Notes: generated from the letters alone by a model not told the origin. A DNA stretch of 64,000 bases from an uncultured Clostridia bacterium (GCA_944377485.1 CALWFB010000005.1:12236-76235), one strand, 5' to 3'. Shown: positions 1 through 64,000, counted from the first letter of the stretch. Program-made: numbers and translations.

Positions 1-13
1 AAAAAAATAAAAA

Positions 14-844
14 ATGTATAAATTTTATCAATTTTGCAATCATTTATATATGTCAAAATTTAAAATTATAAATTTATTTGATAAATTATTTATAAGCATA
101 TCTATTTTTCTTATAATTTATGCTTGGATAAATTTTTATGTCCGCAATCTTTGGACAACTTTTTTTCTCAGTCTGATATTTAGTGCTGCATGTGTTTTTG
201 TGCTGTATTATTTTCTTAATAAAAAACAAGAAAAAGTTGAATTAGGAAAGAAAAATACAGATGAAATGAACAAAAGTTTTTTGGTTTTTCGCCTGACACC
301 ACGAAAACAAAAAATGGAATTACTATATAATTTATTAAGCAAAGAATTTAATACAAAGTTAGACAATGGAATTTTAACGTATATCAAAGATGAGAAGAAA
401 CATTTGGTTATAGTCGCCACTCATATAGAACGTATAAGTGAAAACGATTTAATTAATTTGGTTGATGAATTTTTAGATATAGATGTTGATGTGATTGATA
501 TAATATGCAATGATGTCAATCCCAATATTAATTCTAAAATTTTTGTAGATAAAAAAATTACATTTATTACAAAGCAAAAATTGTATTTAGATTATTTTTC
601 TAAATATCAAATATTTCCTGACAACAGCAAAATCGATACTAGCATAACAAAACTGAGATTTAAGGACATATTAAACAATATGTTTATTCCTCAAAAAGCA
701 AAATCATATTTCTTCTGCGGTCTAATCTTAATATTTAGTAGTATAATTCTTCCATATCATATTTACTATATTGTCTTCGGCAGTTTATTATTGATTTTTA
801 GTATACTCTGTAAAATATTGCCTAAGTTAAAGAAGAATAAATAG
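14..844 (+). CDS. hypothetical membrane protein
   Basis: 276-aa ORF with hydrophobic helices near both termini (FISISIFLIIYAWINF, FFLSLIFSAACVFVLYYF, FFCGLILIFSSIILPYHIYYIVFGSLLLIFSIL). No family recognised. The start may be the internal Met at 50. The 3' end overlaps the convergent gene by 23 nt. Confidence 0.5.
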   Translation: MYKFYQFCNHLYMSKFKIINLFDKLFISISIFLIIYAWINFYVRNLWTTFFLSLIFSAACVFVLYYFLNKKQEKVELGKKNTDEMNKSFLVFRLTPRKQKMELLYNLLSKEFNTKLDNGILTYIKDEKKHLVIVATHIERISENDLINLVDEFLDIDVDVIDIICNDVNPNINSKIFVDKKITFITKQKLYLDYFSKYQIFPDNSKIDTSITKLRFKDILNNMFIPQKAKSYFFCGLILIFSSIILPYHIYYIVFGSLLLIFSILCKILPKLKKNK

Positions 845-1946
845 TTTTTAGTGCAAGTACCAATTTATCAATTTCTAAATATTCATTGTTAAAATCAATC
901 GAAACTCTAACCGCTCCGGTTTTTGTAGTTTTCAATTTTTTATGAATTAATGGCGCACAATGCAAACCTGCACGAACACATATGCTATATTTTTCATTTA
1001 ACACATCTGCCAAATAACTCGAATCAATATTTTTCATATTAAAACTTACAACATTTTTTGTATCACACTTTGAATAAATTGTTAAAAAATTTAATTTTTT
1101 TAATGAATAATACAGATATTTTGATAAATCTTCTTCTTTTTCTATGATTTTTAAAAAATTTTTATTGATATATTCAATCCCCGCTCCTAAACTTATTATC
1201 GGAATTGATGGTATAGTTCCACTTTCATAACCCTCTGGTATTGCTTTTGGTTGTATTAAATTTTCACTATCCGTTCCCGTTCCTCCGAACATTAGAGGAT
1301 TTAATTCTATTCCATTTTTTACCATTAATCCTCCTACACCAGTGATTGAAAGTAATCCTTTGTGTCCAGCAAAAGCAAACATATCAATATTTGATTTTTT
1401 TAAATCAACTAGCATATGTCCACTAGCTTGTGCTCCGTCTGCAAGATAAATTAATTTATACAATTTGCAAATTTCACCTATCTTCTCGCTATTACTATAT
1501 TCACCTGTCACATTAGACACCATAGTACAAATTACCATTTTGGTATTTTCTTTTATCTCTCGTTCTAAATTATCTGCAAATTCATATAAATCTGAACTTA
1601 TGATTGAGACTTCTACACCTATACTTTTTAGATGTTCCAATACTCGCAATACTGAATTATGCTCATAACAACTGGCTATAACATGGTCGCCCGATTTCAA
1701 AAGACCCAAGATTGCTAAATTCAATGCTTCCGTACAATTTTTTGTAAATATCACTTCATGATTTGAGCCATTAAAAAATTCCTTTACCGCTTCCCTAGTG
1801 TCATATATCTTTTCAGCCACTTCCATTGATTTGATATGACCGCTTCTTCCTGGATTAGCAGTATATTTCTCCATTGCATCCATTACTGCACGCTTGACAT
1901 GTGCAGGTTTATACAAACTTGTTGCTGCGTTATCAAAATATATCAT
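822..1946 (-). CDS. cysteine desulfurase family protein (class V aminotransferase, SufS/CsdA-like)
   Basis: FDNAATS N-terminus, PLP-lysine context FAFAGHKGLL, and C-terminal active-site loop RAGLHCAPL. The track ORF starts at a TTG (1955); the first ATG is at 1946. Confidence 0.85.
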   Translation of the reverse strand: MIYFDNAATSLYKPAHVKRAVMDAMEKYTANPGRSGHIKSMEVAEKIYDTREAVKEFFNGSNHEVIFTKNCTEALNLAILGLLKSGDHVIASCYEHNSVLRVLEHLKSIGVEVSIISSDLYEFADNLEREIKENTKMVICTMVSNVTGEYSNSEKIGEICKLYKLIYLADGAQASGHMLVDLKKSNIDMFAFAGHKGLLSITGVGGLMVKNGIELNPLMFGGTGTDSENLIQPKAIPEGYESGTIPSIPIISLGAGIEYINKNFLKIIEKEEDLSKYLYYSLKKLNFLTIYSKCDTKNVVSFNMKNIDSSYLADVLNEKYSICVRAGLHCAPLIHKKLKTTKTGAVRVSIDFNNEYLEIDKLVLALKTIYSSLT

Positions 1947-1992
1947 ATAACACAATATGAAATTTTAAAATATAGTGTTATAGAGGGTTAAT

Positions 1993-2253
1993 ATGAAATA
2001 TCTAATTATATCATTCAAATCTAGAAATAACGTAATGACCTTTGCGAAAATAATGCGAAAAAACGGTTTATATACCAGTGTAATCAACACTCCAAGAAGT
2101 GTTTCAATAAGTTGTGGACTAAGTATCAGAACGGAATTCCATAATTTGCAATCCGTGATAACTCTACTTCGCAAATCAAATCTATCTGGTCTAATAGGAG
2201 TTTATTCCATTACTAGAAAAGGAACTCATGAAGAAGTGGAAAAATTCTATTAA
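1993..2253 (+). CDS. DUF3343-like small protein (putative S/Se carrier-like)
   Basis: 86 aa with an INTPRSVSISCGLSIR segment typical of DUF3343. It is divergent from a cysteine desulfurase gene, which is a common pairing. Confidence 0.6.
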   Translation: MKYLIISFKSRNNVMTFAKIMRKNGLYTSVINTPRSVSISCGLSIRTEFHNLQSVITLLRKSNLSGLIGVYSITRKGTHEEVEKFY

Positions 2254-2332
2254 TAGATTAAAAAATAGTCAAAAGCATCTTTTACAGACAAAGACAATTG
2301 ACTATTTTTTTTTAATTTGTTATCATAATATT

Positions 2333-2998
2333 ATGACAAAAATCGATAAAATCATTTCATATCTTGATGAATTATTCCCTGAGGCAGAATGCGCCTTGAA
2401 TTTTAACACTCCCTACGAATTGTTGATTGCGGTGATATTATCTGCACAATGTACTGATAAACGTGTTAATATTGTATCAAAAGACTTATTTGCTATTGCA
2501 AACACTCCAGAAAAAATGTTGTCTCTTGGTCAAGAAAAACTTAAACAAATCATTCACCCTTGTGGATTTTATAACACAAAATCAAAAGCCATTATTCAAA
2601 CAAGTAAAGATTTGATAGAACGATTTAACGGAGTTGTCCCATCCTCTCTTGATTCATTGACTACTTTGAAAGGTGTTGGAAGAAAAACGGCAAATGTAGT
2701 TATTGCAAACGCTTTTGGTGGACAAACCATCGCTGTGGATACTCATGTACATAGAGTTTCAAAAAGATTAGGATTAACTGATGAAAATTCAAATCCTTTA
2801 AAGTGCGAAATGGATTTACTAAAAATTGTTCCGGAAAACATAAGAAGCAAATTTCATCATCAAGTGATTTTATTCGGTAGAAATGTATGCAAAGCAATTA
2901 AACCAAATTGTGCAGATTGTAAACTAAAAAATATATGCAAATTTTACAACAATGCTTATATAAATAATAAAAATTCGAAAAATAAGTTAAAAGGATAA
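2333..2998 (+). CDS. nth: endonuclease III (DNA glycosylase/AP lyase)
   Basis: HhH-GPD motif LKGVGRKTANVV and a C-terminal 4Fe-4S ligand pattern, C-x6-C-x2-C-x5-C (CKAIKPNCADCKLKNIC). The homologous region begins at Met36 of the track ORF (ATG at 2333). Confidence 0.9.
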   Translation: MTKIDKIISYLDELFPEAECALNFNTPYELLIAVILSAQCTDKRVNIVSKDLFAIANTPEKMLSLGQEKLKQIIHPCGFYNTKSKAIIQTSKDLIERFNGVVPSSLDSLTTLKGVGRKTANVVIANAFGGQTIAVDTHVHRVSKRLGLTDENSNPLKCEMDLLKIVPENIRSKFHHQVILFGRNVCKAIKPNCADCKLKNICKFYNNAYINNKNSKNKLKG

Positions 2999-4270
<1,272 letters not shown>

Positions 4271-4312
4271 TAAAATATCAATGAATATAATATTTAATAT
4301 GTAATATCGAAA

Positions 4313-4408
4313 ATGAGAAAACTGTTATTAAAAATCAATGAAACACACCCTTATGAAGAACCCGAAATTGACATTATTCCATTAATTGATGAAAATTATT
4401 TTAATTAA
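4313..4408 (+). pseudogene. 31-codon orphan ORF resembling the C-terminal end of NIF3/YqfO (CutA-like) proteins
   Basis: The ORF translates to MRKLLLKINETHPYEEPEIDIIPLIDENYFN. The HPYEEP-xx-DIxPL motif is the conserved C-terminal signature of NIF3-family proteins. No SD was seen and no upstream homologous body. Confidence 0.3.
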
Positions 4409-4428
4409 AAAAAGATAAAGGAGAATTT

Positions 4429-4722
4429 ATGATAAACAAAAAGGAAAGAATAAATCTAAGAAGTTTGGCTCAAAATTTAAAACCAGTAGTTTGGGTAGGA
4501 AAAGATGGTTTTACTGAAAATGTTTTAAAACAAATTGATGAAGAATTGTTTAACCATGAATTGATAAAAATCAGTATGCAAGAGAACACCACTCCACCAA
4601 CAGAATTTGAACTGACAGAAATGGCTGTAAAACTTGGTGCAGAAGTCGTGACAACTATTGGGAAAAAAATTGTATTATATAGACATAGTGAAAAGAAAGG
4701 TATTAAACATATTGAGTTTTAA
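4429..4722 (+). CDS. yhbY: YhbY/CRM-domain RNA-binding protein
   Basis: 97 aa with LRSLAQNLKPVVWVGKDGFTENVLKQIDEELFNHELIKI, typical of the YhbY family. SD aaaggag lies upstream. Confidence 0.85.
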   Translation: MINKKERINLRSLAQNLKPVVWVGKDGFTENVLKQIDEELFNHELIKISMQENTTPPTEFELTEMAVKLGAEVVTTIGKKIVLYRHSEKKGIKHIEF

Positions 4723-4745
4723 TACCTTCTTTTTTTATTTTTTTA
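4697..4745 (+). terminator. rho-independent terminator overlapping the yhbY stop
   Basis: An 11-bp stem (aaggtattaaa / tttaatacctt) followed by a T-run. Confidence 0.6.
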
Positions 4746-4934
4746 TTAAAAATTTTGTCTAAATCTTTAACATTTTTATTTCTAAAAACAATATGAATTT
4801 TTCGATAATTTTCATGTTGAAATTTTTGTCGTAAATTATATAAATAAACAAAAAATGAAAAAATTTTAAAAATATAATTAAAATACATAAAAAATACTTA
4901 TAAAATTCAGTTTTTTCATATTTTTATAATTTTT

Positions 4935-5456
4935 TTAATCTATACGTTCATAATCTTTTATACAAAAATCTGTGGATTTCATTTCTTTTTTTGTATTATT
5001 ATTTTTAAATAGATTTCCTAAATTGAAAGATTTGAACATATCTAATAAGCCATTTCCCCCGTTATTAGAAGTAAATAAATTTATAATATTTGACAAATTT
5101 AAGTTTGAATTTTGTTTATTTTCGTCTGTATTTGAATTGTTTGAAAAAATTGATAATAGATTTCCCATCCCACCACCATTACCTAATGAACCAATTAATG
5201 GCAATAAACTTTTTAAATCAAATGAAAATGGTGATTTTCTATTCTCTGGTGAATGATTTTGAGATGGATGCTTAGGTTTTGGAATGCAATCACAATCACC
5301 CTTTTTAAAATTATTATCAATATAAAAATTTGGAACATTTTCATACGGTTCTTGAAAAATTACCTTTTTAGGAGGCGAATGTTCTTTGCTTTCGTAATGT
5401 TGAATATATGCATTTGGTTCTGGAAACAATGCGTTTCTACTGTCTTCATATTCCAT
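4935..5456 (-). CDS. hypothetical low-complexity (Asn/Gly/Ser-rich) protein
   Basis: This is the longest ORF in the region (173 aa). No SD was seen and three shorter ORFs lie on the opposite strand, so whether it is coding is uncertain. Confidence 0.4.
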   Translation of the reverse strand: MEYEDSRNALFPEPNAYIQHYESKEHSPPKKVIFQEPYENVPNFYIDNNFKKGDCDCIPKPKHPSQNHSPENRKSPFSFDLKSLLPLIGSLGNGGGMGNLLSIFSNNSNTDENKQNSNLNLSNIINLFTSNNGGNGLLDMFKSFNLGNLFKNNNTKKEMKSTDFCIKDYERID

Positions 5457-5534
5457 ACTATTATTTATGAATAAAAATTTATATTGTCACTAAAAAAAAT
5501 CAAATCTCATAATAATATCTAAGAGGTAAAATCA

Positions 5535-5837
5535 ATGCCAAGAGATTTCAAAAGTTTTTCAAAAGAACATAATAAAGTTGTTGACGAAAACAAAAAAATA
5601 ATTGAAGATAATCAGCAAAAAGCCAACGAATATCAACACATTTTAGACAAATACAAAGATATGGATAACAACCAGTTAATGTCAAATTTATTTAGTGAGG
5701 CCAGCAAATTAAAACGTGAAGGCAAATTAGATGCCAATCAATTAAACAGTTTAAAATCTACAATCGCCCCATTTTTAAATAGTGAGCAACAAGAGATGCT
5801 TAATTCTTTAATTAATGCAATCAATGAACAAAAATAA
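5535..5837 (+). CDS. hypothetical small coiled-coil protein
   Basis: 100 aa, charged and helical. SD agagg is 8 nt upstream. It overlaps the next gene by 23 nt. Confidence 0.5.
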   Translation: MPRDFKSFSKEHNKVVDENKKIIEDNQQKANEYQHILDKYKDMDNNQLMSNLFSEASKLKREGKLDANQLNSLKSTIAPFLNSEQQEMLNSLINAINEQK

Positions 5838-6933
5838 AATTTCGCCTGAATTATTAAATAATGTATCTGTAATGGATAGCAATCATACAGATTATATTTT
5901 CGTTAACTCCAATGATTTTTGGTTAACTAAAAAATTTTTGGATAAATATCATTATAAATATATTCCATATAAATTTGCTAATTGTTTTTCATTAAATGCC
6001 GATTTCGATGATATCTCAATACTATCAAATCAGGAAAACGTAAAATATATCCATTCAAATCCGCAAGTGAAAATTCAACAAACGCAAATGGAAAATATGA
6101 ATCTATCTAGATTAACACAAAACAATTTCTTAGGTCAAGGTCAAACAATTTGTTTTATTGATACAGGCATATTCCCCCACTTTGATTTTTTATATCCCAA
6201 AAACAGAATAATAAAATTTATTGATTTGATAAATCACAATCATACTCCTTATGATGACAATGGTCATGGAACATTTGTGTCTGGAATCGCTTGTGGCAAT
6301 GGGATAATGAAAAATTCGAATATAGGATTTGCCCCTCGTGCCAATATCATATCTATCAAAGCCCTTGGCAAAAATGGCAATAGTAATAGCAATACAATTT
6401 TAGACGCAATGCAATGGGTATACGAGAATCATAAAGTATATAACATATCTGTCGTATGTATGAGTTTCGGAGCAGAAATTCTTGCAAACAATGACCCGCT
6501 TTCAAATGGTGCAGAAGCCTTATGGAAAAGAGGAATTACTGTTGTTGCGGCTGCCGGAAATAGCGGTCCAGAAAAAAATACTATAAAATCTCCGGGAAAT
6601 AATCCACACATAATTACAGTAGGAGCTCTTGACGAATCTAGCATGCAGACGGCTGATTTTAGCAGTCGTGGTCCTACAATCTACGGTCACAAACCAGATT
6701 TGTTAGCACCTGCGGTAAATATAATTTCTTGCGATAATAGATTACCCCCTTACACTAATATGAGTGGAACCAGCGTTGCTACTCCCATAATCGCTGGTAT
6801 ATGTGCTGATATCAAATCCCGTTGGCCAGATATTACAAATAATGAAATTAAAAAATTTCTTCTATCCCACTGTAAAAAGATTACCGGTGATATAGACATA
6901 GAAGGAGCAGGTTATATAACATTCAATATTTAA
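5815..6933 (+). CDS. subtilisin-like serine peptidase (S8 family) with N-terminal propeptide-like region
   Basis: Catalytic triad contexts are CFIDTGI (Asp), DNGHGTFVSGI (His) and MSGTSVATPIIAG (Ser). No signal peptide is evident. Confidence 0.85.
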   Translation: MQSMNKNKISPELLNNVSVMDSNHTDYIFVNSNDFWLTKKFLDKYHYKYIPYKFANCFSLNADFDDISILSNQENVKYIHSNPQVKIQQTQMENMNLSRLTQNNFLGQGQTICFIDTGIFPHFDFLYPKNRIIKFIDLINHNHTPYDDNGHGTFVSGIACGNGIMKNSNIGFAPRANIISIKALGKNGNSNSNTILDAMQWVYENHKVYNISVVCMSFGAEILANNDPLSNGAEALWKRGITVVAAAGNSGPEKNTIKSPGNNPHIITVGALDESSMQTADFSSRGPTIYGHKPDLLAPAVNIISCDNRLPPYTNMSGTSVATPIIAGICADIKSRWPDITNNEIKKFLLSHCKKITGDIDIEGAGYITFNI

Positions 6934-6970
6934 TTGCATTTTTTCTAATTTTTGCTAAAATATATATAAT

Positions 6971-7609
6971 ATGATTGAATTTAGACATGTTTATCTAAAA
7001 TACATAAAAGATTTCTACACTCTATATGATATTAATCTATCAATTAATGAAAATTCTTTGTTGATTGGTCAATGTTCTGATGGCACAAATTCCATTCTTC
7101 GATTGATTAGTAAAATAGATAAAAAATATGAGGGAAATATTTTTTTTGATGATTTGAATTTAAAAGTTCTGAAAGATAAAGATTTAGATATTGCATATGT
7201 TAGTGAAAAACCTTATCTTTTTAAAAGCAAATCAGTTTTTGAAAATCTGTATTATCCTCTAAAAATACGAAAAGTTAAACAAAATGAAGCAAAGATAATC
7301 ATAGACTCTTACATTAATAAATTTAAAATAAATTTTGCATTGAATAAAATCAAAAATCTGACATATTCTCAGCAAAAAATTGTCACCCTACTTCGTGCAC
7401 TAATCAGAAAACCAAAATATGTTTTACTCGAACATTATTTTAAAGATTTAGACGAAAATCAAATATCCCTAGCAGAAAATATAATAAATGAAATGAAGCA
7501 ACATTCGACAATAATCGCATGTGAAGATTTAGATACCAACATCTCCTGCTTTAATGATTTTAGACGTATCAAACTAGAAAATGGCAGTTTAATCCATTCT
7601 GACAAATAA
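6971..7609 (+). CDS. ABC-ATPase-like protein with degenerate catalytic motifs
   Basis: Co-linear with ABC nucleotide-binding domains, but Walker A is GQCSDGTNS (no Lys), the signature is LTYSQQ and Walker B is VLLEHYF (no Asp-Glu). Confidence 0.7.
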   Translation: MIEFRHVYLKYIKDFYTLYDINLSINENSLLIGQCSDGTNSILRLISKIDKKYEGNIFFDDLNLKVLKDKDLDIAYVSEKPYLFKSKSVFENLYYPLKIRKVKQNEAKIIIDSYINKFKINFALNKIKNLTYSQQKIVTLLRALIRKPKYVLLEHYFKDLDENQISLAENIINEMKQHSTIIACEDLDTNISCFNDFRRIKLENGSLIHSDK

Positions 7610-7613
7610 AAAT

Positions 7614-7637
7614 CCACCAGTGAACCTGGTGGTTTTT
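7614..7637 (+). terminator. hairpin plus T-run after the ABC-like gene; possibly also the end hairpin of the IS200-like relic
   Basis: ccaccag-tgaac-ctggtgg followed by ttttt. Confidence 0.6.
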
Positions 7638-7721
7638 CATTTGAGGGTAAAACCCTCCTTTCGTAGCCCACAAGAAATCTTGTTCGGTTATGCTTCGCAT
7701 TTCTGCTTTGTCGCAAATCTT

Positions 7722-8060
7722 CTACTTTTTAAATGGGTCTATTATCTCTTGTATCGTCATTTGTTCCATCTCTCTATCTTCCTTTAATTGATTTGCTATA
7801 TACTCTGCTATCGCCCTTTTATTTTTACCTATTACACTTAACTTTGGTGGAATTGAAATTAACATGTGTACATGGTCTGGGCAGACTTCTGCCTCATGTA
7901 TGATTACATTTTTCCATTCGCACAAACTCCTTAGAATTGCTCCTACTTCTAGTCTCTTCTGATGGAAAAACACCTTTCTTCTATATTTTGGAGCAAAAAC
8001 GACATGGTACTTGCAATTCCAAGTCGTATGTGCTAAACTAAGATTGGTTTCTTTTGACAT
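7722..8060 (-). pseudogene. tnpA: IS200 TnpA (Y1/HUH transposase) with an in-frame internal deletion of about 40 aa
   Basis: LAHTTWNCKYHVVFAPKYRRKVF and the HUH motif HVHMLISIPPKLSV are followed directly by IGKNKRAIAEYIANQLKED. Canonical IS200 TnpA has about 40 more residues (SSFMGYLKGKSS...WCRGYYVDTV) between these segments. Confidence 0.75.
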
Positions 8061-8061
8061 T

Positions 8062-8128
8062 ATTTCTCCTTTTATGTTTACTTGTTGCTTTGCGGGCTAC
8101 AAGTTAATCTTAACATAAAAGGAGAAAT
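8062..8128 (-). promoter_or_regulatory. stem-loop sequestering the tnpA Shine-Dalgarno sequence
   Basis: Perfect 15-bp complementarity between 8062-8076 (atttctccttttatg) and 8114-8128 (cataaaaggagaaat). The 3' arm in the mRNA contains the SD immediately before the ATG. Confidence 0.7.
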
Positions 8129-8243
8129 CTGTCCATCGGTAAACCTCAACCGAACCCCCAGACTATCTGGGGTTTTCATTTACAAAAAAATAAAGCCAAT
8201 TGGCTTTATTTTCGTTTTAAAATTATTATATAAATTTTAATAA

Positions 8244-10724
8244 TTAATCTTTATCTTCAGTTTTGGTCATGAAAACTAGATTATCATTCTTACAATCTAT
8301 AAGAATACTATCTCCCGACTTGACTTCACCTTTTAACATTTTATCTGCTAATTCATCTTCAATTTTTGTAGTAATTAACCTACGCAATGGTCTAGCCCCA
8401 AACTCATCGTTTGTTCCGTTTTTTACTAAATAATTTAATGTCGCAGTAGTGAATTTTATTTCTACTCCGCTCTGTTTCAAATTTTTATTCAAATCGGCAA
8501 GCATCTTTTTCGCAATATCTTTTAAAACTTGTGGATTTAATTTGTTAAATATTACTATGTTATCAATACGGTTAATCAATTCTGGTTTGAAATATTTTTT
8601 CAATTCACTCAACATCACAGTAGTCTTATCATCTTTTGAACCGTCATTGAAGCCTAAGTCAACATTTGTCTTGCTAAGTTTGTCACTACCAATATTTGAT
8701 GTTAAAATTATTATTGTGTTTTTAAAACTAACAATCTTTCCATGGCTATCTGTTAGACGTCCGTCATCAAGAATTTGAAGCAACATATTGAAAACTTCTG
8801 GGTGTGCTTTTTCTATTTCATCAAACAAAACAACACTATAAGGTTTTCTTCTGACTTGTTCTGTCAACTGTCCACCATCATCAAATCCAACATATCCAGG
8901 AGGGCTACCTATCAATTTTGACACACTATGTGCTTCCATATATTCGCTCATATCAAGTCGGATTATTTTATTTTCATCATCAAACAATGCTTCTGCAAGT
9001 GCTTTACTCAATTCTGTTTTACCTACACCAGTAGGACCTAAGAATAAGAAACTTCCTATTGGTCTTTTAGGGTCACGAATTCCAATACGACTTCTTCTGA
9101 TTGCCTTTGCAACTTTTTCTACCGCTTCGTCTTGACCTTTTACACGCTGTGACAAGGTTTTTTCTAGATTAATTAGTTTCTCAGCCTCCCCTTCTGTCAA
9201 TTTTGTTAGTGGAATATTTGTCCATTTGCTGACAACTTCTGCAACATCATGTTCAGTAATTGTGGCATCTGTTTGTTCGCTTGTAGAAGGAATTGATTTT
9301 AATCTTTCAATTTCATCTTTTAATTTAGTCACTTTATCACGCAACTTACCAGCTTTTTCAAAATCTTCTTGCGTGACAGCATCTTCTTTTTCTGCTTCTG
9401 TCTTTTTCAATTTTTCTTTTAATGCTTTAATTTCGTCCGAATCATAATTATTTTTCACTTTTGCTCTACTTGATGCCTCATCTATAAGGTCAATAGCTTT
9501 ATCTGGAAGGCTCCTATCTTGAATATATCTATCAGACAAAGTCGCAGCAGCCTTAATCGCTTCATCTGTAATTTTCACTTTATGGAAAGCTTCATAACTA
9601 TCTCTTAAACCCCTTAAAATCTCGATTGTTTGTTCAACTGTTGGTGGGTCAATTATGATTGGTTGAAAACGTCTTTCCAATGCTTTATCTTTCTCTATAT
9701 ACTTTCTATATTCGTCCGTAGTTGTAGCTCCAATTGTCTGCATCTCACCACGAGCAAGATATGGTTTCAACATATCTGCCGGATTAGTCTCACCTTTGTC
9801 TGTGCCAACTTGTGCAAGAGTATGGATTTCATCAATAAATACTATTATATTCTTATTTGAAGTAATCAATTCAATAGCATTTTTTAGTTTTTCTTCCATT
9901 GAACCACGATATTTTGTACCTGCCATCAAACCACCAATATCTAGACTATAAATAATTTTGTTTTTCAAAAATTGTGGCACATCTCCTGCAACTATTCTTC
10001 TGGCGAGTCCTTCGACTACCGCTGTTTTACCAACACCTGCTTCACCAATTAAAACAGGATTATTTTTGGTTTTTCTACAAAGGATTTCAATCATACGTTC
10101 TATTTCGTTATCTCGACCTATGATTGGGTCTATCTTTCCATTTTTTGCACGCATTGTTAAATCGCTGCCCATTTCTAGTAATTCAGAAGGAAGTTCGCTG
10201 GTATATGCTTCCTGTCTAGGTGCATTATCTGAACCCATATTACCAACTTGGACAAAACCATTCATGTCAAATTCGTTTGAGGAATTTGAATTGGTCGTGT
10301 TAGTGTTATTGGTTATAATACTGATGGCTTTGTTTCTCATTTCATAAACATTTAATTTCAATGCACCAGCCAAAATATTTATTGCAAAACTATCCTCTTG
10401 GCTCAAAAGAGCTACAAGCAAATGTTCGGTTGAGATATAAGCACTTCTAGTACGTTTTGCCACACTATTTGCAATCATTAACAATTCTTTTGTCCTAGGG
10501 GTGAGTTCAACCACACTAGATGGAATACCTCCAACAACACCATCAAGAATTTCTTTGACAATATCACTGTCAACACGATATGCTTTTAAAAGTTTTTTTG
10601 ATTTGCTTTCAACTTTTGTCAAAGCATATAAGATATGTTCAGTACCAACTTCATTGCCATAATTTGATGCAAATTGTGAAGCAATTTGTATACATTTATT
10701 TGCTAAATCTGTTAAATTGTACAT
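8244..10724 (-). CDS. clpC: ATP-dependent Clp protease ATP-binding subunit ClpC
   Basis: Clp_N repeats, two AAA+ modules (GEAGVGKT and GPTGVGKT), and a UVR-like linker (FEKAGKLRD). It is the last gene of the ctsR-mcsA-mcsB-clpC arrangement. Confidence 0.95.
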
Positions 10725-10737
10725 TTTTCACTCCTTT

Positions 10738-11661
10738 TTATTTCTTTAAAATTTCTTTTATATTTTTAGCGAGATTCAACATCTCACCTTTTGAAATAAA
10801 TTCGCTATCCTTGTTTAAACTTAATTTTTGTAGTCCATTGATTTTATCCAAATCAATATTTATTAGTCCAAGATTTAAACCTAATCGCAAATTTTTAATA
10901 TGATTTTCTAATTCTATATAATTCATTAAATTAGCAGAATTCAAAATTGCAATGCTTCTGTTGCAATCATCCACTACTTCATCATGATTGCTAACATCAT
11001 ACATTTTAGCACTTTCAATCTCTAAATCTTGCAATTTAGAAACCATTTTGTCAAATTCAGTACAAATTTCATTTTCCGTAAAACCTAAATTACAGATTGT
11101 AGATAGAACATACGTATCTGCAATTTTTTTGTTATCATTTAATCTATATCCTAATTGTCTAACATTGCGCTTGATTTGTTCAATTTTCCCTATTTTTGAT
11201 AATGCTGGCAATGCGATTACACATTCAAGTTTAATACCTGTACCAATATAATTAAGATTGCTCATTAAATATCCATATTGGTCATTGTAAGAAAAACTGA
11301 TTTTATTTGCTAAGAACTTTGCAATATCTAATACCTTTTTGCTGATTGTTTTATCATATCCAACACTCGTTGCCACAATACTGATATGTTCTTCGTTAAA
11401 TAAAGATATACTTAAATTATCCTTTTCACTTATAAACATTGTCTGATAATTAGAATTGAATAGACCATTAACTTTTAAATAATCAATCACTTTACTATCT
11501 GCTGTGGACAAATTGAGTGAACTTAATTTTCCTTTCAGTGCAGATGATAATTTATCTACTATTTCTCCCTTTTTGTCTTCTTCTAGTTTCGGTACAAATT
11601 TATAATCTTTAACATTCCTTAAAACTGTTGCTTTTGTAAAAATAACATTATTCATTTTCAC
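10738..11661 (-). CDS. mcsB: protein arginine kinase McsB-like (ATP:guanido phosphotransferase fold)
   Basis: NEEHISI and SNLNYIGTGIKLECVIALP segments match phosphagen-kinase-like motifs. It sits between mcsA and clpC and overlaps mcsA by 14 nt. Confidence 0.8.
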   Translation of the reverse strand: MKMNNVIFTKATVLRNVKDYKFVPKLEEDKKGEIVDKLSSALKGKLSSLNLSTADSKVIDYLKVNGLFNSNYQTMFISEKDNLSISLFNEEHISIVATSVGYDKTISKKVLDIAKFLANKISFSYNDQYGYLMSNLNYIGTGIKLECVIALPALSKIGKIEQIKRNVRQLGYRLNDNKKIADTYVLSTICNLGFTENEICTEFDKMVSKLQDLEIESAKMYDVSNHDEVVDDCNRSIAILNSANLMNYIELENHIKNLRLGLNLGLINIDLDKINGLQKLSLNKDSEFISKGEMLNLAKNIKEILKK

Positions 11662-12151
11662 TCTCCAATTTTTGAATTTGTTTCTTTATCTTTGCAGCAT
11701 CTTCATATCTTTCTTCTTTTACCGCAAGTGCCATATCTTGACGTAAAGCTGAAATTTTATCCGCCTTGCTTTGTTTTTTATCTGACGATAATTCAAAATC
11801 TTTTAATTTAATGCTATCTTGTTTGTGAGTTTCAAAAGGTGCTATTTTTTTAATAATTGCACTGATTTCATCTCTAAATGCTTCATAACAATTAGGACAA
11901 CCCAATTTTTGAGTGTTTCTATATTCCCTTAAACTTGTTTTACATACTGGACAAACAACATTTTCAACACGTTCAAATGGCAAGAAATCAGCAAAGGCTG
12001 AAAACATATCATCAAATAAACTTGTTGGTTCAGAGTTGAAAACTCCTTCTTTTATTGCACAATCTCTGCATAAATTTCTAGTTTGACTGACACCATTTAC
12101 TATCAAAGTAGAATGATACACACTAGGTTTACCACATTTATCACATTTCAT
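11648..12151 (-). CDS. mcsA: McsA (zinc-finger / UVR-domain activator of McsB)
   Basis: CxxC pairs (CDKCGK, CRDC, CPVC, CPNC) and a C-terminal UVR motif (EERYEDAAKIKKQIQKLE). Confidence 0.85.
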   Translation of the reverse strand: MKCDKCGKPSVYHSTLIVNGVSQTRNLCRDCAIKEGVFNSEPTSLFDDMFSAFADFLPFERVENVVCPVCKTSLREYRNTQKLGCPNCYEAFRDEISAIIKKIAPFETHKQDSIKLKDFELSSDKKQSKADKISALRQDMALAVKEERYEDAAKIKKQIQKLESENE

Positions 12152-12190
12152 AATTTATCTCCTTTTTATTTCCTTTAATTTTATATCTTT

Positions 12191-12679
12191 TTACATCTTT
12201 GAATCTTTTGATAATTCAATTATAACCTGACGCATAATATTTGAACGCAAAGTATTATCAATGTTTATAGGATTATTTAATGCTTTTGCACTAATTGTGC
12301 ATTTTAATAAATTAGCTTCACGTTCGTTTATCAATTTTTTGTCAAACATATTTTGAATTAATTGATTAGCTTCAAGCATTGTCATAGGGTGAGAACATAT
12401 TTCTAAACTATTTTTCAAAAAATTTGATTCATTATCATGCATTCTAGTGAGTTTAATATAACCACTTCCGCCTCGCTGACTTTCAATTACGAATCCTCTA
12501 TTAATTGTAAATCGTGTGTTTAACACATAATTTATCTGGCTAGGAACGCACGAAAAGAATTTCGCCAAATCATTTCTAGACAACTCAATAAAGTCATTAT
12601 CATCTAGACTAGACATTATGAATTGCTCGATTACATCGCTAATACTTCTATTCACACTTTTACCCTCCTTTTCAGTCAT
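12191..12679 (-). CDS. ctsR: class III stress-gene repressor CtsR
   Basis: N-terminal winged-HTH region (SISDVIEQFIMSSL...). It is the first gene of the clpC operon and has a CtsR box upstream. Confidence 0.9.
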   Translation of the reverse strand: MTEKEGKSVNRSISDVIEQFIMSSLDDNDFIELSRNDLAKFFSCVPSQINYVLNTRFTINRGFVIESQRGGSGYIKLTRMHDNESNFLKNSLEICSHPMTMLEANQLIQNMFDKKLINEREANLLKCTISAKALNNPINIDNTLRSNIMRQVIIELSKDSKM

Positions 12680-12753
12680 TTCAAATCAAGAATTTCAAAT
12701 CTTTATCCTAAATATTACATAAATTTTCTAATTCCTTAAAAATTTTTCAAAAA

Positions 12754-12770
12754 TTTGACTTTCTTTGACT
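12754..12770 (-). promoter_or_regulatory. CtsR operator (direct heptad repeat)
   Basis: The plus strand reads TTTGACT-TTC-TTTGACT, which on the gene strand is AGTCAAA-GAA-AGTCAAA. This matches the A/GGTCAAA-NAN-A/GGTCAAA consensus. Confidence 0.85.
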
Positions 12771-12779
12771 TTCGCCGTT

Positions 12780-12808
12780 ATGATACCACTTTATATGCTT
12801 AATGTCAA
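12780..12808 (-). promoter_or_regulatory. sigma-A-type promoter of the ctsR operon
   Basis: On the gene strand: TTGACA (12808-12803), a 17-nt spacer, then TATCAT (12785-12780). The CtsR box begins 9 nt downstream of the -10. Confidence 0.7.
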
Positions 12809-12858
12809 CCAAAATTGCAAACTTTTTCAAAAAAATTAGCAATCTTTTTATGAAACTG

Positions 12859-14670
12859 CTAATTTTTCTTGTTAAAATGTTCATAAATATTCTTTGCAGT
12901 ATGCTTACTCATACCTTTAATGCTCTCAATTTCTGATAAAGGAGCATTTTTTATATTTTCAATCGTTCTAAACTTTGATAGCAATGCCCGGCGAGTTGCT
13001 GGTCCTACTCCTTCAATAGATTCTAGACCTCCTTTAAACATACCTTTTGCCCTTAATTGACGATTAAATGTAATTGCAAATCTGTGGGCTTCATCACGTA
13101 CTAATTGTATTAAACGCAGTGAATAACTGCCCTTTTTTAAAATATATGGTCTGCTTTCATGTGGTTTAAACACTTCTTCTTCTCTTTTTGCTAAACTTAT
13201 TAAGTCGTGTGGATAATTGTATTGTTCCATAACTTCTGTTGCAATACTAAGTTGTCCTTTTCCGCCATCTATTACTATTAAATCTGGCATACTTGAAAAA
13301 CTAATATCATCACTTGTCAATTTTTCCATTCTTCTAGTCAAAACCTCTCGCATAGACGCAAAATCATCTATGAAATCGACCGTTTCAATCTTAAATTTTC
13401 GATACATTGAAGGAGCTTTTTCTCCATTGATTAACACGGACATACTTGCAACAGTATAAGTACCATATGTGTGAGAAATATCATAACATTCTATGCGTTT
13501 TGGTTCTCGTGACAAAGATAAATCATTCTTTAATTGTTTTACTGCACCAATGCTGGCATTTATATTTTTTATAGTTTTATCTAAATTCTTTTCTATATGC
13601 ATTCGTGCATTTTTATCTGCAATATTTAGTAATTGATATTTCACGCTATCAATTACTGGCTTTGTGACAATTATCTTTTTCTTCGATTTATCTTGCAGAT
13701 ATAGTTCAATTTCACTGCTATCGATATTAGGCATAATTATTTCGTCTACAATTAATGGATTAGTATTATAATATTGCATAATAAATTGCGTATAAGCTTC
13801 ATTTTCATCTAAATAGTTTAGAATGTCAAATGTGCGTACACCTTGAAGTTTACCACCACGAATGTTTAACACACACATGGCTGAGTATTCCCCACTGGTG
13901 ACAAGATTAAATACATCATAATCAACCAAACTTCCCAAACTTGTAATAACTCTTGACTGCAATTTGTCTAACATCTTCAATCTATCACGTAAAATCAAGG
14001 CTGTTTCAAAATTTTCATTTTTTGCCGCCAGTTCCATTTTTGACTTTAAAATTTCTTCTACTCGCTTTGTATCTCCCTTTAAAAATCTAATGGCTTCGTT
14101 GACAATTTCCATATAATCTTGTTTACTGATAAGTTTTGCACAAGGTGCACTGCATAGATGCATTTCATAAAATAAACATGGTTTTATTGCCTTTTTATTG
14201 ACTGATAATGGAAGTTTACACTTTCGCAAAGGAAATGCATAATCTATAATTGAGATTATATCTTTTGCCGTCACACCAGCCATGAATGGACCAAAATATT
14301 TATCATTTTTATTCAATTTTCTAGATATTTCAAAATGCGGATAATCTTCTTTTAGATTTATTTTGATATATGCATATGTCTTGCTGTCTTTCAATAAAAT
14401 GTTGTAATATGGTTTGTGCTTTTTTATAAGGGTATTTTCTAGTGCTAATGCTTCTACTTCGTCATTAACAACAAAAAAATCAAAATCCGCCACCTTACTG
14501 ACCATGTTCCTAACTTTTATATGTTCTTGTTTGCGCAAAAAATATTGGCTGACACGCTTTTTTAAATTTTTTGCCTTGCCTACGTAAATGACGTTTTCGT
14601 CAGCATCTTTCATTATATACACTCCCGCTTCATTCGGAAGTCTTTTAATCTTATCTTTTATAATGTCCAT
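12859..14670 (-). CDS. uvrC: excinuclease ABC subunit C
   Basis: GIY-YIG N-terminus (GVYIMKD...VIYVGKAKNLKKRVSQYF), a UVR domain, an endonuclease V-like domain and a C-terminal HhH pair. Confidence 0.95.
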   Translation of the reverse strand: MDIIKDKIKRLPNEAGVYIMKDADENVIYVGKAKNLKKRVSQYFLRKQEHIKVRNMVSKVADFDFFVVNDEVEALALENTLIKKHKPYYNILLKDSKTYAYIKINLKEDYPHFEISRKLNKNDKYFGPFMAGVTAKDIISIIDYAFPLRKCKLPLSVNKKAIKPCLFYEMHLCSAPCAKLISKQDYMEIVNEAIRFLKGDTKRVEEILKSKMELAAKNENFETALILRDRLKMLDKLQSRVITSLGSLVDYDVFNLVTSGEYSAMCVLNIRGGKLQGVRTFDILNYLDENEAYTQFIMQYYNTNPLIVDEIIMPNIDSSEIELYLQDKSKKKIIVTKPVIDSVKYQLLNIADKNARMHIEKNLDKTIKNINASIGAVKQLKNDLSLSREPKRIECYDISHTYGTYTVASMSVLINGEKAPSMYRKFKIETVDFIDDFASMREVLTRRMEKLTSDDISFSSMPDLIVIDGGKGQLSIATEVMEQYNYPHDLISLAKREEEVFKPHESRPYILKKGSYSLRLIQLVRDEAHRFAITFNRQLRAKGMFKGGLESIEGVGPATRRALLSKFRTIENIKNAPLSEIESIKGMSKHTAKNIYEHFNKKN

Positions 14671-14747
14671 ATAAATATTATAACATAATTTTTTACTTAT
14701 TTAAAGTTATTTAAAATATTTTAACTCTCTTTCTCATACAATTAGAT

Positions 14748-15659
14748 ATGAAATGGTTGAAAAAATATTGGTTTAAATTATTAAATATCATTATTATAAT
14801 AGTACTAGCTATTTATGTTTCTAGCGTTGCAATAAAACGTGCAAAAGATTATGAAATCTATAAAGAACCAGAAATTGAAACAAAAATATATACAGTTTGG
14901 CATATAGAAACATTTGAAGGCGGAGGTGTTCCTAGAATAAATTATCTAAAAAAAATAGCACGTTCTATTGAAAAAGAAAATGATGGAATTTTATTTATGA
15001 TTAAAGAGATTGATGCTGACAACCTTGCTGATGAATTAGAGAGTTCTATCCCTGATATCATTTCTTTTGGTTTTGGTGTGGGTAGTATAGTTTTACCTCA
15101 TTTGATAGACTTTGAAAATAGTTATGATATCCGAGATGAACTATTAATAAGTGGTGGTTTCAACAATAAATTCTATGCCTTACCCTATATAGCTAGCGGA
15201 TATGCAGTGATTACTCATGGAGTTTTAAATGACAACTTTCATTGTGGCACCACTGGATATACTAAACCTGAAAATTTATTTTCCACATTGAATATTAATA
15301 TCAGTGTAATTGAAACACAATATGAAGCCTACAAATCCTTTGTATATGATGAAAATACTTGTCTATTAGGAACTGGAAGAGATGTATATAGAGTTAACAA
15401 TCTAAACAAAATTGGTAGAGCAAATGCAAACATCACTCCTATTGATAGTTATACCGATTTAATTCAATATATTGGTGTCAGTAAAAGCGATAAATATATT
15501 GATAATTTTGTATCCGAATTAATTAGTAATGAAAATCAAATGGAATTAAATAAATATTCATTGTATAGTGTTAAGTATAACAAAATATATTCTGACGGAA
15601 TATATAGTGATATGGAAAATGCTATATTTAATTGTACTATTCCTAATGTTTTTGGTTAA
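14748..15659 (+). CDS. hypothetical membrane-anchored extracytoplasmic protein
   Basis: One N-terminal TM helix (LLNIIIIIVLAIYVSSVAI) followed by a soluble domain of about 270 aa. No family recognised. Confidence 0.55.
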   Translation: MKWLKKYWFKLLNIIIIIVLAIYVSSVAIKRAKDYEIYKEPEIETKIYTVWHIETFEGGGVPRINYLKKIARSIEKENDGILFMIKEIDADNLADELESSIPDIISFGFGVGSIVLPHLIDFENSYDIRDELLISGGFNNKFYALPYIASGYAVITHGVLNDNFHCGTTGYTKPENLFSTLNINISVIETQYEAYKSFVYDENTCLLGTGRDVYRVNNLNKIGRANANITPIDSYTDLIQYIGVSKSDKYIDNFVSELISNENQMELNKYSLYSVKYNKIYSDGIYSDMENAIFNCTIPNVFG

Positions 15660-15660
15660 T

Positions 15661-16539
15661 ATGAAAAAATTTAAAGATTCAATATATATTCAAAATACAG
15701 ATTTAAAAGATTATTGCACTTTTAAGATTGGAGGAAAAGCCAAGCATCTTTTCATAGTATATTCAATCAGCTCTCTACTTAATGTGTGTTCATATTGTAA
15801 TACACACAACATAAAGTATAAAATAATAGGACAGGGTTCAAACCTTTTATTCGATGACAAGGGATATAATGGTGCAATCATTGTAAATAAAAGTGATAAA
15901 TTTATATTTCGAAAATCAAATTTATATGTTGATTCTGGTGTCAATATTAATACAATTATTAATGCTTCAATCAATAAAAATTTGTCAGGATTAGAGTGTT
16001 TTGCTGGTATTCCTTCTAGTGTTGGTGGTGCAGTAGTAAATTCGCTCGGTGCCTTTAATCATCAAATCTCTGACATAGTCGAATACGTCATTTGCTATCA
16101 AAAAAATAATTTAAAAAAACGAATAGTGTTAAAAAAAGACAAGTGTAATTTTGGATATCGTAATAGCATATTTAAAAATGATAATTACATTATTACACGA
16201 GTTAAATTTACGTTGAATTTTGATAAAAAATCTTCGATTATTCAGCGAATGAAATCTTCTTTAAATAAGAAACTAATCAGTCAACCTATGAGCGATTATT
16301 CAGCTGGAAGCGTATTCAAACGCTCTACCCTAATTCCTGCTAAAATCATTGATGAATTGGGTTTAAAAGGCAAAAAAATCGGTGATGCAGAGATTTCAAC
16401 CAAGCATGCTGGATTTATAATTAATACTGCCAATGCAAAATCAAAAGATGTACTCAGTTTGGTCGATTATATCAACAATCTTGTATATAACGAGTATAAA
16501 CAAAAATTCGATTTAGAAATTGAATATGTTCCATATTAA
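15661..16539 (+). CDS. murB: UDP-N-acetylenolpyruvoylglucosamine reductase
   Basis: MurB-type N-terminus (LKDYCTFKIGGKAKHLF), an FAD-binding fold and a C-terminal MurB domain (AGSVFKR, GDAEISTKHAGFIIN). The homologous region starts at Met32 of the track ORF. Confidence 0.9.
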   Translation: MKKFKDSIYIQNTDLKDYCTFKIGGKAKHLFIVYSISSLLNVCSYCNTHNIKYKIIGQGSNLLFDDKGYNGAIIVNKSDKFIFRKSNLYVDSGVNINTIINASINKNLSGLECFAGIPSSVGGAVVNSLGAFNHQISDIVEYVICYQKNNLKKRIVLKKDKCNFGYRNSIFKNDNYIITRVKFTLNFDKKSSIIQRMKSSLNKKLISQPMSDYSAGSVFKRSTLIPAKIIDELGLKGKKIGDAEISTKHAGFIINTANAKSKDVLSLVDYINNLVYNEYKQKFDLEIEYVPY

Positions 16540-16593
16540 TATATGGCATTCTTAATTTTGCCATTTTTTGCCAAGACAATAAAAAAGAAATTG

Positions 16594-16622
16594 TTGACTT
16601 ATTTTTTATGTAGAGATATAAT
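16594..16622 (+). promoter_or_regulatory. sigma-A-type promoter upstream of the PHP-whiA-dnaE unit
   Basis: TTGACT, a 17-nt spacer, then TATAAT. Confidence 0.6.
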
Positions 16623-16640
16623 AACAGCAAGGAGAAAATT

Positions 16641-17420
16641 ATGGCATTACTTGCTGATTATCATACACATACGAAATATTCTCGCAACCATCATGGCAAA
16701 GGGACTATTGATGAGAATGTTCGTGCTGCATATGAAAAAGGACTTCGTCAAATCGCTATTACCGACCATGGCTTCAATCAAAAAATGTATGGTGTTCGTA
16801 GAAAAGACATTCCAAATGTAAAAAAAGATATTGAAGAAGCAAAAGAACGCTATCCTATTGATGTATTGTTGGGTGTTGAAGCGAACCTCATTTCTAGTAA
16901 AGGTGAAATTGATATTGTTGATTCCGACTACGAAAATCTAGATATTTTGTTATGTGGTTTCCATAGATTAGTAAAATCTACAAGTACTCGTGAACAATTT
17001 GGCTTCGTCCTAAAAAATATTTTTTGTGAAATTTTTCATCATACAAGTAAAAAACAACGTGAAAAGAATACAAATGCTTATATTAATGCAATGCGCAAAT
17101 ATAAAATTGATATCATCACTCACTTGAATCATGTTTGTAAAGTTGATGTAGAAAAGGTTGCTCGTGTAGCAAAAGAAACTGGTACTTTGATTGAACTAAA
17201 CGGAAAACGTTTAGGCATGAGTGATGAAGAAATTTTAACTTGTTATAATCTTGGTTGCAAATTTGTTATAAATTCTGATGCCCACTCCCCTGACAGAGTT
17301 GGTGAATGTCATCTTGGATTGGAAGCTGCATTAAGACTTCGAATCCCTGATAGTGCAATAGTGAATTATAACGATTTGCTAATTACGAAAAAAGAAAAAC
17401 ATCAAAAGAAAAGGAGTTAA
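16641..17420 (+). CDS. PHP-domain phosphoesterase (histidinol-phosphatase family)
   Basis: N-terminal ADYHTHTKYS metal-binding motif, later ITDHG, HLNH and NSDAH motifs. Confidence 0.8.
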   Translation: MALLADYHTHTKYSRNHHGKGTIDENVRAAYEKGLRQIAITDHGFNQKMYGVRRKDIPNVKKDIEEAKERYPIDVLLGVEANLISSKGEIDIVDSDYENLDILLCGFHRLVKSTSTREQFGFVLKNIFCEIFHHTSKKQREKNTNAYINAMRKYKIDIITHLNHVCKVDVEKVARVAKETGTLIELNGKRLGMSDEEILTCYNLGCKFVINSDAHSPDRVGECHLGLEAALRLRIPDSAIVNYNDLLITKKEKHQKKRS

Positions 17421-18316
17421 TGAACATGTACGACTGCAAAACTAAAATTCTTTCTAGCATCCCTGACAACTCGTGTTGCAGTCTGAGTTTCATTAATATT
17501 GTTTTTTACTCTTGTGCCCACATTGATGCAAACAACTCTACTATTCTAATCAATTCAAGATTAGATATATTAGATAAAGTTAAAAATATTATCAATAACT
17601 TCTACCCTAATATTGATATTAATGTTTGGGATAATTTTTTGTTGCTAAAAGGAAATTTGTATAACCTATTAGTTGATTGCAACTTTAATGAAAATGGAAA
17701 ACCTGAATTAACTCTTTTCACCAATGAATGTGACAAACTAACTATTCTTAAAACTATCTTTTTAACCAGCGGAAATTTCTATTACAACCAAGATAATAAT
17801 AAAAATTCAAAAGGTTATAATTTTGAAATAGTTATTAAAGATGAAAATGTGGCTGATTATGTTTTAAGTTTATTTAAAGAGTTTGATTTTGAATTAAAAA
17901 AGATAAAACGAAACAACAATTTCGTAATTTATACAAAGAATAGTAATACAATATGTGATATTTTTGTTAAATTTTCTGATGTTAAAACAGCATTGGATAT
18001 ACAAAATAACCTTGCTATGCGAGAGATGCGAAATAGCGCCAATAGACAAAATAATTGTTTTGAATCAAATCTTGATAAAACCATTGATGCAAGCAGCACT
18101 CAAATGACTGCAATAAATTACATTTTAAATAATTATTCACTAGATATCTTAGATGATAATCTAAAAGAAGTTGCTCTGGCTAGAATTGCTAATCCAGATG
18201 TGTCACTTAGCGAATTGCGTACTCTACTAAATGATAAAATTAGCAGAGCAGGAATAAAATATCGACTAGATAAGATAATTGCTATCTATAAAAAACTAAA
18301 AGGAGAAGAAAAATGA
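17420..18316 (+). CDS. whiA: DNA-binding protein WhiA
   Basis: Degenerate LAGLIDADG-like N-terminal domains and a C-terminal HTH. The conserved segment is REMRNSANRQNNCFESNLDKTIDASSTQMTAINYI. The start overlaps the PHP gene stop (TAATG). Confidence 0.9.
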   Translation: MNMYDCKTKILSSIPDNSCCSLSFINIVFYSCAHIDANNSTILINSRLDILDKVKNIINNFYPNIDINVWDNFLLLKGNLYNLLVDCNFNENGKPELTLFTNECDKLTILKTIFLTSGNFYYNQDNNKNSKGYNFEIVIKDENVADYVLSLFKEFDFELKKIKRNNNFVIYTKNSNTICDIFVKFSDVKTALDIQNNLAMREMRNSANRQNNCFESNLDKTIDASSTQMTAINYILNNYSLDILDDNLKEVALARIANPDVSLSELRTLLNDKISRAGIKYRLDKIIAIYKKLKGEEK

Positions 18317-21300
18317 AACCATTTGTTCATTTGCATGTACATACTGAATATTCGTTGCTTGATGGTGCTGCAAGAATAAAAAAATTAGTAAAACTTGCAA
18401 AAGAATACAATATGCCTGCCGTTGCAATCACCGACCATGGCAATATGTATGGTGCTATTCATTTTTTCAATGCCTGCAAAAAAGAAGGAATTAAACCTAT
18501 ATTTGGTACAGAATTTTATGTAGCAGAAGATTTAACTGTAAAAACAGGCAAGTCCAAACTCTCACATCTAATTATTCTTGCAAAAGATGAACAAGGCTAT
18601 AAAAATTTGTGTTTATTGAATTCTATCGCTTTCAGAGATGGCTATTATTACAAACCTCGTATAGATTACCCCACTTTAAAAGAACATAGCGAAGGACTAA
18701 TTTGTTTGTCGGCATGTCTTGCAGGTGACATACCAAAACTAATTATACAAGAGCAATATCAAAAAGCAGAAGAATTAATTCTTTGGTTTAAATCTGTATT
18801 TAAAGATGATTTTTACTTAGAAATGCAACATAATGGGATTGCTGAACAAGAAATTGTAAACTCAAAATTACGAGAGTTTTCAAAAAAATTGAATGTAAAA
18901 TTAGTAGCGACCAATGATGTTCACTATTTGTTTAAAGAAGATGCCGAGATGCAGGACGTGTTGATGTGTGTTGCTATGCAAAAATTTGTTGACGACCCTG
19001 ATAGACTAAAATTCCCAACTGATGAATTGTATTTCAAAACTTATGAACAAATGTTAGAAGGCTTTCCAAACGATGAAGAAGCTTTGAACAACACTTTGGA
19101 AATAGCTGAAAAATGTAATTATAGTTTTGATGAATATGACAAAGGTATCTACCACTTCCCTAGCTACGAACCTGCTGGCGGATACAATGAAGTGGATGGA
19201 AAAACACCAAAAGAATATCTATTGAACCTTGTAGATAAAGGTATAAAGAAAAAATATGGTGAACACACTGAACAAATTAGAGAACGTCTAGATAGAGAAA
19301 TTTCGGTAATAGAAAAACAAGGATTTATAGAATACTTCCTAATTGTATGGGATTATATCAATGCGGCAAAAAATATGGGCATATCAGTAGGCCCAGGACG
19401 TGGTTCTGGTGCTGGTTCTCTTGTCGCTTATAGCATGGGTATTACCAATATTGACCCTTTAAAATATGACCTATATTTTGAACGCTTTTTGAATACTGAA
19501 CGTGTTTCTGCCCCAGATTTCGATATCGACTTTGAAGATGTTAGACGAGATGAAGTGATTGATTACGTGACAAAAAAATACGGAAAAGACAGAGTTATAC
19601 GAATCATCACTTTTGGTACGATGAAAGCAAAAAATGCCATCAAAGATGTTGGTAGAGTTCTAAGAGTGCCCTACTCCGTTTGCGACAAAATTACAAAAAA
19701 TATCCCAATGTATAAATCTCCAATACTACCTAAATGTTTTGGTTTTCATGTTCCAAAAGAAGGAGACAAAGATTTTGGAACTGTCTATGCTGTGCCTGAA
19801 CTGGTAGAAATGTATAATTCTGACCCTCAAATCAAAAAAATGGTCGACATTGCATTAAAAGTTGAAGATTTCCCTCGCCAGAGTTCAATCCACCCTTGTG
19901 GTGTAATAATTGGAGCGGACGTACTTGATAAATTTGTTCCTTTAAGTAGAAATGCTGATATCATTTCCACTCAGTATGAAGGTGCTGATATGGAAAAATT
20001 GGGACATCTAAAAATGGATTTCCTGGGCTTGACCAACTTAACTGATATTAAGGGTGCCATAAAACTTATTAAAAAGAATTATGGCATCGATATCGATTTT
20101 GACAAATGTACTTATGATGACCCTAATGTCTTCAAATTGATTTCAACAGGAAATACTGATGGAATATTCCAAATTGAATCGGCAGGATTTAAAAAATTCT
20201 TAAAAGAATTACAACCTACCTGTATAGAAGATATTGTCGCTGCTGTGTCGCTTTACCGCCCTGGTCCAATGGACAGCATCCCAAGATATGTACACAACAA
20301 GCACCACCCAGAAGATACCACATATGACCACCCTATTTTAGAGCCAATTTTGAAAGTGACATATGGTTGTATAGTTTATCAAGAACAAGTAATGAGAATA
20401 TGCCAAGATATGGCAGGATTCTCTCTTGGACAGGCGGATATGATTAGACGTGCAATGGGCAAAAAGAAAATGGAAGAAATGTTAAAATGGAAAGAAGCAT
20501 TTTTACATGGTCGAGAAGCATACACTGACAATCATGGCAAATACAATCCTCCAATTATAGGTGCGATAAATAATGGCGTCAGCGAAGAAGTTGCTAATAA
20601 AATTTGGGGGGAAATGGAATCGTTTGCTTCATATGCTTTCAATAAATCTCATGCTGCTGCGTATTCATTCATAACTTATCAAACTGCATATTTAAAAACA
20701 TATTACAAATTAGAGTTTATTACAGCAATCTTAAATAATAAATTTGCAAAACCTGATAAATTGAAATACTATATAGCTTATGCGAAACAAGAAAAGATTT
20801 CAATACTCCCTCCTGATATAAATTTAAGCAACACCTATTTTGACACAGATGGAAAAACAATAAGATATGGTCTAGCGGCTCTTAAAAATGTTGGCATAGG
20901 AGTTGTAGAAGAAATTATTAAGGAACGAAATGAAAATGGTCCATTTAAAGACCTGTCAGATTTCATTTGGCGTGCCAGTTCACAGGCTCTTAATAAACGT
21001 TGTATTGAATCGTTAATTAAAGCGGGCGCATTTGATTGCTTTAATCGTCCTAGAAGTCATTTAATGGCTGTATATAGTATAATGGTAGATAGAGCTATTG
21101 AAAGAAAGAAAAAATCAATGAATGGTCAAATGGACTTGTTCGGAGATTTCATAGAAGATACTAGTTTGATTGAAGAAAATGAATATCCAAATATTAACGA
21201 ATATGTAAATCAAATTAAACTGCAATACGAAAAAGAAATTGCAGGCACATATCTATCTGGTCACCCTCTAGATGAATTCATGAATTCAATTAAAAATTTC

Positions 21301-21945
21301 ACATTTAATTCATCAATGATTCCTAGTGAAAATATTGAAGATGAAGATTTGGATAACGAGATGATAAATGATTATCCAGAAGACGAAGAATTATATAATG
21401 GTTTAAAGAATGGAGATGTTGTCACTTGTGGAGGAGTCATAACAGATTTTAATGTAAAAACAACCAAAACAGGTGCTAGAATGGCATTCGCCACAATTGA
21501 AGATTTGACAGGAAACTTCGAAGCAGTTATATTCAATAAAGCATATGATAAATTCAAAGACATATTAGCAAAAGATGCTTTGGTTGCAATCAAAGGAAAA
21601 TTCTCAATTCGTGATGGAAGACGACCTTCAATAATGGTGGATAATATAGAATTGTTATCAAATCAAAACGAAAATTCCAATGAAGAAAATACTGATATCT
21701 TAGACAAAGAAGTTGAAGTTGTCAAGCCAAAAAAACTATGGTTAAAATATAATATCAATGACGGAATAATTCACGATGCAGTAATGAAAATTTTATCAAG
21801 CTATAACGGCATAGATGAAGTTTATATTATTGATAAAGCGAGCAATAAAGCATACAAGACAAATACATTTGTCACAATACGTGAAAGTTTAATTTTCGAA
21901 TTAGAAACTATTATTGACAAATCCGATTTGTTAATCCAAGAATAA
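18313..21945 (+). CDS. dnaE: DNA polymerase III alpha subunit (DnaE type)
   Basis: PHP N-terminus (HLHVHTEYSLLDGA), the Pol IIIalpha core, an HhH and a C-terminal OB fold. ATGA overlap with whiA. Confidence 0.95.
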   Translation: MKPFVHLHVHTEYSLLDGAARIKKLVKLAKEYNMPAVAITDHGNMYGAIHFFNACKKEGIKPIFGTEFYVAEDLTVKTGKSKLSHLIILAKDEQGYKNLCLLNSIAFRDGYYYKPRIDYPTLKEHSEGLICLSACLAGDIPKLIIQEQYQKAEELILWFKSVFKDDFYLEMQHNGIAEQEIVNSKLREFSKKLNVKLVATNDVHYLFKEDAEMQDVLMCVAMQKFVDDPDRLKFPTDELYFKTYEQMLEGFPNDEEALNNTLEIAEKCNYSFDEYDKGIYHFPSYEPAGGYNEVDGKTPKEYLLNLVDKGIKKKYGEHTEQIRERLDREISVIEKQGFIEYFLIVWDYINAAKNMGISVGPGRGSGAGSLVAYSMGITNIDPLKYDLYFERFLNTERVSAPDFDIDFEDVRRDEVIDYVTKKYGKDRVIRIITFGTMKAKNAIKDVGRVLRVPYSVCDKITKNIPMYKSPILPKCFGFHVPKEGDKDFGTVYAVPELVEMYNSDPQIKKMVDIALKVEDFPRQSSIHPCGVIIGADVLDKFVPLSRNADIISTQYEGADMEKLGHLKMDFLGLTNLTDIKGAIKLIKKNYGIDIDFDKCTYDDPNVFKLISTGNTDGIFQIESAGFKKFLKELQPTCIEDIVAAVSLYRPGPMDSIPRYVHNKHHPEDTTYDHPILEPILKVTYGCIVYQEQVMRICQDMAGFSLGQADMIRRAMGKKKMEEMLKWKEAFLHGREAYTDNHGKYNPPIIGAINNGVSEEVANKIWGEMESFASYAFNKSHAAAYSFITYQTAYLKTYYKLEFITAILNNKFAKPDKLKYYIAYAKQEKISILPPDINLSNTYFDTDGKTIRYGLAALKNVGIGVVEEIIKERNENGPFKDLSDFIWRASSQALNKRCIESLIKAGAFDCFNRPRSHLMAVYSIMVDRAIERKKKSMNGQMDLFGDFIEDTSLIEENEYPNINEYVNQIKLQYEKEIAGTYLSGHPLDEFMNSIKNFTFNSSMIPSENIEDEDLDNEMINDYPEDEELYNGLKNGDVVTCGGVITDFNVKTTKTGARMAFATIEDLTGNFEAVIFNKAYDKFKDILAKDALVAIKGKFSIRDGRRPSIMVDNIELLSNQNENSNEENTDILDKEVEVVKPKKLWLKYNINDGIIHDAVMKILSSYNGIDEVYIIDKASNKAYKTNTFVTIRESLIFELETIIDKSDLLIQE

Positions 21946-21969
21946 AACTCCATATAATTGGAGTTTTTT
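21946..21969 (+). terminator. rho-independent terminator after dnaE
   Basis: aactcca-loop-tggagtt followed by tttt. Confidence 0.7.
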
Positions 21970-22132
21970 ATTTATTTCAATAAATTATTACATAAATTTT
22001 TATTAATTCCGCACTATTATTTAATTTTAATAAATCTAATAAAAACAATAATTTTAATAAAAAAATTTGAATTTTTCATAAAAACTATATTAAAACCGAA
22101 ATTTTATTATTTTTTTATTATTTTTTTATTTT

Positions 22133-22387
22133 TTAAAATTCTTCAATTTCATCTTTTTTCTTTTCTTTCTTTTTCTTGTATCCAAACAATTTTAATCTAC
22201 CCTTTGAAAAAATAGTCACAACTAATATATACATGCTTGCAACACCTATTAAAACATATATAATTCTACTAAAAACATTAGCTTGCGTTCCAAATATTCC
22301 AGCAATAAAATCATATTGTAATGCCCCTATCATCAACCAATTTAATCCGCCTAAACATGTTAGAATAAAAGCAAATAATCTGAACAT
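22133..22387 (-). CDS. DUF378-family small membrane protein
   Basis: LGGLNWLMIGALQYDFIAGIFG is the DUF378 signature. 84 aa with two TM helices. Confidence 0.75.
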   Translation of the reverse strand: MFRLFAFILTCLGGLNWLMIGALQYDFIAGIFGTQANVFSRIIYVLIGVASMYILVVTIFSKGRLKLFGYKKKKEKKKDEIEEF

Positions 22388-22505
22388 AATTTTCTCCTAT
22401 ATTATAAAATAGTGTGAAAATTTTATAAAAAATTATACATATCTATAAATTTATTGATAAAAAAATAAAAAATTCATTTTTTATGAATTTTTTATTTTAA
22501 ATTGT

Positions 22506-23678
22506 TTATTTTTCTTCTTCGTTATATTTATTAATAGTTTTATGTAATTTTTTAAACCCTAATGGAGTTTTCAATTTTACGACCATATATGGACACCCTA
22601 AAAAACATTTATTGCAAAAAATACATTTTGAATAATCTATGTCAGCATACAATTCACCATTTTTATCGTATCTCATCATTATAGCATTTGTAGGACAAAT
22701 CCTACTGCAAACGGAACACCCTTTACATCTATTTGGTTTAATTGTGGGTCTTTGTTGATTAAGTCTGAAATAATTTTTTTGTTGTCGAATGTTTTTATGA
22801 ATCTGCGTATTTAAATCATAATCGTAAAGTGCAAAATCGTCCAATCGGAAGGTGTCCAATTCATCTCCAACAATTTCAAATGGATTGTCAATATCAATGA
22901 ATTCTCTATCACTAGCTTGTTTAATTATTGTATTATTATAATTCAATCCTAAAATATTGATTATACTTGCATCAAGGCTAAATATGTTTTCACTCATGGC
23001 AAGACAAGATAGCATACGCTGAGTCTCTCCTGCCTCTATTGCCACAACTCCATCTAAGATGTTGAAAATTAATTTATCTTTTAAAGCATCGATTATATCA
23101 ATCAGATATTCATTAAAATCACCGATTGTGTTCATTCTATTTAAGATAAGCGATTTCATCTCGCCAGGAACCAATCCAAACATATTAGCGCTAGCTCCAA
23201 GATATCCTAGTTTTTCATCAATTTTAATTTTCCCCAAATTGATAATCACATCTACATCATTAATTATATCTAAAAGTGTAATACTTTTCGCTTTTACCCC
23301 ATTAGGAGTATTAATATTAACAATTTTTAAATTATGATTCAATTCGCAATTTGATGAATTCGCCACTTCTAACATTCCAGTATCAAAATATACACTATCA
23401 AGATGTGAAACAGTATATTTATTATATGGGCTATCTGCGATTATACAATTAACTCCTAAATCTGATAAAACATCAACCACACCTTGAACTATTGCCGGAT
23501 GCGATGTCTCTGCACTATCTGGCTGCATACTCCCAGGCAAACAAACCTTTAACAAAACTTTCATGTTAGGTTTGATTATTGAATCTAAATTAATATTTGA
23601 AAAAGCCTGTTCAACTGCTGATTTTATTTTTGAATTATCATAACTATCTATATATGTTAACGATACTAAATTTTTCAT
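22506..23678 (-). CDS. DUF362-domain protein with C-terminal 2x[4Fe-4S] ferredoxin domain
   Basis: N-terminal DUF362-like region (IKPNMKVLLKVCL...SHPAIVQGVVDVL...IIADSP). C-terminal CKGCSVCSRICP and CIFCNKCFLGCP clusters. Confidence 0.75.
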   Translation of the reverse strand: MKNLVSLTYIDSYDNSKIKSAVEQAFSNINLDSIIKPNMKVLLKVCLPGSMQPDSAETSHPAIVQGVVDVLSDLGVNCIIADSPYNKYTVSHLDSVYFDTGMLEVANSSNCELNHNLKIVNINTPNGVKAKSITLLDIINDVDVIINLGKIKIDEKLGYLGASANMFGLVPGEMKSLILNRMNTIGDFNEYLIDIIDALKDKLIFNILDGVVAIEAGETQRMLSCLAMSENIFSLDASIINILGLNYNNTIIKQASDREFIDIDNPFEIVGDELDTFRLDDFALYDYDLNTQIHKNIRQQKNYFRLNQQRPTIKPNRCKGCSVCSRICPTNAIMMRYDKNGELYADIDYSKCIFCNKCFLGCPYMVVKLKTPLGFKKLHKTINKYNEEEK

Positions 23679-23764
23679 ATTTTAATCGTACTAAAATTTA
23701 ATATAAAAGTCAAATAATTTATAAATTGTTTGATTTTTTTACCCAATTGTAATACAATAAAACT

Positions 23765-24025
23765 ATGATAAAAATTTGGGGAAAAATTTTAAGTGATGAC
23801 AAAATAATAAAAAGTTCGACCATACTAGTAGACGAAAAAACTACAACTTTTTTTGATATGCTTAAAAATTTGTGTCAATCTATGAATATCCCTACTCCTG
23901 TACTTTTAGATAAACATGTATACGATTTTAATTTATTCAATGTGTGTACTTTTAAACCTGATGATTTTGTAGAATCTGTAATTTTTGATAAATTTGTGCT
24001 TGAACATATCAATAATTCGAATTAG
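23765..24025 (+). CDS. hypothetical small protein
   Basis: 86-aa ORF upstream of pfkA; no family recognised with confidence. Confidence 0.45.
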   Translation: MIKIWGKILSDDKIIKSSTILVDEKTTTFFDMLKNLCQSMNIPTPVLLDKHVYDFNLFNVCTFKPDDFVESVIFDKFVLEHINNSN

Positions 24026-24069
24026 TTTATAAAAAATAATTTAAAATTTTAATATTAATAGGGGTAAAT

Positions 24070-24978
24070 ATGAAAATAAAAAATGTTGCAATTTTAACTA
24101 GTGGTGGCGATGCTCCCGGCATGAATTCCGCCATCTTTGGAGCTTTCACTGAATGTCAAAAAAATAATATCAAACTATTTGGAGTTCAAAATGGTTATGA
24201 TGGTTTAATTGATAATCTTTTCATTGAAATCAATTATCAATTGCTCGCTGGACGCATAAATCGTGGCGGAACTATATTAAAAAGTGGAAGAAGTAAAAGA
24301 TTTTTAAAATCGAATTATTTTAAAACCGCTCTTTCAAATTTGAAGAATAACAAGATTGATGCTCTTATTATTGTAGGTGGAGATGGAAGCCTAAAAGGTG
24401 CTATAAAACTTAGAGATAATGGTGTCAATGTAGTATGTCTTCCAGGTACCATTGACAATGATTTGAATTTTACTTATACAATTGGTTTTGACACTGCCAC
24501 AAATAATATCGTCAATGCTATTGACAACATTACTGACTCTCTCTATGCATTCAATTATGGTGCAGTTATAAAAATAATGGGCAATCAGTGTGCCGATTTA
24601 GTTAATGCAGTGGCAGATGCTATACATTCAGATTTGATAATAAAAAATCCTGACTATGATTTGAATTCACTAGTTAAATCAATCAAATCAATAAATGACG
24701 GTAATCACCTACCTCCTATCGTATTGGTGCTAGAAAATTCAGCAAATATAGAAGATTTGAGCAAAATTTTACAAGAAAAATGCAAAATTCAGATTCGTCC
24801 ACATATATTAGGATATATACAACGTGGTGGCACTCCTTCTGCTTTTGATAGACGATATGGTTTCACCGCTGGTTCAACTGCTGTTAAAGCAATTTTAAAT
24901 AAACAATATGGTTTTGCAATAGGATTAGATGGTAATCAACTTGTATCTAAGGAGATTGAAAACTGTTTCAAATTTTAA
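24070..24978 (+). CDS. pfkA: ATP-dependent 6-phosphofructokinase
   Basis: TSGGDAPGMN, VGGDGS and PGTIDND motifs. SD aggggt lies upstream. Confidence 0.92.
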   Translation: MKIKNVAILTSGGDAPGMNSAIFGAFTECQKNNIKLFGVQNGYDGLIDNLFIEINYQLLAGRINRGGTILKSGRSKRFLKSNYFKTALSNLKNNKIDALIIVGGDGSLKGAIKLRDNGVNVVCLPGTIDNDLNFTYTIGFDTATNNIVNAIDNITDSLYAFNYGAVIKIMGNQCADLVNAVADAIHSDLIIKNPDYDLNSLVKSIKSINDGNHLPPIVLVLENSANIEDLSKILQEKCKIQIRPHILGYIQRGGTPSAFDRRYGFTAGSTAVKAILNKQYGFAIGLDGNQLVSKEIENCFKF

Positions 24979-25079
24979 CAAAATCTCTTGACACAGAATA
25001 AAATAAAATGATATAATCCAAAATATTAGTTGCGATAGGTTATCTATTGCGACTTTATTTAATGTAATGGAGAGGCTAT

Positions 25080-25547
25080 ATGGATAAAAATTTTATGACA
25101 AAAGAAGGATATGAACGCACCAAGGAAAGGCTCGATTATTTAAAAACTGTTAGACGACAAGAAGTCGCTGAAAAATTAGCAGAAGCTAGAAGTTATGGAG
25201 ATTTAAGTGAAAACAGCGAATATGACATTGCTCGTGACGAACAAGCAAGCGTTGAAGCTGAAATTTTTGATTTAGAGAACAAATTGAAATCAGTAGAAAT
25301 TATTGACAATAAAAAAGTAAACACCAATAAAGTTAGCATTGGTTGTAAAGTTTCAATTCAAAATGTTAAGACAAATCAAACTTTTGAATACAAAATTGTT
25401 GGAGATACAGATTCTGACCCTATGAATGGTCTAATTAGTAATGCTTCCCCTATTGGTGCTGGTTTGATTGATAAAAAAGTAGGAGAAATTGCTAAAATTA
25501 AAACTCCTATGGGAATAGTGGAATATAAAATAATTAGTATAAAATAG
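25080..25547 (+). CDS. greA: transcription elongation factor GreA
   Basis: N-terminal coiled coil (MTKEGYERTKERLDYLK...EAR..GDLSENSEYD) and a C-terminal FKBP-like domain. Confidence 0.92.
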   Translation: MDKNFMTKEGYERTKERLDYLKTVRRQEVAEKLAEARSYGDLSENSEYDIARDEQASVEAEIFDLENKLKSVEIIDNKKVNTNKVSIGCKVSIQNVKTNQTFEYKIVGDTDSDPMNGLISNASPIGAGLIDKKVGEIAKIKTPMGIVEYKIISIK

Positions 25548-25643
25548 AATTAAATTAAAAAAAATTATAATAAAAGTTAAATTAAAAAATTTTTAAGATT
25601 AAAAAAAGTGCATATGCACTTTTTTGTTTTAATTATCTGAGAT

Positions 25644-26114
25644 TTAATTTTGAGTATTAGGCTCTTCTGGCTTATCTAATTCCACAAATACTTCGTCCAT
25701 ATTTTTTTCCACTTTTATACATAATGCCGCAATCATTAGACCAGTAGTTAATAAATTTCCTGTGAATAATGATAAAATTAATAAAGTTATAATAAATCCA
25801 GTATTTGGTCTTGTGTTGCTATTTCTGCTATTTAATAATATTGCGAACACTAATTGTAATACTCCTATAACCATAGCATATATACCACCAAACACAAATA
25901 CTCCCTTCGTAATAGAAATAAGTGTATTTATCTCAGTTTCTGTCATTTGTACAATTGAACCATCTTCTGTTAAAATCTCTACGATTAAATCATATGTGAC
26001 AAAACTAGAACAAAACAATAAAAATATTCCAGCCATTACAATAATTACTGCATATATAATACTGATTATACTACCAATGCTTATAATCAATTTACATGTG
26101 CTTGTTTTTGTCAT
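25644..26114 (-). CDS. hypothetical 4-TM membrane protein
   Basis: 156 aa with four hydrophobic helices and an acidic C-terminal tail. Confidence 0.55.
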   Translation of the reverse strand: MTKTSTCKLIISIGSIISIIYAVIIVMAGIFLLFCSSFVTYDLIVEILTEDGSIVQMTETEINTLISITKGVFVFGGIYAMVIGVLQLVFAILLNSRNSNTRPNTGFIITLLILSLFTGNLLTTGLMIAALCIKVEKNMDEVFVELDKPEEPNTQN

Positions 26115-26224
26115 TATTTACTCCTTAAATTTCATATATATTAGATTATATCTTAGAAATGTATAATATGTCAAATATTTTAAAATATTTGTAAATTAGA
26201 TAGTTTTATGTTATAATTAAATAT

Positions 26225-27151
26225 ATGTTTGAAAAGATTGGCAATTCAACGATTTATAAGAATTTAAATCTTAGTAAAAATTTAATGCATTCGTATTTGT
26301 TCTACTCTTCTGATAGAGAATTAAACAACATAATTGCATTATTTTTTGCGAAAACTTTGTTGTGTGATAAACATATATCTTGTGGAGAATGTCCGGCTTG
26401 TAGACAGTTTGATGCACACACTCACCCTGATTTAACAATTATAAATCAAGACACAGTTAAAGTTGAAGATATTTCTAAAATCATAAATAAACTCAATACC
26501 AAACCAATTTCCGCAGAAAAAAAAGTTTTTGTAATACTTAATGCAGAAACAATTAATGAAATATCTCAAAATAAACTTTTGAAATCCTTGGAAGAACCTA
26601 ACCCTAGTAATATTTTCATAATGACCACCACCAAAACCGACAAAATTTTAAACACAGTAATGAGTAGATTAAATAAAATTTATTTACCCTATCCAGATAA
26701 TAATGACAAAAAAATCTTTGCCAACGAATTAAATAAAACAGGGATAGATATTTCAAAATATCTTGATACGAATTTTAGTTTGACAGAAATGATAAATCTA
26801 AGTAGCAATACAAATTATCAAGCCATTATTGATAATATATATATGATTTTTGAAAAACTAAATACAACCGCCGATATACCCAATATCGTTAATTCAATCA
26901 ATCTTAGCGACAAATCCACATTCTTTATGCATTTTCAAGATATCATATTGTCTGCAATTAAAGATGATTATAAAAAATATGCTCGAAATTTAATAGATAT
27001 AATCAATGCAAAATTTCCAAAGAAGGCATTACTAAAATCATTGCCATTAATTGAAGATGCTTACAAGAAACAAAGTTCAAATGTAAATTTTTTCTACATT
27101 TTAGATAATTTATTGTTCAATATGTTAAAGGAGAAATTTTTATGCAAGTAA
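26225..27151 (+). CDS. holB: DNA polymerase III delta-prime subunit
   Basis: AAA+ clamp-loader fold with a zinc module (CGECPACRQF), an SRLN sensor motif, and synteny with ricT. Confidence 0.85.
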   Translation: MFEKIGNSTIYKNLNLSKNLMHSYLFYSSDRELNNIIALFFAKTLLCDKHISCGECPACRQFDAHTHPDLTIINQDTVKVEDISKIINKLNTKPISAEKKVFVILNAETINEISQNKLLKSLEEPNPSNIFIMTTTKTDKILNTVMSRLNKIYLPYPDNNDKKIFANELNKTGIDISKYLDTNFSLTEMINLSSNTNYQAIIDNIYMIFEKLNTTADIPNIVNSINLSDKSTFFMHFQDIILSAIKDDYKKYARNLIDIINAKFPKKALLKSLPLIEDAYKKQSSNVNFFYILDNLLFNMLKEKFLCK

Positions 27152-27951
27152 TTGAAGTTTTATTATTTGATAGTCCAACTTCTGTATATTTAAAAAATCA
27201 TGACGAATTAAAGATTAATGAACAAGTAATTGTGTCTTTTAACGGAAGTCTTGAATTAGGTCTTGTAAAAGGAAGTAAAAATATAGAGGAAGAAAAGGAT
27301 ATTGCTGAATTTGTTCGAACTGCAAATAAAGAAGATAATATCAAGCGATGTGAAAACTGCAAATATGCTCGAACTTTGCTTCCTGAAATCAAAGAAGAAG
27401 CAAACAAACTTGGTTTGAACATGAAAATTGGCTTTATTTCTACCAATTTGGATAGGACAAAAATTGTAGTAAATTACACCTCAGATGAACGTGTTGATTT
27501 CAGAGAATTAATAAAAATACTCGGCAGTAAATACAAGACACGAATTGAAATGAAGCAGATAGGCAATCGAGATGAAAGCAAAGTAATAGGTGCTATTGGA
27601 ATATGCGGACGTGAAACTTGTTGTAAATCATTTTTATCCGACTTTGATAAAGTATCAATAAAAATGGCAAAAAATCAAAACATTGCACTAAATCCAACAA
27701 GAATCAATGGAATGTGCGGTAGACTCTTGTGCTGTCTAAAATATGAAGATGAATTTTATGAAGAGATGCAAAAGAAGATGCCAAAGCTCTCATCAATGGT
27801 CAACACACCTGATGGCATAGGAAAAGTGACTCAAACTGACTTTTTAAAAGAACTTGTGACGGTTGAATTTACCAAAAATTCAGATGAAGAAACCACTACT
27901 GAAATCAAAACATATAATTTGACAGATATTTCAAAAAGGGATAATAAATAG
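27142..27951 (+). CDS. ricT: PSP1-domain protein RicT (YaaT)
   Basis: PSP1 C-terminal domain with CGRETCC and CGRLLCCLKYE cysteine motifs. Overlaps holB by 10 nt, as in Bacillus. Confidence 0.88.
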   Translation: MQVIEVLLFDSPTSVYLKNHDELKINEQVIVSFNGSLELGLVKGSKNIEEEKDIAEFVRTANKEDNIKRCENCKYARTLLPEIKEEANKLGLNMKIGFISTNLDRTKIVVNYTSDERVDFRELIKILGSKYKTRIEMKQIGNRDESKVIGAIGICGRETCCKSFLSDFDKVSIKMAKNQNIALNPTRINGMCGRLLCCLKYEDEFYEEMQKKMPKLSSMVNTPDGIGKVTQTDFLKELVTVEFTKNSDEETTTEIKTYNLTDISKRDNK

Positions 27952-27963
27952 GACTAATGAAAA

Positions 27964-28638
27964 ATGAAAAAAATAGATAATTTTAAACTTGAACATTTTG
28001 ATAATGGAATCTCTGTATATCAAAGTGATAATTTTTATAAGTTTACACAAGATGCTATTCTGCTTGCCAAATTTTGCAATATAAAACATAGTGATAACGT
28101 ATTAGAGTTATGTGCTGGAAGCGGTGTAATCAGTTTTTATGCTTACTCGCTCTGCCCTTTCAATCACTTGTATTTCAATGAAATTCAAACAGAAATGTGC
28201 GAAATAATTGAAGAAAATATTAAATTCAATGGTTTCAAGCGTAAAAGCAAAATTTTTAATTGCAATTTGAAAGATTTAAAATTATCTGATTTCCCAAAAA
28301 GTTTAGATGTGATTATCTGCAATCCCCCTTATCAAAAGGTAAATGAAAAAAGTCTAATAAATGAAAGACCAGAAATTGCCTTAGCTCGCCATGAGATTGA
28401 AGCAAATTTAGACGACATCATAAAAAAATCAAGCGAATTATTAAAAGATAAAGGTCGACTCTATATGGTTCATATTGCCCCACGTGTGACAGAAATTGTG
28501 ACAAATTGTGCCAAATATAATATGCAAGTGAAACGTATGAAATTTATTTTCAATGGTGACAAAGAAGCATACCTCGTTTTAATAGAAGCGGTCAAGGGAG
28601 CAAACCCTGGCGTACGCATTACAAAGAATAAAGAATAA
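27964..28638 (+). CDS. SAM-dependent N6-adenine methyltransferase (TrmN6/YabB-like)
   Basis: SAM motif LELCAGSGVIS and catalytic NPPY. It occupies the holB-yaaT-yabB-rsmI synteny position. Confidence 0.8.
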   Translation: MKKIDNFKLEHFDNGISVYQSDNFYKFTQDAILLAKFCNIKHSDNVLELCAGSGVISFYAYSLCPFNHLYFNEIQTEMCEIIEENIKFNGFKRKSKIFNCNLKDLKLSDFPKSLDVIICNPPYQKVNEKSLINERPEIALARHEIEANLDDIIKKSSELLKDKGRLYMVHIAPRVTEIVTNCAKYNMQVKRMKFIFNGDKEAYLVLIEAVKGANPGVRITKNKE

Positions 28639-28739
28639 AACATGGCTAGCCATGTTTTTTGATATTTTATTTGATATATTTAACTATACTTTACAATAAT
28701 TTTATAATTTGATAAACTGAATTAATATAAAAGGATAAT

Positions 28740-29546
28740 ATGTTATACATTGTTTCAACACCAATTGGTAATCTAGAAGATATTAGCATGCGTGCTATAA
28801 ATGTTTTGCGTGAATGCGATATAATCGCTTGTGAAGACACTCGTCATAGTAAAATATTGCTTGACCATTATGATATCCACACCAAAACTATTGCTTATCA
28901 CAAATTCAATGAGCAAAACAGTTCTGATGGAATAATTTCTTTATTAAAACAAGGTAAAAATATTGCTCTAATATCTGATGCTGGCATGCCAGTTATCTCT
29001 GACCCAGGAAATATTCTTACAAAAAAATTAATTGAAGAAAATTTACCTTTCACCGTTGTCCCTGGTGCAAATGCCGGACTTTGTGCATTGATATTATCAG
29101 GCTTTGATGCCAGCACATTTGCTTTTTTTGGCTTCCTAAGTGAAAAAAATAAAGATTTAAAATCTCAACTCAAAAATATTAAAGATTTCAAAGGAACAAG
29201 AATTGTTTACTCATCAAAATATAATATAAATAAAGATTTAGCAAACTTATATTCAAGTTTAGGAAATGTCAAAGTTGCAATTGTTAGTGAAATTACAAAA
29301 ATTCATGAGAACGTAGATATTCAAACTTTACCTTATGCCCTATCCGAGCCAAAGGGTGAATATGTAATTGTTGTAGAATATGTTGCCGAAGAAATAACTA
29401 AACCAAACGACATTGACCTGCTAAATGAATTGAATTCATTAATTTCTTCAAAAGGTAAACAAGAAGCTATGAAAATATTAAAAGAAAAATATAACATTTC
29501 AAAATCATATATTTACAATTTATATGAAAAATCTAAAAAAATATAA
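28740..29546 (+). CDS. rsmI: 16S rRNA (cytidine1402-2'-O)-methyltransferase
   Basis: LYIVSTPIGNLEDIS N-terminus and a tetrapyrrole-methylase-type fold (SDAGMPVISDPG). Confidence 0.9.
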   Translation: MLYIVSTPIGNLEDISMRAINVLRECDIIACEDTRHSKILLDHYDIHTKTIAYHKFNEQNSSDGIISLLKQGKNIALISDAGMPVISDPGNILTKKLIEENLPFTVVPGANAGLCALILSGFDASTFAFFGFLSEKNKDLKSQLKNIKDFKGTRIVYSSKYNINKDLANLYSSLGNVKVAIVSEITKIHENVDIQTLPYALSEPKGEYVIVVEYVAEEITKPNDIDLLNELNSLISSKGKQEAMKILKEKYNISKSYIYNLYEKSKKI

Positions 29547-29616
29547 TTATTTTAGGTATTTCAATTAAATTAAATATAACTACAAATTTTATTTAATTGA
29601 CCATAGGGGTACAAAT

Positions 29617-30591
29617 ATGGAAAAACTAAAAGTTCATGAAAATACAGAAAACGAATGGGAAATAGCATATGAGTTATTTGGAAATAGAGAATCAAAAAAT
29701 CTTATATTCATGATTCATGGCGGAGGAATGGAATCTCACGAAAAAGCACCATACCTCACCGAAATAACATATGAAGTGACCGGCAAACGTGCCAAAACCT
29801 TTGAAGATATGGTTCAAGGAAACTACGAAAGATTGACGGAGTCTATTCTAAAAGACAATCCAGACATATTAATTTGTAGAATTGATTTGCGCAACCATGG
29901 TGAAAGTTTGGTTGATGGTAAAATGGATACAAGGAACACCTCATTTCCTCTTCTTGCTGATGACACTGCCGAAGTGCTAAGATATATCAAAACAAAATAT
30001 AATATTGAGCAAACACAAATTGTGGGAACGTGTATGGGCTGTTTAGTGACAGAATACATGTTGACCAATCCTAAAAATAAAGATTTATCTGAAAATGTTT
30101 CTGCGGTTGTATTTAATAGCCCACTTTCTACTCAATTTCTAGCCTTTCCTACTCCTAATGAAAAATTCAATTTCAGCAAATATCAACTACTTATGAATTC
30201 GCCAGAGGGAACGCAATTTACAAAAATGAAAGGAGTATTTGATTCAAAAGCCACATTAGAAGAATTGAAAGAACACCCTAACCTACATGTTGAATATGCT
30301 AGCCTTAATATTCCTACTCAAATATTTCTTGGATATGGTGATAGATTATTGCCATACCAAAGAGCAAAAAAATTGGCGATGGAAATGAAAAAAGTAAATC
30401 CTAATTGTGAAATCATCAAAGTAAGTCGCTCACCAGAAAAGGTCATTAGAAAAAATAATATTATCAGAAAAATTATTTCACAAGACGCCAATCATTGCCT
30501 ATATGACCCAAAATCTTCGTATGAATTTGTTTCAAAATCAACAAAATTTTTAGAAGACAATTTGATTGCATCAACCGAATTAAGCTTATAA
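29617..30591 (+). CDS. alpha/beta-hydrolase-fold protein
   Basis: HGGG oxyanion-type motif and a nucleophile-elbow position reading G-T-C-M-G (Cys instead of Ser). Confidence 0.65.
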   Translation: MEKLKVHENTENEWEIAYELFGNRESKNLIFMIHGGGMESHEKAPYLTEITYEVTGKRAKTFEDMVQGNYERLTESILKDNPDILICRIDLRNHGESLVDGKMDTRNTSFPLLADDTAEVLRYIKTKYNIEQTQIVGTCMGCLVTEYMLTNPKNKDLSENVSAVVFNSPLSTQFLAFPTPNEKFNFSKYQLLMNSPEGTQFTKMKGVFDSKATLEELKEHPNLHVEYASLNIPTQIFLGYGDRLLPYQRAKKLAMEMKKVNPNCEIIKVSRSPEKVIRKNNIIRKIISQDANHCLYDPKSSYEFVSKSTKFLEDNLIASTELSL

Positions 30592-30600
30592 AATTAAATA

Positions 30601-30628
30601 AAAAAACTTCCTTAAATGGAAGTTTTTT
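30601..30628. terminator. bidirectional rho-independent terminator
   Basis: aacttcc-loop-ggaagtt flanked by an A-run and a T-run, between convergent genes. Confidence 0.7.
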
Positions 30629-30977
30629 ACATATCTAGGATTGTATTGATTGCAACTGTATTTGCAGATTTATAATCATCAATATCAGAAATTAGCGCAT
30701 ATACCTTATTTTCATTAATTCTATTCAAAAGACTCTTCATTAATGTTAAATAATCCATATATTCTTCACTATACTCTAATTTAGGACTGTTAGACTTTAA
30801 AATCATCTTTCTAAAAGCGCTTTTTCTTAACAATCTAAAATTAGCTTTTTGAATATAATTAATTTCTTTTTCAATTATAGATATAGTTTTATTGGTATCT
30901 TCTTGCACATTATAAATATTGCTAGCCAATTTCAATTTTCTCATAGATAATTTTCTTAACAAACTTGCTTTCGTCAT
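30627..30977 (-). CDS. hypothetical helical protein
   Basis: 116-aa ORF with no recognisable motif. Confidence 0.45.
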   Translation of the reverse strand: MTKASLLRKLSMRKLKLASNIYNVQEDTNKTISIIEKEINYIQKANFRLLRKSAFRKMILKSNSPKLEYSEEYMDYLTLMKSLLNRINENKVYALISDIDDYKSANTVAINTILDM

Positions 30978-31053
30978 AATTAAACCACCTTTATTATGTG
31001 TAGTATATTAGCACATCAATACAAATTTGTCAATATTGAAATTTTAATAAATA

Positions 31054-31278
31054 TTAATTATCTGAAATTCCTAAAATGTAATTGGCATCAGCACCTATAA
31101 CTTCACAAATGCGAGCCAATGTTTCTAATGATGGTAGTTTATTTGTTGTCCTATATTGACTAAGCAATGCAACATTTATTTCAACTGCTTTTGCAATATC
31201 CGTATATTTCATGCCACAATTCTCTAATTCTTCTTTTAATCTTGTTTTGATTAAATCTCTTCTTATCTTATTTTTCAT
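31054..31278 (-). CDS. small XRE-family HTH regulator (copy 1)
   Basis: 74 aa with a Cro/C1-type HTH (MKYTDIAKAVEINVALLSQYRTTNKLPSLETLARICEVIGADANYILG). The homologous part begins at Met17 of the track ORF. Confidence 0.85.
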   Translation of the reverse strand: MKNKIRRDLIKTRLKEELENCGMKYTDIAKAVEINVALLSQYRTTNKLPSLETLARICEVIGADANYILGISDN

Positions 31279-31346
31279 ATAAATATTATTGCCAAACGGG
31301 CAAAATATTACTTGACTTTTGCCCAACGGGAAAGTAAAATAATATT
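31279..31346. promoter_or_regulatory. 68-nt divergent control region with two palindromic operators and back-to-back promoters (module 1)
   Basis: O1 is TTGCC-AAACG-GGCAA (31289-31303) and O2 is TTGCC-CAACG-GGAAA (31319-33). For the + gene: TTGACT (31312-17), a 17-nt spacer, TAAAAT (31335-40), with the ATG 6 nt later. For the - gene: AATAAT (rc of 31285-90) lies 6 nt before its ATG. Confidence 0.65.
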
Positions 31347-31643
31347 ATGGATTGTAAAAATAAATTTTGTGTATATAATAGAAAATTAAAATGTATAAAA
31401 GATGAAATTTCAGTGAATAAGTATGGGCAATGCGCATACATTTTCTTACCAAAAGTTAAAACTTATTTTTCCGATGAAGAAAAACAGGACCATATTGATT
31501 GTTATAAAAATATATTATCCGATTTAAGTTTGGATTGGTATCTATACACTGAAAAATTAAAAATAGAAAATACTGAAATAAAATTAACAGATGAGGACAA
31601 TTTCAAAGATATTATCAATCGTTATTTTAACCGTCATCAATAA
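31347..31643 (+). CDS. small four-Cys protein, N-terminal DUF1540-like Cys motif (copy 1)
   Basis: MDCKNKFCVYNRKLKCIKDEISVNKYGQCAYIF shows the pattern C-x4-C-x-Y-N-x4-C-x3-E-I-S-V...C. It is divergent from XRE copy 1. Confidence 0.6.
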   Translation: MDCKNKFCVYNRKLKCIKDEISVNKYGQCAYIFLPKVKTYFSDEEKQDHIDCYKNILSDLSLDWYLYTEKLKIENTEIKLTDEDNFKDIINRYFNRHQ

Positions 31644-31854
31644 TTCCCAATATATAATTAGCATCTGCCCCAATAACTTCACAAATTGTAGAAAAATTTT
31701 CTATTGAGGGTAATTTTTTTCCACTTTTATATTGACTAAGTAATGCCACATTAATTCCAACAGCCTTAGCAATATCAATATATTTCAAACCACAATTTTC
31801 TAGTTCTTCTTTCAATCTTTTTTGTATTATTTCTCTTCTTAACTGTTTATTCAT
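31627..31854 (-). CDS. small XRE-family HTH regulator (copy 2, paralog of 31054-31278)
   Basis: 75 aa, roughly 70% identical by eye to copy 1 (LKYIDIAKAVGINVALLSQYKSGKKLPSIENFSTICEVIGADANYILG). Its 3' end overlaps the preceding + gene by 17 nt. Confidence 0.85.
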   Translation of the reverse strand: MNKQLRREIIQKRLKEELENCGLKYIDIAKAVGINVALLSQYKSGKKLPSIENFSTICEVIGADANYILGIIDDG

Positions 31855-31923
31855 ATGTATATTATTTACCAATGGGCAAAAAAATACTTGACGTTTACCA
31901 TTGGTAAACAATATAATATACAT
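31855..31923. promoter_or_regulatory. divergent control region with two palindromic operators (module 2)
   Basis: The operators are TTACC-AATG-GGCAA (31866-79) and the perfect palindrome TTTACCA-T-TGGTAAA (31894-908). For the + gene: TTGACG (31888-93), an 18-nt spacer, TATAAT (31912-17), with the ATG 6 nt later. For the - gene: AATAAT (rc of 31861-66) lies 6 nt before its ATG. Confidence 0.65.
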
Positions 31924-32208
31924 ATGAAATGTAAAAATTTATTTTGTGTATTTAGTAGAAGAAATGGTGAATGCATAAAGAAGTATATCTCCTTTGATGA
32001 AACAGGAATGTGTGAGCATATTTTTTATCCAGAAAGATTAAAAGGAATGCAAGACAGTTTAAAAGAATGTTATACAAAGGTTCCAAAAGGAATGGAAGGA
32101 CACCATTATAGACGTGAGATAATGTTGTATCTTCTAAACCAAGAACTCCGAGGAATCAAAAATTCAAGCAATCCAAAACAAGAAAAAGAAAATAAATCTC
32201 AACATTAA
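31924..32208 (+). CDS. small four-Cys protein, N-terminal DUF1540-like Cys motif (copy 2)
   Basis: MKCKNLFCVFSRRNGECIKKYISFDETGMCEHIF shares the Cys pattern with copy 1, while the C-terminal halves are unrelated. The homologous region starts at Met24 of the track ORF. Confidence 0.6.
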   Translation: MKCKNLFCVFSRRNGECIKKYISFDETGMCEHIFYPERLKGMQDSLKECYTKVPKGMEGHHYRREIMLYLLNQELRGIKNSSNPKQEKENKSQH

Positions 32209-32243
32209 TGAGATTCTAATTAATACATTTTCATATATAATGT

Positions 32244-32279
32244 CGCAAAAGCACTACGAACCTACTTTTGCGTTTTTTT
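32244..32279 (+). terminator. rho-independent terminator after the second Cys-rich gene
   Basis: cgcaaaag-loop-cttttgcg followed by ttttttt. Confidence 0.7.
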
Positions 32280-32308
32280 GTAAAAAAATTTTCAAAATTC
32301 TAATAAAA

Positions 32309-32662
32309 ACCTATTAATATAGGAAAAAGAGTAATGAGAGAAAACCTTTGGTAGTCGTCGAACATACAAAAAAAGAACCTATATCAAACATAAAAATATA
32401 AAATAATTAATTTATATAGTTATCATATCAATATTAACCATTAAAGAAAAATATTTAAAATAAATACCTATTGTTGGAAAGGAAGTAATGAAGGAAAACC
32501 TTTGCAAGGTGTTCCTTCATAGATGACGGGCAATCGCCCATAAATGAAAAAATCTCACTTTATAGTGATATTTTGATTAAAACGATAAAAAGTTTATCCT
32601 ATTTCAAAGGGGGAGTAATGAGGGGGAAAGACAGTTTTCCCCCTCATATAGTGTCGCAATAG
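32309..32662 (+). repeat. three dispersed copies of a CCTATT...GGAAAGGAGTAATGAGGGAAA repeat, each with an SD-like run, an ATG and (copies 2 and 3) a hairpin that pairs the ATG
   Basis: The ATGs are at 32334, 32488 and 32618, spaced 154 and 130 nt apart. Hairpins are atgaaggaa/ttccttcat (32488-32520) and atgagggggaaa/tttccccctcat (32618-32646). Confidence 0.6.
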
Positions 32663-32728
32663 CACGCTAATGCTATTTTTGCGATTTTACAAAAAAAATC
32701 GCAACTAGCACAAGGGCTAATTGCGACG

Positions 32729-32767
32729 CAGGTTGATGGCAACTATCTATTTTCTCGGGTCGTCTCC
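32729..32767 (-). pseudogene. orphan duplicate of the 3'-terminal 39 nt of the 5S rRNA locus
   Basis: The 39-nt string caggttgatggcaactatctattttctcgggtcgtctcc is identical to 32931-32969, the 3' part of the intact 5S gene. Confidence 0.85.
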
Positions 32768-32930
32768 GCGTCACGACTCTCGTATTTACTTAATTGCTCG
32801 CATCAACTCGCAATTTTCGTCTATCTCTCGGTCGTTCCTTTCCCCCACAAAACTTAATTTTGTAGGGACCCCTTTAGATTTGGTTGTTCGACGAAAATAT
32901 AAAAAAAGAACTCGTATCAAACGAGTTCAT
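32768..32930. other. 163-nt element between the 5S fragment and the intact 5S gene; homologous to 56794-56954
   Basis: Shares co-linear blocks with the tRNA-Leu-locus element: CGTC, ATTG(C/T)TCGC, CTCGCAATT, GTAGGGACCC and GACGAAA. Its right end contains the 5S terminator. Confidence 0.6.
32900..32928 (-). terminator. rho-independent terminator of the 23S-5S unit
   Basis: gaactcg-tatcaaa-cgagttc with a T-run on the minus strand, immediately 3' of the 5S gene. Confidence 0.7.
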
Positions 32931-32933
32931 CAG

Positions 32934-33053
32934 GTTGATGGCAACTATCTATTTTCTCGGGTCGTCTCCAACCAAATATCTTCGACGTGTAAGAGCTTAA
33001 CTTTTGTGTTCGGAATGGGAACAAGTGGAACCTCTTAGCTATTATCACCATCA
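32934..33053 (-). rRNA. rrf: 5S ribosomal RNA
   Basis: The reverse complement reads tgatggtgataatagctaagaggttccacttgttcccattccgaacacaaaagttaagctctt...gttgccatca. The conserved CCGAACAC/GTTAAGC core and a terminal helix are present. Ends are accurate to about 5 nt. Confidence 0.88.
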
Positions 33054-33280
33054 TGGTACATTGAACATCAATTTTCATTGATTTAGAACAATGACAGCTG
33101 CATACTTCGGACATTTGACTTTTTGGCAAATTGCTATGCAATTATAGCCTTTTTAGTCAATGTCCTTCATTACTTCTTTTCCTTTTATCATAATATGATT
33201 ATTAAATAATGAAATAAGAAGACAACGAAGTAAATATAAATACCGTAATTTAGTCAAAAATCATTTCTCAAAAGGAAGGT

Positions 33281-36207
<2,927 letters not shown>

Positions 36208-36417
36208 GTCTTTTTGTTCCTTTGATTAATGTTCTTTGGCAAAATTACAAATGAAATTGAAAAATAATATTGATGCTATTACTTTTCTCGTATTTGTATT
36301 TACTAAAATATGCAGTTGTCATTGTTCTTAAGTTCTACATAAGGAAGTGACAAAAGTCACTATTATATAGGTATTCAAGCAAGTAGCCAAGTGCTCCCTT
36401 ACGTTGAATGCAATATT

Positions 36418-36446
36418 AAGATACCACACATCAAAAGTTTTGTCAA
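36418..36446 (-). promoter_or_regulatory. sigma-A-type promoter directly upstream of the 23S rRNA
   Basis: On the gene strand: TTGACA (36446-41), a 17-nt spacer, TATCTT (36423-18), about 200 nt upstream of the 23S 5' end. Confidence 0.6.
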
Positions 36447-36844
36447 CGGTTTTTTAAAACTTTTTTTAAAAATTTTAGAATTTTTTTTATAAATTTTCTT
36501 TTTTTCGTCAAAACTTCTATAAAATAGACAATTTTCGAGCAAAAAAGATTCATAAAAGTACCTAAATTATCCAACTTATGTGAAAAATTTGTAAAAATTT
36601 TTCTATCTGCCGATTAAAAACTTTGTTTTTTTATTAAGTTTCATTATATTTTGTCATCACGTCTATTCTTCAATCAATATACAATATTGAAAATTTTTTT
36701 ATAAATTTCACTTTCTAGAATGTTATAAATGCAATTTTATTAACTATAATCTTTAATTTACTATTTATATATGTAATTATATAAATTTCTTTATCTATAT
36801 TATATATAATATATACCTTTATATACCTTATTATATATTTAAGT

Positions 36845-36877
36845 TAAAAAAGAGATAAGCCCTATGGGCTTATCTCT
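36845..36877 (-). terminator. rho-independent terminator overlapping the stop codon of the 234-aa gene
   Basis: 12-bp stem agagataagccc / gggcttatctct. The last four codons form one arm, with a T-run on the minus strand. Confidence 0.75.
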
Positions 36878-37566
36878 TTTAGGCTGGTGTATTCCAAGCG
36901 TAGTGTTATGTTGTCTTCTGTTTCGTAGCGTAGTTCTATTGTGTCTTCATTATCTATTAGGGTATATTCCTTCTCTCCTATGCGGATTATGTACCCATTC
37001 TCTGTACTTTCTAGCTCACCTTCTCCGCTTATCTCATATACCCCGTCTCTTATCGTTAGTTCTATCTTTACTATACCCGTCTCCGTTAATACTATCTTAG
37101 TTAATTCTCTATCTGTATTTCCTTTACTGAACCTTAGTGTTGCATTCTCACCATAACCTTGTCCTCCCATCTCTATTCCATTGATTGGGTTCTCTTCTCG
37201 GCTTGGGGTACCACTCTCTTGCTCGCTTAGGTCTCGGTAGATATATTCCTCTACTACTACGTTGTATCTATTCGCTTCTACTCGTACCTCTATTACCTTA
37301 TCGCTATCTAGTTTTATGCTCTCCTCTATCCTTTCGCCTGTCACTGTGTTTTGACTACTACCTTGAATTGACCATGCACATGTTAAATCAACAGTTTTTC
37401 TATCGCCATTGTAGTCTGTATAAGAAAGCTTCAAAGTGTATGAATTGGCAGCATAAGCATTCTCTTGTTTATTAAAATTGACTGCAAGAATACTAGATAA
37501 TGTAATCGTCATTAACATTATCAACAGAATTATTACAATCTTCTTCCCTTGTTTATATTTGAACAT
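36862..37566 (-). CDS. hypothetical secreted or membrane-anchored acidic protein, compositionally chimeric
   Basis: N-terminal signal/anchor (KKIVIILLIMLMTITLSSILAVNF...AYA) followed by a Glu-rich region with a beta-strand-like pattern. Codon usage changes sharply near 37335. Confidence 0.65.
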   Translation of the reverse strand: MFKYKQGKKIVIILLIMLMTITLSSILAVNFNKQENAYAANSYTLKLSYTDYNGDRKTVDLTCAWSIQGSSQNTVTGERIEESIKLDSDKVIEVRVEANRYNVVVEEYIYRDLSEQESGTPSREENPINGIEMGGQGYGENATLRFSKGNTDRELTKIVLTETGIVKIELTIRDGVYEISGEGELESTENGYIIRIGEKEYTLIDNEDTIELRYETEDNITLRLEYTSLKEISP

Positions 37567-37747
37567 TTGTTTCCTTTTTATATCATTATTTTACATAATT
37601 TTGTATATTTTTACAACTAAATTTTTACAACTAAATTTTTAAATAAATATATAATTAATATATAATTTAAGTAAAAAATAAAAGTTATAAAATCAAAAAA
37701 AACAGAATGTAAACGCATTCTGTTTTAATTATTTATTTAAGTAAAAA

Positions 37748-39013
37748 TTAATTTAATTCTTTTAATCCACTCCAACTTGCCATGTTATTATCAAACAATA
37801 TTATTCTACAATTATTTTGATTATTTTCAATTTCCTCAATTTCAAAAAGCGAATTCACGTAGATTGCTTCCGCACTAGAATTATCTTTTAATGACAAAAT
37901 TGTATTTGCCAAAATGTCCAAGTCATTCACTTTGTCTGATAAATCATAGAATATTTTACCAAATAAACCTAAGAATACTTTATACATTGACAATTTTTTA
38001 TTATAAGATTTGATATCTCTAAATGCATAGTAAGCTAAACGAACAAATGTCTCAATGTCTTCATTAGTATAAGATTTTAATACTAGACCAAAGCGCTCTT
38101 TGTCTTTTATCGTATCTAAGAATAATTTTTCTTCAAATATTCCTTTGCAGGTATAAGCAATACATTCTTCTGGAACTCGATTTTTCGCCATAAGGAAGAA
38201 ATCCCAAAAGAAAAAGTCAAAACTTCTAACATATTGCATGTCTGTTTTTAATTCTGGATAAAATTTTTCAATAGATTTTACTCTATATTCGTGATTTTTC
38301 ATTCCCATATGCCAAATTGTGGATTTCTTTTCCCAGAATTTATCTGCTGAATAGATAGAATTTACTGCACTAGCCTTTTCATTTGGATTGTATGGAGCGC
38401 AGTAGTAATTGTGATAAACTTCATTTATTACTGCCACTTTTTTAATGTTATGCAAATTATCTAAATTAAATAATTCATCTTCATTAAAATGAATCCCAAC
38501 AGCAAAATCTTCTGTATAACACTCTCTCTTCGCTATTTTATTCCATGGCATACCATATACAAAGAAATCTTGGAAATATGTTAACAACTGAGATTTGTCT
38601 GTTAAATCATAAATTCCAGAGCCTAAATATTCCTCAAAACATGGATGAGTGAAATTACACACACACATATCCGCATCTGTCTCTTGTAATTTTTGCATCA
38701 TATTGCTTATTGCAAAAGGCGTAGTGTAATTGTCGTCTGCATCTAAAAACATTATATATTTACCTAGTGCATTTCTAAGCCCATTATTACGTGCGACAGA
38801 TACTCCACTATTCTCTTGTGTAATCAATCTAATACGTGAATCAATTGTTGCGTATTTAGTTGCAACTTCAAGTGTATTATCCTTGCTTCCGTCATTGACG
38901 ATTATTATCTCTAAATTTTTATAACTTTGTTCTCTAACGCTGTTTAATGTCCTTGGTAATGTTTTTGCAGCATTATAACAAGGAATTATTAGTGATATTA
39001 ATTCTTCTTTCAT
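37748..39013 (-). CDS. family 2 glycosyltransferase
   Basis: LISLIIPCYNAAKTL...EIIIVNDGSKDNT and the FLDADD (DxD) motif, with a C-terminal extension of about 200 aa. Confidence 0.85.
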   Translation of the reverse strand: MKEELISLIIPCYNAAKTLPRTLNSVREQSYKNLEIIIVNDGSKDNTLEVATKYATIDSRIRLITQENSGVSVARNNGLRNALGKYIMFLDADDNYTTPFAISNMMQKLQETDADMCVCNFTHPCFEEYLGSGIYDLTDKSQLLTYFQDFFVYGMPWNKIAKRECYTEDFAVGIHFNEDELFNLDNLHNIKKVAVINEVYHNYYCAPYNPNEKASAVNSIYSADKFWEKKSTIWHMGMKNHEYRVKSIEKFYPELKTDMQYVRSFDFFFWDFFLMAKNRVPEECIAYTCKGIFEEKLFLDTIKDKERFGLVLKSYTNEDIETFVRLAYYAFRDIKSYNKKLSMYKVFLGLFGKIFYDLSDKVNDLDILANTILSLKDNSSAEAIYVNSLFEIEEIENNQNNCRIILFDNNMASWSGLKELN

Positions 39014-39307
39014 TTTTTATATTTACCCCGCTTATTTTTATTTTTTATAAGATAGATACCATACGGCATTGCTATCTTTGTTGCTATATTATCACCAAAA
39101 ATAAAAAAATATCAATAGAATTGCAAAGATTTTACTATAATGTTCAATTCCTTAAAATTAGACCTCACTCTACTGAGAGTAGAGAAGAAAATTTGATATC
39201 TATTTTGATGAGATTGACAAAAATGATTGCATTTTTTATATTAAAATGTTAATATACTAATATATAAATAGAAAATTTGCTCTATTTTAATCTAAAAAGA
39301 GGTTATT

Positions 39308-40078
39308 ATGGATGATATAAATAAAATTATTGGCAAAAATTTATTAATTCTAAGAAAAAATGCAAAACTTACTCAAATGGAACTTGCCGAACGATTTAAT
39401 TATTCTGACAAGACAATTTCTAAATGGGAATCTGGAGAATCTTTGCCAAATATTGAAATTTTGTATGAGTTGGCAAAATTTTATAATACTACATTAGATG
39501 CTTTAACTGTTGAAAATGATATAATTGCCACTACTGAAAATAACAAACAAAAAGATAAGATGTTTCCTACCAAACTGATTATCACCCTGCTTGCTGTCAG
39601 TGCCGTTTGGTTGCTCGCCACAGTACTATTTGTCACATTTAAGATAGTTTATTCTCACAATTATCCTCTACTTTTCTTATGGGCTGTGCCGATTTCATGT
39701 ATAGTTCTAATCATATTTAATAGTATTTGGGGGAAATATTATTATTTATTTGCAATTCTATCGGTGCTTATTTGGAGCACTTTGGCATGTATTCATCTAC
39801 AACTAATTCAATATAATATTTGGATAATATATATTTTAGGCATTCCTCTTCAAGTTGCAATTATTCTTTGGGCTGCATTGATTAAGAAGCCAAGAAGTAG
39901 CAAGAAAAGGAAGAAAAAACAAGATACTTTAAATAAAGAAGAAATTAAAAAATCAAAAAAAGATAAAAAGCATATTGAGAAAAATAATGAGACTATAAAC
40001 GGCAATATTTCAAATTTACAATTCGAAACTAAACCAGATAATTTCAACAATAGCACAAATGAAAAAACGGACATGTAG
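39308..40078 (+). CDS. membrane-anchored XRE-family HTH protein with Lys-rich tail
   Basis: N-terminal Cro/C1 HTH (LRKNAKLTQMELAERFNYSDKTISKWESGESLPNIEILYELAKFYNTTLDAL), four predicted TM helices and a KKRKKKQ-rich C-terminus. Confidence 0.8.
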   Translation: MDDINKIIGKNLLILRKNAKLTQMELAERFNYSDKTISKWESGESLPNIEILYELAKFYNTTLDALTVENDIIATTENNKQKDKMFPTKLIITLLAVSAVWLLATVLFVTFKIVYSHNYPLLFLWAVPISCIVLIIFNSIWGKYYYLFAILSVLIWSTLACIHLQLIQYNIWIIYILGIPLQVAIILWAALIKKPRSSKKRKKKQDTLNKEEIKKSKKDKKHIEKNNETINGNISNLQFETKPDNFNNSTNEKTDM

Positions 40079-40096
40079 TCCGTTTTTTCTATTTTT

Positions 40097-41011
40097 TTAC
40101 TTTACTCTATTGTTTGATTTACAAATGTTTTTTATTCTACTCTTTGCACATTCTATTACCGCACTAATGCCAACATTTCCATAATCTCTTGGATTATATT
40201 TATCTGGATTGATTGTCATATATTCTCGCACTGCCGAAGTGTATGCCAATCTAAAATCAGTATCCATATTGATTTTCGAAATGTGAGTTTTATATGCATT
40301 TTTCAATAAATTTACGTTTCCAATAGCCTTGTCTATCTTTCCACCAAATTTATTGATTTTATCTATATATTGAGATTCAATTAATGAAGCACCATGCAAT
40401 ACAATAGGAATATTTGGTATTTCTTTTTCAATCTTTTTTAATATATCATACCTTATCTTTGGCTCACCAATATATTTATTGACACCGTGATTTGTACCAA
40501 TTGACACTGCTAAACTGTCTACTCCCGTCAGACTAACAAATTTTTTTGCTTCATCTGGTGATGTAAATCGTTGTCCGTCCGATAACAATCCATCATCATT
40601 TGCTATGGACAGCACTCCCAACTCACCTTCCACTGAAACATTTCTAGAATGAGCGAACGTCACCACTTTCTTTGTCAATTTTACATTCTCACTAAATGGT
40701 AAAGTCGAACCATCTATCATAACACTATCAAAACCAAGTTTGATTGCCCGTTTCACCACTTCAATAGATTTCCCATGGTCTAAATGTATTGAAATAGGAT
40801 GTTTAATTTTCCTTATTGCTTGTATCATTCCAACAAGCAATTCATCTGTAAAATAATTCATTGCCGATTCACTAATCTGCAAAATTATAGGTGATTTCAT
40901 CTCTTTTGCAGCAACCAACAAACCTCGCAATATTTCAAAATTGGCAATATTAAATGCTGGCACAATATAATTATTTTTCATTGCATCTTTTAGCATCTTA
41001 ACTTGTTTCAT
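40097..41011 (-). CDS. fba: class II fructose-bisphosphate aldolase
   Basis: YIVPAFNIANFE, ILQISE, HLDHG and VLHGAS motifs. The start at Met17 is preceded by SD ggagaaat. Confidence 0.88.
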   Translation of the reverse strand: MKQVKMLKDAMKNNYIVPAFNIANFEILRGLLVAAKEMKSPIILQISESAMNYFTDELLVGMIQAIRKIKHPISIHLDHGKSIEVVKRAIKLGFDSVMIDGSTLPFSENVKLTKKVVTFAHSRNVSVEGELGVLSIANDDGLLSDGQRFTSPDEAKKFVSLTGVDSLAVSIGTNHGVNKYIGEPKIRYDILKKIEKEIPNIPIVLHGASLIESQYIDKINKFGGKIDKAIGNVNLLKNAYKTHISKINMDTDFRLAYTSAVREYMTINPDKYNPRDYGNVGISAVIECAKSRIKNICKSNNRVK

Positions 41012-41142
41012 ATTTCTCCTTATATTCTTTATTTTATCACAATTTGACATTTTAAACAAAGATTTTACAAATTTTAATTTAAATTGACATGAAAAGTTTT
41101 TGTTTTTTTATGAAATTGTGTATACTATTAGAAAGGACATTT

Positions 41143-41877
41143 ATGAAAATAGTTTTTGTTGTAGATTCTATCACTGACATTAAAAACAAAATCAATCTAA
41201 TTCAAACATATTTTGGTGACAACATTGTATATGTTGTCAAATCTCATTTCTTATCTATATTTGAAACTTTTGGTTATAAAGCCAACGCCGTTTATAATAA
41301 AAATCTTTCAGAAATCATTCATATTCTTTTATTAAAATCTAATATTGAACCTATTTTATTATGTTATTCAAGTTTAAATTTTGATGCTAATCTTTTAACA
41401 CGTTTTAGAGCAAAAATTGGTAATGGAGATAGGATTGTCAATATAATGCCTGATTACAATTCATTTGAACGTATATGTAATAATGCTTATAATATATATG
41501 TAAAAGCTATATTTAAGGCAAAAGATAGTTTAATTAGTCCAAAACTACAATATCTCCCAGTACCATTTGTTGTAGAATTATTAAACAGTCATTTCGGCAA
41601 TAAACTATTTGAAACCAATCCTGAAAACTCATCTACATTGTATATTGAAAATAGTGAATTAAACAATTCCACTAAAATTAAAACAAAATTCAACAAATTT
41701 GCATTAATTCCAATTATCATTGCATTGTTAATTACCATGTTTTTATTAATATCATTAGCATTTATAAAAGTAAATTATATTTTTGTTTTGATATTTGTTT
41801 CTTTGTATATATTAGATATAGTATTCGCAATTATCTATCAATGTAAGCTGTATTTTGATGCGAGATTTTTAAATTAA
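41143..41877 (+). CDS. hypothetical protein with C-terminal TM helices
   Basis: ORF beginning MKIVFVVDS, preceded by SD aaagga. Two C-terminal hydrophobic helices. No family recognised. Confidence 0.5.
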   Translation: MKIVFVVDSITDIKNKINLIQTYFGDNIVYVVKSHFLSIFETFGYKANAVYNKNLSEIIHILLLKSNIEPILLCYSSLNFDANLLTRFRAKIGNGDRIVNIMPDYNSFERICNNAYNIYVKAIFKAKDSLISPKLQYLPVPFVVELLNSHFGNKLFETNPENSSTLYIENSELNNSTKIKTKFNKFALIPIIIALLITMFLLISLAFIKVNYIFVLIFVSLYILDIVFAIIYQCKLYFDARFLN

Positions 41878-41884
41878 TATAATT

Positions 41885-43090
41885 TTATATTTGATGAGAA
41901 ATTTGTTCATTAAATGCAAGTCCAAATTTGACTTCTAATTTTTTTGTATCAATTGATGCTATTATATCCTCTGGCGAAATATAATATTTGATACCTAATG
42001 GACCCGTCATACTATAATCAATTTTTAAGTTTTTCACTTTTTGAGGATTCGCTTGTCTTATTTTTGCACCATTTTTTATAAAAATCATTGCTTCACCACG
42101 AACTCCTTCGAACCCCGTTCTAAACAACAAAAGTGCATCTAATAGTTTATCTTTATCATCAAAATCGTAGAACCTATACATATTATATGATGTGTTATCT
42201 AGATTGTTTTGCACCATGTACAAACCATCTGTTAAAATTGATTCGATTGCTTCCGATATGCAACCATGATATCTATCATTTTCTTCAAGAGATTGTATCA
42301 CCTTTTTACAATCAGAAATAAAAGTTTTATTTCTTTTAAATTTTAATAAGCTAACATCTCTTTTTAATTTTTTTATTTTTTCTTTTATAGAAGCGATTTT
42401 TTTCCTTTGAGATTGTAGCCATTTCAAATGATGAATAAAATCTAACAAATCAATTATTTTTTCTTTTGAAGTTATGTTTTTACAACTATCGCCATCAAAC
42501 ATTTTCATGATATCTAATGTATTATCTATTACAAATTGTCCATATGGTCCATAATAGTCACCAAAATCGCCATAATTAAAACTTAGCGCATCAATAATAT
42601 CTTCTTCTTTGAGGGTTTTTAACTTTATTAAAACTTGTTTAGGATTAATTATGAATTGATTATAATTTTCTACACTATCAAAAATTGAATTTAAAGGATT
42701 TTCATATTCATCTGGAAACTGCTCATAAATTTCTCTTTCTCTTTTTAATTCTGATTCTAGATAATAATTAAATTTTTTATTGAATCTTTCATCATCTATT
42801 TTATATTTTTCTTTAAATGCAACTAAAATTGCACAAAAAATTTTGTCCATGAACCCTATATAATAATCTAAGCTATTATTCACATCTTCAATTTCTCTAA
42901 ATTTATCTGAAATTTTTTCAAACAGAATAGATATTTGAAGTAAATTATCAGAACTAAAAACATTCTTATTTTTTTCGAAAGATTCTTTTAATCTTGTGAA
43001 TATTTTATCTTTATCATTCTCTGTATCTGAAATATACTTTCTTAATATGGGCCAAATAATATCAATAACAGATTCATAACTTAAATTCAT
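41885..43090 (-). CDS. hypothetical 401-aa protein
   Basis: Long ORF with host-like composition and no motif recognised. Confidence 0.55.
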   Translation of the reverse strand: MNLSYESVIDIIWPILRKYISDTENDKDKIFTRLKESFEKNKNVFSSDNLLQISILFEKISDKFREIEDVNNSLDYYIGFMDKIFCAILVAFKEKYKIDDERFNKKFNYYLESELKREREIYEQFPDEYENPLNSIFDSVENYNQFIINPKQVLIKLKTLKEEDIIDALSFNYGDFGDYYGPYGQFVIDNTLDIMKMFDGDSCKNITSKEKIIDLLDFIHHLKWLQSQRKKIASIKEKIKKLKRDVSLLKFKRNKTFISDCKKVIQSLEENDRYHGCISEAIESILTDGLYMVQNNLDNTSYNMYRFYDFDDKDKLLDALLLFRTGFEGVRGEAMIFIKNGAKIRQANPQKVKNLKIDYSMTGPLGIKYYISPEDIIASIDTKKLEVKFGLAFNEQISHQI

Positions 43091-43144
43091 AAAATCTCCT
43101 ATTATTTATTAAAAATAAAAAGCGATATAAAATCGCTTTTTTAA

Positions 43145-43420
43145 CTAAATTTTTGCTTCTACTGTTGCCACTTTGCGACCACGGCCATCACGTTTAAAAC
43201 GTACTATTCCGTCAATTAGTGCAAATAATGTATAATCTTTTCCACATCCAACGTTTGTTGAAGGATATATTTTTGTTCCTCTCTGACGCACGATGATAGC
43301 TCCTGCATGAACAAATTGTCCATCACCAGCTTTCACACCAAGACGTTTTGATTCACTATCACGACCATTATTAGTACTACCGCCACCTTTTTTATGGGCA
43401 AATAACTGAATATTAATCAT
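43145..43420 (-). CDS. rpmA: 50S ribosomal protein L27 (with N-terminal propeptide)
   Basis: [30 protein letters not shown]. The short extension before AHKKGGG is typical of Firmicutes L27 processed by Prp. Confidence 0.95.
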
Positions 43421-43751
43421 ACTGTTTCTCCTTTATTCTAATATATTTGCTATAACTATCTGCGACATCTCTTATGCCTAATACTGCTGATTTTACTAAA
43501 ATTTGTGCTTTTTCATAATCTTCTTTGCTTATATCATTTGGAATGCTTACAGTCAAGAATGGAATACTTTCATCAATTCTATAAACTGGTGTGATTTTCA
43601 ATATCTTTTGAAGACTATTAATCAAATTTTGAGTTAGGACTGAAATTGCACTACATACAATGTCCGAACCAGCTTTTGCATAACCAGAATGCCCTTTTGT
43701 TTCAATAGTTATAATATCTTGATTTCTCTTTATGATTGTAATGTTAATCAT
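43413..43751 (-). CDS. prp: ribosomal-processing cysteine protease Prp
   Basis: GHSGYA...[10 protein letters not shown] His/Cys dyad. Located between rplU and rpmA. Confidence 0.9.
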
Positions 43752-43752
43752 A

Positions 43753-44058
43753 TTAACCTATACTTTCGATTGTAATCTTGGTGTATGGTTGTCTATGTCC
43801 TTGTTTTTTACGTTCGTTTTTCTTAGGTTTATATTTGAACACAGTTATTTTTTTGTCACGAACATGTTCAAGAACTTTAACTTTGACAACAACATCTTTT
43901 ATCACAGGATTACCGGCTTTCACTTTGTCATTATCAACAGTCAACATTACTGGGAAAGTTAATTCTTCACCAACTTCCGCATTCAATCTGTCAACAGTGA
44001 TTGTTTGACCCGCTTCAACCTTATATTGTTTACCTGAAATATTTGCGATTGCGTACAT
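43753..44058 (-). CDS. rplU: 50S ribosomal protein L21
   Basis: MYAIANISGKQYKVEAGQTI... and a C-terminal KKQGHRQPYTKI. Confidence 0.95.
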   Translation of the reverse strand: MYAIANISGKQYKVEAGQTITVDRLNAEVGEELTFPVMLTVDNDKVKAGNPVIKDVVVKVKVLEHVRDKKITVFKYKPKKNERKKQGHRQPYTKITIESIG

Positions 44059-44166
44059 ACTAGTTCCCTCCTATAAAGACTCACTTTTAAGGTATTCTAT
44101 AAGAATTTTGACCTTTTCAATGTGGTACTACTTGTCTATTATAACAAGAGGTTTATTTTTTGTCAA
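44059..44166 (-). promoter_or_regulatory. rplU promoter and structured 5' leader (possible L21 leader)
   Basis: On the gene strand: TTGACA (44166-61), a 17-nt spacer, TATAAT (44143-38). The leader of about 70 nt contains a nested hairpin, aaggt-caaa-attct-tat-agaat-acctt. An L21 leader is known upstream of rplU in low-GC Gram-positives, but identity here is not verified. Confidence 0.5.
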
Positions 44167-44259
44167 CCGCTTTCTTTTATTTTTATTAGAAAAACATTAT
44201 CAATATTGGTTTAATTAAAATATTATTTTTAATGAATTTTATTTAAAAATGTGCAATTT

Positions 44260-45051
44260 TTATAAATCCTTTAACTTCGTTGTAAGAGGATTTGAAATAG
44301 CCTTTTCTATAATGAAATCTTCATCTATATATTTTTGTTCCTTTGTATTACAATAAAAGATTGTATAATGATTTCTTTTAATTATTTTAATTAAATCATA
44401 CAAATTTTTATTTTCATCAACTTTTAGAATTATCACCTTTTCTATTGATTTTTTTGACATATGCTTAAAAATCGATAAAGTTGGTTTATTGTTTGGACGT
44501 GAAGACAAAAAGAAGATTAGCATTATTAAATAAAACCAATTTATTATATGAAATACACTTATAATAAACAATATTAAAAATATAGTTGCAAAACTATAAC
44601 GAATTATAGCGTCAAAGATTCTATATTTTTTGTCAGTCTTAATGAATCCACGAAAGATTTTACCTCCATCAAGAGGATAAATTGGTAGCAAGTTAAAAAT
44701 TGCTAGGAATAAATTCGCATAACAAAATACATTCAAATAATTATATAAAGCAGGTACTAACCAATATAATGCCATACATAAAAGGCAAATAAACAAATTT
44801 AATAATGGACCAGCAATGTTTATAGCAAAACTATCCTTGTCCGATATGTCATCGTTTAAATTTAGTGACATACCAAAAATATCAAATTTAAATTGTTTCA
44901 AAGTATAACCACGTTTGCTAGCAACAAATAAATGTGCCATTTCATGCAAAAATAGTGCCAGCAAATAGTTGAACATTATCAAAATCTTATTGAAAAATAG
45001 ACATAAAAATATTAAAAATATTACACTTGGTCCTATTTTTATCTTTTTCAT
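44260..45051 (-). CDS. M50 site-2 metalloprotease, SpoIVFB-like
   Basis: HEMAHL (HExxH) in a TM helix and NLLPIYPLDGG, with a C-terminal soluble domain. Located next to rplU, as spoIVFB is in Bacillus. Confidence 0.8.
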   Translation of the reverse strand: MKKIKIGPSVIFLIFLCLFFNKILIMFNYLLALFLHEMAHLFVASKRGYTLKQFKFDIFGMSLNLNDDISDKDSFAINIAGPLLNLFICLLCMALYWLVPALYNYLNVFCYANLFLAIFNLLPIYPLDGGKIFRGFIKTDKKYRIFDAIIRYSFATIFLILFIISVFHIINWFYLIMLIFFLSSRPNNKPTLSIFKHMSKKSIEKVIILKVDENKNLYDLIKIIKRNHYTIFYCNTKEQKYIDEDFIIEKAISNPLTTKLKDL

Positions 45052-45079
45052 AAATATTTATATGCTATACAATTTTTGA

Positions 45080-45316
45080 TTATTCCGGAAGAGTTTTTGC
45101 TAATTTCATTCTATCTCCTAAACAATTTATCGATATTTCATATGAATTTGCACATGGTTGTATATCAAGGTGAATATCTTCAAAATTGACTTCAAAATAA
45201 TTGCTAATCATATAAAAAAAATCTGATTTTATAACGTCTATCAAATATTTAGGGTTTGTTTCTTTATCTTTTTGAATAATTGTGTCTAATCGTTTTTTTA
45301 AGTCCATATTAAACAC
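45080..45316 (-). CDS. minE: cell division topological specificity factor MinE (divergent)
   Basis: 78 aa overlapping the minD stop by 8 nt. KKRLDTIIQKD and PKYLIDVIKSDFFYMISNYFEVNFEDIHLDI parallel MinE segments of clostridia. Confidence 0.7.
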   Translation of the reverse strand: MFNMDLKKRLDTIIQKDKETNPKYLIDVIKSDFFYMISNYFEVNFEDIHLDIQPCANSYEISINCLGDRMKLAKTLPE

Positions 45317-46100
45317 TCCTTTTTAGCAATCGTTTGATTGAGCCAAGTAATCCACGATATTTATATGTGCAGTCAAACAATTTCTTTTTACCTGTCAGAA
45401 TATTTTCACATAAAATATCAAATGCACGATTTAATGCAATTTTATTATTCTTTATTTTGTCGCTTGTATTAGTAATTACATTGTCATCTTCTGGTATTAC
45501 TCCTCCAAATTCAATATTCAAAGTCTTTCCAATGTCATGAACGTCAAACATCAACTTGTCCTGAATCAAATCTCCACGTGCACGATTGATAACAAATCGC
45601 TTATTGGTAATGTTAAAAGTCGACAAGATTGTAATTACTTTATCCGCATCTCGAATGCTAGATAAATGTGGAGTCGTCACTACCAACGCTTCATCTGCAC
45701 AACTGATTGCTCGCTTAAATCCTGCATCAATCCCTGCTGGACAGTCAATTAAAATAAAATCAAACATGGTATGTAATTCATTTACAACCGCTTTTATCTC
45801 AGATAATTGAATGGTCAAATTTCTATTTAACCCTCCACTGGATAAAAGATACAAAAGTGGATAATAGTCATCTTGAATTAAAGCTTCTTTTAATCTACAT
45901 TTTTTCTCTATGACATCAAGCATGGTATAGACAACTCTATCTTCCATATTCATAACAACATCAAGATTATTTAAACCTATATCCATATCTACTAAACAAA
46001 CTCGATAATTTCTACTTGCTAGGTGCATACCTAAATTTGCAGTCACTGTAGTTTTACCCACACCGCCTTTTCCAGAAGTCATAACAATAGCTCTTCCCAT
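45309..46100 (-). CDS. minD: septum site-determining ATPase MinD
   Basis: Deviant Walker A SGKGGVGKTT and a ParA/MinD fold. Confidence 0.93.
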   Translation of the reverse strand: MGRAIVMTSGKGGVGKTTVTANLGMHLASRNYRVCLVDMDIGLNNLDVVMNMEDRVVYTMLDVIEKKCRLKEALIQDDYYPLLYLLSSGGLNRNLTIQLSEIKAVVNELHTMFDFILIDCPAGIDAGFKRAISCADEALVVTTPHLSSIRDADKVITILSTFNITNKRFVINRARGDLIQDKLMFDVHDIGKTLNIEFGGVIPEDDNVITNTSDKIKNNKIALNRAFDILCENILTGKKKLFDCTYKYRGLLGSIKRLLKRSV

Positions 46101-46199
46101 ACTTTCCTCCTAAACTAAATTTAACAAAAAACAATAAAAAAACGAAGGTAAAATACGCTTAAATTTTATCTTCGTCATTATTAGTCTTTATATAACAAT

Positions 46200-47195
46200 T
46201 TATATGTTAATTTTCAAAAATTCTTTATTAGAATTTAACAATTTACCTGCGCCTAAAATCACACTATCCATAGGTTCATCTGGGACAATTATAGGAAGGT
46301 CAATTTTTTTCTTGGCATATTCATATAAACCAGAAATAGAACTAGCTCCACCAACAAATACTACTCCATTGTTGTAAACGTCAGCAGAAACTTCTTTTGG
46401 AAGTCTGTGTAAAACATCATCAATTAGTTTAAAAATCTCATCATATACATTAACTATTGCCAAACGAACCTCATTTGCACTTATCTCTTGACGTACAAAT
46501 TTGTTATTTTCGTCAATACCTATATATTCTGTTTTATATAAATCTCGATTGTATAATGAAGCCACTTCATTTTTGACTGCTTCACTTGTCAAATCAGAAA
46601 CTTCAAGACCATGATTATCCGCAATAAATGTAGTGATACTCTTGTCCATATCTTGACCACCAATAAAATACATTCTTCCAAAGTCAAAATTAAATTCATT
46701 TAAAACTGAAATATCTGTAATATATTTACCAATATCCACCACCATTATATGGCTGTGTGGGTCTAAATCAAGATTTGCACGTACGCACACACTATTTTGA
46801 ACAAAAGTCAATTTATTGACACCTGATTCGTGCAGCACTCTTTTTAATGTTATTAATTGTCGTTCATTAAGTGCACATGGGACCGCCACAAGAGCAGTTA
46901 AGTTTGTTAGTAAAAATTTGTCCTGAATAATATTTTTAAGTATTTCACTGATTAATACGACCGCCATCTTTTCATTCACAATTTCGCTATTTTTTATCGG
47001 TTGATAAACTGTCACATTGCTTGATTTGGATAAAAATAATTTCTCTGCCTGTTTGCCTATTGCTTTTATCTTAAATTTTTTTCCATTTTCAATCACCGCC
47101 AAAAAAGCAGGTTCTTTGGCTATTATACCTATCCCTTTTCTATATATAATTATTTCATTACTTCCAAATTTGATAGCTAAATCGATATTAAACAT
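46200..47195 (-). CDS. MreB-like actin homolog with degenerate phosphate-binding motifs
   Basis: Co-linear with MreB (MVVDIGKYITDISVL versus DIGGGTTE; GVVFVGGASSISGL versus TGGGALL; DEPMDSVILGAGK). Confidence 0.75.
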   Translation of the reverse strand: MFNIDLAIKFGSNEIIIYRKGIGIIAKEPAFLAVIENGKKFKIKAIGKQAEKLFLSKSSNVTVYQPIKNSEIVNEKMAVVLISEILKNIIQDKFLLTNLTALVAVPCALNERQLITLKRVLHESGVNKLTFVQNSVCVRANLDLDPHSHIMVVDIGKYITDISVLNEFNFDFGRMYFIGGQDMDKSITTFIADNHGLEVSDLTSEAVKNEVASLYNRDLYKTEYIGIDENNKFVRQEISANEVRLAIVNVYDEIFKLIDDVLHRLPKEVSADVYNNGVVFVGGASSISGLYEYAKKKIDLPIIVPDEPMDSVILGAGKLLNSNKEFLKINI

Positions 47196-47213
47196 ACTTC
47201 CCCCTAAATAATA

Positions 47214-48719
47214 TTATAATATCTGCAAATTTTTTCCGTACACCTTTTTGAAATCTGGTGCTACGGACATTGCTTGACTAATTTCAAGTGTCGCATCACG
47301 TTCCACTTCTGTTTTTAAAATCACAGTATCTCCGAGTACATCACAGGCAATATCTTTTACAGAATTCGAATTAGTAATATTTAGCATAGTTGCCATTTTT
47401 ATGATTACTGCCAATTTCTTTACCGCATCAAAATCTTCATCTGTCACTAAATCTTTGTATCTAACCCAATCTGACAAGCTGAAATCATCAATATTTTGAC
47501 TGCTCGCAACAAACGCTGCCAACACGATATCTTTATGAGATGCACCATATATGCTACTATTTAAAATAACAGGGAAATTGTTTCTTTGATAGTTTTCAAA
47601 TGCTATGCGTTTACCAGACATGCACATGCTTGCAGCAATTCGAAGTACTTTCACATAAGGTCTAGTCAATTTGTGCAAAACTTTTAATTGTTTATATAAT
47701 ATAACCGCTATTGAATAGTTGCTATCAATATTGATATTTGTAGGATAGAATTCATTAATCGAACTTAATGAATAACCTAAAATGTCAAGTAATGGTTTTT
47801 CTCCTGTCTGTCCTAACAAGTTTTTAGCAACAATACCATACATCTCACCATTTGTTGAAACTTTAATACAATCACGTACAAATTCATTATATATAGCTTT
47901 CACAATCGCAAGTCCAATAGCTATAACGTCTGCACGTTTTTCAGAAATACCTTTTAATTTTTTTGCTTTGTCTAAATCTAGTCCTCTGATTAAATTATAT
48001 ACGTTTTGGAAACTTGTGTTTGTCACCTCGTAATTATGAGCTAATTCCAAAGGATAATGAGTCGCTTTTCTGCTTAATTTGCCAAGAGAATTAAACACTT
48101 CGCCAACACCAATAATTTCTGAATCTTCTTCCATATTGTAAAGCCAACTAAGCTTCTTAAATTCTTTTGTCATTAATTCTACAACTATATCCATACGTTC
48201 AGCAGAAGATTTTTCTTTCACTTTTTCAAGTAAATTGACAGTACCAAAAGGTAAACTTGCACTATTTGTGACGACACGTCTATTGAATTTAATCAATTGA
48301 GTGGAATAATCTCCCACCTGAATAATTAAACCACGTGTCATAGCAAATGAATACATTATAGCACTATGCAATGCAGAAATTTGTTCTTCTGGAGTCAATA
48401 CTTTGAAATATAAAGATACTGTCTTATATACCTCATCAAGGAAGGCAATTTGATTCCTAGCATTTGCAATTGTTGGGTCTGTATAGCAAATATGATTTTC
48501 TATCTTTGCACCATCAACAATTTTTCTATAATTTTTCAAAATCGCAATAGTCTCTTGAATACGAGCAGGTTTTATATATCCATCTCTTTCCATATCCTGA
48601 GTCAATTTTACTGGTTCAATAATCTGCTGTTCAATCGTAAAAAATCCGTTTTGTGTATATTTAAAAATTGTCAATTTTACATCATTTACATTTAATTCAA
48701 ACACTGCTAATTTTTCCAT
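47214..48719 (-). CDS. Ppx/GppA-family (ASKHA fold) protein, divergent
   Basis: The N-terminal half parallels Ppx/GppA (IKPARIQETIAILKNYRKI, VGDYSTQLIKF in place of GGGSTE). The glycine-rich motifs are replaced. Confidence 0.55.
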   Translation of the reverse strand: MEKLAVFELNVNDVKLTIFKYTQNGFFTIEQQIIEPVKLTQDMERDGYIKPARIQETIAILKNYRKIVDGAKIENHICYTDPTIANARNQIAFLDEVYKTVSLYFKVLTPEEQISALHSAIMYSFAMTRGLIIQVGDYSTQLIKFNRRVVTNSASLPFGTVNLLEKVKEKSSAERMDIVVELMTKEFKKLSWLYNMEEDSEIIGVGEVFNSLGKLSRKATHYPLELAHNYEVTNTSFQNVYNLIRGLDLDKAKKLKGISEKRADVIAIGLAIVKAIYNEFVRDCIKVSTNGEMYGIVAKNLLGQTGEKPLLDILGYSLSSINEFYPTNINIDSNYSIAVILYKQLKVLHKLTRPYVKVLRIAASMCMSGKRIAFENYQRNNFPVILNSSIYGASHKDIVLAAFVASSQNIDDFSLSDWVRYKDLVTDEDFDAVKKLAVIIKMATMLNITNSNSVKDIACDVLGDTVILKTEVERDATLEISQAMSVAPDFKKVYGKNLQIL

Positions 48720-48986
48720 ATTTAAATTATTTTCTCCTTCAAAGCTACCTTACTTTTAGCACTAATTTAAGTTATAGTCAATACCTTTTTTAAAAAAAAT
48801 TATGAAAATTTTTATATTTTTTTATTATCAAATTTTAATTAAATAAATAAAGATTTTTAGCAACAATATATTAAAAAACTACTTTTTTATTAAAAATCTG
48901 TTGTTTTCTAAAAAAAATTTATTTTTTTATATTTTTATAGTTTTTTAATTAAATTTGTATTAATTTTTATATAAATTTTTATTTTT

Positions 48987-49685
48987 TTAATTTATTAATT
49001 TATCAATATCATTTTCGAAAAATGAAAATGCAGAATTTTTATAATCAGGGGCTACTTTAAATTTCATATTTTCTTTCGTCACTGGGTGGACAAATTTTAA
49101 TTCGTATGCCCATAATGCAAGATTGCCAACATGCTCTTTGTCTCCATATTTAAAATCTGCATAAATAGGAAGATTTAATTGTTTAGCCATTTGCACTCGT
49201 ATCTGATGACTACGCCCAGTAATTAAATCAATATCCATTAAACTCAATTTATTTTTTGTTGCTATTAATCTATAATCTAAAATAGCCTCTTTGCTTCCCT
49301 GTTCAGTTTGTGGAGCAATATATACTAGGTTATTCTTTTCGTCTTTTTTTAGATAAGTTGTCAATCTGTTTTCTATAATTTTAGGTCTACCACAAACTAC
49401 ACATATATATTTTTTCTTCATCGCCTTTGCTTTTAATTCTGCGCTCAATCTACTTGCTGCCTTACTGGTTTTAGCAAATACCATTACGCCACCTGTGGGT
49501 CTATCCAATCTATGCACAAGACCTAAAAACACATTGCCCAACTTGTTATCTCTAACTTTAATAAAATCTTTAATGATTGTCAGCATATCCGGGTCATTAC
49601 TTGAATCTGCCTGAACTGCAATATTGTGTGGTTTTATGACCACAATTATATGGTTATCTTCGTAAACGATTTTTGGTTCAATCAT
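48987..49685 (-). CDS. RluA-family pseudouridine synthase
   Basis: Catalytic HRLDRPTGGVMVFAKT motif and SHQIRVQ. No S4 domain. Confidence 0.88.
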   Translation of the reverse strand: MIEPKIVYEDNHIIVVIKPHNIAVQADSSNDPDMLTIIKDFIKVRDNKLGNVFLGLVHRLDRPTGGVMVFAKTSKAASRLSAELKAKAMKKKYICVVCGRPKIIENRLTTYLKKDEKNNLVYIAPQTEQGSKEAILDYRLIATKNKLSLMDIDLITGRSHQIRVQMAKQLNLPIYADFKYGDKEHVGNLALWAYELKFVHPVTKENMKFKVAPDYKNSAFSFFENDIDKLIN

Positions 49686-50539
49686 CTTTTCTCCTTAAAA
49701 ATTTTTATAGCACTACAACCGCAAGGTAAAATAATACCCTCTTCTTGCGTTGGTAATCCTACCTCATAACACTCAGTTTCTCCTCCTGAAATTGTTGAAT
49801 TTAGAATGTTTGACATTACTGTTGGTTGCAAGCCTGTTGTATAACTATTTATTAAAACAAATAGTTTATCATCACTTAACAATTTAGCACACAATTTAAC
49901 AAATTCAAAAATATCATCTTCTATCTTCCATGTCTCACCCTTTGGTCCACGACCAAATGAAGGCGGGTCCATAATAATTGCATCATATTTATTACCCCGT
50001 CTTATTTCTCTTTCCACAAATTTTTTGCAATCATCTTGTATAAACCTTATATTATCAATATTATTAAGTTTGGCATTAATTTTTGCTATATCAATCATAC
50101 TTTTAGCAGCATCTACATGTGTGACACTTGCACCAGCAAGAGCACATTCAACACTAGCACCACCTGTATAAGCAAACAGATTTAATACTTTAACATTCCC
50201 ATTTCTACTGCGGATTAAATCACTCATTATATCCCAGTTTACTGCCTGCTCTGGAAATAGACAAATATGCTTAAAACTCATCGGTTCAATATGAAATTTC
50301 ACTTTTTTTCGTGAAATTACAAAGCTTTTAGGCATACGTTTTGATATCTTCCACTCCCCTGATTTATTTTCAGTTCGGGTATATTTAGCATCAACGTTAT
50401 CTTTGATTTTAAAATCAGTTTTCCATATAACTTGTGGGTCTGGACGCAAAAAAGTATATCCACCTATGCGTTCCAACTTTTCACCATTTGCAGTGGATAA
50501 AACAACATAATCTTTCCAATCAGTAGCAATTTTCATCAA
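49682..50539 (-). CDS. class I SAM-dependent methyltransferase (RlmI/RlmK-like RNA methyltransferase)
   Basis: LNLFAYTGGASV SAM motif and MDPPSFGRG catalytic motif. 4-nt overlaps with both neighbours. Confidence 0.8.
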   Translation of the reverse strand: MMKIATDWKDYVVLSTANGEKLERIGGYTFLRPDPQVIWKTDFKIKDNVDAKYTRTENKSGEWKISKRMPKSFVISRKKVKFHIEPMSFKHICLFPEQAVNWDIMSDLIRSRNGNVKVLNLFAYTGGASVECALAGASVTHVDAAKSMIDIAKINAKLNNIDNIRFIQDDCKKFVEREIRRGNKYDAIIMDPPSFGRGPKGETWKIEDDIFEFVKLCAKLLSDDKLFVLINSYTTGLQPTVMSNILNSTISGGETECYEVGLPTQEEGIILPCGCSAIKIFKEKR

Positions 50540-51255
50540 TACACGTCCAAAATCTTTTTCATATCTATAATATCAGCAGAAGAAATAATTCCGATTGGTC
50601 TACTTGTATCTTTTCCGCTTTTTGTAATTAAAATAATCAATAATTTTCGATTATTTTCAAAATAGTTCATTGCAGCATCAATTGTTAAATCTTCATCAGC
50701 CAGCATGAAATAATAATCATCACCCATGTCCTGTATAATTGTACCCACGTTTGAATTCTCAACAAAATCTTGCAAATTTATCCCTTCGGCTAATTTGTTT
50801 CCCAAAATATTAATCAATTTCCTACCATTCAAAATACCAATCAATTTTTCGCCCTCATAGGTTGGAAGGTTAGCATATCCTGTTCTAGCCATAAGTTCCA
50901 TTGCCTTACCTATGCTCATATCTTGGTTTATTGTAATGACTTCTCTATTTCCTACTCTATCAATCGCCAATGGTGGTTCACTAATCAATTCCGCCAATTT
51001 TTCAATTTTTACTACAACATCATCATGAGGTTCTGCTATTACATATTTTCTGTTCCCATTATGAATTATTGCATTTCTAAGCCTTCCATAATCTATTAAA
51101 TCTTCTTCATATTTTCTGACAACAGCATTTAAAACGACACTTCTTCTCACTACATCGCTAAATGACATACTTCTTTTGAAGTCATAAATCGTTCTTAGAC
51201 TATAATCAATCTGATTATATGCAGCAATGAATCTATCCGCATTTGTTTTCTTCAT
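50536..51255 (-). CDS. CBS-pair protein with N-terminal helical domain carrying an Rx4H (HEPN-like) motif
   Basis: C-terminal tandem CBS motifs (MSIGKAMELM...LIGILNGRKLI and TIDAAMNYF...PIGIISSADII). The N-terminal 95 aa contain YGRLRNAIIHN. The start is taken at Met13 of the track ORF. Confidence 0.7.
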   Translation of the reverse strand: MKKTNADRFIAAYNQIDYSLRTIYDFKRSMSFSDVVRRSVVLNAVVRKYEEDLIDYGRLRNAIIHNGNRKYVIAEPHDDVVVKIEKLAELISEPPLAIDRVGNREVITINQDMSIGKAMELMARTGYANLPTYEGEKLIGILNGRKLINILGNKLAEGINLQDFVENSNVGTIIQDMGDDYYFMLADEDLTIDAAMNYFENNRKLLIILITKSGKDTSRPIGIISSADIIDMKKILDVY

Positions 51256-51342
51256 AATTACTCCTAGGATTATTATAACAAATTTTTGCATTTTTTTACA
51301 AATAAAAAAGGAGCATTTTGCCCCTTTTATTATATTTAACTA

Positions 51343-51987
51343 CTATACTTTTTTACTTTCTTCTTGGAAACGCTTAAATTCACTAATAAAATCTGAATAT
51401 TTTATAATAATTGACGAATGTATGCACGAATAGACATAATCATCCTTTGTAGGATAATTAATCACATTGTTTGGCAATCTATTTTCATTATTTAAATTTT
51501 GTATTCTCGCATCTCTTCTATTTCTCTTATGTATGTTTTCCCAAAAGAATGGAGCTATGTCTCTTATAACTTCTCGAATATCCGCCTCTGAATTTGTTTT
51601 GTTTTTACCTCTAAAATATATTTTATATTCTTCACTTATAGTATTTCTTAGAGTTGACACAATCTCTCTTTGAGTTATGAAATGTACAATTTTAAAAGCA
51701 TCTTTATCTATTTTATAATTTTTATTATCAATTAGAATTTTACCTTCAACGTCCTCTTCTATATAATCTTCAATATTTGTTGTTGGATTTTCTATATCTA
51801 TTATTAACGAATTTTTATCATGTTTTTTATAATTTATATTTTTATAATCATTAACTGCTTCATCATAATGTTCTGTCAACTGAGCCATTATTGAATCTAC
51901 GATATTATTGAATTTTCTATCTAATTTATCTAAAATATAATCTTTGAATTGACCTAAATCTTTTATATTTTCTCTCATAATATCCAC
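51343..51987 (-). CDS. hypothetical protein
   Basis: 214-aa charged ORF with no motif recognised. Confidence 0.5.
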   Translation of the reverse strand: MDIMRENIKDLGQFKDYILDKLDRKFNNIVDSIMAQLTEHYDEAVNDYKNINYKKHDKNSLIIDIENPTTNIEDYIEEDVEGKILIDNKNYKIDKDAFKIVHFITQREIVSTLRNTISEEYKIYFRGKNKTNSEADIREVIRDIAPFFWENIHKRNRRDARIQNLNNENRLPNNVINYPTKDDYVYSCIHSSIIIKYSDFISEFKRFQEESKKV

Positions 51988-52068
51988 CTTTTCTATTTAT
52001 AGTCTAACATAGGTATTAAAAGTTGTCAATACCCATAATTTAATTTAAAACTATTTTTAACAAAACAC

Positions 52069-52097
52069 TTGTAAATCTCTTTGAAATAGTGTATAAT
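52069..52097 (+). promoter_or_regulatory. promoter of the SRP RNA gene
   Basis: TTGTAA, a 17-nt spacer, TATAAT, with the predicted start near 52104. Confidence 0.65.
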
Positions 52098-52103
52098 TAT
52101 TTT

Positions 52104-52376
52104 AGTTGTACTAGGCGGGGAGCTAGTGGTGCCCTGTTGCCCACAATCCACTACAGTGGGGCTGAATGTGCATTAGCGGGATAGATTTGGTTGTGTTGAG
52201 TAGTCTTAGAGTATGTTGAAATCAGGGTCTTATACAATATTGCCCTACGAATCATGTCAGGGTCGGAAGACAGCAGCATTAAGAAGGATACAGTATGTGC
52301 TGTAAGGTTGCTTTGATGGAGTGCTTTAAGGGTATGCCAGCAGTCAATCTATTTCAATATGCATGTACAACTACCA
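52104..52376 (+). ncRNA. ffs: signal recognition particle RNA, long Bacillus type with Alu domain
   Basis: 5' ctaggcggggagctagtggtgccctgt resembles the B. subtilis scRNA Alu region. The conserved domain IV motif gtcagggtcggaagacagcagc is at 52256-52277. The 5' agttgtac pairs with the 3' gtacaact (52365-72). Confidence 0.88.
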
Positions 52377-52382
52377 TCAAAA

Positions 52383-52411
52383 ATTCACCTAAATTTAGGT
52401 GAATTTTTTTA
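52383..52411 (+). terminator. rho-independent terminator after the SRP RNA
   Basis: attcaccta-aat-ttaggtgaat followed by ttttttt. Confidence 0.8.
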
Positions 52412-52435
52412 TTGTTATATTTCTATATTTTATAC

Positions 52436-53758
52436 TTATAAATCATTTTCAACATACTCTTTTTTAATCACAGTATATTTGGAAGCATATTTTTTGACTA
52501 ATGCACGAATAAAGAAAATTAATGATATAATTAATGGTACAGCCATAATCGCCGCAAAGAGCAAATTAGAATAAGCAAAATTGTCATTAAACACACTTAA
52601 CAAAAGTGAATACAGCGAACTACACACTCCATAACCAAAATATTCTGCCATGTTTTTATATACATATCCTTTATCCAAATCTTTTGCTGGCAGACACACT
52701 TGCAAGTAGTTCATTATGAATATGTGGTTGGCTGGTCGAATACTTGAAAATACATAGAACAAAATCAGCATGATAATAATAGATATTGCATTGACTGGTG
52801 CATATAGATAGATAAGTCCAGTCCCAATAATTGCTATTAAGACAACGGAACAAAATATAATTAAGCTTCGTACCCCAAATTTTAGTTCGTATTTAAATTG
52901 AAATTTACTAGCAAGTGAATTACTTAATCTATATCCTGCAAACAGGATACCAAACGACCATAAAGGAATAACTGCATTATTAGTTAATTCTTGTAAATAA
53001 ACTTTTAAAACACTCGAATCAATTGATACAGTTCCTCTAAAAATTATACAATACGCCAACATCGCAATCATAAAACCTGACAAAAATGCTTTTTTAGTAG
53101 AACTTTTTCTTGATTTAGATTTTTTCGTGCTGGTTTCCACTTTGTTTTGTTTAATTTCAATATTGCTTGTTTGGAATTTGTTTGGTTCTTTCAATAATAA
53201 AGACAACAATTCCACCAACACCAGCACTGCAATCGCTGCTATAAAACAGATATAAGGATTATATTGATAAATATATGTTGCAAAAATTGAACAAATTGCA
53301 TCTATGAAATAATAAATCCCTAAACCGCTACCATAGATTCTATTATACTCTTTATCTCGTTTCACCATTCTTAGAGTATCTGATAGTAAAATAGAAGTTT
53401 TCACATTGCTAATAATCATAAATATAGAAAAACATGCTTCTGCAATTACAAACACATAAAATTCTGTACCAAACATCACTAGCAACAAAAATATAATAAC
53501 AAATAGATTGGCAATTTGACTTGCCAACAATGGTTTCATTTTTTGAATAAGTTTTGAAACTGGAATGCTTAAAATAAATGCCCAAATATATAATAATGAA
53601 TCTAGCAAAATTGCTTGCGAATAACTTAAACCCTTAACATTTGTATAAAACAAAATTATTATAGTCCAAACAAAAATCACATCCCATGTGAATGCTAAAT
53701 AAAAAGGGAACAATTTTATATTTCTGTTCATATAATAATTTTTTCTATCTTCGTTCAT
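52436..53758 (-). CDS. multi-pass membrane transporter (MFS-like)
   Basis: 440 aa with about 12 hydrophobic helices and a central Lys/Ser-rich loop, consistent with MFS topology. No signature motif verified. Confidence 0.6.
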   Translation of the reverse strand: MNEDRKNYYMNRNIKLFPFYLAFTWDVIFVWTIIILFYTNVKGLSYSQAILLDSLLYIWAFILSIPVSKLIQKMKPLLASQIANLFVIIFLLLVMFGTEFYVFVIAEACFSIFMIISNVKTSILLSDTLRMVKRDKEYNRIYGSGLGIYYFIDAICSIFATYIYQYNPYICFIAAIAVLVLVELLSLLLKEPNKFQTSNIEIKQNKVETSTKKSKSRKSSTKKAFLSGFMIAMLAYCIIFRGTVSIDSSVLKVYLQELTNNAVIPLWSFGILFAGYRLSNSLASKFQFKYELKFGVRSLIIFCSVVLIAIIGTGLIYLYAPVNAISIIIMLILFYVFSSIRPANHIFIMNYLQVCLPAKDLDKGYVYKNMAEYFGYGVCSSLYSLLLSVFNDNFAYSNLLFAAIMAVPLIISLIFFIRALVKKYASKYTVIKKEYVENDL

Positions 53759-53947
53759 ACACCTAAATGTTTATCAATATATTTTTTATTAAATCCGTCG
53801 AAATTATTAATTTTATTTTATCATAATTATTTTTTAAATGAAAACAATTTTAAATCTTTTTAATATTTAATTGATAAAAATGTATAATATTATATAATTT
53901 TTCAACAGAAATTTTGAAAAAATTAAATAAGCCACAAGATTTGTGAC

Positions 53948-56476
53948 TTATTTTGCATCATACAAAGTTTTACCCTCATTGACTTCAACAAGTAATGGTA
54001 CAGTCAGATTTATAACAGACTCCATCTCTTCTTTTAATATTTTCTTTACCTTACTGCTCTCATTCTCTACACAATCTATGACTAATTCATCGTGTATTTG
54101 TAATATCAATTTACTCTTTAATTTTTCGCTTTTTAATCTATTGAATACCCTTATCATTGCAATCTTTATTATATCACTAGCACTGCCTTGAAGTGGCATA
54201 TTTTTTGCCACACGTTCAGCGAATGCTCGCATTACATGGTTGCTTGAATTGATATCTGGGATATGACGAACTCTTCCCATTATCGTAGAGACGTATCCCT
54301 TTTCTCTCGCTTTTTTTATACACTCATCTCCATAAGTTTTAACTTTTGGATATATCTCCATATATTTTTTTATGAATTGTGAAGCTTCTTTCTGACTGGT
54401 TTTTATGTTTTGACTAAGTCCAAATGCACTTATTCCATAAATTATTCCGAAATTAACCGATTTTGCCACTCTTCGCATACTAGAATTAACTTCCGAAATT
54501 GACACATTAAATATTTTACTTGCGGTGGCGGTATGAATGTCTTTTCCTGACAAATAGTCTGCAATCATGTTTTCATCACCACTAAAATTCGCCATTAATC
54601 TCAGTTCTATCTGATTATAATCCGCACTTATAATTGTGCCATTGGAGAATGAACTTGAAAACATCTTTCTAAGGGCCCTACCTTCATCATCTCTGATAGG
54701 AAGATTTTGCAAGTTTGGTTCTCTGCTAGACAATCTACCAGTAGAAGTAGAACGTTGCATAAAGGTGGTATGAATTTTACCATCAGATTGCACATAATTT
54801 AACATACCATCCAGATAAGTGCTAATAAGTTTACTTATCTTTCTATATCTGATAATATAATTGACAACTTCGTGTTTATCTGAAATTTCATTTAATACTT
54901 CAATGGATGTTCCTTTTTTGCCAGTATATTCAATTTTTAATTTGTCAAATAGCACAGACTGCAACTGTTTTGGACTATTTATATTGAAATTTTCGCCTGA
55001 TAATTCATAAATTTTTTCTGTAATTTCGTTTAATTCTTGATGATAACTATTGCTCAATGTTTTAATTTGATTTGTATCTACCATGAAACCAGTTTTTTCC
55101 ATATCAAACAAAACTTTTACTAATGGCAATTCTATATCACTATATAACTTTAATTGAACGTTATTAATCAACTTGCCTACGTAAATTTCTTTCAACATAA
55201 TCAATGAATATGTCTTTGTCTCTGTTGAAATATTGTTCAATTTCAAAGCATCATCTAATGATATTTCTCCGTCCATTTCGTTTGCAATATATATTGCTAG
55301 CGATACATCAAAATAATTATTTATTTGAATATCATAATAATCCAAATCATGCATAAGTGCTTTTGCATCAAAACAAATTTTTTGTTTATTTCCAGAAAAA
55401 ATCTCTTTAATTTTATCTAAATGTTTATTAAAAATTTCACTATTTTTATATAAAACATATTCGCATTCCTGAAACGAAAAAATAATAGTTAAATTATCTG
55501 CCGATACAGCAAATGAATCTGGTAAATTCTTTATCATATCATTTAATTCAACATTAGAATTTATTTCTAAAATTTTAGCGTTTTTGACAATTTCTTTTGT
55601 TTCTAAACTGGTATTATTGTGATTATCAAACCATTCTTTTTTGCCTATAATTGATTTAAAATCCAGGTCTCTCATCAATTCATATGTCTCTTGATTGAAT
55701 GGAATTGTATATTCAAAATCTTCAATCTTACAATCAATATCAACATCTAATTTAATAGTTGCTAACTTGTACGAAAGATAAGCCATCTCTTTATTTTCAA
55801 TCAATTTCTTTTGATTGCTACCAGTAATTTTGTCTATGTTCTGATATATATTATCAAGAGAACCATATTCTGAAATCAGTTTGGTCGCTCCAACTTTTCC
55901 AATTCCAGCAACTCCCGGTATATTATCAGAAGAATCTCCCATTATCGATTTCAAATCTATCACTTGTTCAGGATTGAGTCCAAATTCTTGTTTCAATACC
56001 TCCCTATCAACTTTCAGCACATTTGATATCCCTTTTTGCGTCAACCAGACGGTTGTATTGTCATTGATTAATTGTAATAAATCTCTATCTCCTGAAACCA
56101 AAATAAAATCAGCTTCGAATTTTCTTGATAGACTTCCAATTAAATCATCAGCTTCTATCTCTGATTGCTCTATTATTTTAATGCCCATAGCTGTTAAAAG
56201 TTCTTTTAAAATAGGAAGTTGTTCAGCCAAATCTTCTGGCATCTTGTCACGTTTTCCTTTATAATCTGCATACATGTTATGACGAAAAGTATGTTTTCCT
56301 GCATCAAATGCACATGCAAAATATTTTGGTTTTTCGCTTGATATCACATTTAAAATCATGTTTATGAACCCAAATACTGCATTACAAGGTTTACCTGATA
56401 AACTTCTTAGCATTGGTAATGCGTAAAATGCTCTATTTACTAAACTATTTCCGTCTATTATTACAAATTTTTCCAT
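53948..56476 (-). CDS. polA: DNA polymerase I
   Basis: 5' nuclease domain (FVIIDGNSLVNRAFYA, GDSSDNIPGVAGIG) and polymerase motifs A (ISADYNQIELR), B (RRVAKSVNFGIIYG) and C (LQIHDELV). The start is taken at Met7 (ATG at 56476). Confidence 0.95.
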   Translation of the reverse strand: MEKFVIIDGNSLVNRAFYALPMLRSLSGKPCNAVFGFINMILNVISSEKPKYFACAFDAGKHTFRHNMYADYKGKRDKMPEDLAEQLPILKELLTAMGIKIIEQSEIEADDLIGSLSRKFEADFILVSGDRDLLQLINDNTTVWLTQKGISNVLKVDREVLKQEFGLNPEQVIDLKSIMGDSSDNIPGVAGIGKVGATKLISEYGSLDNIYQNIDKITGSNQKKLIENKEMAYLSYKLATIKLDVDIDCKIEDFEYTIPFNQETYELMRDLDFKSIIGKKEWFDNHNNTSLETKEIVKNAKILEINSNVELNDMIKNLPDSFAVSADNLTIIFSFQECEYVLYKNSEIFNKHLDKIKEIFSGNKQKICFDAKALMHDLDYYDIQINNYFDVSLAIYIANEMDGEISLDDALKLNNISTETKTYSLIMLKEIYVGKLINNVQLKLYSDIELPLVKVLFDMEKTGFMVDTNQIKTLSNSYHQELNEITEKIYELSGENFNINSPKQLQSVLFDKLKIEYTGKKGTSIEVLNEISDKHEVVNYIIRYRKISKLISTYLDGMLNYVQSDGKIHTTFMQRSTSTGRLSSREPNLQNLPIRDDEGRALRKMFSSSFSNGTIISADYNQIELRLMANFSGDENMIADYLSGKDIHTATASKIFNVSISEVNSSMRRVAKSVNFGIIYGISAFGLSQNIKTSQKEASQFIKKYMEIYPKVKTYGDECIKKAREKGYVSTIMGRVRHIPDINSSNHVMRAFAERVAKNMPLQGSASDIIKIAMIRVFNRLKSEKLKSKLILQIHDELVIDCVENESSKVKKILKEEMESVINLTVPLLVEVNEGKTLYDAK

Positions 56477-56768
56477 ATTGTTATTATACCACAATTTGAA
56501 TTAAAAACAAAACATAAATTAAATATATTGTCACAATATAAAATATTGTTTTCAACTTAAAATGATATTGTAAAACATTTGTATTTTATAAATTATTTGT
56601 AAAAACTCCTTGCCAAAATTAAAAATTTATTGTATACTATAAAAGTACTTATACGAATTAATGCTCGATTATCTTTCTTCCTACTTCGAACTTTGTTCTT
56701 GTAGGGACCCGTCTTGTGCTTTGATTTTATAAGCATGTTGACGAAATTGTTTATCTTAATCAAATTAT

Positions 56769-56793
56769 GCCGGTGTGGCGAAATGGCAGACGC
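56769..56793 (+). pseudogene. orphan 5' fragment (acceptor 5' strand plus D-arm, 25 nt) of tRNA-Leu
   Basis: Identical to 56955-56979. Identity stops exactly at the D-stem / anticodon-stem junction. Confidence 0.85.
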
Positions 56794-56954
56794 TCGTCCC
56801 AATCTGCACCTTTGTTAGATTGTTCGCTACGCTCGCAATTCTAATTTAGTTTGATTGCTCCTCTTCCTACTTCGAACTTCGTTCTCGTAGGGACCCGTCT
56901 TGTGCTTTGATTTTATAAGCATGTTGACGAAATTATTTATCTTAATCAAATTAT
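56794..56954. other. 161-nt element between the tRNA-Leu fragment and the intact tRNA-Leu; homologous to 32768-32930
   Basis: It has the same block order and nearly the same block offsets as the 5S-locus element. Details are given in the findings. Confidence 0.6.
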
Positions 56955-57040
56955 GCCGGTGTGGCGAAATGGCAGACGCACAAGACTCAAAATCTTGCGA
57001 GGGCAACCTCATGTCGGTTCGACCCCGACCACCGGCACCA
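56955..57040 (+). tRNA. tRNA-Leu (anticodon CAA), class II with long variable arm, CCA encoded
   Basis: Acceptor GCCGGTG/CACCGGC; D-arm GCG-AAATGGCAGA-CGC; anticodon arm CAAGA-CTCAAAA-TCTTG; variable arm; T-arm GTCGG-TTCGACC-CCGAC; then ACCA. Confidence 0.92.
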
Positions 57041-57212
57041 TTAAAAAATACCTATTTTATAGCACTTTTATTAACTTTTAACATTTTAAAACATAGTTGA
57101 TATTTTATTAATTGTTTATTTTGACCCCATTCTTCATACAAAAAACTAGCACATGGCTAGTTTTTTATTATTTATAAGTTAAATTTCTAATTCTGAATAT
57201 TTTATTTGAATA

Positions 57213-57680
57213 TTATAAATATGGAAAAACTATTTTAAATACTAACACTGCAAATATATAACTTAATAACATGCCTATTGCCAAAAACAATACTGAAACT
57301 ATAATTTTGAAATATATTTTATCAAATTGTCTAATTAATAACAAATTAATCGCACCTAAAAATCCTCCAATCACTCCTCCTACTAAGCCGAACATTATAC
57401 ATGGAATAAATACAATGATTGACAAAACAATTTCATACCATGTCAGTCTTCTTTCTAATTCAATTTCATTTCCAAACATGGTAATTGTTGTTCCCGAAAA
57501 CAAATTTCCTTTGATTTTAAATTGTTCACTAATTTCCCCATTTTTATATTCATATAGATTGCGATTGATTTTTGTGAGAATAATGCCGTCATACTTTATG
57601 GTTCGCCTGCCTGTCCAAATGTTTTCATCATAAACCAATACTTTATTCTGAGTCTTTTCATTATTAATTATTTTTCTCAT
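57213..57680 (-). CDS. hypothetical membrane protein
   Basis: 155 aa: a soluble N-terminal half followed by three hydrophobic helices. Its start overlaps the upstream giant gene by 17 nt. Confidence 0.55.
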   Translation of the reverse strand: MRKIINNEKTQNKVLVYDENIWTGRRTIKYDGIILTKINRNLYEYKNGEISEQFKIKGNLFSGTTITMFGNEIELERRLTWYEIVLSIIVFIPCIMFGLVGGVIGGFLGAINLLLIRQFDKIYFKIIVSVLFLAIGMLLSYIFAVLVFKIVFPYL

Positions 57681-60600
57681 TTTGTTCTCCTATAAGAGTT
57701 GGACTTTTATCTGTATACAAATTCCAAATAGCATTATCCCAATTTGACATGCAATATTCATAAATTGTATTTGCACTAGCAGAAATTCCATTGGTTTGCA
57801 CATCATCTATACCGACAACGTCATTAGTTTCGGCATAATAGCAATTTTCAAAATTATCATAAATTTCATTCACAAATGTATAATAAGTGACCGATGCTTG
57901 CCTGTCTCTTATTTGATTGTAATTTACAGAACAAATTGCAAAACAATCTTGTACGGTTGAATTATATGCGAATGCCACTACATCCAATTGTTCTATTGTG
58001 TATTCGGCATTTATTGTAATTTCAGATTCAGAATAACAATTTTTCACATCGCTATTTGCAGAAAATCCTGCAATATAAGATTTTACCAAATCAGGTGCAT
58101 AATAATATTGGTCTGACAAATTTACATTCATGCTTGTCTTTGAATAACAATTCTCTATTGTGCCGCCACTGCCTGAAAAGCCTGACAATGACAATTCTAA
58201 ATCTTCCAAATATGAACTTGCACAAACTTCAACATACATAGTTAAATCTGCACTACATTTACTAATTTTTGTACTCACTGGATTACCAATAAATCCACCA
58301 ATACTGAAACTATAATAATATGAATGTCTAGCATTTAAGATACCTTGTATATGACAATTCTCTATTGTACTGTTGAGTGCATGTCCTATTAAAGCACCAA
58401 TATCTTCTCCTCGTGAAGTATTAAATTCTAAATTCACATTGACAAATGACACATTCTTTATTGTGGCACTATTGATATTTCCAAAAATACCTGAACTACC
58501 ATCTCTCAAACTATTTCTAGATTCTGTTGATAGATTTGAAATGATATGATTGTTTCCCTCAAAAGTTCCTGTGAATTCATATCCTGTATAATGATTGTTT
58601 AAACCTATACTTGAAGTTAGTAGGTGCCCCTGCATATCAATATCATTTTCCAATGAAATGTTTTTTGTCCAATATTCATTGTTTGTTGTCAATTCGCTAA
58701 ATGCTTGTGGAGTAGTAATAAGGACTGTTCCATCTTCATCTTCTAATATTTTGTATACAGCGGTTAGCTTAATATCTCCATGACTGCCTTTTACAATTGT
58801 ATAACTTGAATATTTACTATTAATATCATCTGTATACCAACCCACAAATTCACAACCTGGTTTCTCAGGATTAGTCACTTTAAATGATTCAGTTTCAAAA
58901 TTATATGTAGTTATATTAGGTGAAAAAACTGTACCTCCATTAAGAACATACGTAATTGTGTAATCAATAGGAGTATATTTTGCATATAGAGTGACTTCTC
59001 CAACATTTCCCTTAGGTATACTTGTCACTTTTTCGCCAGTAAAATCAGCATTGTCATACCAACCGTCAAAAGTATAATAGTTTTTAGTTGGTGTCACATC
59101 AATGTTATGTCTATCCAAAATTGTATAATATTTATCCTCCTCTGATAGAGTCAATTGACCGCCATCAAGTTGATAATTAATATTATATTTTGTAGCGCTG
59201 AATTTTGCATAAAGAGTTAAATTTCTACACATAGTTGGCAGAATTTTATCCACACGATTTGAATAATATTCTGAATCGTACCAACCTTCAAAAGTGAATC
59301 CATATTTAGTCGCCTCCAAAAGAGTGAAAGGTTCTGATAAAACACTATAAGTTTTAATATTAGCCGAATTGTTTACTCCACCATCTAAATAATAAACGAC
59401 AGTGAAATCAATAGGAGACCATATCGCATAAAAAGTAATTGTTCTCTCAGTGTCTGTTAAATTAAACACCTCTTGCCCATCGCTGAAAGTGCTACCATTA
59501 TATGACCAACCTAAAAATTCATAGCCTGCTTTTTCATATTCGTTAAGTAGTAAATTTGCTTTTTCATTATATTTGATTAACAAATTGTCCATTGTCGTAT
59601 TATTTGCTCCATTGCCATCAAAGACAACTGTGTAAATCAAAACGTCCCATTGTGCTTTTAAAACAATTTCATTTTTATCATCACTTGTTAAATTATTAAC
59701 AAATTCTTCATCTGTAAAAGTCTGACCGTTATAAATCCAGTTTTTGAACATATATCCAGATTTTTTAAACAAACATTTATTGAGATTTTGTCCCATGGAA
59801 TATGTGAATTCTTGCTTCTCCATACTGCCAAATCCACCGTTGGCATCAAAGGTAATAGTATAAGTGATAGGAGTTAGTTTTACATATAATGATATTGATT
59901 CTTCAATAGGTTGATTTACATCAAACGGCTCAATGAAACTTGAATCTAGATAATAGCCTCCAAAAATATATCCTGTTTTTATGTAATTTTCTAAACGTTT
60001 ACCTTTATAAATTTCTTCAATTTCTAATAATGATGAATTTTCATCATAGATATAAACATCTAAAAAGTTCTCAAAATATTCTTTAAGTGGTAAATTTATA
60101 TCTCTTTTTATGTCCTTAATTTTATTAATCGGAATTGCCATATTCATATAATCAACCATGCCGTCAGTTAGCATTAAGGTTGTAATTCCTATTACTTTAC
60201 CTTCTTCGTTTACTAGCACTCCACCACTGTTTCCATGTGTCATATCAACTGTCGTTTGTATATAATTGTTGCCTTCATAAGTATAAGAGGTTTTTGAAAT
60301 AATTCCTTGTGTAAATGTACTATTGGCACTCCCCAATTCAAATGATTCTGGATAGCCAATCGCATAGACAGTGTCTCCAACAGAAATTTTATTGCTATCG
60401 CCTAATCTAACTGATTGTGAATGTTTGATATCTATTTGTATTATTGCCACATCTAAATTTTCATCACAACCAACAATACTTTTTATCTTATAAGTTTTAC
60501 CATTGTTCAGTTGAACTTCTCCACTGGTTGAATTTTTGATTACATGATAATTTGTCACCGCCAAGCCAGAATCATTTATAAAGAACCCAGACCCTGCCAG

Positions 60601-61056
60601 TTTTTCCGTAGGAGTTTGTGCTGTAATACAGAAAACTGATGGGTCTACCATTTTATAAATTTTACTGCTTGAATATTTGACAGGAATCAAAAATGCACAT
60701 AGAGCGAGAACTACCACTATTGCACTCAATGCTGCAATAAAATACCAAGGTTTTGATTGTAAAAAATTTGTTTTAATATTTACTAATTCTTCTTTAACTG
60801 TTTCATTATTATTTTTATTTACAATTTTTGAACCATTAGCAATTTCAAAGAATTCTGTCAATGTAATGCCAAATACTTTTGACAAGTTCTCAAGAGTATC
60901 CAAACTTGGTTCAGACAAATCATTTTCCCATTTTGATATCGCTTGATAAGATATGTTCAGTTTTTTCCCAAGTTGTTCTTGCGTTAACCCTTTTTCTTTT
61001 CGCAATTTTGCTATTGTTTTTCCATACTTTTTCAAGGTTCTTCTCCTTTTCGACAT
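57664..61056 (-). CDS. multidomain protein: XRE HTH, TM helix, trypsin-like serine protease, Listeria-Bacteroides (Flg_new) repeats, GLUG-like repeat region
   Basis: HTH: LRKEKGLTQEQLGKKLNISYQAISKWEN. TM: WYFIAALSAIVVVLALCAFLIPV. Protease: TNYHVI, DVAIIQI, GNSGGVL. Five to six repeats of the Y-x-I/V-x-F/Y-x-x-NGG...GY-x-F-x-GW type. The C-terminal region has repeated xGxxxG...I-x-N-C motifs. Confidence 0.85.
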   Translation of the reverse strand: MSKRRRTLKKYGKTIAKLRKEKGLTQEQLGKKLNISYQAISKWENDLSEPSLDTLENLSKVFGITLTEFFEIANGSKIVNKNNNETVKEELVNIKTNFLQSKPWYFIAALSAIVVVLALCAFLIPVKYSSSKIYKMVDPSVFCITAQTPTEKLAGSGFFINDSGLAVTNYHVIKNSTSGEVQLNNGKTYKIKSIVGCDENLDVAIIQIDIKHSQSVRLGDSNKISVGDTVYAIGYPESFELGSANSTFTQGIISKTSYTYEGNNYIQTTVDMTHGNSGGVLVNEEGKVIGITTLMLTDGMVDYMNMAIPINKIKDIKRDINLPLKEYFENFLDVYIYDENSSLLEIEEIYKGKRLENYIKTGYIFGGYYLDSSFIEPFDVNQPIEESISLYVKLTPITYTITFDANGGFGSMEKQEFTYSMGQNLNKCLFKKSGYMFKNWIYNGQTFTDEEFVNNLTSDDKNEIVLKAQWDVLIYTVVFDGNGANNTTMDNLLIKYNEKANLLLNEYEKAGYEFLGWSYNGSTFSDGQEVFNLTDTERTITFYAIWSPIDFTVVYYLDGGVNNSANIKTYSVLSEPFTLLEATKYGFTFEGWYDSEYYSNRVDKILPTMCRNLTLYAKFSATKYNINYQLDGGQLTLSEEDKYYTILDRHNIDVTPTKNYYTFDGWYDNADFTGEKVTSIPKGNVGEVTLYAKYTPIDYTITYVLNGGTVFSPNITTYNFETESFKVTNPEKPGCEFVGWYTDDINSKYSSYTIVKGSHGDIKLTAVYKILEDEDGTVLITTPQAFSELTTNNEYWTKNISLENDIDMQGHLLTSSIGLNNHYTGYEFTGTFEGNNHIISNLSTESRNSLRDGSSGIFGNINSATIKNVSFVNVNLEFNTSRGEDIGALIGHALNSTIENCHIQGILNARHSYYYSFSIGGFIGNPVSTKISKCSADLTMYVEVCASSYLEDLELSLSGFSGSGGTIENCYSKTSMNVNLSDQYYYAPDLVKSYIAGFSANSDVKNCYSESEITINAEYTIEQLDVVAFAYNSTVQDCFAICSVNYNQIRDRQASVTYYTFVNEIYDNFENCYYAETNDVVGIDDVQTNGISASANTIYEYCMSNWDNAIWNLYTDKSPTLIGEQNEKNN

Positions 61057-61253
61057 TTACATTATAGCATGCGAATATCAAAAATTTAATATTTTTTTCT
61101 CAACTAACGGTTGAATTTCACCCAATTTTGTTGAATTTATCAATATTTTAATAATCTTAATAATATTTTATACAAATAATTTAACATATTGTTATCAATT
61201 TTATTTTATATTACCTTTTATTACTTATTGATTTGAACCTTATATGAAATCTA

Positions 61254-62492
61254 CTAATCCTCACTAATTTCTCGATTCTCTGAATTTTGAGATTTATTAT
61301 TTTTATTTTTTACTATCAATTTCCCATCTACAATTTTATATTTCATAAATCTTATAAGAATATATGCTACAAACAAAACAATGCTCTGTGAAATCCTTCC
61401 AATATCCGTACAATATGGTGACATAACAAATACTGAAAGTATTGTCCATAATACCATCGTAAAAATATTTAATGTAGTATTAAGCGCAGGAGAGTATTCA
61501 ATCTGAGTATAAATCCCTAAAATTATAGCATATGTATCCATCATCATATCTAAAACTTGGAATAACAAATAAACAACCACAATAGGAATAGAAACATCAA
61601 TAAAAGCAACCAATATAAAAGTCATGATAACACTCGATAATGCTAAAATAATAGTATAAAAATATGCATTACGCATTTCTTTTTTGTAATTATATCTATT
61701 CTTTGCGATATCAACTTTTGCCACTGTATCACGTGCCGTCAACATGTCCCACTGCGTGTCAGTGCAAAGTGCAACCAAGTTTAAAGCAAGCAAATACTCC
61801 TCGCCCGCCTGAAAAGCATTTCTATAACCAAAAGTATAAATTACAAACATAAAAAGTGCATTGATAATATTACTAGATTCATAGCGTAAATTTTTAAAAA
61901 ATTTGAAATCAATTTTAAACTTTTCAAACTGCCAAATGTATAAAGAAACTACGTATATTAACATTATGCCAAGAGTAATCAACAATGCAACAAAGGTATT
62001 TGGAATACACGCACATAGCAAAATTACAATTAAAAAATTGATAATGTTAAAACTGAATAGATGAATATTTGCCAGTTTTTCTTTATCTTCAAAATATAGT
62101 TTTTCTATAATAAATTGCACTAATGTTTGTTCAAATAATTGTGCTATCCCATAAATTACATAGATTTTGTAAAAGTCAATATTTTGACCAAAAAATGTGA
62201 TATATTCATCTATAAATATTATTGGCAAAGAAAATATAATTATTGAAAAAATTGTGCCCCAAAGAATGCTATTCCAAACTGCGTTTTTATCATGTTCTTT
62301 CTCTTTTCGGATATTTGCGCCAGAGCCAAAAAAACAGCGAAATATTATCCAGACAAATTGAAATGCATAACAAATTGAAAATACATTTGCTATCCTGTCA
62401 TCTCCTAATACAAAAGAAAGAATAATCCACGATAGAACGGGGATTATTGAGTATATAAATAGGCCACTTCCAATGCTAAATAGACGTTTCAT
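61254..62492 (-). CDS. polytopic membrane protein (paralog A; flippase/MOP-like topology, family not verified)
   Basis: 412 aa with about 12 TM helices. Roughly 65-70% identical by eye to the adjacent 410-aa protein. Confidence 0.6.
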   Translation of the reverse strand: MKRLFSIGSGLFIYSIIPVLSWIILSFVLGDDRIANVFSICYAFQFVWIIFRCFFGSGANIRKEKEHDKNAVWNSILWGTIFSIIIFSLPIIFIDEYITFFGQNIDFYKIYVIYGIAQLFEQTLVQFIIEKLYFEDKEKLANIHLFSFNIINFLIVILLCACIPNTFVALLITLGIMLIYVVSLYIWQFEKFKIDFKFFKNLRYESSNIINALFMFVIYTFGYRNAFQAGEEYLLALNLVALCTDTQWDMLTARDTVAKVDIAKNRYNYKKEMRNAYFYTIILALSSVIMTFILVAFIDVSIPIVVVYLLFQVLDMMMDTYAIILGIYTQIEYSPALNTTLNIFTMVLWTILSVFVMSPYCTDIGRISQSIVLFVAYILIRFMKYKIVDGKLIVKNKNNKSQNSENREISED

Positions 62493-62601
62493 ATTTGAAA
62501 TTATTTTTTCTTTTATATGATACCAAAAAAAATTAAAAATGTATATAAATTTATTAATTTTATGTAATTAAGGCAAAATTTTATTTTTGATTTAACTAAT
62601 T

Positions 62602-63834
62602 TTAGTTTTTATCTTGATTTTTTGTTTGAATTTTACCATGTAAATTCTCTTTAACAATCAATTTGTTTTCAACTACTTTATATTTAGAAAATCTTATTAC
62701 ACTAAATGAAATAAATAACATTACACTTTGACTTATTTGTCCAATATCCGTACAATAAGGTGACAATATTAATAGTGATAAAATAGTTCTAATTATCATG
62801 GTAGATAAATTAAGCACTGTATTAATAATTGGTGAATATTCAATCTGGGTATAAATTGATAATATAGAAGTATATGTATCCAAAAACATTCCTATTATTT
62901 GAAAACTTAAATAAGTGATAAGCAATTTTGCAGAAACATTTATAAATGACACCAGTATTAATGACATTATAACGCTTGATAAACCAACTATAATTGTAAA
63001 TATATATGCTTTTTTTATTTCGGAAGCATAATTATATCTATTTTTAGATATATCAACTTTCGCCACAATATCATAAGCAGTCAGCATATCCCACTGTGCA
63101 TCTGTACATAGAGCCACAATATTCAGTGCTAAAAGATATTCTTCCCCTGCACTAAATGCATTTCTATATCCGAATAAATAAATTATTAGCATAAAAAGCG
63201 CATTGAACAAATTCGCAGACTCATATTTTATGTTTTTAAAAAATTTGAAATCAATTTTAAATTTTTGAAATTGCCAAACATACAGACATATTACATAAAT
63301 CAATAATACAGCCAATGTGGCAATCAATGCGATAAAAGTATTTTTAATACAAGCACATAATATAATAAGAATCAAAAAATTTAAAATATTGAACACAAAA
63401 ACATGAATATTTGCTAATTTTTCTTTATCTTCAAAGTATAATTTTTCGATTATAAATTGTAAGAGAGTTTGAACAAATAACTGTGTAATACCATATATGA
63501 CATATATTCTATAAAATTCTGCATCCTGTCCGAAAAAATTTATATATTTGTCTACAAATATTATAGGAATTGAAAACACAATAATCGCAAAAATTGTTCC
63601 CCAAAAAATTCCATTCCATGTTGCATTATTATCGTGTTCTTTTTCCTTTCTAATGTTGGCACCTGAACCGAACAGACATTTAAATATCGACCAAACAAAT
63701 TGAATTGCATAGCAAATAGAAAATACATTTGCTATCCTACTATCGTCTAATATAAATGAAAGAACTACCCATGAAAGAATTGGGATAATTGAATATATGA
63801 ATAATGAACTTCCTATTCCAAATAATCGTTTCAT
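62602..63834 (-). CDS. polytopic membrane protein (paralog B)
   Basis: 410 aa, co-linear with 61254-62492 (MKRLF.IGS.LFIYSIIP.LSW..LSF.L.D.RIANVFSICYA.QFVW...). Confidence 0.6.
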   Translation of the reverse strand: MKRLFGIGSSLFIYSIIPILSWVVLSFILDDSRIANVFSICYAIQFVWSIFKCLFGSGANIRKEKEHDNNATWNGIFWGTIFAIIVFSIPIIFVDKYINFFGQDAEFYRIYVIYGITQLFVQTLLQFIIEKLYFEDKEKLANIHVFVFNILNFLILIILCACIKNTFIALIATLAVLLIYVICLYVWQFQKFKIDFKFFKNIKYESANLFNALFMLIIYLFGYRNAFSAGEEYLLALNIVALCTDAQWDMLTAYDIVAKVDISKNRYNYASEIKKAYIFTIIVGLSSVIMSLILVSFINVSAKLLITYLSFQIIGMFLDTYTSILSIYTQIEYSPIINTVLNLSTMIIRTILSLLILSPYCTDIGQISQSVMLFISFSVIRFSKYKVVENKLIVKENLHGKIQTKNQDKN

Positions 63835-64000
63835 AAATTAAAGAAAACACTTAGTTTAAATAATATTAACATAATTAATAAATTTTTTGGTAGAAATTTT
63901 AAATATTTGTAAAAAAAAACTTAAAATTTTAACTAACATAATATTTTTATTATAAAATTTAATAATTTGTAGTCAATAATATAATGACAATAATTGCAAT

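Follow-up and report, generated by a model that had tools for sequence, protein, structure and literature searches.

The window analysed here is a 64,000-nt stretch of an uncultured Clostridia bacterium (CALWFB010000005.1:12236-76235) with a genome of 1.02 Mb. The locus under study is a two-gene operon on its minus strand, in which a gene for a large multidomain protein is followed by that of a small membrane protein, referred to below as the partner. Residue numbers of the large protein are those of the 1130-aa ORF, and the features are the following:

61061-61069, minus strand: extended -10 element TGcTATAAT, read from the sequence
61042-61047, minus strand: Shine-Dalgarno sequence AGGAGA of the large gene, 6 nt 5' of the TTG at 61035
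57664-61056, minus strand: ORF of the large protein as called mechanically, with an ATG at 61056, 1130 aa
57664-61035, minus strand: gene for the membrane-tethered HTH-protease-repeat-GLUG protein, 1123 aa counted from the TTG (probable start)
60850-61014, minus strand: XRE-type HTH, predicted to be cytoplasmic, residues 15-69 (Pfam HTH_3, E 2e-18)
60679-60747, minus strand: single transmembrane (TM) helix, residues 104-126 (sole hydrophobic window, with a conserved K-x-K-P-W-Y before it)
60097-60675, minus strand: HtrA-type serine protease core, predicted to be extracytoplasmic, residues ~128-320 (Pfam, NCBIfam and PDB matches)
58759-60012, minus strand: six Listeria-Bacteroides (Flg_new / InlB B-repeat) repeats, residues ~349-766 (Pfam Flg_new)
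57667-58710, minus strand: C-terminal right-handed β-helix, probably GLUG-type, residues 783-1130 (AF2 model and Foldseek)
57686-57691, minus strand: Shine-Dalgarno sequence AGGAGA of the partner, within the 3' end of the large gene
57213-57680, minus strand: partner ORF, small membrane protein, 155 aa
57140-57166, either strand: bidirectional terminator hairpin at the end of the two-gene operon (terminator scan; gene-strand sequence aaaaaactagccatgtgctagtttttt)

The large protein had been described in an earlier note, made from the sequence, as having 1130 aa. A single uninterrupted ORF of that length does exist, but its true start is probably the TTG at 61035, giving 1123 aa, since the ATG at 61056 lies only 4 nt past the -10 hexamer (TGcTATAAT, 61069-61061), and the TTG has a Shine-Dalgarno sequence and is equivalent to the start used by 106 of the 121 homologues in the family alignment. 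The 17-nt overlap with the partner gene (57664-57680) given in the same note agrees with the ORF listing.

The domain order of the large protein runs from an XRE HTH through a single TM helix and an HtrA-type protease core to six Flg_new repeats and a β-helix, probably of the GLUG type; it holds as first read, on the basis of Pfam, NCBIfam and PDB matches, hydropathy, and AF2 models with Foldseek searches. The HTH scores 66.6 bits against a Pfam cut-off of 23, and its nearest solved relatives are DNA-binding repressors (ImmR 7t8i, P22 C2, C.Esp1396I and DdrO in the PDB). It is the most conserved region of the family, with a recognition helix that reads S36-Y37-Q38-A-I-S41-K42-W-E and near-invariant residues Q26, Q38, S41, K42, W43 and E44 across the homologues. 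The TM segment (Kyte-Doolittle 19-residue mean of 3.03) is the only hydrophobic one in the 1130 aa and forms, together with the preceding K-x-K-P-W-Y, conserved columns of the family alignment, the tether between it and the HTH ranging from 17 to 106 aa across the family. The predicted topology is N-in/C-out, with the HTH head on the N-terminal side of one TM helix, which is in line with the cytoplasmic HTH and extracellular protease proposed earlier.

As for the protease, Trypsin_2 (Pfam) matches residues 155-291 (E 8e-30), and the core resembles the HtrA/DegQ type in NCBIfam and the PDB (DegQ 3pv2, E 7e-27). The triad contexts picked out before (NYHVI, DVAIIQI and GNSGGV) correspond to His171, Asp202 and Ser277, which coincide with the catalytic positions of DegQ and with the corresponding columns of the family alignment; no catalytic residue is lost, and the core, with its H/D/S triad intact, is predicted to be catalytically competent. 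The protein appears HtrA-like (MEROPS S1C) in this core only: matches to the HtrA models end at about residue 320, scoring far under the NCBIfam equivalog cut-offs, and there is no PDZ domain among the Pfam or NCBIfam matches. Full membership of the HtrA/DegP/DegS group was considered and set aside, the triad core being present and the C-terminal PDZ domain missing. The repeats, which had been counted as five to six, are found as six Flg_new stretches (E 3e-49; genome-search matches at C5:70994-72247, i.e., 58759-60012 of the window). The AF2 model of the C-terminal 348 aa (pLDDT 89.7, pTM 0.91) matches the IgA1-protease GLUG β-helix 3n6z (E 4e-6), as well as 6xja and 7uvk (probability of 1.00 each, TM ~0.5), in agreement with the GLUG-like region of the earlier note. 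At the sequence level there is no PDB match for this domain, and Pfam Glug (PF07581) at residues 885-903 scores 19.9 bits, slightly below the 20.5-bit cut-off; the domain is common to most family members, with the consensus F-G-x-F-D-G-N-G-H-x-I ... G-L-F-G.

The partner consists of an N-terminal 7-stranded β domain (residues 2-76), probably cytoplasmic given the lack of a signal peptide and a net charge of +3, followed by two membrane helices that form a hairpin with the glycine zipper FGxxGGxxGG (AF2 pLDDT 88). It has 51 homologues, belongs to no Pfam or NCBIfam family, and its AF2 model has no fold relative at E<=1e-3. Its gene lies directly 3' of the large gene in 14 of 19 loci and is not present in the other five. 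The partner is coupled in translation to the large protein, with an overlap or gap of at most 17 nt between the two ORFs, and is co-conserved with it, so that the coupled small membrane protein first noticed at this single locus is a real conserved partner.

The earlier note had pointed upstream of the gene as the place to look for a DNA target of the HTH, and a conserved operator-like palindrome is found there, with a further half-site on its 5' side:

61099-61115, minus strand: candidate operator, 17-bp palindrome TTCAAC-cgtta-GTTGAG, 32 nt 5' of the -10 hexamer
61130-61135, minus strand: upstream direct half-site TTCAAC, at about -81 to -76 relative to the inferred transcription start (promoter alignment)

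What is new here is the conservation of this promoter element. The arrangement TTCAAC-N14/15-TTCAAC-N5-GTTGAG, or variants of it, occurs in 14 orthologous promoters including this one, always 31-33 nt 5' of the extended -10, the proteins behind these promoters being just 35-75% identical and the DNA around the element not alignable. A TTCAAC, TTCCAC, TTCTAC or ATCAAC word stands 14-15 nt 5' of the palindrome in 13 of the 14, L298 having no upstream half-site. The extended -10 is likewise conserved in position as TGnTATAAT (TGnTATACT in L302) in 13 of the 14, and in L023 the -10 reads ctgTATACT, with the TG directly adjacent. The -10 element of the present locus is not listed by the consensus promoter scan because the -35 is weak. 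The candidate operator is centred near -53 and does not overlap the core promoter. Furthermore, the palindrome is tied to this gene: with a chance expectation of ~0.1 per genome, the copy at 61099-61115 is the sole exact intergenic one in the 1.02-Mb genome, and there is no second promoter-proximal copy in it with up to two mismatches allowed. Five genomes with Tyr37 in the recognition helix (5.7 Mb) contain ten exact copies, five of them being the promoter of this gene and the remaining five all lying within coding sequence (two in rpsK), while the backwards control of the search gave one match.

The half-sites also vary with residue 37 of the recognition helix. The palindrome is present in all eight Tyr37 loci, with CAAC/GTTG arms and a spacer of 31-33 nt to TATAAT (L133 reading CTCAAC). 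A TTCTAC half-site is found in two independent Tyr-to-Phe lineages, one of which has a perfect palindrome altered on both arms (TTCTAC/GTAGAG), and GTAGAG or TTATAG in three independent Tyr-to-Ser lineages. The change accompanies that of residue 37 in five of six lineages, an imperfect co-variation in a small sample of related sequences, the exception being L302, which has Ser37 yet keeps TTCAAC/GTTGAA, the same as its Tyr37 sister L303. The operator is not present in 5 of the 19 loci examined, and the element is lacking in a subgroup with a different recognition helix (xPQT / xSQT..G).

The best explanation, to which a probability of about 0.6 can be given, is that the large protein regulates its own operon as a transmembrane transcription regulator (membrane-bound one-component system), and that the second gene of the operon supplies it with a conserved small partner within the membrane. 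The large protein has a predicted DNA-binding domain and a TM region in the same polypeptide, two features of transmembrane transcription regulators as defined in PMC10269533. The third, sequence-specific DNA binding with control of a promoter, is suggested indirectly by the operator-like palindrome conserved in 14 promoters at a fixed distance from the -10, tied to this gene and partly co-varying with residue 37, which also supports the logic of a membrane-tethered transcription factor proposed before. The protein is predicted to be inserted N-in/C-out through its TM helix, leaving the XRE head in the cytoplasm on a flexible tether and the HtrA-type core outside, pressed right against the membrane. 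The B-repeats and the GLUG β-helix are similar to the regions with which surface proteases and adhesins of Gram-positive bacteria bind their substrate or host. The HTH would bind three TCAAC half-sites, i.e., the 17-bp palindrome at 61099-61115 and the direct half-site two helical turns upstream; as these lie immediately 5' of an A-tract and the extended -10, the protein would govern, while still in the membrane, how its own operon is transcribed. What would in this way be reported to the promoter is whether the ectodomain has bound a ligand or substrate, has oligomerised or has been lost. The centre near -53 is easier to reconcile with activation, or with interference at the UP element, than with a classical block of the core promoter. 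The glycine-zipper hairpin of the partner might pack on the TM helix of the regulator, with its β domain modulating the head or the tether.

Would the head act from the membrane or be released from it? The earlier note had suggested that the DNA-binding domain could be regulated by proteolysis, with the protease in cis. The ectodomain protease would cut its own or a neighbouring chain (site-1), and a site-2 cut would then free the HTH as a soluble repressor or activator, in a DegS-RseA-RseP-like cascade within one polypeptide. The HtrA/DegS type of the protease is consistent with it, and so are the triad, intact here and in 90 of the 121 aligned N-termini, and the M50 site-2 proteases encoded in the genome (ORFs of 395 aa on contig C3, 189 bits, and of 263 aa in the window at 44260-45051). 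The nearest solved relatives of the HTH include ImmR and DdrO, which are repressors inactivated by dedicated proteases. However, the other 31 of the 121 members (~26%) miss one to three triad residues, and 30 of these 31 keep the HTH. The pseudoprotease loci L022, L023, L298, L296, L302, L303 and L156 keep the operator, and six of these seven, all except L156, the partner; moreover, the HTH of the triad-less members is more, not less, conserved (pairwise identity of 68% vs 42% for the protease-like domain). In addition, the protease homology begins ~5 residues past the TM helix, with a near-constant spacing across the family, which leaves no exposed juxtamembrane stalk for a site-1 cut. Release by proteolysis is compatible with the operator but needs extra steps, and these observations speak against the control in cis proposed earlier, making it fairly unlikely.

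It is likewise unlikely that the protein is a surface protease or adhesin whose HTH does not bind the operator, serving as an anchor or protein-interaction module or binding DNA non-specifically, with the palindrome belonging to a separate soluble regulator. There is a precedent in RodZ, where a membrane-tethered XRE-like HTH can bind protein in place of DNA. In relatives that lack an HTH (P0099 and others) this ectodomain follows a simple N-terminal anchor, the genome has ~15 small soluble XRE proteins able in principle to bind the site, and the Ser37 exception L302 also points that way. Nevertheless, no other regulator gene is conserved beside the operon, the flanks being different at every locus, and both the tie of the palindrome to this gene alone and its change with the recognition helix in five of six independent lineages argue for the HTH as its binder, as do the best Pfam and PDB matches, which are DNA-binding HTH_3 repressors and not RodZ.

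Returning to the autoregulated membrane-bound regulator, a more specific version of it is rather improbable: a ligand or substrate might trigger the trimerisation of the HtrA-like ectodomain and so bring three heads onto the three TCAAC half-sites, resulting in an envelope sensor free of kinase, σ factor and release step, with the partner as an intramembrane clamp. Trimers are typical of HtrA proteases, and the ectodomain could here be a working or a dead protease. If this were true, an extracellular peptide or a contact with the host surface would feed straight into the transcription of an operon for a surface protein, by a new class of input domain for one-component signalling, in genomes of 1.0-1.4 Mb nearly devoid of two-component systems.

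Transmembrane transcription regulators are widespread, the HTH being their commonest DNA-binding domain and 57% of them having no other recognisable domain, and trypsin or peptidase ectodomains are not mentioned in their census (PMC10269533). A membrane-bound one-component activator with an N-terminal HTH is known in Firmicutes, BcrR (PMC3968067). With ToxR, TcpP, CadC and BcrR the large protein shares a cytoplasmic DNA-binding domain and TM segment in one polypeptide and a presumed action on the promoter from the membrane; the first three also have an extracytoplasmic part in the same chain, and BcrR, from Enterococcus faecalis, is likewise a Firmicute regulator with an N-terminal HTH, which is of the XRE type. 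Unlike the large protein, ToxR, TcpP and CadC bind DNA through winged helices of the OmpR type, BcrR lacks an ectodomain and has four TM helices, and none of the four has a protease, B-repeats or a GLUG β-helix; besides, the candidate operator is here readable from comparative data alone. In the DegS-RseA-RseP system, too, a single TM helix at the N-terminus anchors an HtrA-type core directly outside the membrane and the output is transcriptional, and M50 proteases are encoded in the present genome. There, however, the roles of protease, substrate and transcription factor are spread over three proteins, with a PDZ domain as the sensor, whereas here there is one chain without PDZ, the output is an XRE HTH instead of a σ factor, and a quarter of the family lacks the triad. 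LexA, λ CI, ImmR-ImmA and DdrO-IrrE resemble the present case in the functional coupling of an XRE-type HTH to a protease, ImmR being the closest solved relative of the HTH, but they are soluble and rely on S24 or metalloproteases instead of an S1C (HtrA) protease across the membrane. A self-cleaving S24 repressor of the LexA/CI kind, which has a Ser-Lys dyad in the compartment of its HTH, was discarded, the triad being of the Trypsin_2/HtrA-like H-D-S type and a TM helix separating protease and HTH, and RodZ itself was ruled out by the lack of both HTH_25 and RodZ_C (DUF4115) among the Pfam matches.

ToxR-ToxS, VtrA-VtrC and TcpP-TcpH have been described as "co-component" pairs (PMC9214523, PMC11323476), in which, as here, the gene of a small membrane protein comes after that of a membrane-tethered regulator, the two being coupled in translation and conserved together. 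ToxS, VtrC and TcpH are single-pass proteins whose periplasmic domain pairs with that of the regulator, in contrast to the N-terminal β domain and glycine-zipper hairpin of the partner, for which no fold relative was detected. Membership of the ToxR/ToxS type was rejected, since the HTH is an XRE HTH_3 and not an OmpR winged helix and the partner model, an N-terminal β domain plus a helical hairpin without a significant fold match, is not a single-pass protein with a periplasmic lipocalin-like domain; the two are alike in their logic and no further. On the ectodomain side, the C-terminal β-helix matches a domain of GLUG/G5-type IgA1 proteases and the six repeats recall InlB B-repeat (Flg_new) proteins, but these carry signal peptides and zinc-metalloprotease domains, are either secreted or anchored in the wall, and do not start with a cytoplasmic HTH.

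The survey of this architecture in databases finds it in more than 250 clusters of proteins derived from metagenomes of gut Clostridia. Among 1.84 billion proteins there are 197 representatives at 50% identity with E<=1e-30, and minimal HTH-TM-protease versions of 330-480 aa also occur; a 98%-identical copy of the large protein is cluster P0001, with 41 member sequences. Separate genes joined by misassembly or a frameshift, or a gene in decay, are a worry that any metagenome-assembled genome raises a priori; nothing was found in their favour, and the chance that they are the explanation is negligible: the frame is unbroken, the base composition is even along the gene, the P0001 copy is nearly identical, and the recurrence of the same domain order in independent assemblies (more than 250 clusters) indicates a real single gene. 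The family was not found in 7 other genomes of the same taxonomic family or in 398 other sampled genomes of the class, and its function is therefore accessory and not core.

Membrane-bound one-component regulators are numerous and almost all uncharacterised, their way of acting from the membrane included (PMC10269533). In this family the elements of a testable case are unusually complete, with a defined head, a candidate operator, natural specificity variants (Tyr/Phe/Ser37 vs CAAC/CTAC arms), an ectodomain of recognisable biochemical activity, natural catalytically dead versions and a dedicated small partner. None of the clusters carries a functional name, and the current annotation ("InlB B-repeat-containing" or "trypsin-like peptidase domain-containing" protein) conceals the regulator head. 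The hosts are gut Clostridia with genomes of 1.0-1.4 Mb, and since that studied here encodes a single response regulator, the large protein may be one of the few means by which such cells link gene expression with their surface. The same genome encodes four further giant Flg_new proteins.

The best-supported reading of the large protein, in which a cytoplasmic XRE HTH (hereafter the head) is joined through a TM helix to a protease, Flg_new repeats and a GLUG-like region, is that of an autoregulated transmembrane transcription regulator (TTR). TTRs are widespread, with the HTH as their commonest DNA-binding domain, and most of them are uncharacterised (PMC10269533); BcrR is an example from the Firmicutes (PMC3968067). 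The class is already known; the literature searched gave no account of a TTR that has a protease as its ectodomain, of the candidate operator found here or of the small membrane protein encoded downstream (the partner). The case lends itself to direct testing at the bench, and the elements involved are the following.

Features of the operon and its promoter
57664-61056, minus strand: large ORF, 1130 aa (ORF listing)
57213-57680, minus strand: partner ORF, 155 aa (ORF listing)
57140-57166: hairpin closing the operon (sequence and terminator scan)
61099-61115: candidate-operator palindrome (sequence comparison)
61130-61135: upstream half-site (sequence comparison)

The ORF listing gives the same 17-nt overlap between both genes that the earlier note had reported, and a separate AGGAGA for the partner gene is found within the 3' end of the large gene. 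Regarding the start of the latter, the ATG at 61056 lies only 4 nt past an extended -10 (TGcTATAAT, 61069-61061), whereas an AGGAGA stands 6 nt upstream of the TTG at 61035, which occupies the start position in 106 of 121 homologues, so that the protein probably comprises 1123 aa, from TTG 61035 rather than ATG 61056.

In the large protein, Pfam recognizes HTH_3 at residues 15-69 (E 2e-18), Trypsin_2 at residues 155-291 (E 8e-30) and Flg_new in six stretches (E 3e-49), with a Glug motif (residues 885-903) scoring just below the cut-off, and residues 104-126 form the only hydrophobic segment of the whole chain. The solved structures similar to the head are those of DNA-binding XRE repressors, namely ImmR, P22 C2, controller proteins and DdrO. 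The protease is an HtrA/DegQ/DegS-type core with no PDZ domains (NCBIfam and PDB; DegQ 3pv2 at E 7e-27), in which the three triad contexts picked out in the earlier note turn out to hold His171, Asp202 and Ser277, aligned with the catalytic residues. For the last 348 residues, a sequence search against the PDB found no relative, and the fold model is a predicted beta-helix (pLDDT 89.7, pTM 0.91) that matches the GLUG domain, itself a beta-helix, in IgA1 proteases (3n6z at E 4e-6, also 6xja and 7uvk; probability 1.00). The order of HTH, TM, protease, Flg_new repeats and GLUG-like region initially read from the bare sequence is therefore borne out by Pfam, by NCBIfam and PDB, and by the fold model. 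Gram-positive surface proteases and adhesins use B-repeat and GLUG helix parts of this same kind.

The earlier note had suggested starting the search for the DNA target of the HTH upstream of the gene, and the comparison of the window with the corresponding loci of relatives (designated by L-numbers) revealed there an element that is carried by 14 promoters, with N-terminal protein identity of only 35-75%. It consists of a half-site TTCAAC, 14-15 nt, a palindrome TTCAAC-N5-GTTGAG and an A-rich tract, and the half-site is missing from one promoter (L298). The distance from the end of the palindrome to TGnTATAAT is always 31-33 nt, and in the 14 promoters the Shine-Dalgarno and the start follow 18-27 nt past the -10; with a transcription start some 7 nt past the -10, the palindrome would be centred at about -53 and the third half-site at about -78. 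A consensus promoter scan gave no usable information in DNA so rich in AT (40 sites vs 31 in shuffles), the extended -10 not being scored. In 10 of the 14 operator-bearing genes the apparent start is TTG or GTG instead of ATG (61035 in the window; L021, L023, L133, L134, L135, L297, L298, L302, L303), which may keep initiation at the regulator gene deliberately weak in translation.

The exact 12-base pattern occurs four times in the window's own genome (about 0.1 expected), and the copy at the large-gene promoter is the only intergenic one. Neither a search of this genome with up to two mismatches nor an exact scan of five relatives' genomes gave a second promoter-proximal site. In four other genomes with Tyr at residue 37 of the head the pattern appears six times, four of them at a family promoter, and the control pattern, read backwards, matches once in five genomes. 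The remaining matches fall in coding sequence (rpsK in two genomes) and, in a Ser37 genome (G155), in a terminator hairpin. The rpsK copies, exact matches within the gene of ribosomal protein S11 (G000 C4:44929 in the own genome and L305, on G151 C116), are a conserved-protein coincidence that inflates genome-wide motif counts. The palindrome is tied to the large gene and to nothing else found, which points to autoregulation rather than to a regulon. Family members with an xPQT or xSQT then G recognition helix have no TCAAC-type element. Upstream of three of them (L130, L131 and L299, helix xPQT(V/I)SKWENG) there is a common GAGAAA..TYGCY-N4-CGGT, situated some 20-35 nt before a TTGCAA or TTGCCA -35, which may be the own operator of the xPQT subgroup, three related sequences being too few to call.

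Which protein binds the palindrome? Beside the operon there is no further conserved regulator, and each of the loci looked at has different flanking genes. Judging from the alignment with P22 C2 and 434 repressor, residue 37 (ORF numbering, Tyr in the window) would take the second position of the recognition helix, a base-contacting one, and its identity can be set against the arms of the palindrome.

Residue 37 of the head and the palindrome arms
Tyr37, 8 of 8 loci: CAAC / GTTG
Phe37, L297: TTCTAC / GTAGAG, a perfect palindrome with both arms altered
Phe37, L132: TTCTAC / GGTTAG
Ser37, L134 and L156: right arm GTAGAG
Ser37, L296: right arm TTATAG
Ser37, L302: TTCAAC / GTTGAA, i.e., a Tyr-type operator

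Both Phe lineages arose independently, as did the first three Ser lineages, L134, L156 and L296 (in a tree built from the protease domain only), and residue and palindrome co-vary in five of six lineages. A prediction on a sister pair picked beforehand failed, since L303 (Tyr37) has the canonical site and L302 (Ser37) has the same one; residue 37 is thus not a sufficient determinant, and the near identity of both promoters suggests that the change at this residue may be recent. Altogether, this comparative evidence gives a probability of roughly 0.6-0.65 that the head of the large protein binds the candidate palindrome at 61099-61115.

As to the mode of action, activation or UP-element interference would fit better than occlusion, because the site lies upstream of the A-tract and the extended -10, clear of the core promoter. 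The ectodomain, an HtrA-like core pressed on the membrane and followed by the B-repeats and the GLUG helix, would act at the surface and signal its own state, via the tethered head, to the promoter of the operon. HtrA cores are trimeric and the site has three half-sites, a match that is suggestive and no more.

A different possibility is the proteolytic release of the head, the earlier note having suggested that the latter could be regulated by proteolysis, with the protease in cis. The genome encodes M50 site-2 proteases (one of 263 aa in the window, at 44260-45051 on the minus strand, and a second one of 395 aa on contig C3), so release would be possible in members with an intact triad. Nothing was found in favour of such a release, however. 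The H-D-S triad is present in 90 of 121 aligned N-termini, the other 31 having lost one to three of its residues, and 30 of these 31 keep the HTH. Such pseudoproteases fall together, weakly supported, within one half of the tree, and all seven of their loci looked at (L022, L023, L156, L296, L298, L302, L303) keep the candidate operator and, except for L156, the partner gene. Their HTH has a mean pairwise identity of 68% (55% in the whole family), while their protease-like domain is relaxed, at 42%. Catalysis can therefore not be the universal trigger, and the protease appears dispensable to the core function of the family. Moreover, HtrA-core homology begins about 5 residues past the TM helix and the spacing from TM to GSGFF is nearly constant (25-43 residues, median 29), which leaves no exposed stalk for a site-1 cut; the variable part is the cytoplasmic tether, with 17 to 106 residues across the family.

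In the reading as an autoregulated TTR, the small hairpin partner would serve as a co-component, both within the membrane and in the cytoplasm. For this 155-aa protein, which has no name and no Pfam or NCBIfam family, 51 homologues are detectable, and an HMM built from its homologues places it directly downstream in 14 of 19 loci, with an overlap or gap of at most 17 nt; these include a divergent subgroup (27-30% identity), and the partner is missing at L130, L132, L156, L300 and L301. In its model (pLDDT 88), seven strands make up a beta domain (residues 2-76), after which come two long helices (81-116 and 122-151). A Foldseek search yielded nothing at E<=1e-3, its top match being the FAIM N-terminal domain (E 0.087). 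Conservation covers the motifs E-x-F-W-T-G-K-R and L-T-W-Y-E, the latter where helix 1 begins, a glycine zipper (F-G-x-x-G-G-x-x-G-G) and the residues P93, R117 and S140. Given the lack of a signal peptide and a net charge of +3 over the 83 N-terminal residues, this part is most likely cytoplasmic, in the compartment of the head and the tether. Small residues are conserved in the TM helix of the regulator (A/G at 109, G/A at 111, S at 118) and could pack on the glycine zipper of the partner. The pair is like ToxR-ToxS and VtrA-VtrC (PMC9214523) in logic, but not in fold or topology.

A frameshift or an assembly fusion of separate genes, which the earlier note had named among its refuting cases, does not hold, the same architecture being found in a real family of more than 250 clusters with HTH_3, Trypsin_2 and Flg_new (word-indexed search). 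All of them come from gut or rumen Clostridia assemblies, named only as "InlB B-repeat-containing" or "trypsin-like peptidase domain-containing" protein, and literature searches found no account of such an HTH-TM-protease-repeat architecture. An exhaustive search of 1.84 billion representatives retrieved 197 at E<=1e-30, among them short HTH-TM-protease proteins of 330-480 aa and also ectodomain versions without the HTH; the C-terminal beta-helix is common to most family members. Profile searches of genome contigs gave at least six full-length relatives, and in that of metagenome contigs the matches listed were generic HtrA proteases, with no new family loci. The family was not found in seven other genomes of the same taxonomic family, 150 of the order and 398 others of the class, which contain only ordinary HtrA proteases; it is rare and patchy. 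The window's genome has 1.02 Mb (98% complete) and the five relatives' genomes reached have 1.0-1.4 Mb, so that all six genomes found with the family (G000, G151-G155) are very small, within 1.0-1.4 Mb.

The own genome encodes one response regulator, about 15 small XRE HTH genes and, besides the large protein, four other giant Flg_new proteins (five in all). Trypsin_2 occurs in one other protein of this genome, a 534-aa lipoprotein (lipobox LLFGGC; G000 contig C6:28137-29741, L010 928-2532) with an ordinary HtrA-like core, preceded by a duplicated 35-residue N-terminal repeat, VY(I/V)TRIEKTET(V/I)G(S/T)TDTYT(I/V)YYSDNTTSNFT(V/I)EN. Directly upstream of the operon, two paralogous polytopic membrane proteins, each of about 410 aa, are encoded in tandem (61254-62492 and 62602-63834, minus strand), with no significant Pfam or NCBIfam family; they were rejected as part of the module, being absent at every other family locus. 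In the region 56593-57040, which includes a tRNA-Leu(CAA) at 56955-57040 (plus strand), about 120 nt comprising the 5' end of this tRNA are duplicated about 230 nt away, and two ORF translations have a common 30-residue peptide. Finally, a 256-aa protein (39308-40078, plus strand) combines an N-terminal HTH_3 (E 1e-13) with about four hydrophobic helices and a lysine-rich tail, a BcrR-like architecture that makes it a second candidate membrane-bound regulator.
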